Part shown: positions 1-64,000 of the stretch, one piece after another | Numbering within the stretch: position 1 is the first letter of the stretch | Layout: each line of letters begins with the position of its first letter | Origin: Desulfurococcales archaeon | GTDB taxonomy: Archaea > Thermoproteota > Thermoprotei_A > Sulfolobales > Desulfurococcaceae | NCBI GenBank assembly: GCA_027022365.1 | Contig: JALVYU010000007.1 | Location: forward strand, 1-64,000 | DNA: 64,000 nt | Reading direction: 5' to 3' | Notes under the pieces: generated by a model | Databases searched by the model: none | What the model was told of the DNA's origin: nothing | Seen by the model: only the letters and a program-made list of their open reading frames with translations | Position numbers and translations under genes: made by a program

Positions 1-45
1 GGGCTGCGGCCCATCAGGTAGTTGGCGGGGTAACGGCCCGCCAAG

Positions 46-84
<39 letters not shown>

Positions 85-85
85 A

Positions 86-136
<51 letters not shown>

Positions 137-236
137 CTCCGCAATGCGGGCAACCGTGACGGGGTCACCCCGAGTGCCCCCTATAAGGGGGCTTTTCCCC
201 GCTGTAGGAAGGCGGGGGAATAAGCGGGGGGCAAGT

Positions 237-284
<48 letters not shown>

Positions 285-450
285 GTTATTGGGCCTAAAG
301 CGCCCGTAGCCGGCCTGGTAAGTCCCCCTCTAAATCCCCGGGCTCAACCCGGGGGTTGGGGGGGATACTGCCAGGCTAGGGGGCGGGAGAGGCCGAGGGT
401 ACTCCCGGGGTAATGGGAGACTCTCGGGGACGCTTTATAAGATGCTCTAA

Positions 451-1175
<725 letters not shown>

Positions 1176-1276
1176 CGGCTGTAAACGATGCGGGCTAGGT
1201 GTTGGGCGGGCTTAGAGCCCGCCCAGTGCCGCAGGGAAGCCGTTAAGCCCGCCGCCTGGGGAGTACGGCCGCAAGG

Positions 1277-1320
<44 letters not shown>

Positions 1321-1409
1321 GCCTGCGGTTTAATTGGAGTCAACGCCGGGAACCTCACCGGGGGCGACAGCAGGATGACGGCCAGGCTAACGGCCTTGCC
1401 CGACGCGCT

Positions 1410-1441
<32 letters not shown>

Positions 1442-1449
1442 CCGTGAGG

Positions 1450-1481
<32 letters not shown>

Positions 1482-1737
1482 CCGCCCCTAGTTGCTACCC
1501 GGGGCTCCGGCCCCGGGGCACACTAGGGGGACTGCCGCCGTCCAAGGCGGAGGAAGGAGGGGGCCACGGCAGGTCAGCATGCCCCGAATCCCCCGGGCTA
1601 CACGCGGGCTACAATGGCGGGGACAGCGGGATCCGACCCCGAAAGGGGGAGGTAATCCCTCAAACCCCGCCGCAGTTGGGATCGAGGGCTGCAACTCGCC
1701 CTCGTGAACGTGGAATCCCTAGTAACCGCGCGTCATC

Positions 1738-1794
<57 letters not shown>

Positions 1795-1860
1795 GGAGGG
1801 AGGGGTGAGGCCCGGTCCCCCGGGGAAACCCGGGGGGTCGGGTCGAACCCCTCCCTCCCA

Positions 1861-1917
<57 letters not shown>

Positions 1918-2176
1918 CGCCATGCGGGCAAGGGCCGAGGCCTCCGGGCCGTGGTGGTGGATTGTCTCCCTTTGGGCCACCTCGAGGGGGCTTAGACGCT
2001 CCTCTCCTAGACCGGGGCTTGGGTCTCCAACAAGGCTTTCTGGGAAGGGGCTTACCGGCCCTGTCTTCTCGGGCTTGTCTGGCTCCTCCTATCCGATGCA
2101 GCACGGGATCGGGGGCCGGTCCCGTGCGGAGGGCGTGAACGGCCCCTGTCCGGGAAATACAATATTTATGTTTATC

Positions 2177-2260
2177 CCCGGATGGGGGCCGTGGTGAGCG
2201 CCATGGATAGGTAGGCCCTAGAGGGACTCATCCAGGAGCCCATATCAGGGGCTCCAGGGG
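2177..2260 (+). other. 5' arm of 23S pre-rRNA processing stem (pairs with about 5505-5570)
   Basis: GCCGTGGTGAGCGCCATGGATAGGTAGGCCC is the exact reverse complement of GGGCCTACCTATCCATGGCGCTCACCACGGC downstream of the 23S gene. Confidence 0.85.
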
Positions 2261-2298
2261 GCACCGGTCGAATCCGGGGCTCCGCCCCTCGTCCCCGG

Positions 2299-5424
<3,126 letters not shown>

Positions 5425-5504
5425 TACTCACCCGGGGACGCCGGGCAGCGATTCAAGGATTGTCTGCCCGGACCGGGGGCGGAGCCCCGAGATTCGAGTG
5501 TAAA

Positions 5505-5570
5505 CCCCTGAGAGCCCCGGATTGAGTGGGGCCTACCTATCCATGGCGCTCACCACGGCTCCTCCCGGAT
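5505..5570 (+). other. 3' arm of 23S pre-rRNA processing stem
   Basis: Long inverted repeat with about 2177-2260. Confidence 0.85.
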
Positions 5571-5661
5571 TATACCCTTTCCTGGCGCCTAGTCGTGGAA
5601 TAAATTTGTATCGCTGCATTTCTCCAAGTTCTCTCGAGGGTAGGGAGGATCTTATTGTTTC

Positions 5662-5732
5662 TGGCTCAGTTAGGAGAACGGTCTTCATCCCCGTTATTGC
5701 CGGGTCTGTTTACCGTCGTTTCGTCACCGCCA
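5662..5732 (-). ncRNA. Box C/D guide sRNA candidate
   Basis: Minus strand reads TGGC-G-GTGACGA(C)-AACGACGGTAAA-CAGA(D')-CCCG..CGGG hairpin-ATGAAGA(C')-CCGTTCTCCTAA-CTGA(D)-GCCA: 12-nt guides and a 4-bp terminal stem. Confidence 0.7.
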
Positions 5733-5748
5733 TGTTTTCTTTATTATA

Positions 5749-6666
5749 GTGTATCGAATAACTCTATATGTCGTGTCTTCGGAGTGTTTGTTGGTGGGCG
5801 TGTTGAAGGGGCTAGGCAAGATATTGTTGATGATGAGGCCTCCAAACAGCTTCATGACAGGTATAGGCGTCATATTCTCCTACATGGTCTATGCCGGCAG
5901 GCCTCCCCCACCATTATTGGCTGTCATAGGTTTCCTGACAGGCTACCTTGTCTGCGGAGGCAGTATGCTGATAAACGATTACGTGGACAGGCTTGTCGAC
6001 GCGGTAAACAAGCCCTGGAAACCCCTGCCCAGCGGCCAGGTTTCCCCCAGAATGGTGCTCTGGTCCAGCCTGGCGTGCTTCACAATACCAGTATTACTGA
6101 ACCTCCTGGTTTCCCCTGGCACAGTCCTTGTGGCGATAACATATGGTTTCATAGGGTACCTGTACAGCTACATGAGGCGGCACTGGTGGAGCCACTACCT
6201 CGTAGGATTATCCACTACGGGGCCAATAATATACGGTTACGTGGCGGCCGGAGCCTCAGCGGAACACCTGGTCTTCACCATCATGTTCGCGGCGACCATG
6301 ACCCTTATCTCGACCTCTAGGGAGTTCGTAAAAGCGATGCAGGACGTGGAAGGAGACAAGAGGTATGGGTACGTAACAGCAGCAATAATGTTCGGGCCGA
6401 GAAAGGCGGGAGCACTATCAGTAGCCCATGGCGTGGCGGGGCTGGCTATCGGCTTGGCGGCAGGCATAGTGGCCGGGACAAGCATATGGTATGAAGCCCT
6501 ACTACTCCTCGCGGGAATAGCGTTCACGCGCCAAGCCATTATAGCCTATAAGAACCACTGGGACAAGACGCTGCTGGAAAAAACTAGGAAGAGAATGCTG
6601 GCCTACATGATGTTAGGACTAATAGCTTTCTGGCTCAGCACCCTCCCGCCAAGAATACCCGTCTAG
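5749..6666 (+). CDS. UbiA-family prenyltransferase, probable digeranylgeranylglyceryl phosphate synthase (start may be somewhat downstream)
   Basis: RPPN N-terminal motif, Asp-rich INDYVDRLVDAVNKP and KAMQDVEGD motifs, multiple TM helices. Confidence 0.85.
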   Translation: MYRITLYVVSSECLLVGVLKGLGKILLMMRPPNSFMTGIGVIFSYMVYAGRPPPPLLAVIGFLTGYLVCGGSMLINDYVDRLVDAVNKPWKPLPSGQVSPRMVLWSSLACFTIPVLLNLLVSPGTVLVAITYGFIGYLYSYMRRHWWSHYLVGLSTTGPIIYGYVAAGASAEHLVFTIMFAATMTLISTSREFVKAMQDVEGDKRYGYVTAAIMFGPRKAGALSVAHGVAGLAIGLAAGIVAGTSIWYEALLLLAGIAFTRQAIIAYKNHWDKTLLEKTRKRMLAYMMLGLIAFWLSTLPPRIPV

Positions 6667-7649
6667 ACACCGAATATCTCGTTAACCATTGACTTATACC
6701 TGTGAATACTCTCGGTAGCCAGTGGATCCAAGCCCCTCATCCTAGCTAGCCTCACACTGGCGAGACCCATGACTAGACTACCATACATGAGCTTCTCGAG
6801 ATCGCTCGCGCCCCTGAGCTCCAGTACCTTGACGGGATATCCCAGGCCTTTGTACGTGTCTATCATGAAGTCCACGAGCCTAGAACCAGCATCATCACCG
6901 GGATCCTTGACAGCCAGTACACAAGCAGGGAACCTATAGGGTTTCTCATACCCCACAATATCATTGTGCATCCACTCGGGAGCCACATCGACCTTAACAG
7001 GGATCTTTGAGTTCTCGTTGAACTCGTTCTTGCCGCGGATCAGAAGTGCTTCCCAGGGACTATGACCAGCAATGATCAGAAGGCCCCTAGAAGACTCTAT
7101 AAAATCAGCTATATCATAGGCGGTATTCATGGCATCCCTCATAACGTCGTCGAGGAACCCTGCAACACCCTCAGCCTCACCCCTAGAAACGACTCCGAGA
7201 CCGGACGCGTCAAGCACAGATAGTATGGCGAACAACATGCTGGGCAGAGCAGTACGGGGAGCAACGCCTTTCACGACGCCGACGAACGGGATGTTCTTCT
7301 CCACAGCGAGCTTCTCGAGCAAGCCATCGCTCGACACAACAACTATTCTAGCGCCAATACGGAGCGCCTTATCGACGGCCAGCCTGGTCTCCAAAGTGTT
7401 ACCACTATAGCTTATAGCGAAGACCAGGTCATCCGACGATATGGTTCTCGGCAACAAGTGTGATTTCGACACAATCACCGGTAAACCACCTCTCAGGCTC
7501 GAGAGCATCGCCAAGTAGTCGCCGACAACACCGCTTCCACCCATACCCAGAACACCGATAACATGATACTTCCCGGGAACACCGACCTCTCCCCAGCGGC
7601 GGACAATATCCATTATCTGGTCCTTCCAGCTAAAGTACAGCTCCTCCAC
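6663..7649 (-). CDS. Bifunctional phosphoglucose/phosphomannose isomerase (SIS fold)
   Basis: GMGGSG, AISYSGNTLET, APRTALP, ENSKIP and PEWMHN motifs. Confidence 0.92.
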   Translation of the reverse strand: MEELYFSWKDQIMDIVRRWGEVGVPGKYHVIGVLGMGGSGVVGDYLAMLSSLRGGLPVIVSKSHLLPRTISSDDLVFAISYSGNTLETRLAVDKALRIGARIVVVSSDGLLEKLAVEKNIPFVGVVKGVAPRTALPSMLFAILSVLDASGLGVVSRGEAEGVAGFLDDVMRDAMNTAYDIADFIESSRGLLIIAGHSPWEALLIRGKNEFNENSKIPVKVDVAPEWMHNDIVGYEKPYRFPACVLAVKDPGDDAGSRLVDFMIDTYKGLGYPVKVLELRGASDLEKLMYGSLVMGLASVRLARMRGLDPLATESIHRYKSMVNEIFGV

Positions 7650-7728
7650 GATGCTACACCCCTAAACAATTGTTTAGTACACATCTAGTATATACGGGCA
7701 ACCACAAAAAACAAGACTGGAGGAACAC

Positions 7729-8358
7729 GTGGAGATGGTGCTCGAAGAGCTACTCGAGGGGAAATGGATCATAGAATGCCACGAGGCCTGGTTGAAGGCG
7801 GCAATAACAATAAGCCTAGCAAAGCGTCTCGCGGGAAAGAACGAGGCATTACCAGTCATAGATTACCCGGGAATACTGTACAGGATAGAGGCGAGCCTGC
7901 CGGAAAACATAGTACTACTAACACATCCTGTACAGGATATAGATCGCCTAGTGATGATAGAGCCCAGAACAATCAAGACGTACCATATTCTCCCGGAAAA
8001 CACGGTTATCCTCACAAGCCCGAGAACGATACGTAGACTCCCCAGAGACTGGTTCAAGGCCAAAATAAAACGTGTAACGGGGCATGAGTACATCATACAG
8101 GGAGACATAAACGAGAGGATAGTGCTGCTCAACAACCTCGAAATAAAAACAGTAGAAGCACCACCCGGTATCAAAGGCGAAGCACTCGAGATACTGAGGA
8201 ACGCAATAATAGATTATGGCGAACTAACCATTAAAGACGCAACAATAATACTCGCCCATGAACTAGGAATAAATAAGGGGGAGGCTAGAGAAATACTGGT
8301 AGAACTAGCCAGAAAAAGATACATTAGAGTAGAACACGGCCACGTGTATCCTCTATGA
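7729..8358 (+). CDS. Hypothetical protein with C-terminal winged-helix domain
   Basis: 209-aa ORF; C-terminal LTIKDATIILAHELGINKGEAREILVELARKRYIRV is wHTH-like. Confidence 0.7.
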   Translation: MEMVLEELLEGKWIIECHEAWLKAAITISLAKRLAGKNEALPVIDYPGILYRIEASLPENIVLLTHPVQDIDRLVMIEPRTIKTYHILPENTVILTSPRTIRRLPRDWFKAKIKRVTGHEYIIQGDINERIVLLNNLEIKTVEAPPGIKGEALEILRNAIIDYGELTIKDATIILAHELGINKGEAREILVELARKRYIRVEHGHVYPL

Positions 8359-8835
8359 TTTCCTCTCTTTGGCGAGGCTTGGATCGAACAATAAGGGGCG
8401 GAGGCTAAGCTTCTTCATCACGATATTGATGTAATCATATATAATCTCCCTTTTAACACCCATGCGCTCCGCACGCCTAACAACTATCTCCTCGACGATC
8501 GAGTATTTCTTGTAGCGCTCATTAAGATCCTTCCACGGAATACCCGTCATAGCCCTGATAACATCCTCGTCCCGCGGTATCTCGCCCTTAAGGATCATGA
8601 ATGAGATTATAGGGTAGCCGACATAACCCCTATAGATAGTGCCATTATCATTGCTATAGACATGGCCATCAGGCTTCACGACGACATAGTATGTCTTATC
8701 ACCTCTACTACTAGTCACAACAGCCTCCTCGTCGCTGAGAACCCTTACCCGGCCATCACCTATAGCCCCGGCTGCCTCCAACACCTTTATCCTAGGAGGT
8801 TTTCTCAAAGGCTTAAGACCAGGAGAGCCCGACAA
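8353..8835 (-). CDS. Conserved hypothetical protein
   Basis: 160-aa ORF (PPRIKVLEA...SNDNGT...GYP); tightly coupled to the upstream ORF. Confidence 0.75.
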   Translation of the reverse strand: MSGSPGLKPLRKPPRIKVLEAAGAIGDGRVRVLSDEEAVVTSSRGDKTYYVVVKPDGHVYSNDNGTIYRGYVGYPIISFMILKGEIPRDEDVIRAMTGIPWKDLNERYKKYSIVEEIVVRRAERMGVKREIIYDYINIVMKKLSLRPLLFDPSLAKERKS

Positions 8836-8838
8836 TAC

Positions 8839-9078
8839 CTAACCCCTCACAAGCTCAAGTACAAGAGGATCACGGGAAACAATACGTGCAACACCACTAA
8901 TCATCTGGCCAACGCCGAGCCTCAACAACTCATCATATTTCTCACGGGGCACCAACAGGTAGAACGACGCCTGCTCACCACCCACACTCCCCTGAACAAA
9001 GACGCAGGGCGAGTCAAAGCCCTCGGGGGACTCGAAACCAACAATGACACCATCAAACTCGACAGTCTCACCGCCCAT
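8839..9078 (-). CDS. Small hypothetical protein
   Basis: 79-aa beta-rich ORF ending 3 nt before the next gene. Confidence 0.6.
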   Translation of the reverse strand: MGGETVEFDGVIVGFESPEGFDSPCVFVQGSVGGEQASFYLLVPREKYDELLRLGVGQMISGVARIVSRDPLVLELVRG

Positions 9079-9256
9079 AAGGAATCCCCACTAATAATCA
9101 GTAGTGATAATCATCCATTACAATATTATCTAGCCAGCCTCAACTAATTAAAATAACCTATCAAGAATAACCGGGAACACACCACGGGACAAAGATAAGT
9201 TCTTATCCAAACAAAATACAAGAAAAATTATGGAGCACTAATACATGTTATAGAGG

Positions 9257-10162
9257 ATGAATACTATGTCCGCACCCAAAATAGAGAACGAGCTAAGCAC
9301 AGGCCTCGTCATCGCGGGCGCTTACGCCGACAAACTACGGAGAACACTATTTGCACAACTAAGAGACCTGGTGAGGAAGAACAGGGATTTCGCAAGAGAA
9401 GTGGCACGGGCAGCAGGAGAAATGAACAGGCTTATATACATCATACTCGTAGAAGAGCTGAAAAGCGATAAGGGCGACGTCGTGAGGATAAGGGTCAAAT
9501 ACGAGGTAGACACCGAAAAATGGAGGATCACATGGAAATACAACACTCTCAGAATAGAGTATTTCAAGAGATATCCGGACGAGGAGGTAAAGAAGATCAT
9601 AGATAAGATCCTCAAGGAGAAACTAGAAGAAGTTCAGGAACAATATAGAGAGGCACCTACAAGAGAGGAAGCAGAAAAGATCCTTAAAGGCGAGGTAAAA
9701 CCCGAGGAAGAATGGGAGAAAGAAGAAACCATAAGAATAATAGGCTCGACACAACCGCTCGAACGCGAAGAAGCTGTTGAGGAAAAGAAAGAAGAGAAGG
9801 AAGAGAAGCCGGAAGAGAAAACGGAGGCAGAAACAGGGGTCGAACTAGCCAGCGTATTGGGCGGCGCCGACCCGATAGGCGAAACACTTGATGGAGGCCT
9901 CGTATTCAAAATAGTAAGCACCAACGGGGACAATATCGGCGTAGCATCAGTAGAGCCCCATGCAGGCGGCTATATGATAGACTGTATAATAATACATGGT
10001 GGGAAAGCCTATAGGATCCACACAAAAGCATCTCACCAGCTAAACGAATACATGGACAATCCATCGCTCCTACTGGACGAGATAAAGAGATCTAAACCCG
10101 TAGCAATAAGTAAAGAAGACGCGGAATCACTGATAAGATCTAAGATGGAGTCTCTCGCCTAA
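9257..10162 (+). CDS. DUF2258 / ThermoDBP-related nucleic-acid-binding protein with C-terminal extension
   Basis: N-terminal ELSTGLVIAGAYADKLRRTLFAQL...KGDVVRIRV signature, then a Glu-rich linker and an additional domain. Confidence 0.8.
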   Translation: MNTMSAPKIENELSTGLVIAGAYADKLRRTLFAQLRDLVRKNRDFAREVARAAGEMNRLIYIILVEELKSDKGDVVRIRVKYEVDTEKWRITWKYNTLRIEYFKRYPDEEVKKIIDKILKEKLEEVQEQYREAPTREEAEKILKGEVKPEEEWEKEETIRIIGSTQPLEREEAVEEKKEEKEEKPEEKTEAETGVELASVLGGADPIGETLDGGLVFKIVSTNGDNIGVASVEPHAGGYMIDCIIIHGGKAYRIHTKASHQLNEYMDNPSLLLDEIKRSKPVAISKEDAESLIRSKMESLA

Positions 10163-10173
10163 ATACCTTTTAA

Positions 10174-10419
10174 TCATCTACCCATAAGCAAGGGGACAAG
10201 ATAGAGCACCAATATAATGATCAATGCTAAAACCAGTAATATAAGAGCAGTGTTTTTATTCTTAGCGAAAACAATCGGTATAGGCCCAACAATTATTACA
10301 CCACCATAATCAGTGCTCGTCCTCCCTCCACCGCTCCTAAGAGCCATGAAGCCAAAGACGATCAGGGCTAAGCCAATAATCACAAGGGTTAAGCCGAGAT
10401 AATAGGCGTCACCAACCAT
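10174..10419 (-). CDS. DUF131/TIGR00304-type small membrane protein
   Basis: GGVIIVGPIPIVF motif between two TM helices. Confidence 0.85.
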   Translation of the reverse strand: MVGDAYYLGLTLVIIGLALIVFGFMALRSGGGRTSTDYGGVIIVGPIPIVFAKNKNTALILLVLALIIILVLYLVPLLMGR

Positions 10420-10440
10420 GCCAGCCCACCATATATGCAG

Positions 10441-10505
10441 TGGTCAGGCCCGCGCGAGCTCCACATCGCCTAGCGGCTTAGGCCTTGCTAAGCATCTTCA
10501 TCCCA
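10441..10505 (-). ncRNA. Box C/D guide sRNA candidate
   Basis: Minus strand reads ATGAAGA(C)-TGCTTAGCAAGGC-CTAA(D')...ATGTGGA(C')-GCTCGCGCGGGC-CTGA(D); GC-rich intergenic island with TTTTAA about 25 nt upstream. Confidence 0.6.
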
Positions 10506-10573
10506 AGACTAAGTATTGTAGCACACCCGTTAAAACCATATCATGTACCATCAAGATTAGGGGATAAACCGGT

Positions 10574-11566
10574 ATGCCGACACGCATAGATCTCGGCGAA
10601 GCACCGGAGGGGCTGCTCGAGCTAGAAAACAACGAAATACTGGAGGAGTTCCTATTAGCTCTCGAGGCGGCCGGCGCTAGCCCGGAGACAATAAAGGCTT
10701 ATAGAGCAGCGATAACCGATTTTCTAGAATACCTCGGCGACAAGCCATTGAAACAGGTAACCATTAGAGATGTGATCAGGTGGAGAAACCAGAAGCTCAG
10801 AAAAGGCTTCAAGAAACCTAGACAAAAGGAAAAAAGGGGCTGGCAGGTAACCCTCCACTACTACACATTGTTCCTTAGAAGGTTCCTTGAATGGCTAGGA
10901 ATAAAAATAAGAATACCGGGTGTTAGGAAGCCGCCGCGAAAAATAGAGGCGCTTAGCGATGACGAGATAGAGAGAATGTATAATGCTGTACGCGACCCTC
11001 TGGACAGACTAATACTGGATCTGCTCCTCGACACGGGGCTGAGAAGCAAGGAGCTACTAGGGCTAAAGGTTAAAGACATAGACCTAAACAACCTGGTAAT
11101 AACGGTTAAAGAAACCAAGTATGGCCGCGAAAGAAAAGTAGTCATAACCCCCAAGACAGCCGAGACCATTCGTTCCTGGATAAAGCTCAGCGGGCTACGC
11201 CCCGAGGACAGACTAGTAGGTCTAACATATGCAGGCCTATACAAGAGGATAAGAAAGCTCGGTGAAAGAGCGGGTATACCTAGGGAAAAGGCGCGCCCAC
11301 ACGTACTAAGACATACATTTGCCACACGGGCACTGAGAAGAGGACTTAGCCTACCATCGCTGCAGAGGCTCCTCGGCCACACAGACATAAAGACAACACA
11401 GGTATACATGCATCTAACGATAGAAGATGTACGCAGAGAATATCTGAGCATTCTAGCAGGCAACAAGTGCCCTACATGTGGGAGAGAAGTACCGGTTGGA
11501 GCAAAATTCTGTCCCTACTGCGGTACAAAGATAAATGGTGGTAACGAAGCATTAGCCACCACTTAG
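10574..11566 (+). CDS. xerA: XerA-like tyrosine recombinase with C-terminal zinc ribbon
   Basis: TGLRSKE (R), PHVLRHTFAT (HxxR), LLGHTDIKTTQVY (H, Y); tail CPTCG...CPYCG. Confidence 0.88.
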   Translation: MPTRIDLGEAPEGLLELENNEILEEFLLALEAAGASPETIKAYRAAITDFLEYLGDKPLKQVTIRDVIRWRNQKLRKGFKKPRQKEKRGWQVTLHYYTLFLRRFLEWLGIKIRIPGVRKPPRKIEALSDDEIERMYNAVRDPLDRLILDLLLDTGLRSKELLGLKVKDIDLNNLVITVKETKYGRERKVVITPKTAETIRSWIKLSGLRPEDRLVGLTYAGLYKRIRKLGERAGIPREKARPHVLRHTFATRALRRGLSLPSLQRLLGHTDIKTTQVYMHLTIEDVRREYLSILAGNKCPTCGREVPVGAKFCPYCGTKINGGNEALATT

Positions 11567-12028
11567 CTCGTCCATGATCCTGCCGAGCAGAACCTTCAAT
11601 ACTTCCTTTCCTCTACGATTACGCTTCAAATAATGGGCCACTAGCTCTTCACCATCAGATACTGGGTAATCATCGTCATAACTACTAAGAAGATCCTCTA
11701 GTTTATCATCGAAAACAATGAATATGACATCCTCCACCGGTATACGCCACTTCTCGCTTGAACGCCTTACAATCAAAAGCTCCTGCAAATACCGGTCTTC
11801 ATCATCTACATCTTTCATCTCAACCCTATAGTACGGAGACAAGTAGTGTACAAGAACCAATGCAGCCGTTTCCCCATCCTTTATTATTGCGAACCTGGAG
11901 ACCTCGCTATGATCAAGTAGTACGGCATGTGTTCCCTCCTCAAACGTATACCCGTGTCTCTCAAGATAGCCCAGCAATCGATCTAGATCCTTTATCTCCT
12001 TACTAATGATCTTCATGCCCACAACCAC
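11552..12028 (-). CDS. Hypothetical protein
   Basis: 158-aa ORF filling the gap between xerA and the peptidase. Confidence 0.65.
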   Translation of the reverse strand: MVVGMKIISKEIKDLDRLLGYLERHGYTFEEGTHAVLLDHSEVSRFAIIKDGETAALVLVHYLSPYYRVEMKDVDDEDRYLQELLIVRRSSEKWRIPVEDVIFIVFDDKLEDLLSSYDDDYPVSDGEELVAHYLKRNRRGKEVLKVLLGRIMDELSGG

Positions 12029-12039
12029 TACATATAAAC

Positions 12040-13635
12040 ATGATGAGAACTCCTATAAAAGAATCGGTCGGAAAAATGGATGCTATAATCATCGGCGACG
12101 AGAAAATATATAGAGAAACGGTTCCTGGAACAGAGGAAGAAGAATACATCACCGATAAAATTAGGAGAGCCCTTGAGAAATACACGCATGAAGTCATAAC
12201 CGTTAAAACACCCGTCCTCTCATGGATCGAGAAAGAATGCTACCTCGGAATAAATGGCGTAGCGATTAAATGTCACGCGATGCCGTACGTGGGAAAAACA
12301 AGTATTAAAGCACCTATTACTTTCGCGAAATTCTTCCAAAAAGCTATAGTTGTTGAAAACGGGGTTATGGGCAGGATAGTCTTCGTCCCTACACCGAAAG
12401 ATCTCGACAGCATGAAATACATTGTCCTCAAACTCGCACTACTCGGCGCGATCGCGGTAGGCTTCTACGATATACTCGGCGGAAAATACCGTAGAAAAGT
12501 AATTACCGGAGGCTATTACTACAACCCCAATTACGGCTCGCCCCCACCCATACCGGTAATATCAGTGAAGCGCGAGGACACCGAAAAAATAAAGAATTAT
12601 GAAGGAAAGGCCGAGCTAGACATAGATACCATAACAAGATACACAGTTGGTAAAACCATAATAGGAGTCAAACGAGGAGCCAGCGAGAAAACCATTCACG
12701 TAACAGCACACCACGACCACTGGTTTACAGGATACCGGGACGACCTAGCAGGCGTCGAGGCAGTACTGAGACTAGCCAGGAAAATACATCGAGAAAAAAC
12801 AAAGCATAACATACAATACATATTATTCACTGCGGAGGAGTCTGGAGCCCCCAATTATGCGGACTGGTACTGGGGATGGGGAAGCAAATACTTGTTAAAC
12901 ATAATGAAAAACACGGGAGAACACGAAAACATAGTGGCGAACATAAATATTGACTGCATAGATAAAGGCATTCCGTGCTTCTCCGGGAACCCGGTGCTAC
13001 AAACATACGCGGAGCTAGCTGGGGTTAAGACGTGTGGTTATGATGACCCGGACTTCGATAGTTTTCAATATACATTGAACGGAATACCGGCCGCAACACT
13101 CGAAGAACTCGACACCATGCTAGAAATATACCATACAGACCATGATACAAGAACAAGTGCCGACCCGCAAGCCATAGATAGATACGTTGAAGCAGTATAC
13201 AAGATAATTAGTATGCTTGACACTAAGCCTCTAAGCTATGACCCGCTTAGAAAATATGTTCTAAAGAAAATAGAGGCATCGAATCTAGGTGTAGAAACCA
13301 AGAGATTGCTTGGAGTCATAGATGCTTTGGACAATAAAATAGGCGTAGAAAAAGCCGTAAAGACAGTAACATCGGCTCTGACAAACATAATCTATGAGCC
13401 AGGGATAAGCGGTCTATTTCATGCTGACATAATTCCCGAGACAGGGCTATTAGAACACGTTTTCACAGAACTCCACTATCCAGCCAGGATAAGGCTCTAC
13501 ACGTTGGACGGAGTGATTGCGGATAACGTTATCGGTGACAAAGAAGAATTCAAACGTTTTATCCGCGCGCTAGTAGAGGAAAGAATAAATCTTTATCTAG
13601 AAAAACTTGAATCCAAACTATGTATTAGCGTATGA
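12040..13635 (+). CDS. M28-family zinc aminopeptidase (start probably near 12077)
   Basis: TAHHDHW, GYRDDLAG, FTAEESG, NIDCI and YHTDHD metal ligands; PA-like insert. Confidence 0.88.
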   Translation: MMRTPIKESVGKMDAIIIGDEKIYRETVPGTEEEEYITDKIRRALEKYTHEVITVKTPVLSWIEKECYLGINGVAIKCHAMPYVGKTSIKAPITFAKFFQKAIVVENGVMGRIVFVPTPKDLDSMKYIVLKLALLGAIAVGFYDILGGKYRRKVITGGYYYNPNYGSPPPIPVISVKREDTEKIKNYEGKAELDIDTITRYTVGKTIIGVKRGASEKTIHVTAHHDHWFTGYRDDLAGVEAVLRLARKIHREKTKHNIQYILFTAEESGAPNYADWYWGWGSKYLLNIMKNTGEHENIVANINIDCIDKGIPCFSGNPVLQTYAELAGVKTCGYDDPDFDSFQYTLNGIPAATLEELDTMLEIYHTDHDTRTSADPQAIDRYVEAVYKIISMLDTKPLSYDPLRKYVLKKIEASNLGVETKRLLGVIDALDNKIGVEKAVKTVTSALTNIIYEPGISGLFHADIIPETGLLEHVFTELHYPARIRLYTLDGVIADNVIGDKEEFKRFIRALVEERINLYLEKLESKLCISV

Positions 13636-13656
13636 GAAAGTCCACGAACCGCCTAG

Positions 13657-15105
13657 GTGAACATTGTGTCCGCTGAAAAATTCCGCCTCGACAAATACGC
13701 TGATTTCCCTAGATGGTACCACACAATACTCAAAGAAGCAAAGATAGTGGACATAAGGTACCCTGTCAAAGGAATGAATGTATGGATGCCTTACGGCCTC
13801 AAAGCCCTGAGGCTGATACAGCGTAAAATGATAGAACTACTCGAATCAACAGGACACGAGGAAGCATATTTCCCAACAATGATTCCCGAATCAGTATTCG
13901 CTAAAGAACGAGAATTCCTCGAGGGATTCGGCGGGGAAACATTTGTCGTCGAAGGCACAATGACGAGGAAGTTCGGGGAAAAACTATACGTTAGACCCAC
14001 GAGCGAAACAGTGATGTACTATATGTGGAACCTCTGGATAAAAGGCCGTAAAGACCTACCGCTCAAAATGTACCAGGTAGTCAACGTGTTCAGATACGAG
14101 ACCAAGATGACACACCCTATACTAAGGGTCAGAGAAATAATGGGTTTCATCGAGGCGCACACCGCACATGCCACGGCCGAAGAGGCAGAACAGCAATTCG
14201 TAGAAGCCGTGAAAATATATAAGGAGTTCTTCGACGATCTCCTAATACCCTACTTCATAGTCAAGACCCCCGAATGGGACACATTCGCGGGCGCTGAATA
14301 CAATTATGACTTCATAACAGTTCTCCCCGACGGGAAAGGATTGGAGCTCGGAAGCGTTATCAATTTAGGTCAGAGATTCGCAAAGGCATTCGACATAAAA
14401 TTCATGGATTCCGACGGCGCATTCAAGTATGTATACCAGACATGTTACGGTATAAGCGAGAGAAGCCTAGGAGCAGTGATAAGCATACATGGGGACGAAA
14501 GAGGTCTGTTCTTCCCTCCGAAATACGCGCCTATACAGGTAATCATAGTCCCTATCATGAAGAAAGAAGAGAAGGAAATACTAGCCTACGCTAGAAAAGT
14601 AGCCGAGCACCTAGCACAAAACGGTATAAGAGTAAAGATAGATGATGACGAAGAACACACGCCGGGATGGAAATACTATTTCTGGGAAATGAAGGGTGTA
14701 CCAACAAGACTAGAAATAGGTAGACGAGAAGCAACAGATAAGACTGTCACAATCGCCCGTAGAGATAAACGGCAGAAAATACAGGTCAAACTAGACGAGC
14801 TATTAGAGAAACTTAGAGAAGTATGGACTAGCATAGAGGAGGAAATGTACAGAAGAGCATTGCATCACTTCGAAAAAATGGTGTATTTTCTAACAGATGA
14901 TAATCTAGACGAGATCGCAGGGAAGAAGGGACTCATCATTGCACCATGGGATGGTAAAAAAGAAACGGCCGAAGAGCTCGAGGAAATAACTGGTAAGGGG
15001 CTCCTCGGAGAAATAATAGAGTCACCGATCAAACTACCTGAACTAAAGAAGAACAAGATATGTCCTGAGCCAAAAATGTATGCACTACTAGGAAACACAT
15101 ACTAG
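13657..15105 (+). CDS. proS: Prolyl-tRNA synthetase (archaeal type)
   Basis: YPVKG, RPTSET, FRYETK...RVRE, QTCYGISER, HGDERGL; anticodon-binding domain; C-terminal Tyr. Confidence 0.97.
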   Translation: MNIVSAEKFRLDKYADFPRWYHTILKEAKIVDIRYPVKGMNVWMPYGLKALRLIQRKMIELLESTGHEEAYFPTMIPESVFAKEREFLEGFGGETFVVEGTMTRKFGEKLYVRPTSETVMYYMWNLWIKGRKDLPLKMYQVVNVFRYETKMTHPILRVREIMGFIEAHTAHATAEEAEQQFVEAVKIYKEFFDDLLIPYFIVKTPEWDTFAGAEYNYDFITVLPDGKGLELGSVINLGQRFAKAFDIKFMDSDGAFKYVYQTCYGISERSLGAVISIHGDERGLFFPPKYAPIQVIIVPIMKKEEKEILAYARKVAEHLAQNGIRVKIDDDEEHTPGWKYYFWEMKGVPTRLEIGRREATDKTVTIARRDKRQKIQVKLDELLEKLREVWTSIEEEMYRRALHHFEKMVYFLTDDNLDEIAGKKGLIIAPWDGKKETAEELEEITGKGLLGEIIESPIKLPELKKNKICPEPKMYALLGNTY

Positions 15106-15207
15106 CAGGAACAGCTTCTTTGTATTTAACCATATTTTATTGTTTTACATTGCTCGCTTCTAAGGATAAGATTTAAGAACAGGCAAAACACATTTCGTTT
15201 AAACCGA

Positions 15208-15459
15208 GTGATAGCCATGAGTGATTACATAAACCAGTTAAAAACTCAATTAATGGCGAAGTTGCCGGAGTACAAGATAATGGTAAAAAGTCCCAGTGTC
15301 TTTGCCCTAGTAAAGGACAATAAGATCTACGCCATAATCAAAGACCAGGGAGACTACGTAATAGTAACCATTGCCGGCAAAGACTACAAGTACGACAAAT
15401 GGTACACAAAACCGGAGCATCTAACAACAGTTCTCGTCAACTATCTGAAGAGTAAGTAA
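15208..15459 (+). CDS. Small hypothetical protein (start probably ATG 15217)
   Basis: 83-aa ORF with upstream TTTAAG TATA-like box and GTGA SD. Confidence 0.7.
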   Translation: MIAMSDYINQLKTQLMAKLPEYKIMVKSPSVFALVKDNKIYAIIKDQGDYVIVTIAGKDYKYDKWYTKPEHLTTVLVNYLKSK

Positions 15460-15513
15460 ATATAGATACAAAATAAAGATGGTAGCGCATATTCTGTTTT
15501 TTATATGTGCTAG

Positions 15514-16197
15514 TCAGCAGTATCCGAGTCGCGTAATCCTAAGAACTGAGTTATAAGGACCCAGTACTTCTCTTAGCCCATCTATACATATCCTTCGAGA
15601 GAAAAACGGAGCATCCACTACAAGGGTCTCGGCTTCTCCTCCTTCAAATGCAGGGTTAAACCCGTATTTTTCAGCTAATTCAATGACTTTATTAACTGTC
15701 TCGTGGTCTCCAATAATCCTTCCCAGGAAGCTATGGGGTAAGCCGTAGGATGATATACTTATTATCATGTATTTTATCCCGGCATCAACGAGTTCATGCA
15801 TGTACCTCTTCTGATCAATTCTCCATAAGGGCGTATACGATTTTAATCCCAATTCCTCGGCGATCATTGAGAAACGCATACGCTGATAATCGCTAAGCAA
15901 AGCCCCTGCAGCGACGCCGCCAATACCGTAACGATCTATTGCCCGTGTCAACGCTCTCCTCAAACCATCTAGCTCTTGCTCAGGCTTAGAGACGCGTTCA
16001 ACGATCAATGGTATTCCGGCAGACTCGGCTTGTAGGCGTAGGATATCCTCTACGGGCTTGTGGTAAAGCATAGAGTCCTCATATTCGGGAACTATTGATA
16101 TAAGACACTCTACCCTAAACCCCTGCAGTAACATCCAGTAAAGGGTGAAACTGCTGTCTTTTCCACCTGTGAAAAGCACGCCGACACTAATGCTCAT
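15514..16197 (-). CDS. dph6: Diphthine--ammonia ligase (PP-loop ATPase)
   Basis: LFTGGKDS, GALLSDYQR, PLW, FEGGEAETLVVDAP. Confidence 0.92.
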   Translation of the reverse strand: MSISVGVLFTGGKDSSFTLYWMLLQGFRVECLISIVPEYEDSMLYHKPVEDILRLQAESAGIPLIVERVSKPEQELDGLRRALTRAIDRYGIGGVAAGALLSDYQRMRFSMIAEELGLKSYTPLWRIDQKRYMHELVDAGIKYMIISISSYGLPHSFLGRIIGDHETVNKVIELAEKYGFNPAFEGGEAETLVVDAPFFSRRICIDGLREVLGPYNSVLRITRLGYC

Positions 16198-16262
16198 GGC
16201 TTTTATCTACCTTCCAACCTATAAACCAGGTAGAACCAGAATTAAAGAATAGTGATGTATTT

Positions 16263-16991
16263 ATGCCTGGCAGTATCAGGGTTAGGATAATTATTGATAG
16301 CAGGCAGGGCAGGAGAAGTGATCTACATAGTGTTCATGGGCTCTCACTCTTCATTGAAGCCTATGATAGATACATATTATTTGACTTGGGGCCTGCGGAC
16401 AAGTATCTGATCGAGAACTCTGAGAGGCTGGGCATACCACTCGATCTCCTCGATACCGCCGTAATATCTCATAGCCACAGCAGTCATGCAGGCGCACTAG
16501 GGGGTCTTGGCTGGGCTTCTCCTTACTTGGACACGTATATACCGTATGATACAATGCAGCACCTAGGCGTTATTGCGAAGAAGAATGGGCTGAGACCAAT
16601 AGAGGTTCTCGACTGGAAAGAGCTATGGCCGTACATATACATCACGCCACCAATATATGGTCCTCCGTGGGAGCATTTCCTCATAATAAGAACCAATAAA
16701 GGGCTCCTCGTGTTCTCCGGATGCACTCATCCAGGGATAGATAAAGTCGTCTCGACACTAAAAGAGAAATTTTCGGAGCAAACCAAACTCTATGGATGGA
16801 TAGGCGGATTTCATCTAAGCAATGCACCGCGTAGCGTGGTCGCTGAAACAGTTGATAAACTTGAGGCGCTTGGACTAGAGCTAGTTGTACCTCTACATTG
16901 CTCGGGCAGGGCGATGAGCGAGTTATTATCTTCCACCAGTATAAGAGTTATAGAGGCCGGGGTTGGAGACACGGTAGATATACCGATATAG
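16263..16991 (+). CDS. MBL-fold metallo-hydrolase
   Basis: HGLSLFIE, FDLG, ISHSHSSHAG, GCTHPG, GGFHL, PLHCSG. Confidence 0.88.
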   Translation: MPGSIRVRIIIDSRQGRRSDLHSVHGLSLFIEAYDRYILFDLGPADKYLIENSERLGIPLDLLDTAVISHSHSSHAGALGGLGWASPYLDTYIPYDTMQHLGVIAKKNGLRPIEVLDWKELWPYIYITPPIYGPPWEHFLIIRTNKGLLVFSGCTHPGIDKVVSTLKEKFSEQTKLYGWIGGFHLSNAPRSVVAETVDKLEALGLELVVPLHCSGRAMSELLSSTSIRVIEAGVGDTVDIPI

Positions 16992-17005
16992 CATGGTGTG
17001 CGGCT

Positions 17006-17590
17006 ATGGAGTACCTAGAAGAAAGAAAGGCAATTGTAGATGTCATGAGAACACTTGTCATGCTCGGTCTCACTAATCCCAAGGGTGGGAACGCAAGTAT
17101 CCGTGTAGGTAATACTGTCTTATTAACGCCCTCGGCTATCCCTAAGCATAAATTGAAACCAGAGGATATTGTCGTATATGATATGCTTACCGGAAAATAT
17201 ACTGGAAAACATCGAGCGTCTATTGAATGTAACGCTCACTTAATGATATATAAAAGTATTAACGAAGCAAGAGCCGTGCTTCACGCCCATACACCGATCT
17301 CATTAGCACTGGTCGATGCAGGCATTGATCTTAATCAAGAGAAGATCGTGGAAACCGAATACAGTATAGGCCGGGTATGTGTTACAGAGGAGGCACCACC
17401 TGGATCACTGGAGCTCGCCGTAAAAGTGGCCCAAGCAGCAAAGAACTGTAGAACTATAATAGTGCCTAGACATGGTGTGTTTGTGTGGGCGAGCAACATA
17501 TATGATGCACTGGACACGATCATATCGCTAGAATCTACTGCAAAATACTATGTTGTTAAAAGGCTTGCCCTGAAAAACCTCTTGGGCTAG
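17006..17590 (+). CDS. Class II aldolase/adducin family protein (fuculose-phosphate aldolase-like)
   Basis: GGNASIR, TPS, ASIE..AH, HAH and RHG motifs; ATG 17006 preceded by GGTG. Confidence 0.88.
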
Positions 17591-19011
17591 CTCTTCTTTT
17601 TCCTGTATTTAGGATGATACTTCTTAATGTGTTCTTCCTTCACATGTTTCAGCTCGTCCTCGGGTAGTATCGCGAGAAGTTCCCAGCCCAGATCAAGTGT
17701 CTCCTCGATTGTGCGGCGCTCGTATTCTCCCTGGCCTATGAATTCTTTCTCGAACCTGTCAGCGAACTCCAGATACTTCTTGTCACGTGGTGATAGGGCT
17801 TCAGTACCAACGACTACCGCTAGTTCTCTCAGCTTAACGCCTTCGGCGTAGGCGCTGTACAGCTGCATAAATACTCCTCTATGGTCTTCCCTCGTCTTTC
17901 CTTCGCCTATACCGTCCTTCATAAGACGTGAAAGGCTCATCAATATATCGAAAGGCGGATAGATACCCTTCAACCACAGCTGTCTAGATAACACTAGCTG
18001 GCCCTCCGTGATATAGCCTGTAAGGTCTGGTATGGGGTGTGTGATGTCGTCGTCGGGCATTGTCAGTATAGGCATTTGTGTAACACTGCCCTTCTTCCCG
18101 GCCACCCTACCGGCTCTCTCATAAATCGTTGCTAGGTCGGTGTACATGTATCCCGGATAGCCTCTCCTGCTCGGCACCTCTTCTCTCGCTGCGCTGAGCT
18201 CTCTGAGTGCTTCACAATAGTTGGTCATGTCTGTCAGTATTGCCAGTACATGCATATCGTGATTCCACGCCAAGTACTCGGCTGCTGTGAGAGCGACGCG
18301 GGGCACCGCTATTCTCTCGATCACAGGCGAGTCCGCCGTGTTAATGAACGCTACGGTGTTCTCTAGTGCACCGTAGCGTTTGAAGTTCTCGATAAAGAAC
18401 ATTGCATCGTCATAGCTAACGCCTATAGCTGCAAACACTATTGCGAACTTCTCTTCCTTGCCACGAACCCTTGCCTGCCTCACGATCTGAGCCGCTATCC
18501 TGTTGTGGGGCAGGCCCGAGCCGCTGAATATGGGTAGTTTCTGGCCTCTGACTAGGCTGTTCAGCCCATCAATAGCCGAGATCCCTGTCTCGATGAACTC
18601 GCTTGGCGGGAGCCTTGAGGCAGGGTTGAGGGGTGAGCCATTAATATCTTGGTAGTCCTCGGGCACAATTGGGGGGCCGCCATCGATCGGTCTTCCTAAT
18701 CCATCAAATATTCTTCCAAGCATGTCTATACCTACTGGTAGTTTGAGTGCTTCTCCTCGGTATCTTATCCTTGAATAGTGCATGTCTACCTCGCTTACAC
18801 CGCCGAAAACCTGGATTACAACCGCGTCTTTCCCGACATCTATTACTTGTCCGAGCCTTGTATCACCGGTTCCTAGCAGTACTTCGACTACTTCTCCGTA
18901 GCTAACGCCTTTCATGGGCTCCGCTATTATTAGGCTTCCCTGAGCCTTATAGAGGCCTGGGGATTCCCTGATAGCTAGGGATGGGCTAGGCATATACGTG
19001 CACCTCCTCAA
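17587..19011 (-). CDS. atpB: A/V-type ATP synthase subunit B
   Basis: [50 protein letters not shown]. Confidence 0.97.
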
Positions 19012-20758
19012 TTAGCTTGGAGTACTCGTCGCGTATGAACTTGTATAGTTCTTCAAAGTAGGGCTCAAAGCCCTTGTTGGGGATCTCTTTCATTCTAGCT
19101 ATTCTTGCCCTTGACTTCATCTCTCTGATCTTCTCCACTGTTACGCCTCTCTGTATGGCCTCTAATCCTAGGTCGTAGAACAACAATATAGCCCTCATCA
19201 TCATAGAGGCTTTCCTCGGCGGGCAATACGTGTCGATCTCGTGGAAAGCGTTCTGCTGTAAGAAGTCCTCCCTGATCATACGTGCTACTTCAAGGACTAA
19301 CTTGTCTTCCTCGGGCAGAGCCTCAGCACCCACTAGCCTAACAAGTTCTTCTAGCTCGGCTTCTTTCTGTAGAATCGCTAACGCCTTTTCCCTGAGGCTT
19401 CTCCACTCAGGATCAATATTCTTGTGCCACCAGCTGGTTACATTGTCGACGTAGAGGCTATAGCTTGTCAGCCAATTAATTGCTGGGTAGTGTCTCCTAT
19501 AAGCCAAGTTGACGTCGAGAGCATATAACGCTCTAACTATTCTGAGCGTAGATTGTGTTACTGGCTCGCTGAAGTCGGCGCCGGGGGGCGATACAGCACC
19601 AATAATCGTCAGGCTTCCCCTACGTTCGGGTTTGCCGAGGGTGACAACGTGACCGCTGCGCTCATAGAAGCTGGCAAGCCTTGAACCCAGGTAGGCTGGG
19701 TACCCCTCCTCGCCGGGCAGCTCCTCGAGGCGACCGCTGATCTCTCTCATCGCCTCAGCCCATCTGCTTGTAGAGTCTGCAACCATTAGTATGTGGTATC
19801 CCATGTCTCTGAAGTACTCGCCTATTGTCGCCCCCAGGAATATGCTTGTCTCTCTAGCTGCTACAGGCATGTTGCTGGTGTTAGCAATGAACACGCTTCT
19901 TTCCACTAGCGGTTTACCCGTCCTTGGATCTACTAGTTTGCGGAAGCTATGCAAAGCATCCGCCATCTCGTTACCGCGTTCTCCGCATCCGACATATATG
20001 GCTATGTCTACGTGGCTCCACTTCGTGAGCTGTTGGAGGGTAACGGTTTTACCTGTACCGAAGCCTCCCGGTATAGCGGCCTTTCCTCCTTTGGCGAGCG
20101 GGAAGAAGAAGTCGATGACTCTCTGCCCCGTTATGAGCGGCTCAGTGGGTTCAAGCTTCTCTTTGTACGGTCTTGGCTTCCTTACTGGCCATTTCTGAAG
20201 CATAACTAATTCTTTTCCATCGATGCGCGCAATGGGATCAGTTATTGTATAGTCGCCCTCCGGCACGATATCCTCGATCACTCCGTGAACGTTCGGGGGT
20301 GCCATGATATAGTGTTTCACAGTCTCTGTTTCCTGCACATAACCTATGTAATCATTAGGTTCTATCTTGTCCCCTTTTCTCACAAGGGGTATGAAATGCC
20401 ACTTCTTGTCTCTTGGAAGCGGAGCGGCCTTAACACCTTTTTTTATAAAGAACCCGACGAGCTCCTCAAGGATAGGGAGGGGCCTCTGTATACCATCATA
20501 GATAGAACCTATGAGGCCCGGACCCAGCTCAGCAGCGAGAGGATATCCGGTGCCAACTACGTTATCTCCTACCCTAAGGCCGGTCGTATCCTCGTACACC
20601 TGGATGATAGCCTTATCTCCTTCAACACCAATAATTTCTCCGATCAGTCTCTCAGGACCTACTTCCACTACTTCGTATACCTTTGACCCCCTCATATTCT
20701 CAGCGATCACAAGGGGGCCTGAAACCCTGTATACACGTCCTCTTACAACCATACGCAA
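18986..20758 (-). CDS. atpA: A/V-type ATP synthase subunit A (no intein)
   Basis: P-loop [35 protein letters not shown]; 590 aa. Confidence 0.97.
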
Positions 20759-20816
20759 TCACTCCTTAAACATGTGTGTAAGCATTATGTAGCGGGAGAT
20801 TCAGCCCCTGTAAAAA

Positions 20817-21161
20817 CTATATGGATATTTTTAAGCCTATGTATTTTCTTATCATTTCCTCATAGTACTTCTTAGGATCTATCTCGGCTAGTACCTTGGG
20901 TGTTTCCACAGTTATGAACAAGACATCATTGTATCTCTCTTTTAGCTGCTCAAATACATTGTGACATTTCTCATCAGCTGTCCGCGACAATATTACAACG
21001 CCATATTCTCCGTGGTTTTTCGATACGAGCTCCTCTATTTCTCCGCATTTCCCTGTGAATTCGAGGTAATCGGTGCCGGCCGCAGCACCGATCAGGCAGA
21101 GGAAAGGATCACCTATTACAAGCACTTTTCTTTCTCTCGGCGTCGTCATAGCAGCCACCAT
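20817..21161 (-). CDS. atpF: A/V-type ATP synthase subunit F
   Basis: KVLVIGD N-terminus and IRKYIG C-terminus; located before atpA. Confidence 0.8.
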   Translation of the reverse strand: MVAAMTTPRERKVLVIGDPFLCLIGAAAGTDYLEFTGKCGEIEELVSKNHGEYGVVILSRTADEKCHNVFEQLKERYNDVLFITVETPKVLAEIDPKKYYEEMIRKYIGLKISI

Positions 21162-22120
21162 TCATCAATGATTTCTTTAAGTTCCGATACGAGAGTACCT
21201 GCTTCTATTGAGGCAAGCACCGCTCGTACCAGCATAGACTCGCCCACGAATAGGACGTATGTTTTAGCAATAGCTTCTTGGAGACCCGCGGCGGTTGTTT
21301 TTGATGCAATGTTCGAAACATATAGGGTTACCGCGAGATCGTATGGAATCATTGATCTGTCGAGTCTCTTCATATCGTTCAGTATCTCTGCAAAACCGCT
21401 TATGATAGGATTCGATGATCTAATCATAGTTATGAGATTATCGATGTCCTTAGTTGCCGAGCAAGCATTTGTGAACTCATCTCTTGTGACTACGTAGAGG
21501 GATGGCAGGGTCTCCGGCGTTCTCTCCAATATACTACAAGTCTTAAGTAGCAAGAGATCATGATATAACCCGTATAGCGTACGCACCAACTTATTCTGTA
21601 TATCTGTTTTTATCAGCGAGAAACCATATGGTATTGCGGAGTATCCGCCACCAGTTTTATCTGCAATCATTGATGCATAAGAGTGTAGTTCTTGCGGGAG
21701 ATTCTCAATGAATTCATTTATGTCTCTTACTTGCTCAATATCAAGAGCTGATGTTTTTCCCACAGGATATATAGGCTCCGGTTTCAGCCCCTTCATCACG
21801 TAACCGATCATGACGGCGATGTTGATTATGTCGAATAACTCGTTGAAAGCATCAATAATGGAGGAATTCTTTTCACTAATTTTCCTCAACAATGCTATAC
21901 GATCATTGTTAAGAATGCTTATTTCTCTGGAGAGTTTCCGGAGCTCTTTTTTCCCTGTTTTAATTGATTCGTAAAGCCTTAGTCCTATAGGCTTATTACC
22001 TATGATCTTGACTGCATCGCTCACTGTCTTTTGGGAAAGCATTTCATCTAGTTCTTTTCTCGTGGCAATCGTGCTGAGCATGTTTTTGATCCGTGAGTAC
22101 TGGTAATAGTTGTCGTGCAA
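21146..22120 (-). CDS. atpC: A/V-type ATP synthase subunit C (divergent)
   Basis: 324-aa helical protein between E and F; Y..SRIK...LS N-terminus. Confidence 0.7.
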   Translation of the reverse strand: MHDNYYQYSRIKNMLSTIATRKELDEMLSQKTVSDAVKIIGNKPIGLRLYESIKTGKKELRKLSREISILNNDRIALLRKISEKNSSIIDAFNELFDIINIAVMIGYVMKGLKPEPIYPVGKTSALDIEQVRDINEFIENLPQELHSYASMIADKTGGGYSAIPYGFSLIKTDIQNKLVRTLYGLYHDLLLLKTCSILERTPETLPSLYVVTRDEFTNACSATKDIDNLITMIRSSNPIISGFAEILNDMKRLDRSMIPYDLAVTLYVSNIASKTTAAGLQEAIAKTYVLFVGESMLVRAVLASIEAGTLVSELKEIIDEWWLL

Positions 22121-22129
22121 GCTTATGCA

Positions 22130-22723
22130 TCAACCCCATAGGATCCTTGCAATAACTGGTACCAATGTTGTCTTGGCTCGTTCGAGCCTAACATCGTAGG
22201 AATTATTGACTACCTTACCATCTTTTGTCTCAACTATTACTCCGCCCAAGATACTGTTATTTATGAGTATATCGGCTTTGAGATTCTGAGAACGAGCAAC
22301 TCTATTGGCTATATCGAGATCTTTCTCATTAACAATGATCTTTGCGATCTCGTTGGGCTCGATATACTCGTAGGTTTCCTTCAACAGTTTCTCTATTGAC
22401 TGGTATATGTCGAAGCCTTTGCGCTCATTAATAACTTCTCTCGCCTTATTGAAAACCTCTTCAATTAATTCATATTTGGCCTTGCTCACAATGATTCTTG
22501 CCTGTCTCCTTGCATCAGAAAGCACTATGTGTGCCTGAATCCTGGCGTTTTGGATAATCTTTTCTCTCTCACGCCTCACTCTCTCTTGGAATTTCCTTTC
22601 AGCCTCTCTTATTATTTCATTAGCCTTCTTTTTCGCTTCACTGATAATTCTCTCTGCCTCCTTCCTCGCATCCTCAATGATCTTGTTTCTAAGCTCGTCA
22701 AGCCCTGTAGTCTCTATGGCCAC
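22130..22723 (-). CDS. atpE: A/V-type ATP synthase subunit E
   Basis: N-terminal coiled coil; ILGGVIVETKDGKVVNNSYDVRLE. Confidence 0.92.
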   Translation of the reverse strand: MAIETTGLDELRNKIIEDARKEAERIISEAKKKANEIIREAERKFQERVRREREKIIQNARIQAHIVLSDARRQARIIVSKAKYELIEEVFNKAREVINERKGFDIYQSIEKLLKETYEYIEPNEIAKIIVNEKDLDIANRVARSQNLKADILINNSILGGVIVETKDGKVVNNSYDVRLERAKTTLVPVIARILWG

Positions 22724-22735
22724 TATGGGGGCACC

Positions 22736-23203
22736 TCAGCCTATAAGTGATAGTCCCATGAGTCCGAATACCATACCTAGAATGCCCATCAACTCAACAT
22801 ATACTGCTAGGATTAGTGCATTGAACGTTATTCTGCCCTTGGTTCTCGGCAGCTCCGCTATTCCCGATGCACATATTACTCCCTGGAACCATGCTGAGAA
22901 CAGCTCGGCTCCAGCAACAGCGAGGCCGAGGCCAAGGATCGCTAGTCCTGTGGAGAGGGTCAGAGTTGATATGTGGCCTTTAACAAAGTTGACGAACTGT
23001 ATCAATACTATTAGCCCATAGAATGTCTGGGTCATCGGGAGCGCTGCGAGCAAGAATACGTTTCTAAACTGTCTCGGATCCTCGGCGAGAGTCGCGGTGC
23101 CAGCGGCTCCGGCTTTCCCTATTCCTATCGATGAGCCCACTAGGCCGCCGAGTAGCGCTAATGCTGCTCCCGCATAAGCAAGGCCTAGTGCTAGAACGTC
23201 CAT
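22736..23203 (-). CDS. atpK: A/V-type ATP synthase proteolipid subunit K/c (duplicated, 4 TM)
   Basis: GSSIGIG, LPMTQTFYG, SAWFQG, VYVELMGILG; ATG 23203 preceded by GAGGT. Confidence 0.93.
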   Translation of the reverse strand: MDVLALGLAYAGAALALLGGLVGSSIGIGKAGAAGTATLAEDPRQFRNVFLLAALPMTQTFYGLIVLIQFVNFVKGHISTLTLSTGLAILGLGLAVAGAELFSAWFQGVICASGIAELPRTKGRITFNALILAVYVELMGILGMVFGLMGLSLIG

Positions 23204-23324
23204 ATTATATGACCTCACATGCAAATCGTGATAGGTGTAGTCGAAATAATGTATTCAGACAGTAGAGGTAGAAAAACTTAGCTTTTTTGGGCTGAATTCA
23301 ATAAATTGTATGTGTTCATACACA

Positions 23325-25292
23325 CTACTCTATAACCACACGTTTTCTAAGCACTATCTTCATAGGTTCGAACGGGTAGCCTGTGCCTTCATAGAATTTG
23401 CTGAGAAATTCTACGAAACATAGACGTATTGAGTGAATAAAGCCTCCCAGCGCCGACAGGGCGGTGTTCAGTATGTGGCCGAAAGCAGCGATCATGAGGG
23501 CAACTATCCCTCCCACAATTAGACCTACTAACGAAGGTAGCGAAGACTGTATCCCCCCGAGGGCCATTTGTGCCAATAGGTTGAAGCTCGAGGCCAGATA
23601 TAGTGTTGCCAATCCTACTCCAGCCAATCTACTATAGCTTAGTACGTCTCCGAGTAGTCCCGTAATGCTGAACAACCACATCAGGAGGCCTAGTCCCCCC
23701 AAGTTCTTGATCGTCCCTATAACGATCAGCGCTATGCCTACGAACGCTCCATACAACAGGTAGTTGTATATATATGGCGGTATCCCGGGTATCGGTGTGT
23801 TGAGTACTTTGTACACTATGTATGGTATGCCGAAGGCCTCCCCTATGAAGAGCCCTATTTCGTTCAGTGCATCGCCGATTTGACGATGTTTAATGGCTTT
23901 AGCCAGTGTTATGGCGTGGGCTAAATTTACATGAATAAGCCCGATAATTATCGCTAATGCAAGGAATTTTAATGGATCAATAAAGATGTCGGTGAACTGG
24001 AACCCTAGACCGAATATCTTTAAAGTATTGCCGAAGAAAGAGCCGCCAAGGGCGCCAATAACAAAGCCTACAATACTTGATACTATTATAGAGTTTTTGA
24101 AGTAGACGTAGTCCTTGTTTTCGGGATCATTAGTGAACTTATCAAGAATATATAGTGCTGCTAATATAATCGCTATAGCGTAACCCATATCGCCAAGCAT
24201 TATTCCGAAGAATAGTGCAAAAGAGTAAGCTATTATAGGTGTAGGGTCCCACTCCCTATAATCTGGTACCCCCAAGAATTTGACTATGGGTTCAAACCAC
24301 CTGATTATCCTCGGGTTATCGAGCATTGTTGGTGGCTGCTCGTGTTCCCCGGGTTCCCTGAACTCCACGTATGCTGCGATATTGTTTTTCCTAAAGGTAT
24401 CGAGCAGTTTTTGCTTGTATTTTACTGGAACCCAGCCTCTCAATATGGTCATGTACTTTGTGCTGAGAGACTTGATCAGGGCTTCGAGCCTTTCTATTAT
24501 GTTCTCGAGAACGACCTTATACTTGGCCAAGTATTCGCCGTTTTCCTCGATGATCTTGTCTATCTCTTCTTTGAGCTCGTTTATTCTACTCTCGGCTTCG
24601 CCTGCAAGTCTGCTTAGCTTATTGATCAGATCCTTTACTGTTCTAGTGTTGTCGCGTATATACTTTGATAGAGATAAATAGGATAAGCCATAGTTTAGCG
24701 CGATATCTCTGGTTTTATGGTAGACGGTTTTCTTTACAACACAGTTAACTATGCCTAGCCCCTCACGGCTTATCTTGAGCAACACTATTGGCTTGGCGTC
24801 GGATATGAATTGCTCAACGGATTCGGTTCTGCCGTAATATGTTGATGCTATGTAGTGTTTACCCTCGTACTGCAGGTTATTGACCAGGTAATCCTGTGGT
24901 AGTAAAGAAAGTATTCTTAGATATTCTTTGACTTCATCGAGTCTTGTAAGCTCTGATCTCAGGTTGTCCTCGAGCACCTGTATCTCAGTATAGATCTTGT
25001 TTACGTCGGAGTATATCTTAGAAATACTTAGGTCCTCGATATCCATGGGTGTTAGATTTACAAGGTATACTTTTCCACGTTTACGGCTAAGTATAGAATC
25101 TATGATCTCGAGCGCATGCCGGGCCTCTTCGTATTCCTTCAAGTATTTCTCGATCTCTTTCTCCGAGGCCTTGGTTATCTGTATTACTCCTATGCTCTGT
25201 AATAGCTTGATGGTGTCTCTCAGCTGGTTCTTAGGGACTATGATCTCTGCTTTCAGCATTTTCACTGGTTTATTGAGGACAATAGGTAACAT
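23325..25292 (-). CDS. atpI: A/V-type ATP synthase subunit I (a)
   Basis: PPTML.NP, DPTP, FGIMLGDMGY, DVLSYSRL, HSIRLCFVEF..KFYEG.G.PF.P. Confidence 0.96.
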   Translation of the reverse strand: MLPIVLNKPVKMLKAEIIVPKNQLRDTIKLLQSIGVIQITKASEKEIEKYLKEYEEARHALEIIDSILSRKRGKVYLVNLTPMDIEDLSISKIYSDVNKIYTEIQVLEDNLRSELTRLDEVKEYLRILSLLPQDYLVNNLQYEGKHYIASTYYGRTESVEQFISDAKPIVLLKISREGLGIVNCVVKKTVYHKTRDIALNYGLSYLSLSKYIRDNTRTVKDLINKLSRLAGEAESRINELKEEIDKIIEENGEYLAKYKVVLENIIERLEALIKSLSTKYMTILRGWVPVKYKQKLLDTFRKNNIAAYVEFREPGEHEQPPTMLDNPRIIRWFEPIVKFLGVPDYREWDPTPIIAYSFALFFGIMLGDMGYAIAIILAALYILDKFTNDPENKDYVYFKNSIIVSSIVGFVIGALGGSFFGNTLKIFGLGFQFTDIFIDPLKFLALAIIIGLIHVNLAHAITLAKAIKHRQIGDALNEIGLFIGEAFGIPYIVYKVLNTPIPGIPPYIYNYLLYGAFVGIALIVIGTIKNLGGLGLLMWLFSITGLLGDVLSYSRLAGVGLATLYLASSFNLLAQMALGGIQSSLPSLVGLIVGGIVALMIAAFGHILNTALSALGGFIHSIRLCFVEFLSKFYEGTGYPFEPMKIVLRKRVVIE

Positions 25293-25597
25293 TACTGTGC
25301 ACCCACGACCCGGCGGACAAGCTCATCGACGGCTTGATCTATTTTCGCTCTTCCTTTTCTCCTGATTTCCTCTGCCTGGGCATATGCTTCATTAAGGATT
25401 TTTTCTGCTTCTCTCTTTGCTTCTTCTACTAATTTTTCTGCTTCTTTCTTAAACTCCTCCGTGGGTATGGGGGCTGATAGTATTTGTTCAGCCCTCGTTT
25501 TCGCCTTCTTTATTATTTCATCGGCTTTCTTTCTAGCCTCTTCAATGATTCTATCGGCTTCCCTCTCGATCTCCTCTATATTCAAGCTGTCACTCAA
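25292..25597 (-). CDS. atpH: A/V-type ATP synthase peripheral stalk subunit H/G
   Basis: E/K/A-rich coiled coil of 101 aa directly before atpI. Confidence 0.82.
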   Translation of the reverse strand: MSDSLNIEEIEREADRIIEEARKKADEIIKKAKTRAEQILSAPIPTEEFKKEAEKLVEEAKREAEKILNEAYAQAEEIRRKGRAKIDQAVDELVRRVVGAQ

Positions 25598-25624
25598 TAA
25601 TCTACACCATCACGCGTGGTCGTC

Positions 25625-26047
25625 TCATGTAGGGGTAAAAATAATCGTTGTTGTGGTTCTTAGGCGTGTTCGTAATTCATATAATTGAGGCCTGTAAAAT
25701 ATAAGCTCTCCTTTCCCGCTATGGTCCAGGCCCAGTATTTTTGCCACCGCAAGAGCAGCTACTGGGTCACGTATTCTGTAGACGCCCTCGCCTAGAGATG
25801 GTGAAGACTCTATGATTATGGGTATCTTGATAAGGCAGACCTTATCGCCGAGAATATTTCTTAGTAGTTGTAGCTCTCTCTTGTCGATTAGATGTGTTGT
25901 ACCATCCCTTAGGACTATGTATGGAGGATTCATATCTATGAGATCACATAGACTTATCCGCCTGTATGGCATGTGCTTATTAATGATCCTGAGCTCGTCC
26001 TTAAGGGCCTTTAGCACCATGTCATCGAGATCGGGATCGAGGCTCAT
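25625..26047 (-). CDS. DUF61 (UPF0216) family protein
   Basis: ELRIINKHMP.RRISL.DL...P.IVLRDGTTHLIDKREL pattern. Confidence 0.8.
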   Translation of the reverse strand: MSLDPDLDDMVLKALKDELRIINKHMPYRRISLCDLIDMNPPYIVLRDGTTHLIDKRELQLLRNILGDKVCLIKIPIIIESSPSLGEGVYRIRDPVAALAVAKILGLDHSGKGELIFYRPQLYELRTRLRTTTTIIFTPT

Positions 26048-26667
26048 TTCCTACCACGCTTTTTCTCAAGCATACTCTTAACTCGTTTTAGCCTGGCTTT
26101 TTCTTCTCGCTCCCTCTCCTCAAACTTCATGGAAAGATAGCGTATGGTTTTCTCGAGCCTCGGTATAACTATATACTCTAACGCGTTGACTTTTCTTTTG
26201 GTTCTACCTATTTCTTTGCCCAAACTGATTATTGCCTGCTCGGTCCTGCCTAGATCTATGATCATAGTGATTATCTTGATGGCTTCTCTCGAGAACTCGT
26301 CAAGACCGGGGGGAAGAGACACGAGGATCTCGGGCTCCTTCACAACAGCACTGACCGAACGGACACCCATAATGTTTTCGTGTCCCACATAAACCCTCAT
26401 TCCATTCTTTAAGGATGAACGTAGAAAGGAGTATGATTTATCACCATAAGTGCCCGTCAACAGTATTGCCTTATTATAGACTGATGATATATACTTGTTC
26501 AACTCCAACCTGAAATTATATGCCTCACGAACACGTGTAAGGAACTCATTAACAAGTATGGTTAATCTTTCCCTGAGAATCCTATGAACCTTTTTAGCCA
26601 GGTCCCTGCGTCTACGTAGCTTGATCAGCTCTATCTTTGTCGCCCTAACCCTCATCAACGAAGACAT
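26044..26667 (-). CDS. atpD: A/V-type ATP synthase subunit D
   Basis: ATKIELIKL, NIMGV, EIGRTKRKVNALEYIVIP, EEREREEKARLK. Confidence 0.95.
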   Translation of the reverse strand: MSSLMRVRATKIELIKLRRRRDLAKKVHRILRERLTILVNEFLTRVREAYNFRLELNKYISSVYNKAILLTGTYGDKSYSFLRSSLKNGMRVYVGHENIMGVRSVSAVVKEPEILVSLPPGLDEFSREAIKIITMIIDLGRTEQAIISLGKEIGRTKRKVNALEYIVIPRLEKTIRYLSMKFEEREREEKARLKRVKSMLEKKRGRK

Positions 26668-26690
26668 AGCGGCATCAACGCCCCTAAGAT

Positions 26691-26698
26691 ATTTAAAA
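26691..26698 (-). promoter_or_regulatory. TATA box of ATP synthase operon (leaderless atpD)
   Basis: TTTTAAAT on the minus strand, about 25 nt upstream of the atpD ATG. Confidence 0.6.
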
Positions 26699-26809
26699 CA
26701 ATATATTCGAACATATGCAATAACTTCAGAATTAGATGTAGATAGCTAGAGAGTAAAAAGAGTTGCTTACTCTAATAATCATCGTAGTGATATCTTTAAC
26801 AGTATTTTT

Positions 26810-26826
26810 GGAAAAAGAAAAATTGT
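26810..26826 (-). terminator. Oligo-T terminator after small peptide ORF
   Basis: Minus strand ACAATTTTTCTTTTTCC about 12 nt after the TAA at 26838. Confidence 0.5.
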
Positions 26827-26837
26827 TTTTAACGAGA

Positions 26838-26966
26838 TTAAAATACTGGATCGTCCGGGACAGGATCTCCTCCGGGCCTAGGTCCTAATAGGTATTCAGG
26901 TCTAATTGTGGTCATGGTTTTATTCCTCTTCTCCTTTAGTGTTTTGATGAGGGTTTTGATGCTCAT
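26838..26966 (-). CDS. Unannotated 42-aa peptide MSIKTLIKTLKEKRNKTMTTIRPEYLLGPRPGGDPVPDDPVF (alternative start ATG 26915, 25 aa)
   Basis: Manually translated ORF below the 60-aa track cutoff; upstream TATA (27043-27050), downstream T-tract, GC-rich 3' half inside AT-rich intergenic DNA; AAGGAG/GAGG before the second ATG. Confidence 0.65.
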   Translation of the reverse strand: MSIKTLIKTLKEKRNKTMTTIRPEYLLGPRPGGDPVPDDPVF

Positions 26967-26982
26967 TTTGGGTCGAGAATAG

Positions 26983-27048
26983 ATATGCAAACGATCTTAC
27001 CTGTATGTTCGCTCAATGAAAAAATCCGCCAATATGCAAAAGATTTAA
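26983..27048. repeat. Two imperfect direct repeats ATATGCAAA(C/A)GAT(C/T)T(T/A)A, putative operators
   Basis: 26983-26999 and 27032-27048, 14/17 identical; the second overlaps the TATA box; core ATATGCAA recurs at 26713-26720. Confidence 0.5.
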
Positions 27049-27062
27049 AAACAGGATTTGGT

Positions 27063-27413
27063 CTAGGCCTTTAAAACATTTTTAAGGTAGAATTCATAGG
27101 TATTGTCTCCCGCCCTACGATAATAGACTGCATAGTAAGCAGGGTGGGAAGAGCCTGGGGAATAGAGCTCAACAACAATTGTGTCCTTACATCCTGGAGT
27201 TTCCCCCACTATTGTGCACTCATTAGCATTTTCACGAATAGCTGCTTCGAAGCCGTACGGGGTCAGCACGTTGTTTATCATAATTGCTAGCCGTTCCATA
27301 AGATATTCGTCGATTATTTCAATATATTCGCGTGTAGTCCAATCACTTGGTCCTTCAAACGAGACAGATATCTTCAGTATCTTTTTAAGCGTGTTAATAT
27401 CCTCTGAAGACAT
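27063..27413 (-). CDS. Hypothetical protein
   Basis: 116-aa ORF translationally coupled (TGATG) to the NUDIX gene. Confidence 0.7.
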   Translation of the reverse strand: MSSEDINTLKKILKISVSFEGPSDWTTREYIEIIDEYLMERLAIMINNVLTPYGFEAAIRENANECTIVGETPGCKDTIVVELYSPGSSHPAYYAVYYRRAGDNTYEFYLKNVLKA

Positions 27414-27988
27414 CAGTCTTCACCTAGTGAGTCTTTCCAGAAGAAGTTCGCATAGTACAGGATCAGCATTGCAGTTTTCAGATCCACGATTTGATTATTC
27501 TTTATCATGTCTAGGGCATCTGTCAAATTCACAACTGTCGGGGTTATAACTTCATAAGGTTCTGGACGCATACCAACATATTCGAGCTTCCTCGCGATGA
27601 AGAAGTGCATTTTTTCAGTACTATAGCCTGGTACGGGGTAGTAGTAGCCTAGAGGTATGAGTTCACCGGGCTCGTAACCGATCTCCTCTATTAATTCCCT
27701 CCTTGCAGCTTCTTTGGGTAGCTCATTTTCCTCAACAACACCAGCAGGGACTTCATATATATAATCATTAATCGCAGCCCTATATTGTCTTATTAATATA
27801 ATTCTATCAGACGTTAGTACCGGGAGTATAATGACTGATTCCGGAAAGACCACAATATCTCGTTCAACATGCTTGTTATCGATTTCCAATAATCTTCTTA
27901 CGACATTGAACCTAAGACCTCTGAATAACTCTGTGTCTTTTATTACTTTTATGTACGGAACACTGTTTTTTCCCACTATTCCATTCAC
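27413..27988 (-). CDS. NUDIX hydrolase (ADP-ribose pyrophosphatase-like)
   Basis: RQYR, EVPAGVVEENELPKEAARRELIEEIG Nudix box, PGYSTE. Confidence 0.92.
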   Translation of the reverse strand: MNGIVGKNSVPYIKVIKDTELFRGLRFNVVRRLLEIDNKHVERDIVVFPESVIILPVLTSDRIILIRQYRAAINDYIYEVPAGVVEENELPKEAARRELIEEIGYEPGELIPLGYYYPVPGYSTEKMHFFIARKLEYVGMRPEPYEVITPTVVNLTDALDMIKNNQIVDLKTAMLILYYANFFWKDSLGED

Positions 27989-28059
27989 CTCGTTGTCGGA
28001 TTCATTTTTAAAGTAGGAAATATTGGAAAATAAATAGTATTCAATGATATATCAATAAA

Positions 28060-29334
28060 ATGCATGGAAAACACCTTTATCAAATCCGTGAAATGGAAAC
28101 GGTGGAGATATTGTATAAAAATGTAGAGGATTTGGAAAGAAGATATATTAAGGCTTTCAAGGAAAGTGTGAGAAAACTTTCTATGATATGCGGCACGGAT
28201 CTGGGTGAATTTGTTGATAAACTTACAAAGGTTAGTCGTATAGGTTTTTACTCATATATAGCCAAGGAACTTGGAATAAAGGAGAGACTAGTTTATTCGT
28301 ATGTACGCAAACTTCAAAAGAATGGTTTCAAGTTCACAGTAGATATAAACTTGAAAAGAATCGGATTATACAAATATTTCATTCATATACCCCAATTAAT
28401 TGATTTCAATGTTATTAGGAATAACGAAACAATCGCGTGGCTAAATTATTATTCGATAACATTAAACCCTATAGGTACTTTATTAACATATTTCATTCCA
28501 TATAACTTAAAAGACGAGCTTTTAAGGAAAATAAATAGCTTCATAATGAAATTAGCTGAAAAAGTGAAAGATAAAGGAATCTTCATTCATTTTTATATAA
28601 GTTATAGACATCAGCCTATTTTTCATAAATCTCCTTTTAGCCAACATAGGTTTATTCACGGCTTTCTTTTTGATGAAATTATCGAATTATTTGAAAATAG
28701 TCGGTTAGATGATATTGTGTTTAAATACATTATAGACGAGTTAAACACTAGGTTTTCATCGCCTTATGATGCTGTGGATCTGATCATATTAAAAGAATAT
28801 GATATTGATGCATTTACGACTGTGCAGAGTATAGCTAAAAAATATCCTATATCTCAGAGGATTATATTGAAGCATCTAAATAACCATATTAACAACAAAA
28901 AGATTATACGGGGTCTCTTCTTAAAGTCAAGCATTTATTCATCTTTTCTTTTCAAGTTTTTAGGGGTCTTTTTATTTTTGAATGACTTGAGTAATGCTAT
29001 TAAAGTATTTAATTTCTTCAGAAACTTTGATTATTCGTTGAGTATTAACCTAGGTATTCCTGACGAGATCATGCGTGAACAAAACTATGAATTCATTATA
29101 TCCGTTCAAGTGGCTGTTCCTCAGTTAAGGGTTTATGAGTTCCTGAAGTTTCTAGATTATCTTTACAGACATGACTATATTGTGAGTTATAAACTGTATG
29201 AGTTTCTTCCGGATACATTTGTTAGGTTTACTATTCCTTATCTTAATTTTGATCAGGAGCGTAAGGATTGGACGTTGGATGTTAAGAACGTTCAAGAGTT
29301 GTTGATGAGGAGATTTATGATTCCCCGTATTTAG
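28060..29334 (+). CDS. Large tandem Lrp/AsnC-like (double wHTH) transcriptional regulator
   Basis: HTH1 YIAKELGIKERLVYSYVRKLQKNG...INLKRIGL; HTH2 DAVDLIILKEYDIDAFTTVQSIAKKYPIS..IILKHL..HI; C-terminal RFTIPY..FD...W. Confidence 0.75.
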   Translation: MHGKHLYQIREMETVEILYKNVEDLERRYIKAFKESVRKLSMICGTDLGEFVDKLTKVSRIGFYSYIAKELGIKERLVYSYVRKLQKNGFKFTVDINLKRIGLYKYFIHIPQLIDFNVIRNNETIAWLNYYSITLNPIGTLLTYFIPYNLKDELLRKINSFIMKLAEKVKDKGIFIHFYISYRHQPIFHKSPFSQHRFIHGFLFDEIIELFENSRLDDIVFKYIIDELNTRFSSPYDAVDLIILKEYDIDAFTTVQSIAKKYPISQRIILKHLNNHINNKKIIRGLFLKSSIYSSFLFKFLGVFLFLNDLSNAIKVFNFFRNFDYSLSINLGIPDEIMREQNYEFIISVQVAVPQLRVYEFLKFLDYLYRHDYIVSYKLYEFLPDTFVRFTIPYLNFDQERKDWTLDVKNVQELLMRRFMIPRI

Positions 29335-29406
29335 GTCGCTTTTGATTTTAAGCTTAAAAACGGTGTATGGTAACTTCTATGTGAAAGGCTATGTTGCGGT
29401 GATGCG

Positions 29407-30522
29407 GTGATGGAAGTTGAAGGTCGTTTTTCCAGGATGTTTTCTCCCGGAATTTCTATCGTCCTTAGGGGGGTTATCTATACGGGTGTTCTATTGGTTG
29501 CACTGTTGCTTTGTGTAGTTGGTAATGTATATGTTGGGATTAAGCCGTTTCTTCTCCAGGACTTTATATCATCGCTTGGATATACTGGGGGATTATCAGT
29601 ACTTATTACCGCCTTAATACTCTTTCTGGCTGTAATAATACCTTTCCTAGTGTTAATAAGCAGGAATGGACTTATGATGGGATATATACGGACAACTATA
29701 ATCTCCTCAACTATCTTGGTATTAATGGTACTAGGTATTACGTGGTATCGTGTTTACCGTGAAGGAGTCCCGACTACACAGGATACTATAGCCACTATAA
29801 TGCTGTTGTCGATGCTTATAGCTCTAGTCATACTGGATCGAAAATACCCATACATAGCAGTTAAAGCAGAGACTAACAGGCTCCCCAAGGATTATCTAGC
29901 TATTGTTAAGGTCTATGGCGATATTAACGGTTTTGAGATACATCCAGTACCTGTGAACTCGTTCAGCATACGAGGCCCCTTCAAGACGCTTTATGCCCAC
30001 TATTATGAGTTACATTATATGGCTGGTAAATCTGCATCAATAACCCTGAAGTACAGGGGCATAGAGATTGGGAGGATTAATATTTCTGGGGCACAATTAC
30101 CGCTCAGACGAATACGGTTCAAGGCTTTTGTAAACGACGATGATATAGGCGTATATGAATATACCGTCGAAGTCCTTAAGTCTCTTGACATAGCATCTGA
30201 GCCTGTCGTCAAGGCCGTTGCCGCGAAGATCGGAATAGACGTAGATCAGATCCGCGAGGTAATGTTTTTTGACTCCAATGGATCGCCGCTAGATCCCAAG
30301 ATTCTGATCAAGGATCTGAACGGAGATGAAGTCCAGGTAAAGATATACTTTACAGAGCCTTATATGGAGATCCTGAAGTACTACCGCAAAGAATCGATTA
30401 TAAACCTATGGGATAAGTTGATGAAACGCCTGGAGATCTATGGCGAACTCGTTGATGATTTAGCAGAAAACCTCGATAAAGCTCTTACGAAACTGGTAAG
30501 CCTGTCTGTTAACTGGTGGTAG
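29407..30522 (+). CDS. Hypothetical membrane protein (4 N-terminal TM helices, soluble C-terminal part with possible ubiquitin-like fold)
   Basis: Hydrophobic segments within residues ~15-145; see findings. Confidence 0.7.
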   Translation: MMEVEGRFSRMFSPGISIVLRGVIYTGVLLVALLLCVVGNVYVGIKPFLLQDFISSLGYTGGLSVLITALILFLAVIIPFLVLISRNGLMMGYIRTTIISSTILVLMVLGITWYRVYREGVPTTQDTIATIMLLSMLIALVILDRKYPYIAVKAETNRLPKDYLAIVKVYGDINGFEIHPVPVNSFSIRGPFKTLYAHYYELHYMAGKSASITLKYRGIEIGRINISGAQLPLRRIRFKAFVNDDDIGVYEYTVEVLKSLDIASEPVVKAVAAKIGIDVDQIREVMFFDSNGSPLDPKILIKDLNGDEVQVKIYFTEPYMEILKYYRKESIINLWDKLMKRLEIYGELVDDLAENLDKALTKLVSLSVNWW

Positions 30523-31916
30523 GTAAGTTGATCATAGTAACTGATAATGTGATTAAACGTTTCGGCGTTTTTCCAGGTGTAAAAATAGCTGTTGTAAAAA
30601 GACTCATGCATTTACCTAGTTCTATCAAACAGATATTTGTTGATGATGTTGGAATTGCTAGTTTGCCTAGAAGAATAGGTACTTCACGCTATGAGAGCCT
30701 GGAGTACTCTGTTGTTTTAGCTAAGAAATATATTAAGGGATTATTATATGAAGCAATAAATGTTATCATAATCGATGCAAGTTCAGGTTTTGACCTAGGC
30801 GTTTGCCTCGCAATACTCGAAGACATAAATAGGAACATTAACTCGTTAATGGGCAAGAAACTAAGAATAGTAGTCATAACACCCCCGCTTAATTCGAAAG
30901 AATACGTGTTGGCCAGATTTTACTCGTTTTTAAAGATAATGTTTATCTACGATATATTTCTCAATTCGTTGAACAATAATGTATTCACGTACACGTTCAT
31001 AGATGCCGATAACCCGGCACAACTGTTTAGGCTAATATCGCGATATTATAATTCACAGGAACAGCCCGGATCAGCAGTACTATATGAGCTCAAGAGATAC
31101 TACCTACCTATAAAGGACATGCTCGTCTTAATGAATGCTATAAATCATAGAGTAAAACTTGAAACAGTACTTTTATCTTCAAAGATGATCCTCGCTGTAT
31201 TAAATACTCTTCTAGACAAGGCACAGCCAGAGTTATGGGATTACGTCAAAAATAGAAAGTGGGCTATCAGGGACGTTATCTACAAGATCAGAAGGGGTTA
31301 TGACGAGATAATATCGGCTGATGATGCGATCGTTAGAACCATATCTGAAAATATGAAGCGGATAAAATTCACTGAGCTACTTGTTAATCCACGTAGAATA
31401 ATTGAGCTACTCATGCAGGGTATTCCGCAGAAAAAACTCTATGAACACTTGATTAGTGAGGCTGACTTCAAGAAGATCATTAGTGACGAGTCATTATTGC
31501 CTATAACCGAAACTATCACTCCTGGAAATGAGGATTGTAATGAATTAATACTAACAAATCATCAGTTAGCGGCTTATCTTAGAAAATATGGGGAGTTCGC
31601 CCGAATCGTGGAAAACGATGTGCTTGGCGATGAGATAATTAGGTTAAGAACTAGGCAAGCAGCTATATGTGAAGCATGTAGGGAGCCGTTCTACTCGAGG
31701 ATCAATAAGAAAATAGTTAATGCATATAATAGGTTATCAGAAATGTTTCACGACGCACTTTTCCCTTCGGAGATACGGATAGGTTCTACCGTTATCAATA
31801 GCTCGGTTCTCGCTAAATGCGAGTTAATCAACTATAATGCGTGGAGTGCTCTAGGAGAAAAACGGTACAGATATTGCCCCATCCTATATGATAAGCTAAA
31901 AGAAGCTGGAATATAA
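30516..31916 (+). CDS. Hypothetical protein, possibly degenerate tubulin/FtsZ-like
   Basis: 466-aa ORF overlapping the upstream stop; motif interpretation given in findings. Confidence 0.65.
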   Translation: MVGKLIIVTDNVIKRFGVFPGVKIAVVKRLMHLPSSIKQIFVDDVGIASLPRRIGTSRYESLEYSVVLAKKYIKGLLYEAINVIIIDASSGFDLGVCLAILEDINRNINSLMGKKLRIVVITPPLNSKEYVLARFYSFLKIMFIYDIFLNSLNNNVFTYTFIDADNPAQLFRLISRYYNSQEQPGSAVLYELKRYYLPIKDMLVLMNAINHRVKLETVLLSSKMILAVLNTLLDKAQPELWDYVKNRKWAIRDVIYKIRRGYDEIISADDAIVRTISENMKRIKFTELLVNPRRIIELLMQGIPQKKLYEHLISEADFKKIISDESLLPITETITPGNEDCNELILTNHQLAAYLRKYGEFARIVENDVLGDEIIRLRTRQAAICEACREPFYSRINKKIVNAYNRLSEMFHDALFPSEIRIGSTVINSSVLAKCELINYNAWSALGEKRYRYCPILYDKLKEAGI

Positions 31917-31993
31917 TGTATTTCTTGTGAGATGCGTCTAGAATTTATTGATAGCATGTTTTTCCGCATAATAACAAGCTCGGATGAGGTGAT

Positions 31994-32887
31994 ATGTTTA
32001 TGCCGAGACTACGGTTTGGGCCTGCAGGAAAACCGATCTCTTTTAAAAATATTGATCTTATCAGGATACCTGAAAAACTACGTGAGATGGGCCTAGATGC
32101 GATGGAGTATGAAGCAGTGAGGGGGGTCAAAATAAATGAGGAAAAAGCCAAGCTATTCGGTGAGGAGGCGAGGAGAAACGATATTCTCCTTAGTTTGCAT
32201 GCACCATACTTTATTAATCTGGCGAGCGCCAAGGAGAAAATAATTGAAAACAGTATCAGAAGGCTTAATGCATCTATACAAGCTGCTCACTGGATGGGAG
32301 CCTATGTTGTAGTGTTTCATCCTGGATATTATAAGGACGCATCATCGCATGACGAGGCATTGAAACGAGTCATACAGAACCTCGAACCGGTGGTAGAGTT
32401 TAGAAAAAGTATTGGAGCGAAAAATGTATGGCTAGGGCCTGAAACAACTGGTAAGATAACGCAGGTTGGAAGCCTAGATGAAGTGATCGAGATCTGTAGG
32501 AACGTTGAAGGAACGAGGCCTGTGATTGATTGGGCGCATCTGCATGCAAGAAGTATGGGCGAACACATAACAAGCATCGACCATGTAATCAACGTGATTG
32601 AGAAGATCGAGAAAGAACTGGGTACGTGGGCCGTCAAACCCCTCCATATGCACTTCTCTAGAATAGAATATGGAAAAGGAGGGGAACGCGTACACCATAT
32701 ACTAGACGATACAGATTTCGGCCCCGAGTTCGAACACGTGTGTAGAGGGGTAGTCGAGACAGGCGTGGACGGTGTCTTTATCAGTGAGAGCCCCATATTA
32801 GAAAAAGACGCGCTAGTGATGAAGAAGATCTGTATGGAAGTATGTGGTGTAAAGTGTTTTGCTAACGAGGCTAAGGAGAAAGGTTAA
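31994..32887 (+). CDS. nfo: Endonuclease IV (AP endonuclease family 2, TIM barrel)
   Basis: RFGPAG, LHAPYFINL, VFHPG, PETTGK, DWAHLHAR, HMHFS, ISESP. Confidence 0.92.
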   Translation: MFMPRLRFGPAGKPISFKNIDLIRIPEKLREMGLDAMEYEAVRGVKINEEKAKLFGEEARRNDILLSLHAPYFINLASAKEKIIENSIRRLNASIQAAHWMGAYVVVFHPGYYKDASSHDEALKRVIQNLEPVVEFRKSIGAKNVWLGPETTGKITQVGSLDEVIEICRNVEGTRPVIDWAHLHARSMGEHITSIDHVINVIEKIEKELGTWAVKPLHMHFSRIEYGKGGERVHHILDDTDFGPEFEHVCRGVVETGVDGVFISESPILEKDALVMKKICMEVCGVKCFANEAKEKG

Positions 32888-33452
32888 GAAACTATTTGAG
32901 ACTATAGCGGGGTTTCTCGCAGCTATAGGTATAGGCCCAAATACAATAACCATTTGTTCCCTTATCGTTTCTTCAACCGCTTTTCTCGCCATGTATTATT
33001 GGCATTCTATACCATTGTTCTTGGCAATGATACTTTTATCGGGCCTACTGGATGCACTTGATGGAGCCTTGGCAAGACTTACAGGCAAGACGACGCGTTT
33101 TGGCGCATTCTTAGATTCAACTATAGATAGGTTATCTGATACATTCTATATATTATCATACCTATCCCTCGGGGTAAACCCTCTACTTATAGGATTTCTC
33201 CTGTCTTTCTCGCTTCTTATCAGCTATACGCGGAGCAGAGCGGAGTCCCTCGGTATAAAAATGGAGGGAATAGGAATTATTGAGAGAGCTGAGAGGGTGT
33301 TATGGTTAGCGGGTACGGCGCTTCTTTATTATATAGGAAGAAGTGCCGTAACTATTTCTCTGGCCGTACTCTTACTGTTGTCTATCACAACTTTTATTCA
33401 AAGGATAAAACATGTTTACGACTCATTATCTCATAGCGCCGACAAATCATAG
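32859..33452 (+). CDS. CDP-alcohol phosphatidyltransferase (archaetidylinositol phosphate synthase-like)
   Basis: DALDGALAR...T.FGAFLDSTIDRLSD motif; SYTRSRAE. Confidence 0.92.
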   Translation: MLTRLRRKVKKLFETIAGFLAAIGIGPNTITICSLIVSSTAFLAMYYWHSIPLFLAMILLSGLLDALDGALARLTGKTTRFGAFLDSTIDRLSDTFYILSYLSLGVNPLLIGFLLSFSLLISYTRSRAESLGIKMEGIGIIERAERVLWLAGTALLYYIGRSAVTISLAVLLLLSITTFIQRIKHVYDSLSHSADKS

Positions 33453-35470
33453 TGGCCTGCAATCGGTAATGGTGTTCTGAACGTCACATATCCCATTCTA
33501 AGTGCATGGGTTTTGAGAAGCCCAACTCTATCGCTTGCCCTAAGAATAAGATCACGATACTCTCCTGGTATGTCTAGGCTGGGTAGCTGACTCTTATCCG
33601 TTCTCAATATGATCTTAGTATTGGACAGCTGTAGAATTATGTCGTGGACATCCTTTGGTGAATGTGTTGAGAATATGATGCCGAGCCTTCTGGCTCTTCC
33701 AAGCCTTGCAATCCTGTCGATCATTCCTGACACATGCTCTATGTATTCTTCCTTACCGCCTCCTCTCGATGGGAAAAACCTGTGTGCCTCATCCATGATT
33801 ATAATGACTGGCTGGGTAGCGATCCTTTTCCTAGACATTGTCAACTTCCATTCAAACACCTTGTTAAGTATTCTGAACGCAGCAATACTTATGATCTTGT
33901 CAGGATCAGAAGGGCTGTTCTCCTGGAGGTATTCTAGATCAACAACTATCGGGTATCCCTTCATCAGACCATGGTGTTTCTCAAGTATTAATCCTATTGA
34001 TGGTTCATGGAGGTACTTTTCCTCGCCAATACCTCCCGGAACACAGATATCGAACAAGCCAGTATCTATTAGAGAACCTATCTGTCTAAGCATGTTTTCA
34101 ATTGTAGACTTATGTATTGCGAGCTCCTTGATAAGCTCGATAACATATTCCTTGTTAGGATTCAGCACGGGGCCTTTGTGCGACGCGCCTGGTTTTTCGC
34201 GTAACCTGTATCTAGCCTCTTGTAATGCCTCGTATAACTCGCTGAGAGATTCAAGTTCAGCATTTTTGGATTTAAGATAATTGAGTAGCCTGAGCAGCCC
34301 ATCTTTAGCCTGCCTAGTGAAGTAAGGGTTAAGTGAGATGAAATCTCTGGGCGACATGTCCTTGAATCTGAATCCGTAGGGCACTATGAATAGCTCTATA
34401 TATTCTTTCTCATCTCCATAACTAACACCTATATTCATTTTCACTATACGTAGGGGTGTTCTTCCCGGTTCTTCGATAATTTCTATCTCCTCTACCCAGC
34501 TATTCCACCCCATTCTCTCAGCTATGGGCTCGTAGGTGGATTCATAGTATTCCTCCGCGATCATCTTGAGGAGCCTGGGCCAAGACACTTGCTCTTCATT
34601 AACTAGTCTCTCGACGAGATGACTTGTGATCGGTAGTATTATGACAAGGCCTCTAGGTCTACTGATGTTTTCAAGCGTCCTCTTAAGCATTCTTTCTTCG
34701 AGTTCCTTATCAATGCCCTCATAAAACTCCCATGTAGGTTTAAGGGGCAATGTGACGTAGTCGCGGTTAGGATCCATTATCAATAAACTTGTGCTCTGAT
34801 CGTTGAAATTATAATGGCTCGTGAACGCTGAGATCATGTTCTTGAGTAGAGTAGTTTTCCCCGAGCCAGTGGTTCCCAGTATGAGTGTGTGTTGATAGAA
34901 TGTTTTTAGAGGAACATATACTTGAACCGAAGCGCTGAATATCGGTCTATCTCCGGTTGTCACATATCCTATGAACACGCCTTTCGTTGGAAGACCTAGG
35001 ATCTTTTGGACTACGGCGGGGTCTCTCGGCATGATTACAGGTGATTGAGGCTCAATAACAGTATTCGATGCCTCGACAACCCCTGTCTCGACATTATATG
35101 TTAGGAGAGGTTTGCCGTAGATCCTAGTCTTGGTCAATAAGCCTGCGGGCTCTCTTTCCGGCATAGAGATGGTGAGATCGGGAAGATTAAGTTCTGCAAT
35201 GACATCTCTTCGCTCCACCTTAACTATCCTTATACTGGTAATAGCCAGAGTTTTGATATCGACAATTGCTAGAAAGTTGCCAGCACTAGCTATCTCTTGG
35301 AATTTCTTAAAATATACGTGTGGCTCAACATCGAAGACCACTAAGCCGCCTTCCTCTGATATGCTTGAAGGACTTGTGCGTGAAACCCAGCCTATGATCT
35401 CACCGTACTTCTCGGCGATAGATATGGCTTGTTGCATCCTCTGCCTTATGGATAGCAGCATGTCATCCAA
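33431..35470 (-). CDS. HerA/FtsK-family ATPase with N-terminal HAS-barrel-like region
   Basis: QHTLILGTTGSGKT (Walker A), IIMDEAHRFFP (Walker B), ARLGRARRLG arginine finger, STH. Confidence 0.9.
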   Translation of the reverse strand: MDDMLLSIRQRMQQAISIAEKYGEIIGWVSRTSPSSISEEGGLVVFDVEPHVYFKKFQEIASAGNFLAIVDIKTLAITSIRIVKVERRDVIAELNLPDLTISMPEREPAGLLTKTRIYGKPLLTYNVETGVVEASNTVIEPQSPVIMPRDPAVVQKILGLPTKGVFIGYVTTGDRPIFSASVQVYVPLKTFYQHTLILGTTGSGKTTLLKNMISAFTSHYNFNDQSTSLLIMDPNRDYVTLPLKPTWEFYEGIDKELEERMLKRTLENISRPRGLVIILPITSHLVERLVNEEQVSWPRLLKMIAEEYYESTYEPIAERMGWNSWVEEIEIIEEPGRTPLRIVKMNIGVSYGDEKEYIELFIVPYGFRFKDMSPRDFISLNPYFTRQAKDGLLRLLNYLKSKNAELESLSELYEALQEARYRLREKPGASHKGPVLNPNKEYVIELIKELAIHKSTIENMLRQIGSLIDTGLFDICVPGGIGEEKYLHEPSIGLILEKHHGLMKGYPIVVDLEYLQENSPSDPDKIISIAAFRILNKVFEWKLTMSRKRIATQPVIIIMDEAHRFFPSRGGGKEEYIEHVSGMIDRIARLGRARRLGIIFSTHSPKDVHDIILQLSNTKIILRTDKSQLPSLDIPGEYRDLILRASDRVGLLKTHALRMGYVTFRTPLPIAGHYDLSAL

Positions 35471-36746
35471 TGAAGTATCCCTCTATCGAGCGCATCGAGT
35501 CATAGGTCAGGGGGACACCGTTATCTTCTAGTAGTCTTATAAAGTAGTTTGTAATCCCCCTAGATACATCTTTGGCTAGTTTATCGGCGATAAGGATTGA
35601 TAGAGGTATAACGGTTCCTGACAATAGTGAATCTATTAATGGCGGGGTACATGGATGGTCGTATGTTTTAAGAATAAATGAGAGATCATGCTCGAGAAAC
35701 TCTACTCTGTAGAAGCCGTAGGGCGCCACACCTGTATTAATAGCGTATCTATGTCTAGGGAGTCCAATATAGTATACGATCTTAGGGGGTATGTCTGCTA
35801 GTTCTTGCGGAGCCCCTATCTTGATGGGCCCTATTATGAACGGCTTAGCAGAGACGTTCTTAAATACTGAGCGAGTATACAGTATAAGGTAAGCCTGATC
35901 ATTTATTTTTGCTCCACCCGTCAGGCCCGCTGGATCAACACATGATAAAATATATGAGTTTTCAAGCCGTTTCACAATTCCATAAACGAGTGTATTTTTC
36001 TTCTTATGTCTAAGTATCTCGAGTCTTTCCTTGATCAGTGCTTTCCAGCTAGCAATATAATCGTCAACCCTCCCTCTGCTTGGTGGTTTCAGTGAAGAAT
36101 ACATACTTGCCAGTTTAGGCACTATGTAGATAGGCCCGTCGAGGAAAACAACGCTGCCGGATCCGCTACTTGTATTCATCAGAATCATAGAAAGTACATG
36201 GTTCTCAATGACTAGTCTAAGTTCATCTAGAGCAACATATCGATTATATGTTTCGTCGTATGGCGTTCCTGCAGGATTATGAGTCATTACGCATGGGTTC
36301 TTAAGGATTATATCATCGGGGCCGGAAAAGGGGATTATAACCATCCATTTACAATCCTGGCACAGCACGGGATCTTTTCCTATTATCCCCATAATTGACG
36401 GGCACTCGACTTTATCTCCATACCTATAGTTTACACCGACACCAAACCCCATTCCCATGAAAAAGAACGGAGATGTTATAGTTCGTGTACTACTGTCCAC
36501 ACCATAAATAGGTATGAAAGTATTATGTTTGCGGAGATCATCTACATCGATTATTTCAATTATATTGTCATCCAAAACCTGTATCTTATTATCATCAACG
36601 TACTCGATCCTCGCCTCAAATAGAGGTTGGGCTGTTTCTGATTCATCAACAAAGCGTGTCATTCGATTATTTCTTTTTACTAGACCTATTAGATCCTTTG
36701 CTATCCCGCTAAATATTCCGGTATCCATGGGTATCCCTAAAATCAC
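35463..36746 (-). CDS. NurA-family nuclease
   Basis: YGVDSS, R..E, VFLDGP, GIVKR and P..L.IAD.LAK motifs; overlaps the herA-like start. Confidence 0.82.
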   Translation of the reverse strand: MILGIPMDTGIFSGIAKDLIGLVKRNNRMTRFVDESETAQPLFEARIEYVDDNKIQVLDDNIIEIIDVDDLRKHNTFIPIYGVDSSTRTITSPFFFMGMGFGVGVNYRYGDKVECPSIMGIIGKDPVLCQDCKWMVIIPFSGPDDIILKNPCVMTHNPAGTPYDETYNRYVALDELRLVIENHVLSMILMNTSSGSGSVVFLDGPIYIVPKLASMYSSLKPPSRGRVDDYIASWKALIKERLEILRHKKKNTLVYGIVKRLENSYILSCVDPAGLTGGAKINDQAYLILYTRSVFKNVSAKPFIIGPIKIGAPQELADIPPKIVYYIGLPRHRYAINTGVAPYGFYRVEFLEHDLSFILKTYDHPCTPPLIDSLLSGTVIPLSILIADKLAKDVSRGITNYFIRLLEDNGVPLTYDSMRSIEGYFIG

Positions 36747-36800
36747 TCAAATCAAGGTATCCCTATATATTCTGGCAGTGTTAATCATTTCTCGGATACG

Positions 36801-37526
36801 GTGTATTTGAGGATGCAGATAATCAGTACTATTAGGTTAGCAGGTGCAATATTCATAGTGGCATCATTAATGGCTGCATTCTATCTAGGCTCAATACTAG
36901 TCAACGACTACATGCCGATAATATCTGGTATTGTCAATCTTAAAGTGAGCTATAGAATACTTTCAGCATCCCTCTATAATCAAAATAGCTCAAATTTATA
37001 CTTCGAAATGATAGTGTCTCTTAACCCAAGTCTCAAACTGAATAATACAAGACTCATGATCGGGGGTTATGTATTCAATTGTTGGATGAATAACACCAAC
37101 AGCTATTTATGCTATGTAAATATATCATCAGAAGAAGTCTCGGGATCAACGAGGATCATATTTAGCGGAAGGCATATAGGGATTATTTCTTATAGTATTG
37201 AGAAAAACCTTACATGCATAAATAATATCCTTGATGAGGTGACACCAAGTATTTCGAACATATACTGTATATCGACCAATAATCATACGAAATATCTTTT
37301 AATCGAGATAAGTTCAAAATACTATTACACCGGAAGTTTTAAGATAAAATTCATATATACAAACTTGACACTAACTAAAGAGTTCAACATGACGATCCAG
37401 CCCAATACAACGTCTTTTCTCAAAATAAAGAGTGTTTGTACCGGTGAACTAATCAAGATCATACTCTATTATCCATTCAACTACACTAAGACATATGCGG
37501 TGGTGAAAAATGAGGAAAGCATCTAG
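36801..37526 (+). CDS. Putative membrane-anchored secreted glycoprotein (start probably ATG 36813)
   Basis: N-terminal TM/signal helix; Asn/Ser/Thr-rich with about 10 NxS/T sequons. Confidence 0.65.
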   Translation: MYLRMQIISTIRLAGAIFIVASLMAAFYLGSILVNDYMPIISGIVNLKVSYRILSASLYNQNSSNLYFEMIVSLNPSLKLNNTRLMIGGYVFNCWMNNTNSYLCYVNISSEEVSGSTRIIFSGRHIGIISYSIEKNLTCINNILDEVTPSISNIYCISTNNHTKYLLIEISSKYYYTGSFKIKFIYTNLTLTKEFNMTIQPNTTSFLKIKSVCTGELIKIILYYPFNYTKTYAVVKNEESI

Positions 37527-37983
37527 AAATTCCTTTCTATTCTTGTTATTATCGCTGATTATTGTTGCATTATTACCGTTAATATCACTGGATTTTCCAT
37601 TGATAACGGGGCTTGTAAACTTACCTGCTCTATTATTCCAAGTAATCATATCCACGTTTATGATCGTTTCCTCCCTTATTATGTCATCAATTCTAATTTA
37701 TAGTGTAAGGAGTGTATTTGTTGAAATAATTCTAGCAGTAATCACAATGGTACTTGGTATTGTACGTGTTCTTATTGACCCTTTTGCCGAATACTCTATC
37801 GTAATAGACGGTCTTCATGTATACATCAATAATGATGTCTTGGTCGACGTGCTCCTATTAGTGATCATACTTTTTTATACTGGCTATATCTTATTAGACG
37901 TAACTAGAATTATTGAGAAGAGAAGTCTCGAGACCATATATAGGAGACGCAAGAAGATTGAACACTATATGAGAGAAAACTAG
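37510..37983 (+). CDS. Hypothetical 4-TM membrane protein
   Basis: Hydrophobic helices, basic C-terminal tail; overlaps the upstream gene. Confidence 0.7.
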   Translation: MRKASRNSFLFLLLSLIIVALLPLISLDFPLITGLVNLPALLFQVIISTFMIVSSLIMSSILIYSVRSVFVEIILAVITMVLGIVRVLIDPFAEYSIVIDGLHVYINNDVLVDVLLLVIILFYTGYILLDVTRIIEKRSLETIYRRRKKIEHYMREN

Positions 37984-37995
37984 CGGTGAACAATT

Positions 37996-39012
37996 TTGAC
38001 CAGGTATCCTAGAGTATTTATAGGAGGAGATTGGGACGCCGACGGAGTAGTGGCGGCAGCGCTGCTTGTTTACTCGCAGGAGAAACTCGGTAAATACCCT
38101 ATTGAGTCCAAGGCGATCGTTGATAGGAGACCAGTCGATCCTGAGAGGCTAAAGTTTATATTAAATGATATGCGTGCAGACTATGATCTAATGATCCTGC
38201 TGGATATCCCTTACACAAAATATATTCCCAACATCTTAAAGCTAATGAAAAGCCATTTCGGCGTCAAAAAGATAATCTACATAGATCATCATCTGTCAAC
38301 GATCTCAAATATCAAGAACCTGGAGAGTGTAATAGACGAGGTCATAGTAGACCACAAGATGCCCACAGCCGCAATAGTAGAGAAAATTCTGAGAGAACAC
38401 GGCATCGAACCGCATGCTAGGCTGAGAAGCTTCGTAGAAGTCGTGAAATACATGGACAGCGGAAGAAGAGTGCCTCAGAAGTACATGAAGTTATTCGAAA
38501 TGGCTTCTCTCTTCAGCAAGGCCTTAACGGTTATGCGTGATGAGAAAGTATGGGTGAAGATCGTCAACTGGCTAGCGACACCAGCCGCCCTGCCTATGCC
38601 CTTGGATCAAAAAATACTTAGCAAGGTTAGAGAGGCAATTGCTAGGCGCGACCAGGAGATAAAGGATATGGCTATAGATCTTGCAATGTCTGCGGAGAAG
38701 ATCGGTGAGATCAGATTTATTGATGCTAGGAGCAAGTGGAAGCATCGCGGCGGCACCGCTCTAGCTTCGAAAATAGCCTCAATCGTTAAGAGCCCTGTAG
38801 CGCTTCTTGTGACTACACGTAAAAACTATAGCTTGCTGATCATAAAAGCGTCTGGTGGTAAGGCTTATAGAATAGCGAAGTATCTAGTGGCCGAGGGCCT
38901 GGGCCACGATATTGCCGGTCATCCTAACCTTGCAATTGTAAGAGTTCCGAAAGACCCTGATCTCAAGAAACTAAAAGAGATGCTGCTGACGGCTCAGTAC
39001 TATACTCCCTAG
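37996..39012 (+). CDS. DHH-family phosphoesterase
   Basis: DWDADG, LLD, YIDHH and C-terminal AGH. Confidence 0.85.
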   Translation: MTRYPRVFIGGDWDADGVVAAALLVYSQEKLGKYPIESKAIVDRRPVDPERLKFILNDMRADYDLMILLDIPYTKYIPNILKLMKSHFGVKKIIYIDHHLSTISNIKNLESVIDEVIVDHKMPTAAIVEKILREHGIEPHARLRSFVEVVKYMDSGRRVPQKYMKLFEMASLFSKALTVMRDEKVWVKIVNWLATPAALPMPLDQKILSKVREAIARRDQEIKDMAIDLAMSAEKIGEIRFIDARSKWKHRGGTALASKIASIVKSPVALLVTTRKNYSLLIIKASGGKAYRIAKYLVAEGLGHDIAGHPNLAIVRVPKDPDLKKLKEMLLTAQYYTP

Positions 39013-40316
39013 ACCCTATTTTCTAGGAACTCCCTATACTCTGCATATACTGGATCGTTTCTGATGCTTCGAAGCATTGGGGAGTTGTGTATTATCAGGT
39101 GCTCCCATCCACGAAGGCTCGGACAGATATAGCATCCTAGCCTGTAGAAGCCCTCCCCATATAGGGGGTTCAATGGTATGTTTCTATAGAGCATGTATAG
39201 CTGTAGTGTAAGTGTGGACCATTGTTTAAGTGGTGCGATCCGCGTATATTTCTCTGTAACAATAACCGGTGGGCGACGACTCCGCGCCTCAGACTCAACA
39301 TCTCTATCCCCGACAACAATCAAGCATCTAGACCCTCTGCAGAGATCGGCGTATTTTTTCTCGAGAGCGGATATTTTGAGCGCGGTGCACCATCTGTTAT
39401 TGGTCGTAGGGAATCCCTTCTCGCCGAGATGTTCTTTCAAACTGAGCTTTACTCTGTGGATATAAACCCCGAGTTTTTCCCCGAGGACTTCTATAAATTC
39501 TTTGTTCACAGGCATATCCACATCTATATCTACGAAGACACCCTCAACTCTACCCTTGTAGACCTTTTTCGCCAGGTACAATGCTGTTGCACTATCTTTA
39601 CCCCCACTAACAGGGACGATGACCCGCTCATAATCATTTGAGAACTTCTCTAGAAAGCTAACGACGATATTCTCTTCCTTTTCGAGGTACTCGATATTGT
39701 TCCGAACAAGATCATGTGGATCAATAGGAGACGGGTTTTCCCCGGAATACTTCGGGGATCCGATATTATCAGGTACTGATAGTATACCTTTAACCCCTGA
39801 AGCATCGATGATTAAGTGTTTTCCTCCGAGCATTCTAAGGGCGAGATAAGCTCCTTCACCCAAACCGATCTTTTTAGACACGCTCTTAGCTACATACAGT
39901 ATAAACAAATCCATATATGGCTCGGGATCAGGGATCAATAGTTTTGCCGTTCTACCTAGAACTATTTCTCCGTCCAAACAGCTAATTCTTAGCCTTTGAA
40001 GCGATCTGGCTTTCTCGAAAAACCATGCTAGATGCTCTATTCTAGTATTCCTCACTCTACTCCTATTAATGAGATATACGACATTGTTAAATCTATCGAC
40101 ATCCTTAACAAATTCATAGGTTTCTCGATCTCTTCTGCCCAGGAGAATGAAATTGTAGCATGTGTCCTTCAGAAGATCCTCTAATATGTGTTCTAATCGG
40201 CTAGTTCTGCCTCCTTTTAGCGTATTGATTGTTATCGGCCACTCCCTATAGAAGTGCTCAACCATAGACTCTACCGCGCCGGCATCGCTCCGCGACTTGA
40301 CTAATATCTGATACAT
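39009..40316 (-). CDS. PAPS-reductase-family PP-loop protein
   Basis: VSGGKDS, RWCTALK, GDRDVES..R, LYGEGFYRLGCYICP. Confidence 0.85.
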   Translation of the reverse strand: MYQILVKSRSDAGAVESMVEHFYREWPITINTLKGGRTSRLEHILEDLLKDTCYNFILLGRRDRETYEFVKDVDRFNNVVYLINRSRVRNTRIEHLAWFFEKARSLQRLRISCLDGEIVLGRTAKLLIPDPEPYMDLFILYVAKSVSKKIGLGEGAYLALRMLGGKHLIIDASGVKGILSVPDNIGSPKYSGENPSPIDPHDLVRNNIEYLEKEENIVVSFLEKFSNDYERVIVPVSGGKDSATALYLAKKVYKGRVEGVFVDIDVDMPVNKEFIEVLGEKLGVYIHRVKLSLKEHLGEKGFPTTNNRWCTALKISALEKKYADLCRGSRCLIVVGDRDVESEARSRRPPVIVTEKYTRIAPLKQWSTLTLQLYMLYRNIPLNPLYGEGFYRLGCYICPSLRGWEHLIIHNSPMLRSIRNDPVYAEYREFLENRV

Positions 40317-40379
40317 TATGTTCCCCGCTCAGCAACCATAATTACGCTTATCCATAGCATAATATTATGAGGTGTTAGA

Positions 40380-41420
40380 GTGGTTACTATAGTTTCTTCA
40401 AAGGCATTTATGACTATGCATAAACCATGGTATGAGCATCCCGAAAATCCTGGGAGAATAGCAACGGTAGTTAATGCTGTTGAAAAGGTGGGATATGATG
40501 TACAGTGGGAAGAATATGTTCGAGACCAGGATGAAGGATTAAAGATAGCGGAGAAGATACATGTGAGAGGATACATCGATTATCTGAAAAGAACGAAGAA
40601 TAAGACGCCATGCGAACTAGATCCAGACACATATTTTGTTGATGACACATTAGAACTAGCGCTCTTTGCTTTAAACCTATCCTACGAAGCATCAATACAT
40701 GCACGACGAAGTAATGATATCTATCTTGTTCTGCTAAGACCGCCTGGACATCATGCTGGAAGAGCTGGGAAAGCAATGGGCGCTCCTACACAAGGTTTCT
40801 GTATTCTAAACAATGCGGCTGCGGCCACGATAAGCTTCCTGGAGCAGGGTTATCGACGAATAGCTGTTCTTGATGTTGACGTCCATTGTGGTAATGGTAC
40901 TGAGGAGATTTTCTATGAAAGAAATGATGTGTTAAATATTGATATTCATAGGGATCCAGCCGATTTCTATCCTTTCACATGTTTTCCTGAACAGATAGGC
41001 AAAGGTCGTGGGGAAGGGTATGCAGTAAACCTATTGCTTCCTCCTAGGGCCGGAGACGATATATTCTTGAAGTTCATAGAAATTGTAGAGACAATTGCCA
41101 CTTCCTATAACCCAGAGGCATTGGTGGTTTCTTTAGGACTCGATGGATATCTTGGTGATGGGCTCTCTGATACCCGTCTAACTAGTGCGTCATATCATTC
41201 GGTGGGTTCTCTTATCAAGAAACTTGGATTACCTACGGTGATCTTGCTTGAGGGAGGGTATTCAAGAGGATTAGAATACGGCGTCGATGCTTTCCTAGAC
41301 GGAATAAGTGGTCGTAGGATCAGGTTTAAGAGAAAAACCACAACACCTGTTTTGCTCCTTAAAGAATATCTAGGTACGGCGAGAGATATCATCAGAAGGA
41401 TTGGATGGCTAGAGAAGTGA
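40380..41420 (+). CDS. Histone deacetylase / acetoin-utilization family deacetylase
   Basis: HPENPGR, RPPGHHAG, GFCILNN, DVDVHCGNGT, LEGGY. Confidence 0.93.
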   Translation: MVTIVSSKAFMTMHKPWYEHPENPGRIATVVNAVEKVGYDVQWEEYVRDQDEGLKIAEKIHVRGYIDYLKRTKNKTPCELDPDTYFVDDTLELALFALNLSYEASIHARRSNDIYLVLLRPPGHHAGRAGKAMGAPTQGFCILNNAAAATISFLEQGYRRIAVLDVDVHCGNGTEEIFYERNDVLNIDIHRDPADFYPFTCFPEQIGKGRGEGYAVNLLLPPRAGDDIFLKFIEIVETIATSYNPEALVVSLGLDGYLGDGLSDTRLTSASYHSVGSLIKKLGLPTVILLEGGYSRGLEYGVDAFLDGISGRRIRFKRKTTTPVLLLKEYLGTARDIIRRIGWLEK

Positions 41421-41426
41421 GTACGT

Positions 41427-41975
41427 ATGGTTGTTAATGATAGGGGAGAAGAGGTGGAGGCTAAGTACAGGATAACGTGCACGGTTGATAGTATTATGGA
41501 GAAGCTGCCCCGTCTTGGCGCTATCTATAAAGAAGCTGTTGATGAGGAAGACACTTATTTCCAGCACCCATGCAGGGATTTCTCAGAAACGGATGAAGCT
41601 CTACGCATTAGGCGCATGGTTAGGAATGGCCTTGAGAAATGGGTTTTAACGTATAAGGGCCCCAGACAAATGATCGGTGAGGTCAAGATACGTGAAGAAA
41701 TAGAGGCGGAACTACAAGATCCTGAGAAGTTCCGGAGAATACTTGAGAAACTAGGATTTATGGAAGTGGCAACTATTGCCAAGAAGCGGCTTGTATATAG
41801 CTATGATGGATGTGAGATTCTAATTGACCATGTAAACGGGCTGGGCAAGTTTTTGGAGATCGAATGTAAAGACCGTAATAAGATCGATATAATACGGAAA
41901 CCTCTAAGTAATTGTCTAGAACCAGTGTATAAAACATACCTAGAACTATATATGGAAAAAGGTGGCGATGTATGA
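41427..41975 (+). CDS. cyaB: CYTH-domain protein (class IV adenylate cyclase CyaB-like)
   Basis: EVEAK, DTYFQHP.RDF, ALRIR, LTYKGP, K.R, GLGKFLEIE. Confidence 0.88.
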   Translation: MVVNDRGEEVEAKYRITCTVDSIMEKLPRLGAIYKEAVDEEDTYFQHPCRDFSETDEALRIRRMVRNGLEKWVLTYKGPRQMIGEVKIREEIEAELQDPEKFRRILEKLGFMEVATIAKKRLVYSYDGCEILIDHVNGLGKFLEIECKDRNKIDIIRKPLSNCLEPVYKTYLELYMEKGGDV

Positions 41976-42460
41976 GTAGGGTTTTAAGCGTTGGAATAGG
42001 CGCTGTCGTGATAGATAAGGATAACAGGATCCTTTTGGTGAAACGGGGCCATCCCCCTGGCGAAGGTTATTGGGCTGTACCGGGTGGGCATCTCGAATAT
42101 GGAGAACACATTATTGAGGCCTGTCTCAGAGAGCTTGAAGAAGAGACGAGCATTAGGGGAATCCCACTGGGTGTCATATGGATTGACGAGATAATCCCTA
42201 ATGATTATCCCGGGTGCGATGAGCATTTTGTCCTAATAGACCTCCTAGTAGAACCACTCACAACTAAGGTCGTCCCGGGAAGCGATGCCGTCCAGGCAGG
42301 CTTCTACGAACTATCCGATCCACCCTCTCCGATAACCCCTCCTACTTCACGTTTAATACGTTTTATTAGGAAACACTTGGTTAGAGGAGAATATGTTATA
42401 GAAGCACTGAAGAAACATGTGCTTCCTTTACCCGGTGGACAAAAATGGAGTATTCAATAG
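41972..42460 (+). CDS. NUDIX hydrolase
   Basis: WAVPGGHLEYGEHIIEACLRELEEETS. Confidence 0.9.
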   Translation: MSRVLSVGIGAVVIDKDNRILLVKRGHPPGEGYWAVPGGHLEYGEHIIEACLRELEEETSIRGIPLGVIWIDEIIPNDYPGCDEHFVLIDLLVEPLTTKVVPGSDAVQAGFYELSDPPSPITPPTSRLIRFIRKHLVRGEYVIEALKKHVLPLPGGQKWSIQ

Positions 42461-43077
42461 GCCCTAGTCACAAGATCATATCAATAATATACAGGGATAG
42501 GATCAAGGAGCAAATGGAAAGGCTTGAGGAGCTCAGGGATCCCCACATAGTATATGTTACTGATCTAATCTCGTGTTCCCACAAGTACTTGTTACGGCGT
42601 AGTTTCCCGGAGCTAACAATTCATTTTGAACCCATAACAGTATTTGGTGATCTAATACATAAGGGGTTAGAAGCGTATCTCAGCGAGAAAGGATATGTTG
42701 TGGAAAAACCTATCGAGAAGACATATACTATAGATGACGAAAAATACATCCTTAAAGGAAGGGTTGACGCATACAATGAGGAAGAGGACATAGTAGTTGA
42801 AATAAAAAGCGGCAGAGGAAATCATAATCTCCCCAGAGAACACCATATACTCCAGCTACAGATCTATCTAAATATGCTCGATCTGGATAAAGGCGTCTTG
42901 ATCTACATTACCCCTGATAGGCTTCTCGAGTACAGTATTGATAGAACAGCCCTTGATATAGAGTCAATGCTTCGGGAACTAGTATATAATAGTGTGCATC
43001 CGAGATGGCAGTGGGAATGCAGGTATTGTATCTTCCAGCGTATATGCCCTTATAGATTACCGGAGCAGCCATCGTGA
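42445..43077 (+). CDS. cas4: Solo Cas4-family RecB-like exonuclease with Fe-S staple
   Basis: N-terminal Cys (SCSHK), GDLIH, GRVD, VEIKS, QLQIY, C-terminal CRYC...IC. Confidence 0.88.
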   Translation: MEYSIGPSHKIISIIYRDRIKEQMERLEELRDPHIVYVTDLISCSHKYLLRRSFPELTIHFEPITVFGDLIHKGLEAYLSEKGYVVEKPIEKTYTIDDEKYILKGRVDAYNEEEDIVVEIKSGRGNHNLPREHHILQLQIYLNMLDLDKGVLIYITPDRLLEYSIDRTALDIESMLRELVYNSVHPRWQWECRYCIFQRICPYRLPEQPS

Positions 43078-43457
43078 TTACAACAATCACTAATCTCTAG
43101 CACTACTTGATCACCATCCTTTAGGCCGAGTTCTCTGCGTAGGTATTTATCGGAAATAATTTCCGCTATTCTTTCATCATGACGAGTTACAAGGGGGCGG
43201 ACAAGATAGACACTGATACCCTCCAGCTTAGCACAGTATACTAGGACTGGAGAGTACTCTGGCGACGGTGGATCTACAACGATGTATTTATGTTTTACTA
43301 TGAATTCTTTCAACGGCTTCTCTATTCTTAAATTAAGCGTTCCCGGGTAGGGGATTATGCCTATTTTTCTCTTGAACTGGCTCGAGTAAAGCCGAACATA
43401 TTTCCTGCCTTCCCCTAGCCCTGATACTATTGTTCCTTTAATGATTGTTTTGGCCAT
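43050..43457 (-). CDS. ribK: CTP-dependent riboflavin kinase
   Basis: VSGLGEG, PYPGTLN, RP..T.H, EIISDKYLR..LGLKDGD. Confidence 0.92.
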   Translation of the reverse strand: MAKTIIKGTIVSGLGEGRKYVRLYSSQFKRKIGIIPYPGTLNLRIEKPLKEFIVKHKYIVVDPPSPEYSPVLVYCAKLEGISVYLVRPLVTRHDERIAEIISDKYLRRELGLKDGDQVVLEISDCCNHDGCSGNL

Positions 43458-43537
43458 GATCGCTTCTACCCATGAATAGCCCTGGCTCGGTATACAATGC
43501 CAATTATGAGAAACGATGTGCTTATGTAAAAAAGGGT

Positions 43538-45358
43538 TTAGCCAATAATTTCTTTGATAACTGGTACAACATAGTCCAAGCCAAGCTTCCTCAACGTCTC
43601 TTCACGCGGTACTCCATTCTCATTCCATCCACGCAACTCGTAGTAGAGGCTCAGCATTTTATCATATTTATTGATGTCGAGCTTAGCGCCTGTGAAGGGC
43701 CCCTTTGTCAGTGGGTGCTTGAACCACCTGATCGGTGGGTAATCCAGCGCCCTGTCCCACCATCCGTACTCTCTTATCCAGAACGCCCTGATGAGGTTGT
43801 ATATCCTGTCGCCTACAGTGTAGATGTCGTCAAGCGTGTACGTTACCCCCGTAATGTATGATAGCATCTTGGGGTAGTGTTCCAGATTTACACCAAGCTC
43901 CACCCATGGTAGACGACATGTCGTCAGCGACTCAAACATTCCTCCACGTACTCTTTGTAGGAACAATAGTTTCTCTACCTTGGCCCTATCGTAGCTAAAC
44001 CTGTCCATTTTTACCTCAAGGCCTATCAGCCAAGCATCTTTATGGTGGGCCCCGATCGGTGATGTACCGTATGCCAAGGCCATTCCCGGGGCTGTATGGC
44101 AATCATACGCTGATACTTCTAAGCCCTTGACATGGATCGCGAATTCTTCTGCTTCCTTGCCTAGATGCCTGGATAATGTTCTTACTCCTTCGGCTGCTAG
44201 GTAGCCTAAGCCCCTCCTATAGGCTGTATCGATGATTAGTTGTTTTGCCGCCTTATAGTCGCCCCAGCCGATCTTCTCGTCTATTAGTCCTCTGTCTGAG
44301 GCCTCCATGAGGAAGCCCAGAACATTGCCCATTGAGATAGTGTCTAGTCCGAGTTTGTCGCAGAGCTTGTTTAGCTCAGCCACTCTCCTTAGGTCGGGAA
44401 GCAGTATGTTGCTTCCGAGCATTGCTACGTTTTCGTAGTCGAGCTCGCTCTCCTCTCCTATGTCATCGATCACGACGTTTCCGCACTGCATGTTACAGTA
44501 TGGGCATCCTCTTCTCTTGATCTTGATCTTTTCCATCAAGTCGCCACTAATCCTGTCATAGTACTCCCATACGCCCTCCCTATAGTTCATTGTTGGGAGA
44601 ACGCTGTTCTCATTGCTCCAGTTAATCGTCATCATCGTGCCCTGCCTTACCCAGAAATCATAGCCTTCAGCTCTGAGGATCTCTTCATACGCTTTCTTGG
44701 CCTCTTCCCTTAGTTTCTCCGGATCCGCGACGCTTGGCTCCTTCGTACCCTTTATCACTATTGCTTTCAGCTTCTTGCTTCCCATGACTGCACCCATTCC
44801 CGGTCTTCCACCGCTTCTCCCCTTCATAGAGATCACTGTCGCATATCTTACAAGGTGCTCTCCCGCAGGCCCGATCAGAAGGATGCCCACGTTCTTGCCG
44901 TGCTCCTCGACTAGTTTGTCTTCCGCAGCGAATGTGTCGAGGCCCCAGAGATGCTCTGCGTCCCTGATCTCGACCTTGTCGTCCTCGATATAGATGTACA
45001 CGGGCTTCCTGGCCTTGCCCTCGATTACTATCGCGTCGTAACCTGCTTTCCTCAGGTGGACGCTAGCCATTGTACCAACGTTCCCGTCACCGTACCCGCC
45101 TGTTAACGGGCTCTTCGAAGCAACGATCATTTTACCGCTGCTCGGTAATGGCATTCCCGAGAGAGGCCCCACAGCAAATGCCAGTTTATTATATGGAGAG
45201 AAAGGATCAACTCCTCGCGGTAGCTCGTCCCATAGGATCTTGATGGCCAGGCCCCGGCCTCCTATGAAATCTTTGAGAATAGCAGGGTCGATGGCGGTGA
45301 TACTAGTTTTTTGCCTTGATAAATCTATGCGTAGAATCCTGCCACTCCATCCGTGCAT
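43538..45358 (-). CDS. Tungsten aldehyde:ferredoxin oxidoreductase family (AOR/FOR-like)
   Basis: [43 protein letters not shown]-terminal YYELRGW...G.P. Confidence 0.95.
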
Positions 45359-45372
45359 GGGTGTACACCAAT

Positions 45373-45392
45373 TGAATATACCTATATATTCA
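45373..45392. promoter_or_regulatory. Palindrome TGAATATA-CCTA-TATATTCA, putative operator of the AOR gene
   Basis: Perfect 8-bp arms, 15-34 nt upstream of the AOR ATG. Confidence 0.45.
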
Positions 45393-45447
45393 TGTATATA
45401 TTCGTAATGAAAGGAAGAATTAATAGCGTGTTATCCAGATCTTGTTC

Positions 45448-45508
45448 TGGATGATGAGTACTCCCCGGTTGGAGAAAAACGATGAAGATAATTCCTTTAG
45501 CTGACACC
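45448..45508 (+). ncRNA. Box C/D dual-guide sRNA targeting 16S rRNA
   Basis: ATGATGA (45451-57), ATGAAGA (45482-88), CTGA (45501-04); guides GTACTCCCCGG and AATTCCTTTAG complement 16S 1256-1266 and 1284-1294 in this window. Confidence 0.88.
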
Positions 45509-45519
45509 TATACAGGGAT

Positions 45520-46365
45520 GTGAGGAAAATGAGTTCAGGAGTAAGGGTTCTACTAAAGAATATACTTGTTCCTGAAGAGAATGAGTTCAAGAACATCTAC
45601 ATATACATTGATAACGACAAGATAGCCGACCTCGGCGAAAAAATACCGGTTGAATACGAGTTCGCCGAACTAGTCCTCGACTATAATAGCGAATACATAG
45701 CTTTTCCCGGCTTCAGTGTTCTTGTTTCACTCACGGACAGATACCCCGGCATTTATAAGACTAGTTCTATCGATAAGAAGGAGATAGTAAAAGCTGCTCT
45801 CTACGAGCTAGTTATGAACGGCGTAACATTGCCGATCATAATGGATAGGGATACGTCCATCGTTAAACATGCACTTAAGGAGGTAGAATTCCCGGCCATA
45901 CTTATTGAGGACAATGTAAAGGAGGACCAGAACAACGTTTATCTCAGCGGAATCAGGAGGGATGACGGCATATTGATCGGCGACACATTCTTCGGCTGGA
46001 CAGAGATATGTCGCCCGAACCATATACGTGATAACTGCAAGCTATTAGACCTCAGAGGCCTACACACCTATAATGTATCAGCTCTACTAAACATGAGCAG
46101 TAAAAACAGCATGGATACAGTGCTTGACGTGCTGTGGAGACCATATAAGGCTTTAGGGCTCGGCGATAAAAAACTAGCCAAAGGATCAAGAGCCGATATA
46201 GTTCTCTACAAAATATCTGAACCACCTAAACTAGTAACACCGAGGAACTACATGGATCTCCTCAGGTCAGGCTATAGCCCCGACACAGTGATAGTAGCTG
46301 GAGAATTATATATCGACAAGAATGAACCACTAATACTGCAGGCCCCAAGAATAAAGCTATGGTAG
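45520..46365 (+). CDS. Amidohydrolase-like protein lacking metal ligands
   Basis: IYIDNDKIADLG, AFPGF (no HxH), MNGVT, LAKGSRADIVLY, TVIVAGE. Confidence 0.7.
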   Translation: MRKMSSGVRVLLKNILVPEENEFKNIYIYIDNDKIADLGEKIPVEYEFAELVLDYNSEYIAFPGFSVLVSLTDRYPGIYKTSSIDKKEIVKAALYELVMNGVTLPIIMDRDTSIVKHALKEVEFPAILIEDNVKEDQNNVYLSGIRRDDGILIGDTFFGWTEICRPNHIRDNCKLLDLRGLHTYNVSALLNMSSKNSMDTVLDVLWRPYKALGLGDKKLAKGSRADIVLYKISEPPKLVTPRNYMDLLRSGYSPDTVIVAGELYIDKNEPLILQAPRIKLW

Positions 46366-46372
46366 TAAACAG

Positions 46373-47266
46373 ATGCGTGCTGGGCAGATCTTCAATATAG
46401 CCATATTCAACCAGTTTATCGATAGCTTTACCAGGAAAGCCATGCTTCTCTCTAATCCACGTGATATAGATGAAGCGCTAAAGAACATTTACCTTTTATC
46501 CAATGTAATCTTCCCTTATAGCGATACGTTTCTTGTAAAAACACATCGCTATATGGAGAAATACCGTGAATACAGGCAATACTATGATAGGATCAGAGTC
46601 TTACTCCTAAATACTTCACAAGCTCTCGAGAAAAGGCTACGAGAAGAAATAGGTTTCCTCAAGGCGCAAGGTATAGAATCCATAATATCGAGAGTCATTT
46701 ACTTAATGGCAGTCCTGAACTGTGACGAATCATTATACAGAAGGTACTTGGACCCCTTAAAGATACAGAAAATACTCTCAGTCCCACCAACACCGTGGGC
46801 TCACCACTCCAAGATATTCGACTTTATAGCCGGAGATACACGCCTCAATATCATACCGGGTGGAATAATACAGTTATGGCCTTTAAAAGTCCTCCTTGAA
46901 GAACTAAATAGTAGAGGGGTATCTTCCCGAATATATCTGCCAGCAACAAGGCTCCTAGACTATATTAGTAATATCGATTACTTTGACGGTATAAATGACA
47001 AAGCCGAAATAGTAACCTATAACCCGGAAAAACTAAGAGAAATAATCACATACCTCGGGGAAAAACACGAACCAGTACTAGTATCAAATATGCTGGGAAT
47101 AGCATCAATCACAACACTACTGCATACAAAAGGCAAAACATACGATAATATATACCCCCTCTTCAACCCTATTGATACGAGGCTAGCACGATACCTAGTT
47201 CAAACACCATACATCATACCAGCAACAAGTATAGTTGAAACAATAAGGATCGACGCAGAGAAATAA
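46373..47266 (+). CDS. Hypothetical protein
   Basis: 297-aa ORF in operon with the upstream gene. Confidence 0.7.
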   Translation: MRAGQIFNIAIFNQFIDSFTRKAMLLSNPRDIDEALKNIYLLSNVIFPYSDTFLVKTHRYMEKYREYRQYYDRIRVLLLNTSQALEKRLREEIGFLKAQGIESIISRVIYLMAVLNCDESLYRRYLDPLKIQKILSVPPTPWAHHSKIFDFIAGDTRLNIIPGGIIQLWPLKVLLEELNSRGVSSRIYLPATRLLDYISNIDYFDGINDKAEIVTYNPEKLREIITYLGEKHEPVLVSNMLGIASITTLLHTKGKTYDNIYPLFNPIDTRLARYLVQTPYIIPATSIVETIRIDAEK

Positions 47267-47340
47267 TGGGCCCGGGGGGATTCGAACCCCCGACCTCCCG
47301 GTTATCAGCCGGGCGCTCCACCAGGCTGAGCTACGGGCCC
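47267..47340 (-). tRNA. tRNA-Ile (GAU), intronless, CCA not encoded
   Basis: GGGCCCGTAGCTCAGCCTGGTGGAGCGCCCGGCT-GAT-AACCGGGAGGTCGGGGGTTCGAATCCCCCCGGGCCCA cloverleaf; TTTATAAA at 47382-47389. Confidence 0.97.
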
Positions 47341-47497
47341 ACGTATTCTTTTTCCGATTAGTGTTGTAACCGTGTTCTTAGTTTATAAATTTGTTTGGCC
47401 CTCCCGATAATATGTCTTCATCCCATGATCCGTTTATCCGCTGCCTGTCATCGGGCCCGTGTTAGAAGAATACGTAGATGAGCTAATAAGTATCATG

Positions 47498-47566
47498 GGT
47501 TGCCGGGTTGTTGCTACAATGGATCATCACTGCTCAGCCCGCCCATCGGCTCCATCCCCGGCAACC
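47498..47566 (-). ncRNA. Atypical K-turn / C/D-like small RNA candidate
   Basis: 10-bp terminal helix, internal CTGA-GCA-GTGATGA, two segments complementary to rRNA. Confidence 0.6.
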
Positions 47567-47620
47567 AGTTAGTATCATTTATTTTTGCTTAATTTAACCT
47601 ATCTTTATGGATGTAAGTAC

Positions 47621-48439
47621 ATGGTGGTTGGTTTGAGTGGGCCTATAGTACTAATAACGGATTTCGGGTTAAAGGATCCCTATGTTGGCGTTATGAAGGG
47701 CGTTATAAAGACCATTAATCCTGAGGCACAGATAATAGATTTGACCCATAATGTGAGAAAGTTCGATATAAATGCAGCAGCCGTGATACTCCTAGTATCC
47801 GCCAAGTATTTCCCACGTGGTTCTATCTTTACTTGTGTTGTGGACCCTGGTGTAGGTAGCTCTAGGCGTGCAATCCTGATCGTCACGAAAAACTACTACT
47901 TGGTTGGTCCGGACAATGGATGTTTATCACTGCTTGCCGAGGAAGACGGAGTAATAGGGGTATATGATATATCAAGATCTCCATACAGGCTTCCAAGGGT
48001 TTCAGGCACCTTCCACGGTAGAGACGTATTTGCACCAATAGCGGCCTGGCTATCACGTGGTCTCAAACCAGAACAGCTCGGCGAACCGATCGATGACTAC
48101 GTGAAACTAGATATACAGAAACCGAGGGTATCAGGTAATATTATTGAGGGGATGATCATCTATATTGATCACTTCGGAAACATCATGAGCAATATAAGCC
48201 GTGAGCTCATCGAAAAAGTGGGCATAAGGCTTGGAGACACCATAAACGTACTCCTAGGCTCTAGAGGGTTCAAGTGCCCATACGTACGTAGCTTCAGTAA
48301 TGTTCCCGAAGGAGAGGTTGCATGCTATATTAACTCATGGGGATATTTCGAGATAGGAATTAACAAATCAAGTGCAGCGGAGCTCCTCAAAGTCGAAACC
48401 GGAGAGAAGATAAAAATCTACAAATACAATCCATCATAG
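47621..48439 (+). CDS. SAM hydroxide adenosyltransferase / chlorinase family (DUF62)
   Basis: ITDFGLKDPYVGVMKG, VVDPGVGS.R, GPDNG, TFHGRDVFAP, IDHFGN. Confidence 0.93.
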   Translation: MVVGLSGPIVLITDFGLKDPYVGVMKGVIKTINPEAQIIDLTHNVRKFDINAAAVILLVSAKYFPRGSIFTCVVDPGVGSSRRAILIVTKNYYLVGPDNGCLSLLAEEDGVIGVYDISRSPYRLPRVSGTFHGRDVFAPIAAWLSRGLKPEQLGEPIDDYVKLDIQKPRVSGNIIEGMIIYIDHFGNIMSNISRELIEKVGIRLGDTINVLLGSRGFKCPYVRSFSNVPEGEVACYINSWGYFEIGINKSSAAELLKVETGEKIKIYKYNPS

Positions 48440-48449
48440 GTGCACCTAC

Positions 48450-49226
48450 ATGTGCAGAATGATTATTGGTGTTTTTTCGCAGGATACAGAAGTGGGCGAG
48501 ATCACCCCGTTCATAGAGTCCTTAAGAGCGGCGGCAGAGCATGATCCTCTTTTAGTTCAATATACTAATGGTAGAAAAACAAGTCATTCCGATGGATGGG
48601 GTTATGTGATCATATCACCCAACTATATCGTTGAATATAAATCGTTAATGCCGATTTACATGGACGAGAAAGGATATAGCCAGCTGATCAATAGCCTCCA
48701 ATGGATAATAGAAATTAATGAAGCCTTCGCTTTCATGGCTCATGCAAGGCTTGCGTCACCCGAATATCGAAGAAGCCTAGTTGACACCCATCCTTTTCAC
48801 TTCTATACAGTTGACGATCATGATTCCTGGCTGGTTATGAACGGAACATTAACGAAAGAATGTATTAAGAACAAAAACAATAGATCCGACACATATAATC
48901 TAGTCAAAGATATCTCTAACGAGAAATTTGATGAAATACCGCGAAAAATACTTGAACAAATAATTAAGAATCCCGGTTGTGTTAGGGCAGGTCTTGCTAT
49001 AGGAATAATAGGTTTCAATACTTTAAACTCCTCTATCAGGGGTTATTTTGTATATTATACGAGAAAGGACAAAAACTGCCGAGGCTACTATGATTACTAT
49101 GATTTGAGACTCAATGAAAACTATATTATTATGAGCTCGACGGTTAAATACTACTTATCTAAAAAACACAGAGCAGTCGTTGACAAAGTAAATAGGATCA
49201 GGAGCCCTGCTATTATCAGGCTCTAA
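48450..49226 (+). CDS. Class II glutamine amidotransferase (Ntn) family protein
   Basis: N-terminal MCR, HSDGWG, HARLAS, THPF, NG, SDT. Confidence 0.85.
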   Translation: MCRMIIGVFSQDTEVGEITPFIESLRAAAEHDPLLVQYTNGRKTSHSDGWGYVIISPNYIVEYKSLMPIYMDEKGYSQLINSLQWIIEINEAFAFMAHARLASPEYRRSLVDTHPFHFYTVDDHDSWLVMNGTLTKECIKNKNNRSDTYNLVKDISNEKFDEIPRKILEQIIKNPGCVRAGLAIGIIGFNTLNSSIRGYFVYYTRKDKNCRGYYDYYDLRLNENYIIMSSTVKYYLSKKHRAVVDKVNRIRSPAIIRL

Positions 49227-49382
49227 TTTGATGTCACTGTAATACCTTATTTTCGATAAACGTGGGACTTAGCATAATGTGTGGTATTATCTTGTAACTA
49301 CTGAATAGTACACCGTGGACATAATATATACTTATATTTATCGTAACATTGATATATAATAGGGTTTGGAAGGTGACTCTCT

Positions 49383-50438
49383 GTGTCGTCGCTAGTTTTT
49401 AAAAGAGTGGTAGTTTCGCCGCTCGAAATAGATAGAGTTAGATTAGGCCTAATCGATCTAGAAGAGATGATGAAGTATTTATCATTTGTGAAAAGTGTTA
49501 AAAAAGCGAAAGAAGGTGTTCTTGTCGAATTAAGCCTTAGAAAAGGTTTTACTAGATTCCGCGACGTACTATTGTTTCGTGTCGAACTACTGGATGACTA
49601 CGATGTAATGATTGAGGGCGTCGGTTCTAGCGTCGAGGTACGTATAACAGCGAGACTTCAGGTTCTATTTCCGGGAACAACTACGGTTAACCTCGAGATC
49701 GAGATATCAGGCGAAAACAGGAGGGTGTTGGGAGGACTTGTAAATAAGTTTGTCCAAGAACTTAGATCGTATCTAGGTAGGAACGGTCCTGTTGAACGCA
49801 AGTACAAGCCGGGTGAGAAAGAACCTGTTATTCTGAGAAAGCTTTTGGAGAGAGCTCGTAAAGAGGTTGAAGAAATAAGGGGGACTCCTACCGAGGCACG
49901 GCCTGAAGTTATGGCTGAGACTGTTCCAAGTATCGGTGAGACGACGCCTGTGCCAGCAATGGAAGAGACTAAGCCGATAGCAAAGGTCGAGGAAGGTGTA
50001 AAAACTGGCGCTGAGGCTAAGCCTGAAAAACCGGAAGAAGTAAGAGTAGCAAGAGTAGCTAAAGAGGTTAGACCTAATATCTCTATTGAAGAGGTGAGCT
50101 TAAAGCTTGCTGATCCAGTAACTGTTGCTCAGATCCTTTTTAATTCATCACTGCTAGTTGATTCAAAAACTGAGTCATTCAGCCTAGACGTAGTGAATAA
50201 CCTCCTTAGAGGCAAGGATCTGAGTAGTTATAAGTACATATATGTTACTGTTAAGAAGAGGGGATCACGTGATGAGGCAAAAATACTCCTAGATCCTAGA
50301 ATGAACATTATTGGTGCACATGTGATCACATCTTCAGGCGAAATATTCGGTCTCGACGCTATAGAAGAAGTGAGAAAATGGAGTAATGTTCCCCTTCTAC
50401 TACGTATTTGGGGGGTAACAGCCGATATACTTTCTTAG
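49383..50438 (+). CDS. Hypothetical two-domain protein (SRPBCC-like N-terminus, Glu/Pro-rich linker)
   Basis: 351-aa ORF with AGGTGA SD; low-complexity linker at about residues 160-230. Confidence 0.65.
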   Translation: MSSLVFKRVVVSPLEIDRVRLGLIDLEEMMKYLSFVKSVKKAKEGVLVELSLRKGFTRFRDVLLFRVELLDDYDVMIEGVGSSVEVRITARLQVLFPGTTTVNLEIEISGENRRVLGGLVNKFVQELRSYLGRNGPVERKYKPGEKEPVILRKLLERARKEVEEIRGTPTEARPEVMAETVPSIGETTPVPAMEETKPIAKVEEGVKTGAEAKPEKPEEVRVARVAKEVRPNISIEEVSLKLADPVTVAQILFNSSLLVDSKTESFSLDVVNNLLRGKDLSSYKYIYVTVKKRGSRDEAKILLDPRMNIIGAHVITSSGEIFGLDAIEEVRKWSNVPLLLRIWGVTADILS

Positions 50439-50485
50439 CTGTTCCCCCAATATTTCTAATACCTTTGGGGTATCAGGTGATCAGG

Positions 50486-50899
50486 GTGGATAAGAAACCT
50501 CGAGGAGTTAAATTTGGGATATATCTGAGTGAGGAGCTGGATAAGGGGCTAAGAGAATGCATGAGATCGCTTGGGATTAAGAGTAGATCTCGAGCTATAC
50601 AGGAAGCTATACAGTTGTTTATTGCCGAGAACAAGTGGCGTTTAAAAGGTAGAGTAGCGGGTGTTATCGGTGTAATATATAATCATGATGTGCGTGGCGT
50701 AGACGAGAAACTTACCGATATTCAGCATGAGTATATAGAAGTAATTGTTGCAACTCTTCACGTCCACCTGACGAAGGAGAAATGCATGCTGGCTATACTC
50801 GTGAGGGGAGACTCACCTGTTATTAGAGAACTGGTTAGAAAAATAAATAGTGTTAAAGGCGTATTATTTGTGCGGCCCTTGCTTCTCGAAGCTACTTAA
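50486..50899 (+). CDS. nikR: NikR-like ribbon-helix-helix regulator
   Basis: FGIYL...SRSRAIQEAI RHH; YNH, IQHEY, LHVHL...C nickel ligands; AGGTGA SD before GTG 50486. Confidence 0.85.
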   Translation: MDKKPRGVKFGIYLSEELDKGLRECMRSLGIKSRSRAIQEAIQLFIAENKWRLKGRVAGVIGVIYNHDVRGVDEKLTDIQHEYIEVIVATLHVHLTKEKCMLAILVRGDSPVIRELVRKINSVKGVLFVRPLLLEAT

Positions 50900-51517
50900 C
50901 CTATCTAATACACAAAGAATAGGTCTAACGACATCGTGGAGGGATACAAACGGATAATTACCTTGTCCTAACATGTTGTTCTTCATAAGAGAATCTGATA
51001 TCATCGGTACATGAAAGAACACTCCTAATCTCCCCGTCTTCCAGCTCCATCTATATATATGGTAGGCTAATGCGTTACACAGATATGTCCCGGTGGACAG
51101 ACCTACAGTTATATCGTGGTTTATTTTTCTGCATTCTTCAATTACATGTACGGGATCAAAGATAGGCGTTCTAATGAGTGGTTCATCATTAAATAGTCTC
51201 TTGTACGGGTAGATTTTATGATCCGCATCGGGGATCCTGTAGCTGGCGATATTGATTGCTGCTGCCTCGAGTATGGGCACACGTGCCCCAGGATACATTC
51301 CAAGTCCAATAATTATGTCTGGCTGAATATTTCCTAATTCGTTTGAGAAAAAATTATGGACATCTGAGAGCGAAACCCTTAGAATTTTTACATAGACAGT
51401 GTTTCCACTAGTAGATAGTTTATTCTTTAGTTCTAGGGCGACATCAATACATGAATTGAATAGATAGCCATTATAGCTTCCGTATCCGAGGACAAGTATT
51501 TTCATCCCAACACCCAA
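50864..51517 (-). CDS. pcp: Pyroglutamyl-peptidase I (C15)
   Basis: ILVLGYG, GLG, catalytic E (ILEAAAIN), C (TGTYLCN) and H (FFHVP). Confidence 0.85.
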   Translation of the reverse strand: MGVGMKILVLGYGSYNGYLFNSCIDVALELKNKLSTSGNTVYVKILRVSLSDVHNFFSNELGNIQPDIIIGLGMYPGARVPILEAAAINIASYRIPDADHKIYPYKRLFNDEPLIRTPIFDPVHVIEECRKINHDITVGLSTGTYLCNALAYHIYRWSWKTGRLGVFFHVPMISDSLMKNNMLGQGNYPFVSLHDVVRPILCVLDRLSSFEKQGPHK

Positions 51518-51564
51518 CGTTAAGTATAATAATGTGTTATGATTCTAAAGGTTTGCAGGGCACA

Positions 51565-52227
51565 ATGGATAGAAAGATCGTGGTAGTAGATAATCCGCTT
51601 ATCAAATCATATCTAACAATCCTTAGAAACACAAGGACTCAGCCGCCGTTCTTTAGAGAAATTATGGAGAAAATAGGCTTCTACATCGGATTTGAGATAG
51701 CAAAACTCCTGGATTGGAAGACAGTACAGGTAATAACACCGCTAGGACGGGCTAGGGGATTGACTATTTCGAGAGAGGTGGTTGCAGTCGGTATACTGGG
51801 AGCATCTCTTCCATTGTTATATGGCTTCGTAAAGTCAATGCCATGGGCTGGAATAGGATTAATAGCAGCGAGAAGAATAGAAGAACATAATAAGAATTAT
51901 CTGGATGTCGAAATATACTACACGAGATTGCCTAGAGATTTGCACAATAAAGTAGTGGTTCTTCTCGATCCCATGCTTGCCACTGGTCTAACACTAAAGA
52001 AATCTGTAGAACTGCTTAGTAGACTTGGCGCTTCTGATATTGTAGTGGCTTCGGTTATTGCTAGTAGAGAAGGCTTAGAGAAGCTTTCAAAGGAGAAGAG
52101 TGTAAAAGCCATAATTGTCTGTTCGGTCGACGAGAAACTCGATAAGAACTATTTCATTGTTCCAGGTCTCGGAGACGCTGGCGATCGAGCGCTGAGTGGA
52201 ACTCTTTCATTATTGGATATTCAATAA
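51565..52227 (+). CDS. upp: Uracil phosphoribosyltransferase
   Basis: LTILRN..T, DPMLATG, YFIVPGLGDAGDR. Confidence 0.95.
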   Translation: MDRKIVVVDNPLIKSYLTILRNTRTQPPFFREIMEKIGFYIGFEIAKLLDWKTVQVITPLGRARGLTISREVVAVGILGASLPLLYGFVKSMPWAGIGLIAARRIEEHNKNYLDVEIYYTRLPRDLHNKVVVLLDPMLATGLTLKKSVELLSRLGASDIVVASVIASREGLEKLSKEKSVKAIIVCSVDEKLDKNYFIVPGLGDAGDRALSGTLSLLDIQ

Positions 52228-52339
52228 GTATGTTGCAAAAACATAATTTTTTAACAGATCTGAATATAATTTATGCAAACTTTATAGTACCTTATTCAAT
52301 ACTTTTGTCAGTGTTTTGAACCTATATAAAGTATTTAAT

Positions 52340-53318
52340 CTGGGTCTATAGTGCTAATAAAGAGATCAACAGGTGCAGGTAAGACGATATTTAGCGCTAA
52401 TGTTGCTAAGGAAGTTATCAAAGGATACGGTCAAAAAGTGGCATGGATAAGTCTTCTCCTTGAGCCGAATGATATGATGGATATATTTTCTAGCATATTA
52501 AGGGTTAATCTAGATGATTATATAAATTCCGGGCAACTCAAGTACTATGGATTTGAAATAGTGTCCGTTTCGACAGACGGATAATGATCTCTCAGCTCCT
52601 CAGTAATATAATTGACACTAATCGTCCAGATGGTATTTCGAAGGATCTTGGAAGTAATATAAATCATGAGGTAAGAATACCTACAGGAATCGTTGGGTTC
52701 GATGATATCTTGGGTGGAGGCCTTATTCGGGGAAATCAACGCTTCTTATAGATCCATTAGGAGTTGGTAAAACAATTCTAATGACGACTATGGCATAGAA
52801 TATGACTAGAGAAGGAGAGCATGTATATTATGTTAGCTTTGAGGAACCAGAGCAACAACTTGTAGAGACTCTCAGATTCTTGGGCTTCAATACGGAAGGA
52901 TTGAAAGGTGAACTAACGATACGCTCGATAAATCGAGAATTATTATTAATTCATTCTTCAGCATCATAGATCGAATAGTCGACCTCTCAAAATCGTTTGC
53001 CATATTTAGCGACGGACTATATAGTCTATGGAAGGGATTTTGGATATGGTTTTCATAGATATGTCAGAGACCTGATATACTATTCAAAGAGCTCAAATGC
53101 ATCCATGATGTTGTCGGTGATATACGAGAAGGGAGTTGAAGAGAAATTATATGTATGGCTAAGTATAATGTGTGATGGCATTATCGAAATGAACTTTTGT
53201 AGAGAAAAAATAGAGGTGTTAGAAGATTAATATGTTCGGGGAATGATGCTATTATCCCCGCCTCGGAAATACTTCGAGGTATTATTTGAGAATAAAAAGA
53301 AGTCTATCAGGATATTAT
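52340..53318 (+). pseudogene. Decayed double-domain KaiC/RAD55-like RecA-superfamily ATPase
   Basis: Fragments in different frames: GSIVLIKRSTGAGKTIF; RIPTGIVGFDDILGGGL; (frameshift) GVGKTILMTTMA*NMTREGEHVYYVSFEEP; MCDGIIEM. Confidence 0.85.
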
Positions 53319-53581
53319 AGTATATGTAATATGATGAGAATGTATAGCATAACTACTATGATCTCTAGTAGTGCTAGTAGACCCAAGCCTCTCCGTTCTT
53401 TGCTCCTGATGTTTCTAACACATATTAAGGCGACGGATAATAATGGAGTCGCTATTATTATGTAGATCCCTAGCCAAAGTATAGTGGTGATTTCTGTTAG
53501 AATAGATATCGAAAGCCCTGCTACGAGAACGGCAAGTCCTGTTATGACTCCATATCTAAGTACATGGTGTGCCTCCACCAT
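53315..53581 (-). CDS. Small membrane protein (DUF1634-like)
   Basis: LRYGV...LGIYIIIATP pattern; follows the TauE gene. Confidence 0.7.
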   Translation of the reverse strand: MVEAHHVLRYGVITGLAVLVAGLSISILTEITTILWLGIYIIIATPLLSVALICVRNIRSKERRGLGLLALLEIIVVMLYILIILHIL

Positions 53582-53591
53582 TTTGATTACC

Positions 53592-54377
53592 CTAGATAAT
53601 ATGTGTTGATGATATGATCAGTCTAATCGCCGCATAGAGTAGTATTAGGGCGAAAATAAGCCTTACAGTCCTCGGCTTTAGTTTTTCAAGGCGTCTTGCA
53701 CCGATATAGGCTCCTGGAATAATTCCCGACGCCAGCGCGGCGACAGCCAGTGGTTCAGGTATTCCCCTGGATACATAGACGATGCTCCCGCCAGTAGCTG
53801 TTAATCCTACCATGAAAGAACTTGTGGCTACGGCTGTTTTTATAGGAAGACCTAGTAGCCCGGCCATGATTGGTACCTTTAGTACTCCACCCCCTATTCC
53901 GAACATACCTGATAATATTCCGGCGAAAAAAGATACTAGTAGTGCGAGTGCCTTTGCAGCCCTCTTGGTTTTTCTCTTTACGGTTTCTCTTGTCTTCGAT
54001 GGCCTAAGAGCTTTTAAAAGCATTGATATGGACACGTATAGTAGTATGAAGCCTAGGCCGGTCTTAATTATTGTCGGTGGTATTGAAGTAGTTATGATGG
54101 CGCCAAGTATGGCGCCAACAGTGGTAATGGGCTCTAATGTTAATGCTGTCTTTAAATCCACTAGGTTATCCCTAAGATATTCGCTCGCGGCTATCGATGA
54201 AGTCACGATGATCGCAACTAGGCTTGTCGCTACAGCAACTCTTACATCGAATCCGAGCACAAGGATCATATATGGAACTATGAGGCTACCACCACCAATA
54301 CCGCTCATAGCCGAGATAAATCCTATGGCTAAAGCACCTAGAAACAGCAGGATGAGCGTCGTTACGGCTAACAACAA
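53592..54377 (-). CDS. Sulfite exporter TauE/SafE family
   Basis: Duplicated GIGGG..VP...AVATS motifs. Confidence 0.9.
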   Translation of the reverse strand: MLLAVTTLILLFLGALAIGFISAMSGIGGGSLIVPYMILVLGFDVRVAVATSLVAIIVTSSIAASEYLRDNLVDLKTALTLEPITTVGAILGAIITTSIPPTIIKTGLGFILLYVSISMLLKALRPSKTRETVKRKTKRAAKALALLVSFFAGILSGMFGIGGGVLKVPIMAGLLGLPIKTAVATSSFMVGLTATGGSIVYVSRGIPEPLAVAALASGIIPGAYIGARRLEKLKPRTVRLIFALILLYAAIRLIISSTHII

Positions 54378-54419
54378 TGTTCACCGGCTGGTTCTCCGAA
54401 CTATCTTAGGTTGCCCATG

Positions 54420-55502
54420 TTATCCCGCCTCTATGCCGAAAAGCATGGATGCTAGGGCGCCTATGCCGTATGTCACGATAGCTGAGCCTAGGCCGGATAA
54501 CACGAGTTCTATGACTTTTTTCTTGATAGCTAGTCCTGACGATATGGCAACTATAGTACCCGATACTGCGAGCATCGAGGCAGCCATGATGAAAGAAGAT
54601 ATTAGCGCACCTAGTATTGGTAAGCCGAGAAAATATGGTATAAGCGGCACAAAAGCACCTATAATATAAAATATTCCCGTGTAGAGGCTCGCTATTTTTG
54701 GATTCTCGAGAGCATCCTCAGTTATGCCATACTCTTCCTCAGCTATAATTTTACTTAGTATTTCGGGGTTTGAGCTTGCATCCCTGCTAATGTTTTCGAT
54801 CGCCTCTGCACTATAGCCTCTTTTGAGAAGATGTTTCTTGACTCTCTTGATCAATACGTTTGCCGCATATTTTGCTGCAAGCCTTATCCTTGTGAGGGCT
54901 CCCAGCTTCACGTCCCTCTGTGCCTTGACACTGATATAGGTTCCCACAGCCATTGAAAGAGCGCCTCCAATGCCGACGATGGAGCCTCCCAGCGCAACAT
55001 ATATTGGGTCGCCGTATGCGCCGGCAAGGCCTGCTGATACAGATAATATTTCAACTAGTCCGTCGTTCATACCAAGAATAGCGTCGCGTACATGAAGTAG
55101 GAATTCCTTTAATCTAGATTCTTCCTCTTCGAATTCCTCCTCGTGCACGAGCTCGTCTTCTAGGATCTTTCTGAGTTGTTTTCTCTCCTCTTCGGTTATT
55201 TCGGGTGAACCGAGAAGTTGTGAATAAGTTTTAATCGCGTTGTCTTCTTCTAGCTCAAGGATTTTGAGAGTTAGGCCGTAGCCGAGTATCCCAAATAACA
55301 TGATCTTTAATCTAAGAAGTATATTGCTGATCTTTATCCTATTGATATTTATTCCCCTTTTTTCAAGAAAGTTTCTCCAGAAATCAGCGTGTCTTTTCTC
55401 TATTTCGGCAAGCATTTGTAGTTTTTTGGATACCTTGGGGTTTTTGATACGCTTGGCTAATTCGCTATAAATAATGCTTGTTTCAACTTCGTCCCTGTAC
55501 AT
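54420..55502 (-). CDS. Rubrerythrin/ferritin-like + VIT1/CCC1 transporter fusion (start may be a few codons upstream)
   Basis: EKRH and DELVH di-iron motifs; RDAILGMNDGLVE, GALSMAVGTYISVK, PLIPY. Confidence 0.9.
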   Translation of the reverse strand: MYRDEVETSIIYSELAKRIKNPKVSKKLQMLAEIEKRHADFWRNFLEKRGININRIKISNILLRLKIMLFGILGYGLTLKILELEEDNAIKTYSQLLGSPEITEEERKQLRKILEDELVHEEEFEEEESRLKEFLLHVRDAILGMNDGLVEILSVSAGLAGAYGDPIYVALGGSIVGIGGALSMAVGTYISVKAQRDVKLGALTRIRLAAKYAANVLIKRVKKHLLKRGYSAEAIENISRDASSNPEILSKIIAEEEYGITEDALENPKIASLYTGIFYIIGAFVPLIPYFLGLPILGALISSFIMAASMLAVSGTIVAISSGLAIKKKVIELVLSGLGSAIVTYGIGALASMLFGIEAG

Positions 55503-55559
55503 GGTGATAGCTGTTTTTATTATCTCCTCTTTATTCAGGACAGATCACCATCTAATATG

Positions 55560-56780
55560 CTACGCGCTTATGATTCTCCCTAAGAACTCCTCTATTATGT
55601 TTTGTTGTAGTTTTGACCCAGCCTTTACACTTATAGTGTTTATTAGGGATAATGGTGTATTTTCTAGTTTCTTTTTGACAAGCGCTTTAGCAGCGTCTCC
55701 CCAACCATATACTGTTAATATTAGTGTGGGTTTCCTTGTCTTGATCTTCTTAATCAGGATATTTAATACGCTCTCTATACGTGGATGAATCGATGCTTCA
55801 TAATTGCTTATCCCTATAATCACGGCTTTGGAGGTATCAACATCCGTTAGAATCTCCGAGATCATTGACCGCTCTTTATCCGTGAACCTATGGGTCTTTA
55901 TAATATATCCGTGTTTTTCGAGGGAATTCTTAATAGTGTCAATTATTTCTTCTACGAAGCCATACATTGATGTATATATGATGGTTACTTTATGCTCATC
56001 GTACTTGCTTTGCGCAAAATCTTCATACGCATTAATTATTATGTCCGGGTTTTGTTTCCATATGAGGCCGTGGGCGGGGGCTATTATGGATGGTTTAATG
56101 CCTAGCTCATCCAGTTTTTTGATGGCAGGAATGACGTGGTTCCTGTAGCTCCCTATAACAGTTACCATGTATTTTCTCGCATAGATAAGATATTTTCTGA
56201 TCTCGTCTTCGCTTAGCTCCGTGTCGAATAACTTGCGCGGGATAGAATAGCCGCCAAATACATCACATGTTAAGAGAACGCCTCGTTCCTTAAGGAAGGT
56301 AACTATTGTTTCTGGCCAGTGAAGCCATGGAGTATGGATAAATAGTATGCGTTCGTCTCCAAGATCGATCTCCGCTTTATCCCTTGTAGGCACGAATTTT
56401 ATGTTGTTTAAACCATAGAAAGAACTAAGCATCGAGCGAGCCATTGGGTGTCCATATATCATTGGCTGTTTATTCATTTTCGACAGAAGCGCTGTTAGGG
56501 AGCCGGTATGATCGGGCTCCATATGGTGGACAACGATAATATCGATATCATTTATATCTATTATCCTCTCCAATGCTTCTAGGAATTCCTCAGCATAATC
56601 TCTCTTCCAACCATCGAATAAGACGACCTTATCCGGTAGGGTAAGAACGTATGAGTTATAAGTAATACCTTCAGGGATCTCCCATAGTCCCTCAAAGTAC
56701 TTCGTTGATAGATCATCAACTCTTAGTACGTAGAGGTCCCGTGCAACCTTGTCAATATGATAAACAGTCATTTCAACCAC
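55560..56780 (-). CDS. fprA: Flavodiiron protein (A-type flavoprotein)
   Basis: GITYNSY, HHMEPDH, PWLHWPET, CDVFG, APAHG, flavodoxin YTSMYG. Confidence 0.93.
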   Translation of the reverse strand: MVEMTVYHIDKVARDLYVLRVDDLSTKYFEGLWEIPEGITYNSYVLTLPDKVVLFDGWKRDYAEEFLEALERIIDINDIDIIVVHHMEPDHTGSLTALLSKMNKQPMIYGHPMARSMLSSFYGLNNIKFVPTRDKAEIDLGDERILFIHTPWLHWPETIVTFLKERGVLLTCDVFGGYSIPRKLFDTELSEDEIRKYLIYARKYMVTVIGSYRNHVIPAIKKLDELGIKPSIIAPAHGLIWKQNPDIIINAYEDFAQSKYDEHKVTIIYTSMYGFVEEIIDTIKNSLEKHGYIIKTHRFTDKERSMISEILTDVDTSKAVIIGISNYEASIHPRIESVLNILIKKIKTRKPTLILTVYGWGDAAKALVKKKLENTPLSLINTISVKAGSKLQQNIIEEFLGRIISA

Positions 56781-56950
56781 CTATCGCTATAGTATAATAA
56801 TTAGTCGATGTCCTAATATACCCGATTACCCTGATGATCCATCATGGAAGGAGAGAGATTATATATCCGGAAGGAAATTCTACATGTTGAAAAATCCATG
56901 TAATTATTTCCTGTTATTGGAGTCGAACACTGTCTTGGATACGGAAAGAA

Positions 56951-57029
56951 TGGTGCGGCGGCCGGGATTTGAACCCGGGATCTCCGGCTTGGAGGGCCGG
57001 CGTCCTAGTCCAGGCTAGACGACCGCCGC
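56951..57029 (-). tRNA. tRNA-Gly (UCC), CCA encoded, C at position 33
   Basis: GCGGCGGTCGTCTAGCCTGGACTAGGACGCCGGC-CCTCCAA-GCCGGAGATCCCGGGTTCAAATCCCGGCCGCCGCACCA; TTATAAAA at 57067-57074. Confidence 0.95.
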
Positions 57030-57237
57030 AGTGTTTTGAGCTGTATAGATTTGTAGGGCTGGATGGTTTTATAATACTTTTCTTCGTGTTATGATTTTGT
57101 TCGTATATGAGTATATTTTTATTTGAGATTTCCATCGTCATTTTATTTGTTTGAAATTAGAAAAATTATACAAAATTTTATAACAGAGTATTTGTATGTA
57201 TAACGTGTACATATAATGTCTCCATATCGATAATGAG

Positions 57238-57921
57238 ATGGGTGTAATGGAAAAAGAGCGGCGGAATCGCAACAAGATAGAGGTTATTGAGGCTATTTTA
57301 AGGTACATAGAGAAGGAAGGTAAAGCAAGAAAGACGAGAATACTCTATGCGGCTAATCTGAATACCCGTAGCCTTGAATCCATTCTTTCCGACCTTGTAA
57401 ATAATGGTGCGCTCGAAATTATAAATGATGGTCGAGACCGTAAAATGTACCGGATAACCCCTCGAGGAGCCCGTCTTTTAATGCTTATCACTAGGATCAG
57501 AAAGTTCATGAGAAACGAACACGCAACAACTAAAAAGCTTATAGATAATCTGAAGGAGTTCTGCAGAGAAATAGGAGCTGAAGGCGAATGCGTCGAGATA
57601 GAACAATCCACTAGGCTTGGAATAAGTGTCAGGGGACAAACCGCTAGAACTTATTTCATTGACCTGTATGTCAAGATAAATGAAAAAGAATATATCATAG
57701 GCTTTCTCTCAAAAGACGCAACGGAGCTAGAAATCCAGCAAATATTATCCTGGCTAATAATAGTCTCACTCGATACAGGCTATAGCGTCATACTATTTGT
57801 GTCCGAAGATAAACTCCTAAACCTTAGAAGATATCTCGACCATTTATTCGGTCTACTTGAATGTGAAAAATTCAGAAAACTTAAGGATAAATTCATCGTG
57901 AGAGAACTTCGGATCTTGTGA
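57238..57921 (+). CDS. Winged-helix regulator fused to a restriction-endonuclease-like C-terminal domain
   Basis: RNKIEVIEAIL...KTRILYAANLN...YRITPRG wHTH; VRGQTARTYFIDLYV segment. Confidence 0.7.
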   Translation: MGVMEKERRNRNKIEVIEAILRYIEKEGKARKTRILYAANLNTRSLESILSDLVNNGALEIINDGRDRKMYRITPRGARLLMLITRIRKFMRNEHATTKKLIDNLKEFCREIGAEGECVEIEQSTRLGISVRGQTARTYFIDLYVKINEKEYIIGFLSKDATELEIQQILSWLIIVSLDTGYSVILFVSEDKLLNLRRYLDHLFGLLECEKFRKLKDKFIVRELRIL

Positions 57922-58059
57922 TCTTTGTTTCGATGTTGAACTAGAATTATCAATTATGATGAATTAGATAAAATCATCAAGACAAGAACTGATAACACAA
58001 CGCTGTCTATAGAGAAGGATAACACAGCATACATACCAGGTAATACGACGATACTCGAT

Positions 58060-58377
58060 ATGGAGATAAACACAGTCTGGCTTCGTGAGAAAACTTTTTA
58101 CTCAACACTCGTATCTGCGACTATAATGCTTTCAGCTCTAGGCGCCACAGCGTATTACATGATCAGTAATGGTGACTACCATCCCGAGAAATTATTGGAG
58201 AAATATAAGTCCAGAATATTCTATGGTGGTAATTTTATTGATTATGATAATAAAGAGATCGTTAAGGTGGAGGGTATAAGAAATATAATTCGTGCGTCGG
58301 AACTTTATGGCGAGATCATAATATATGACCGTAATAGAAATCAATTAGTAGTAAACACAAGAAACAATGTAATGTAA
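58060..58377 (+). CDS. Hypothetical protein, one TM helix (frame open from about 57940 without a start codon; possibly disrupted)
   Basis: 105-aa ORF in the track. Confidence 0.4.
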   Translation: MEINTVWLREKTFYSTLVSATIMLSALGATAYYMISNGDYHPEKLLEKYKSRIFYGGNFIDYDNKEIVKVEGIRNIIRASELYGEIIIYDRNRNQLVVNTRNNVM

Positions 58378-58420
58378 TAATCTATGAGAACAGCGAACTC
58401 AATAAAACTCTATGATATCC

Positions 58421-58693
58421 CTAAGCTTTGACATATATCGGGTTCCTCCCACCACTATACAGTTTTATCAACCCTTTTTCGGCAGCGGCTCTTAACAGTT
58501 TTCTCGCGGTACTAACCCTGATACTGTATGCTTGTGCAAGTTGATAAGGAGTTATAACCTTAAAGGAGCCACGCTTCAAGTCTCGCTCGAATCTTTTTAT
58601 TATGTCTCCTGTCACCTCGATCTGCGTCTCGAGAGACACTACCCTTTTTGTCTCCGTTGGTTCTTCTTTACGTCCTCTCTTTCCCCTGGCCAT
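58421..58693 (-). CDS. rps25e: 30S ribosomal protein S25e
   Basis: VITPYQLAQAYSIRVSTARKLLR...GLIKL...NPIYV. Confidence 0.92.
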   Translation of the reverse strand: MARGKRGRKEEPTETKRVVSLETQIEVTGDIIKRFERDLKRGSFKVITPYQLAQAYSIRVSTARKLLRAAAEKGLIKLYSGGRNPIYVKA

Positions 58694-58755
58694 GTCAGTC
58701 ACCTGGACTAGGGTTTTTGTGGTTATCGATATTTAAATTTGCGTGTCTATCCAAG

Positions 58756-59595
58756 CTAGTATGTGAATAAAGGTACAAGTAATGATGCTATAAGGCCTGA
58801 GAGATATATTCCGTCGAAAGTACCAGCGCCTCCAATACTTAGCATGGTCGCACCATAATGTTCGATAAACTTGTTTAATTCTTTGCCTAACCTAAGTATG
58901 TCTGCACCAATAAGGCTTCCCAATACTCCGCCAACGTATGCGACTGGTATGGCCATATATGATTCGTGGATCAATAGGGCTGTCATAACTACACTCGTTA
59001 AAGGTGGTAGGAACGCTGGAACAGCTATGCCTACGCCCGGTATTGCACGAGATGATACATAAGATATCATGGCCGTTACACTGACCACTATTAGAGAATA
59101 GATGAAAATCGGGGGAGAATCCATCGCCATTTTTAGCAACAACAATAAGCTCAGCCCTATAGGGATAATTGCGCCGCCGATATTGATGGCAAGAACAATC
59201 TCTTGTTTCACAACACGCGGAGTAACGACCGGAAAGGGGATGCCGAAGAAGTACACATATCTCTGCTCTAATATTATCATTTGTTTCCCTGTACTGATCC
59301 TCTTAATCACTATGTTGAAAGGGCTTAGAACAAGGCTTAGAAGAAAAATCAACGGCCCTAATACGAAAGCGGTCGGCCTCGATATTCCTAGAAGAGACGA
59401 TAAGTACCCGAAAACATATGGTGCCGAGACAAATAGGGGGAATAATAAGAACAGATAAAGTATGAACATCAAGGGGTGTGAGGGGAATGATATTATTACT
59501 TTCTTCTTGTGTTTTTTGTCCTTAAAGAAACTAGACGGTCCGGGCGCGAAACCCTCCTCATCCCTCCAAGGGTCTGGGGGAGTCATAATCTTCAT
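58756..59595 (-). CDS. DUF1614 family membrane protein
   Basis: AINIGGAIIP, GVGIAVP, GSLIGADIL, SIGGAGTFDGI. Confidence 0.88.
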   Translation of the reverse strand: MKIMTPPDPWRDEEGFAPGPSSFFKDKKHKKKVIISFPSHPLMFILYLFLLFPLFVSAPYVFGYLSSLLGISRPTAFVLGPLIFLLSLVLSPFNIVIKRISTGKQMIILEQRYVYFFGIPFPVVTPRVVKQEIVLAINIGGAIIPIGLSLLLLLKMAMDSPPIFIYSLIVVSVTAMISYVSSRAIPGVGIAVPAFLPPLTSVVMTALLIHESYMAIPVAYVGGVLGSLIGADILRLGKELNKFIEHYGATMLSIGGAGTFDGIYLSGLIASLLVPLFTY

Positions 59596-59670
59596 CCCGA
59601 CAACATCTATGATCTTTGTTCAGATATATACGCTATATGCGTTTTTATAGATTAATAATAATATGACATA

Positions 59671-61086
59671 GTGCCTCTAATGAGTCGGAGGTTAGTGGAA
59701 CTGTCATTTAAAAGGTATGATAAAGATACGTTGTTACATCATGTGGGCAATGTATTGATAGTTTTATCAATAGCAAATATTGTTCCCATAGTATTTGCTC
59801 TACTATTTGAGGAGTCGCTCGCCTTTAAGCTTCTAATGGTATTTGAAACAGTAATCATTTATGTTATTGGATACGTGTTATCGAGACGTTATCAGCCTGG
59901 CTCAGTAAGTCTGGTTGAGGCAATGACCATAATGGTTTTTGCATTTCTAATACCGCCTTTTATGATGTTATTTCCTCTCCTTACTAAGGGCGTGGATTTG
60001 ATTGACGCATTATTCGAGGGTGTATCGTCTATTACTACTACGGGGCTCTCGTGTTTACCTCCCTCACTCATAGATCCGACAGTGAATTTTATACGATCAT
60101 ATTATCAGTGGGTTGGTGGACTCGGAATAGCGTTTTTTACTTTAACTGTTCTGGTTCCCCCAGGATCAGCAGCTTACAATATTTATTTAGCCCACCTCGG
60201 TAAGGTCAGGATCAGTCCCTTGAGTAGGAAAAATGTTATTGAAATACTCAAGATATATTCCGTGCTCACTTTTTCGGCCTTTATCACATATTTGGTGTTC
60301 GGAATGAATATGTACTCAGCTGTAATTAATGCATTAACAACTGTTAGTACCGGGGGCTTTTCAACTTACGCTATTTTCCCATCGAATCTACTGCTGGCTG
60401 TCACATTATTCATGTTCGTAAGTGCTCAGCCGCTCGTTACATACTATATGCTCCTGAAATATAGGCGCAGAAGAATTTTTTCCTCACAACTAGTATCCTT
60501 TACTGTGGGCGTTTTGATCGGATCCATTATACTGTCTATGGTATCAGGTATACCACTTATGAAATCCATTTTTGAAACAGTATCGGCAGCCTCGACAACC
60601 GGGTACACGTCCTTTAATCTCGCTGATTCCGATGATTTAACTAGATTTGTCTTAGTGATCTTAATGTTGAGTGGTGCTTGTCTAGGAAGCACTGGTGGCG
60701 GTATTAAGCAACTAAGGATAATAATCCTTATAAAATCTTTCATCAGACACATTAAGCAGACATTGACGCCTAAGGGCACAATACTGCCTATTAAAGTCTC
60801 GGGAGAAATTATCCAAGACGATGATATTAAACTTGCATATAACCTATTGTTTATATATCTCCTGGTTCTTGTTATGAGTACATTAATCTTTACGATGTAT
60901 GGGTATAGTTTATCTAGTAGCTTGTTCGAGACAGCCTCCGCCCTAGCAACAACGGGCTTATCAGTAGGGCTATCATCATGGCAGTTAGCGGCTCCTCTAA
61001 AAATAGTTTTAATAATCGATATGTGGTTAGGGAGAGTCGAGATAATACCCTTCATTGTTGTTTTCTACAACTTATTCCATAAATAG
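59671..61086 (+). CDS. trkH: TrkH potassium uptake membrane subunit
   Basis: Four pore loops SSITTTGLS, STGGFS, STTGY and ATTGLS; GSTGGGIK; GRVE. Confidence 0.93.
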   Translation: MPLMSRRLVELSFKRYDKDTLLHHVGNVLIVLSIANIVPIVFALLFEESLAFKLLMVFETVIIYVIGYVLSRRYQPGSVSLVEAMTIMVFAFLIPPFMMLFPLLTKGVDLIDALFEGVSSITTTGLSCLPPSLIDPTVNFIRSYYQWVGGLGIAFFTLTVLVPPGSAAYNIYLAHLGKVRISPLSRKNVIEILKIYSVLTFSAFITYLVFGMNMYSAVINALTTVSTGGFSTYAIFPSNLLLAVTLFMFVSAQPLVTYYMLLKYRRRRIFSSQLVSFTVGVLIGSIILSMVSGIPLMKSIFETVSAASTTGYTSFNLADSDDLTRFVLVILMLSGACLGSTGGGIKQLRIIILIKSFIRHIKQTLTPKGTILPIKVSGEIIQDDDIKLAYNLLFIYLLVLVMSTLIFTMYGYSLSSSLFETASALATTGLSVGLSSWQLAAPLKIVLIIDMWLGRVEIIPFIVVFYNLFHK

Positions 61087-61099
61087 GGTGTAAAACGAT

Positions 61100-61759
61100 A
61101 TGAAGGTCATTATAGCTGGTGGAGGAGACACGGGAGTCGAGCTGGCCGATGCATTGATAAGTGAGGGACATGAAGTAATAATTATCGAAAAAGACAAGCG
61201 CCGCGCGGAAGAATTAGCTGAAAAACTCGATTGTCTAGTAATTCACGGCAATGCGGCTCACCCTGATGTTCTCAAGGAGAGCGGTATAGGTGAAGCTGAC
61301 GCGCTCGTTGCTGTAACCGGTAATGATAGGGATAATGTCATAATATCACTTATAGCTAAGACCATGGGCGTCAAAAAAATAATAGCTGAAATAGAGGATC
61401 CAGGCTATAATGATCTATTGATCTATATGGGGATAAGCAATATCATAAACCCGAGCCGCCTCATATCATTCCAGGCATTATCAATGCTAAAGGACTTTAA
61501 CATACTCAATCTTTCGATAATACTAAGAGGAAACACCCGCCTCTTACCAATTAAGATCACTAGAAGCCTTGATGGTAAAAAACTGAAAGAACTCGATATA
61601 GACTTTGATAAGGCTAGACCAATACTTGTTCTGAGAGGAAACGAATCAATATTCGTAGATGAGAACACCACTATACGTTATAATGATACCGTACTTTTCC
61701 TCGTTAAACCACAGTACCAGGATGAACTTGTCAGAAAATTTGCTGAGGAGCAGAAATGA
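61100..61759 (+). CDS. trkA: TrkA potassium uptake NAD-binding subunit
   Basis: IIAGGGDTG Rossmann motif, IEKD, ADALVAVTGND; TrkA-C domain. Confidence 0.93.
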   Translation: MKVIIAGGGDTGVELADALISEGHEVIIIEKDKRRAEELAEKLDCLVIHGNAAHPDVLKESGIGEADALVAVTGNDRDNVIISLIAKTMGVKKIIAEIEDPGYNDLLIYMGISNIINPSRLISFQALSMLKDFNILNLSIILRGNTRLLPIKITRSLDGKKLKELDIDFDKARPILVLRGNESIFVDENTTIRYNDTVLFLVKPQYQDELVRKFAEEQK

Positions 61760-62256
61760 ACAGTAATAACCACGAGAGGGATCTAGTTTTAATAATAACA
61801 TGCAGAGCCGGGAGCGAGTATTGGTGCGAAGAAGAGATCGGTAATAGGATATTCCACAAGGATCCAAGTGTTCTTGTTCTAAAGACAAAATATCAAGGAC
61901 TTCTGCTAGTTTACTCAAAACTACATCCAGACACGGCTTACAAGTATGCAAAGAGCTACGAGTATGGTTTTGTTGAGAAAATAATCCCTGCCCATATCAT
62001 CATAAATGGTGTTGAACAATTCAATTTTGAAGACGCCAAGAAAATAATAGCCGAACTATTAGCGGAAAAACAACTGCCTACCAATGTAAAATTAAAGGTT
62101 AAAATAAGGGGGCGAAGAGGGTTGAGCCAGCATATATGGAGAGCCCTTATCAAAGCTATGAATGAACATGGTATACGCCACGATCCATCTTCTCATGTCT
62201 GTATACATGTGGAAGGAATAGATGATATGTTAGTAGTGGGGGTATGTGAGTGTTAG
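61756..62256 (+). CDS. THUMP-domain protein
   Basis: LIITC..G.E..EEEIGN, VEKIIP, KIRGR, IHVE.I. Confidence 0.7.
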   Translation: MNSNNHERDLVLIITCRAGSEYWCEEEIGNRIFHKDPSVLVLKTKYQGLLLVYSKLHPDTAYKYAKSYEYGFVEKIIPAHIIINGVEQFNFEDAKKIIAELLAEKQLPTNVKLKVKIRGRRGLSQHIWRALIKAMNEHGIRHDPSSHVCIHVEGIDDMLVVGVCEC

Positions 62257-62318
62257 TGTTATTTTTTATACTGTTAATGTAAATAGTAGAGTGAAAGTGC
62301 CGGGTGCCCGCCTTGAAC

Positions 62319-63584
62319 ATGGAGCATTCCAACGATAATGAGACATGGAGGATCATCGAGGAAGAACTCAGTAGACCGACAATATTTAAGAGCAGGGAAA
62401 GCCTCGCACCCGAGTATATTCCCGATAAATTACCTCATAGGGAGAAAGAAATTAAGCTCTTAGCATCAGCATTCAAACACCTGATCATATCCCCTGGTAG
62501 TTTTTCTCAAAGAGTCCTACTAGTAGGAGGTGTAGGTGTAGGAAAAACAGTTACTGCCAGAGTATTTGGTAGAGAGTTTGCTAGAATCGCGCGCCTAAAA
62601 GGGTATAATTTACGATATGTTCATGTTAATTGCCATAGGAATAGAACATTATATAACGTTGTGGCGGAGATAGCCCGTCAACTCGAGGTGCCTCTCCCCC
62701 AGAGAGGCTTATCGGTTAAGGAAATGTACGATGCAATACTCTGGCACTTAGAAGAAAACAATATCTACGCGATAATTGCTCTTGATGAGTTTCATTATTT
62801 TGCCAGTATAGCTGGAAGCGATGCAGTATACTTCATAGTTAGGACATACGATGATACGATCGCTTCTCTAAAGCGTCTAAACTTTATCTTTATATCACTC
62901 GATACTTCTAAGCTATCACTACTCGATCCATCTACCGAGAGTTATTTGTTGAAGCACATGATAAGATTAAAGCCCTACACTAGCGCCGAATTATATGATA
63001 TTCTCAAGTATAGATCGGAACAGGCCTTTTATCCGGGAGTAGTAGACGATGAGGTCCTGAAGTTTATTGCAGAGTATGAGGGTAGCGATAAAGGCGGAGG
63101 AGGAAACGCGAGGCATGCAATAGAGATCCTTCTCCTTGCGGGTGATGCGGCGGAGCGCGAAGGTAGTGATCGAGTGACCATTGAGCATGTCAGAAAGGCG
63201 ATCTCGAAGACTAGCAGAGAAATAATAAACATTTCAGAAACAATCCTATACAGCCCGTTACACGAATTGATGATACTGCTGGCCATTATCAGGCTTCTTA
63301 GACGAACCGGACAGACCTATGTTAAGATGGGCGATGTTGAGAGAGAATATGAAATAGTATGTGAAGAATTTGATCAGCAGCCACGCAGGCATACGCAAGT
63401 ATATGGATACATTATGAATCTGAAGAAAGCCAACGTCATAGATGCTAGAACAAGCGGTAAAGGCCTTAGAGGCAGAACAACACTAATAAGCATACATTAT
63501 GGTCCGTTGGATCTACTCGAACAATATGTAGTTGATCTTATACAGAAGAAAATTAGTATGAAGCATATGGGGAGGAGGAGATGA
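62319..63584 (+). CDS. cdc6: Orc1/Cdc6 replication initiator
   Basis: L.PEYIP.KLPHRE, GGVGVGKT, VNC, LDE, PYT, GNARHAI; C-terminal wHTH with GRTT. Confidence 0.95.
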   Translation: MEHSNDNETWRIIEEELSRPTIFKSRESLAPEYIPDKLPHREKEIKLLASAFKHLIISPGSFSQRVLLVGGVGVGKTVTARVFGREFARIARLKGYNLRYVHVNCHRNRTLYNVVAEIARQLEVPLPQRGLSVKEMYDAILWHLEENNIYAIIALDEFHYFASIAGSDAVYFIVRTYDDTIASLKRLNFIFISLDTSKLSLLDPSTESYLLKHMIRLKPYTSAELYDILKYRSEQAFYPGVVDDEVLKFIAEYEGSDKGGGGNARHAIEILLLAGDAAEREGSDRVTIEHVRKAISKTSREIINISETILYSPLHELMILLAIIRLLRRTGQTYVKMGDVEREYEIVCEEFDQQPRRHTQVYGYIMNLKKANVIDARTSGKGLRGRTTLISIHYGPLDLLEQYVVDLIQKKISMKHMGRRR

Positions 63585-63772
63585 GAAGCAGTAGTGAGCA
63601 GATCATTATTGACACTCTACAAAAATATGGTGAGTTAAACATTACTCGCCTCGCTAGGATTACGGGCTTACATTATAGGGTATTGGTTAAGAAATTGCGT
63701 GAGTTACAGGAAAAGGGTGTTGTTGAGGAAAGAAGATTTGGGAGACTAAGATTGTTTAGACTCGTCAAGTGA
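63581..63772 (+). CDS. Small wHTH (ArsR-like) protein
   Basis: ELNITRLARITGLHY...L.EKGVVEERRFGRLR; GGAGG SD; overlaps the cdc6 stop. Confidence 0.8.
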   Translation: MRSSSEQIIIDTLQKYGELNITRLARITGLHYRVLVKKLRELQEKGVVEERRFGRLRLFRLVK

Positions 63773-63781
63773 GCGAAGCTT

Positions 63782-64000
63782 CTACTTTTTATATCGCCTA
63801 TAGTATTGCAATACCTCCCTGGCACTCGGTCCTGCAAGCCATTTAATCATTTCCTCAGTTAATCCATAGCCTATGGCTAATCTCGCAGCGTACTTAGGGT
63901 TTCTCTCGAATATTATCTTGATGAACGGTATAACATCGGTCTTGACTCTGTGCCTACTTGTCAATAATGCTGGGGCCAGTGCACGGGCTATTCCTTCTCT
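63782..64000 (-). CDS. rfcL: Replication factor C large subunit, C-terminal fragment (gene starts beyond the window)
   Basis: TSRHRVKTDVIPFIKIIFERNPKYAARLAIGYGLTEEMIKWLAG resembles the crenarchaeal RFC-L C-terminus; frame open to the window edge. Confidence 0.7.
   Translation of the reverse strand, partial: REGIARALAPALLTSRHRVKTDVIPFIKIIFERNPKYAARLAIGYGLTEEMIKWLAGPSAREVLQYYRRYKK

Follow-up and report, generated by a model that had tools for sequence, protein, structure and literature searches.

We consider it somewhat more probable than its alternatives taken together that a 42-codon open reading frame (ORF) on the minus strand of the window (the whole 64,000-nt stretch of archaeal DNA that was analysed) is translated into a member of a small-protein family without a name, and that it is paired with a regulator which the C-terminal tail of the protein would bind as a ligand. 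Genome comparison strongly indicates that the small gene and the regulator gene, which encodes a protein of tandem Lrp type, form a conserved two-gene module. The features that the argument draws on are given below with their coordinates in the window.

26838..26966, minus strand: small-protein gene read from M1, kept in genomes G004 and G003 (dN/dS 0.10-0.20; profile E 1.9e-21)
26841..26885, minus strand: codons 28-42 (GPRPGGDPVPDDPVF), the family-defining C-terminal motif and predicted regulator-binding tail
26838..26915, minus strand: possible shorter product from M18 (25 aa), the gene's most constrained part
26925..26928, minus strand: GAGG, Shine-Dalgarno-like, ahead of M18, with a putative ribosome-binding role
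26967..27062, minus strand: upstream region, near-invariant within the genus and holding a pair of TTTGCATA boxes (27033-27040 and 26984-26991)
27043..27051, minus strand: TATA-like box TTTTTAAAT, retained in three genomes of the genus, putative promoter element
26812..26822, minus strand: T-tract TTTTTCTTTTT, 3' of the stop, candidate archaeal terminator
27063..27413, minus strand: p116, a 116-aa protein without family, lying between the pair only in the window's family
27413..27988, minus strand: NUDIX hydrolase (Pfam PF00293, E 8.7e-14), likewise between the pair only in the window's family
26044..26667, minus strand: A-type ATPase subunit D (ATP-synt_D, E 2.1e-39), the first atp gene downstream of the small gene
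28060..29334, plus strand: fused tandem Lrp/AsnC-fold protein of 424 aa, predicted peptide receptor (AF2, Foldseek, co-fold)

Coding constraint on the small frame

Read directly, the frame comprises 42 codons and a stop on the minus strand, from the ATG at 26966-26964 to the TAA at 26840-26838, and the translation given in the original prediction is exact, the IKTL-IKTL repeat included. The local signals named there can be read as well. The TATA box placed at 27043-27050 corresponds to TTTTTAAAT at 27051-27043, and in other genera a similar box, TTTTTAAAC, precedes the small gene. The T-tract TTTTTCTTTTT is found at 26822-26812, where it could act as a terminator, and the 3' half is GC-rich as described, with a GC content of 0.45-0.52 at 26820-26909 against 0.22-0.28 in the flanks (26790-26849 and 27030-27089).

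A DNA search of 41 related genomes matched the stretch in G004 (86% identity over 411 nt) and in G003 (83% identity, covering only the part that ends with the small ORF), both of the same genus as the window, and in both of them the frame is kept at the same place, between the gene for the 116-aa protein and atpD. Its absence from G001, G002 and G005 is uninformative, since the flanking p116-atpD region was also not found in those assemblies; the G005 contig stops 106 nt past the regulator start. For the three genome pairs, the dN/dS of the small ORF (Nei-Gojobori) was 0.20, 0.10 and 0.12, and its dN of 0.07-0.10 was similar to that of the neighbouring genes. G000 and G003 differ in the ORF by 16 synonymous and 9 non-synonymous changes; there were 14 synonymous vs 4 non-synonymous changes in codons 17-42 and 2 vs 5 in codons 1-16, and the dS of the first 16 codons was 0.24, compared to more than 2 across the remainder of the small gene. 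G003 also carries a deletion of 3 nt in the small ORF, which is in frame, and metagenome contigs from four runs showed six synonymous variant positions in the ORF, with non-synonymous ones at codons 15, 16 and 40; within the motif most of the population variants are synonymous. The dN/dS values of 0.10-0.20 and the synteny across three genomes of the genus bear out the original suggestion of coding constraint, and on this comparative evidence we regard the small ORF as a real gene.

Start codon and upstream region

The 96 nt located 5' of the small gene are almost unchanged between the genomes of the genus, and because of this near-invariance and the low dS of codons 1-16, the 5' part is also under constraint at the nucleotide level. 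No Shine-Dalgarno sequence precedes M1, and GGTG ahead of the start occurs in 0/3 members of the genus; outside the genus, GGTG is found 3-18 nt before the start in 28/32 relatives vs 3.7% of background windows. The internal M18 (ATG at 26915-26913) is preceded by GAGG, nine nt upstream, in 3/3 genomes of the genus.

The repeated box TTTGCATA was tried as an operator and rejected: the window holds 5 copies vs 2.64 expected, 10 of 100 shuffles reach 5, and the box is thus not enriched. It is also not present at the regulator's own promoter. GATC boxes seen ahead of the small gene in other genera were not found in the regulator-NUDIX intergenic regions or in the regulator promoter region, and given that they are missing from those intergenic regions no shared operator can be claimed.

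An unnamed family of small proteins

When the peptide was used as a single-sequence query against 325 genomes of the order, the weak matches obtained in other genera were small ORFs with the same synteny. A profile search at E<=0.1 found the small ORF in 38 of these 325 genomes and in 22/62 of the window's family, and iterated HMM searches on fetched loci led to 37 distinct family members, which were aligned (alignment A5). Among 1.84 billion representative proteins there were 38 matches at E<=1e-3, of which 37 are 41-71 aa long and the 38th is a repetitive false match. Neither Pfam nor NCBIfam has a model for the family, and the sources searched give it no name. Homologues in many genera are 20-45% identical at the protein level with the frame preserved, and among 401 genomes sampled from the phylum the matches were confined to the order, with one doubtful exception. 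Two matches were considered doubtful: the one in G032, at E 2.8e-5, falls in a frame of 98 aa, and the one in G501 has an internal stop. Also, a 394-aa protein in the small-protein cluster (P0055) bears no resemblance to the family and was treated as a clustering artefact; it looks like a tryptophan-synthase beta chain.

The typical member, 45-56 residues long, starts with a basic amphipathic helix, continues with a very hydrophobic stretch and ends in a G-D-P/Asp-rich motif, in which G33 is invariant and D34 and D39 occur in at least 90% of the 37 members. The window copy carries the C-terminal motif G-D-(P)-x-x-D/E-D in its last ~12 residues, and the SIKTLIKTLK that would be made from an M1 start aligns to the basic-helix consensus of the family, x-L-x-K-L-I-K-x-L-K. 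In some relatives the motif is repeated: P0045 and P0054 have three copies each behind a short canonical signal peptide, P0040 has it twice behind a signal peptide, and L154 has a short canonical signal peptide and two copies, with A-M-A directly before the first. Judging from the alignment, the C-terminal motif is a conserved module of the family that has been duplicated or triplicated in some relatives. The leader/core architecture first proposed for the peptide therefore stands in part: the gene product is modular and its C-terminal motif is the conserved unit, found 2-3 times in some relatives, but the N-terminus is not a free-standing leader, because in the relatives the membrane or signal segment comes after it. 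The release of the tail by a cut after P-GG, as first pictured, is a putative step.

Pairing of the small gene with the regulator

In the window the small gene and the regulator are divergent and 1094 nt apart, with the NUDIX and p116 genes in between; the regulator, starting at 28060, had been placed about 1.1 kb away, in agreement with this distance. The order in the window's family is regulator, divergent from NUDIX, p116 and the small gene, followed by atp genes. The first atp gene after the small gene varies by genus and is AtpD, AtpK or AtpH. The whole atp cluster is contained in the window, downstream of the small gene. For p116, no Pfam or NCBIfam match and no usable Atlas match were obtained, and its confident structural model had no PDB fold match at E<=0.001. 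The neighbours scanned were the NUDIX hydrolase, the 116-aa protein, ATP-synt_D, DUF61 and a V-ATPase G/H-like protein, and the statement that no transporter, protease or known modifying enzyme is found among them holds. The reading of the small ORF as a ribosomally synthesised, modified peptide (RiPP) did not fare as well: no modifying enzyme was recognised in the window, and the lack of one conserved next to the pair argues against it.

Outside the window's family, eight loci were compared (4-16 kb fetched), and the regulator homologue alone is kept among the reference genes. In five of them it adjoins the small gene, either divergently at a distance of 84-150 nt or co-directionally with the small gene first. 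Two more (L067 and L069) also have the regulator homologue beside the small gene, and the eighth locus lies at a contig start. The pairing was also examined in reverse, starting from the regulator profile alone, which matched 162/325 genomes of the order and from which 30 loci were fetched. The family ORF was found by HMM in 23 of these loci and by eye in two more, where it is divergent and has the same layout, while the other 5 loci are at contig ends. The scan for small ORFs near regulator homologues that the original prediction had proposed thus shows co-occurrence in 25/25 loci with the flank present, and the 14 regulator loci not encountered before all have it where the regulator gene begins. 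The complete single-contig genomes G023 and G132 are among the carriers of the pair.

Within the window's family, the two genes agree in presence or absence from genus to genus. Both are absent in genera g13 (0/4) and g10 (0/5) and both are present in g12, g18, g19, g35 and others; in g8 the regulator is found in 0/17 genomes and the small ORF in 1/17, at E 0.09, a match that we take as chance. Among 20 loci of lower-scoring paralogues, 14 have no partner ORF, four have HMM matches and two have look-alikes. Of 20 loci with regulator homologues outside the order, 18-19 are without partner ORF, one having a look-alike and one being doubtful. By this distribution, the link with the small ORF is specific to one branch of a larger regulator superfamily. 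Finally, a Bathyarchaeia MAG has the pair, with a small ORF that shows a hydrophobic N-terminus and two motifs of the GDPIDDDP type and is convergent to the regulator homologue.

The regulator and its predicted contact with the peptide

The regulator gene is single-copy in the genome. The AF2 model of its product (pLDDT 86.8, pTM 0.85) has two repeats of winged HTH plus RAM-like domain, the HTH-RAM unit occurring at H47-87 with E92-183 and again at H238-278 with E283-382. The best Foldseek match is NirDL 4ch7 (E 6.3e-9, TM 0.49/0.63), followed by many Lrp/AsnC regulators, with 2dbb, 2cyy, 2e1c, 2pmh, 2cg4 and 1i1g among the structures matched; the model matched proteins of Lrp/AsnC fold and no others. 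The label of tandem Lrp that the protein had been given is therefore right at the level of the fold. The sequence itself remains below the family cut-offs (HTH_36 23.6 vs 25, HTH_24 13.2 vs 21.9 and the NCBIfam LrpA model 23.3 vs 250 bits), and a phmmer search of the PDB gave 1i1g at E 0.64.

The winged HTH and the RAM domain (beta-alpha-beta-beta-alpha-beta) are what the regulator has in common with Lrp/AsnC regulators such as PH1519/FL11, PH0061, ST1022 and LrpA. The RAM domain is the effector-binding part in this family (PMC2995911). Unlike the ordinary members, two HTH-RAM units are fused here in a chain of 360-430 aa with a C-terminal xTxPY extension, and the proposed effector would be a gene-encoded peptide and not a free amino acid. 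A likewise fused or paired Lrp/AsnC-like fold is found in the siroheme decarboxylase NirDL and in AhbA-AhbB. The regulator differs from NirDL in sequence and detail of structure (11% identity, rmsd 6.6 A) and has no Pfam or NCBIfam match to the siroheme decarboxylase family, and its conserved neighbour is a small peptide gene and not a haem-pathway gene.

When the window's regulator and peptide, a single pair, were co-folded with alignments of our own, the ipSAE was 0.90 in 3 runs, compared to 0.00, 0.00 and 0.12 for the controls; the partner pLDDT did not fall below 62, and 86% or more of the contacts recur between the runs. The score mark applied is reached by 58/80 solved complexes and by 2/110 mismatched pairs, a calibration that is only rough for predictions with own alignments. 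The modelled interface lies between residues 28-42 of the peptide and residues 120-132, 289-300, 382-396 and 408-412 of the regulator, which places the tail against the two RAM-like domains and the FTIPY strand at the C-terminus, with the tightest contacts between the family-conserved G32-G33-D34 of the peptide and T391/P393 of the regulator. The conservation of the interface residues is 0.459 vs an average of 0.397, and 229 of 10000 random sets are as high. The tail that the original prediction had singled out is exactly the part of the peptide (residues 28-42) that contacts the regulator in the model, with a score of 0.90 vs 0.12, and we predict from the co-fold that it binds the RAM domains. 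The xTxPY motif was tried as a marker of peptide binding and discarded, as it is also found in paralogues without a detectable small ORF.

Hydrophobic segment and topology

The hydrophobic segment is missing in the window's genus only, where the best 15-residue Kyte-Doolittle mean is -0.25 to -0.45 (-0.45 for the window copy), compared to 1.84-3.25 in 34/34 other members, in which the segment is signal-anchor-like and ~15-22 residues long. Its N-terminal flank is net positive in 34/34 of these relatives and its C-terminal flank is net negative in 33/34. By the positive-inside rule, the positive flank stays on the cytoplasmic side, and an N-in, C-out orientation is expected. The tail of the relatives is thus predicted from charge and hydropathy to face outward, away from the cytoplasmic regulator; with the tail outside, either release and re-uptake or binding before insertion would be needed for the two to meet.

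The window copy is a different case. It is expected to yield a cytosolic peptide, possibly with M18 as its start, and the role of a secreted quorum signal is unlikely for it, given that its genus has no hydrophobic export segment (-0.45 against 1.84-3.25 in the 34 relatives). Purifying selection on the tail persists in this genus despite the loss of the segment, which argues for an intracellular role of the tail.

Proposed mechanism and alternative explanations

The mechanism that we propose is that the tail, G-G-D-P-x-x-D-D-P-x-x, would dock on the two RAM-like domains of the regulator and on its FTIPY extension, and that the docked tail would act as a gene-encoded ligand or cofactor altering the action of the regulator on DNA, presumably with an effect on transcription. 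In most lineages the tail lies behind a basic helix and a hydrophobic segment and would be produced as a precursor that is exported or inserted into the membrane. The window's genus has lost the hydrophobic segment and the Shine-Dalgarno sequence of M1, and there a soluble peptide of 25-42 aa would meet the regulator within the cell. What favours a gene-encoded ligand is the combination of gene pairing, modelled contact and a tail that stays under selection even in a genus that has lost the membrane segment. For most lineages it is possible that the tail is released and re-imported, that it is bound before insertion, or that it is not bound at all and the regulator merely controls the gene.

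A full quorum-sensing loop of RRNPP-like logic in the family at large, in which the precursor is exported and cut and the tail is re-imported by an oligopeptide ABC transporter and bound by the tandem-Lrp protein, the window copy being short-circuited, is a tentative reading to which we give distinctly less weight than to the ligand itself. It is consistent with the charge pattern of the relatives (positive N-flank, hydrophobic segment and acidic tail in 33/34), with P0054, P0045 and L154, where two or three motif copies follow a short signal peptide, with the cytoplasmic location of the predicted binding partner and with the at least four genes for family-5 solute-binding proteins in the window genome. 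However, family-5 binding proteins are generic, and the same search matches in 11/14 control genomes; none of the loci compared shows a transporter or protease dedicated to the pair; and the N-terminal helix has been conserved from family to family, as would be unusual if it were only the n-region of a signal. The window's genus also keeps its tail under selection without a hydrophobic segment. The outward tail could instead belong to an exported or membrane effector at the cell surface, for example through ion binding by the Asp-rich tail, a bacteriocin-like activity or a structural role, with the regulator only controlling its transcription and never in contact with it. Divergent pairs of a regulator and its target are common, the predicted topology places the tail outside, and a conserved promoter/leader with repeated boxes lies upstream of the small gene, all of which would suit such an effector. 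We nevertheless hold this explanation to be rather unlikely, since a surface role would leave unexplained the purifying selection on the tail in the genus without membrane segment, and since it does not account for the co-fold (0.90 vs 0.12), in which the best-conserved residues of the two proteins touch, or for the tight pairing across lineages whose other neighbours differ.

Two further explanations concern the position of the small gene ahead of the atp cluster. That its product serves the A-type ATPase as an accessory subunit or in assembly would fit its place directly upstream of atp genes in three arrangements in the window's family, but the 4-16 kb fetched for each of 8 loci from other families contained no match to AtpD, AtpH, AtpI, AtpK or AtpE, the Bathyarchaeia pair (L154) is not beside atp genes, and the window form has no membrane segment. 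The linkage to atp genes being confined to one family, an ATPase role is very improbable, and it was rejected on the synteny outside that family. Slightly more improbable still is that there is no protein gene at all and that the frame is incidental to a cis-regulatory element or small RNA ahead of the atp cluster. The conservation of the 96 nt upstream and of the first 16 codons in nucleotides, beyond what coding needs, and an M1 without Shine-Dalgarno sequence point in that direction, but codons 17-42 with their 14 synonymous vs 4 non-synonymous changes, protein homologues of 20-45% identity that keep the frame in many genera, and the G003 deletion of 3 nt that stays in frame all speak for a protein. 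In addition, an Rfam scan of 25500-28500 with E up to 10 gave two chance-level matches only, and none in 26600-27300.

To return to the gene-encoded ligand, it could be part of an archaeal signalling module in which a ribosomally made pro-peptide, exported by Sec and in some lineages bearing the signal two or three times, yields an acidic peptide rich in Pro and Asp, to be re-imported and read by a cytoplasmic tandem Lrp/AsnC receptor. This extension is speculative and we would sooner doubt it than assume it; under it, the window's genus would be a 'private' derivative without export. It is also possible, as a bolder variant, that the regulator senses the un-inserted precursor as a read-out of membrane energisation, because proteins of 45-55 aa insert post-translationally and cannot pass an acidic tail across without membrane potential. 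Such a read-out would suit the place of the small gene, which heads the atp cluster in the window's family.

Comparison with known systems and significance

The RRNPP pairs of Bacillota and their phages include Rap/Phr, NprR/NprX, PlcR/PapR and AimR/AimP. As defined in PMC10075063, RRNPP systems consist of adjacent genes for a pro-peptide of 40-70 aa with a short active C-terminal part and for a cytoplasmic DNA-binding receptor. The pair described here resembles them in that a small ORF adjoins the regulator gene, in that conservation and predicted binding both fall on the C-terminal tail, and, as far as hydropathy and charge indicate, in the signal-like N-terminus of most relatives. It differs in the fold of the receptor, which is tandem Lrp/AsnC and not TPR, in its archaeal hosts, in the lack of homology and in the window copy, which has no export segment. 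Peptide precursors with multiple copies are known from the fungal alpha-factor type and the cyanobactin PatE type, and like these, some members of the family have two or three tandem motifs of 11-13 residues after a signal peptide. Unlike these, no processing protease or modifying enzyme is linked to them, and the window copy has a single motif.

In the full texts covered by our literature search, neither a gene-encoded peptide-receptor pair in archaea nor a peptide effector of an Lrp/AsnC-type protein is described. Among the terms matched in the 2010 review of archaeal Lrp proteins, neither 'fused' nor 'tandem' forms occur, nor does a peptide effector, and the passages retrieved by term look-ups in that review and in a paper on RRNPP evolution (PMC2995911, PMC12700828) describe no such pair. 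The module may thus be the first gene-encoded peptide signal-receptor pair seen in archaea.

As the case also shows, a regulator can have an unannotated gene of only 42 codons as its conserved partner. Should the predicted binding hold, the ligands known for one of the largest archaeal regulator families would extend from amino acids to dedicated peptides, and the pair would offer a candidate, directly open to testing, for cell-cell signalling by peptides in hyperthermophilic Thermoproteota, with the exported and cytosolic forms providing a natural contrast for the evolution of such circuits. If the signalling module were true as well, it would represent a quorum-sensing circuit independent in origin from the bacterial RRNPP systems, and it would mean that RAM domains can read gene-encoded peptides.

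Conserved 5′ region and alternative 3′ end of the small gene

A strongly conserved stretch lies at the start of the small gene, the 42-codon minus-strand ORF whose product ends in a G-D-P/Asp-rich motif:

26920-27062, minus strand: 96 nt upstream of the small gene together with its first 16 codons

This stretch is nearly invariant in three genomes that show saturation of synonymous sites elsewhere, and it holds two TTTGCATA boxes that are 49 nt apart. In other genera, the corresponding region carries instead a TATA box, two to three GATC(A) boxes and a CATTGAG..AACAT element. At the opposite end of the gene a second form occurs in contigs of three metagenome runs: 91 different nucleotides stand in place of the 74 nt at 26777-26850, which comprise the last codons of the small ORF and the T-tract behind it.

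Neighbouring genes

Three further genes lie around the small gene and the regulator, the fused tandem Lrp/AsnC-fold protein predicted to be the receptor of its peptide:

25625-26047, minus strand: DUF61 gene within the A-type ATPase (atp) cluster, flanked by atpD and a G/H-like subunit gene
27063-27413, minus strand: p116, a 116-aa protein kept throughout the window's taxonomic family
29407-30522, plus strand: 371-aa protein downstream of the regulator, hydrophobic in its N-terminal third

Throughout this taxonomic family the position of p116 is constant, with the NUDIX hydrolase gene on one side and the small gene on the other. Searches of Pfam, NCBIfam and Atlas returned no match to p116; its AF2 model is confident (pLDDT 93.4), and no PDB fold matched that model at E<=0.001. 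The 371-aa protein was likewise without a match in Pfam or NCBIfam. The placement of the DUF61 gene inside the atp cluster is common to several genera.

Tandem-Lrp superfamily and small ORFs in other genomes

The tandem-Lrp superfamily is common, being found in 66 of the 401 sampled genomes of the phylum (E<=1e-12), with copies per genome reaching 4-5. Beside most of these copies a recognisable small partner is missing (phylum-wide, loci L134-L184). Some regulator homologues (loci L073 and L086) contain in-frame stops, one TGA in genome G223 and three TAG plus one TAA in genome G239, and may be pseudogenes or assembly errors. Two further small ORFs were found in other genomes:

L168:2670-2912, minus strand: 80-aa ORF directly 5′ of a regulator homologue, in a genome from another family of the phylum
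L153:4141-4380, plus strand: member of the small-protein family in genus g36 of the window's family

The 80-aa ORF has a lipoprotein-like signal and an LGDPVDD motif at its C-terminus. The g36 member shows, judged by eye, only weak hydrophobicity in its middle part, and may represent a second lineage in which the membrane segment, the signal-anchor-like stretch of most members that is absent in the window's genus, is being lost.
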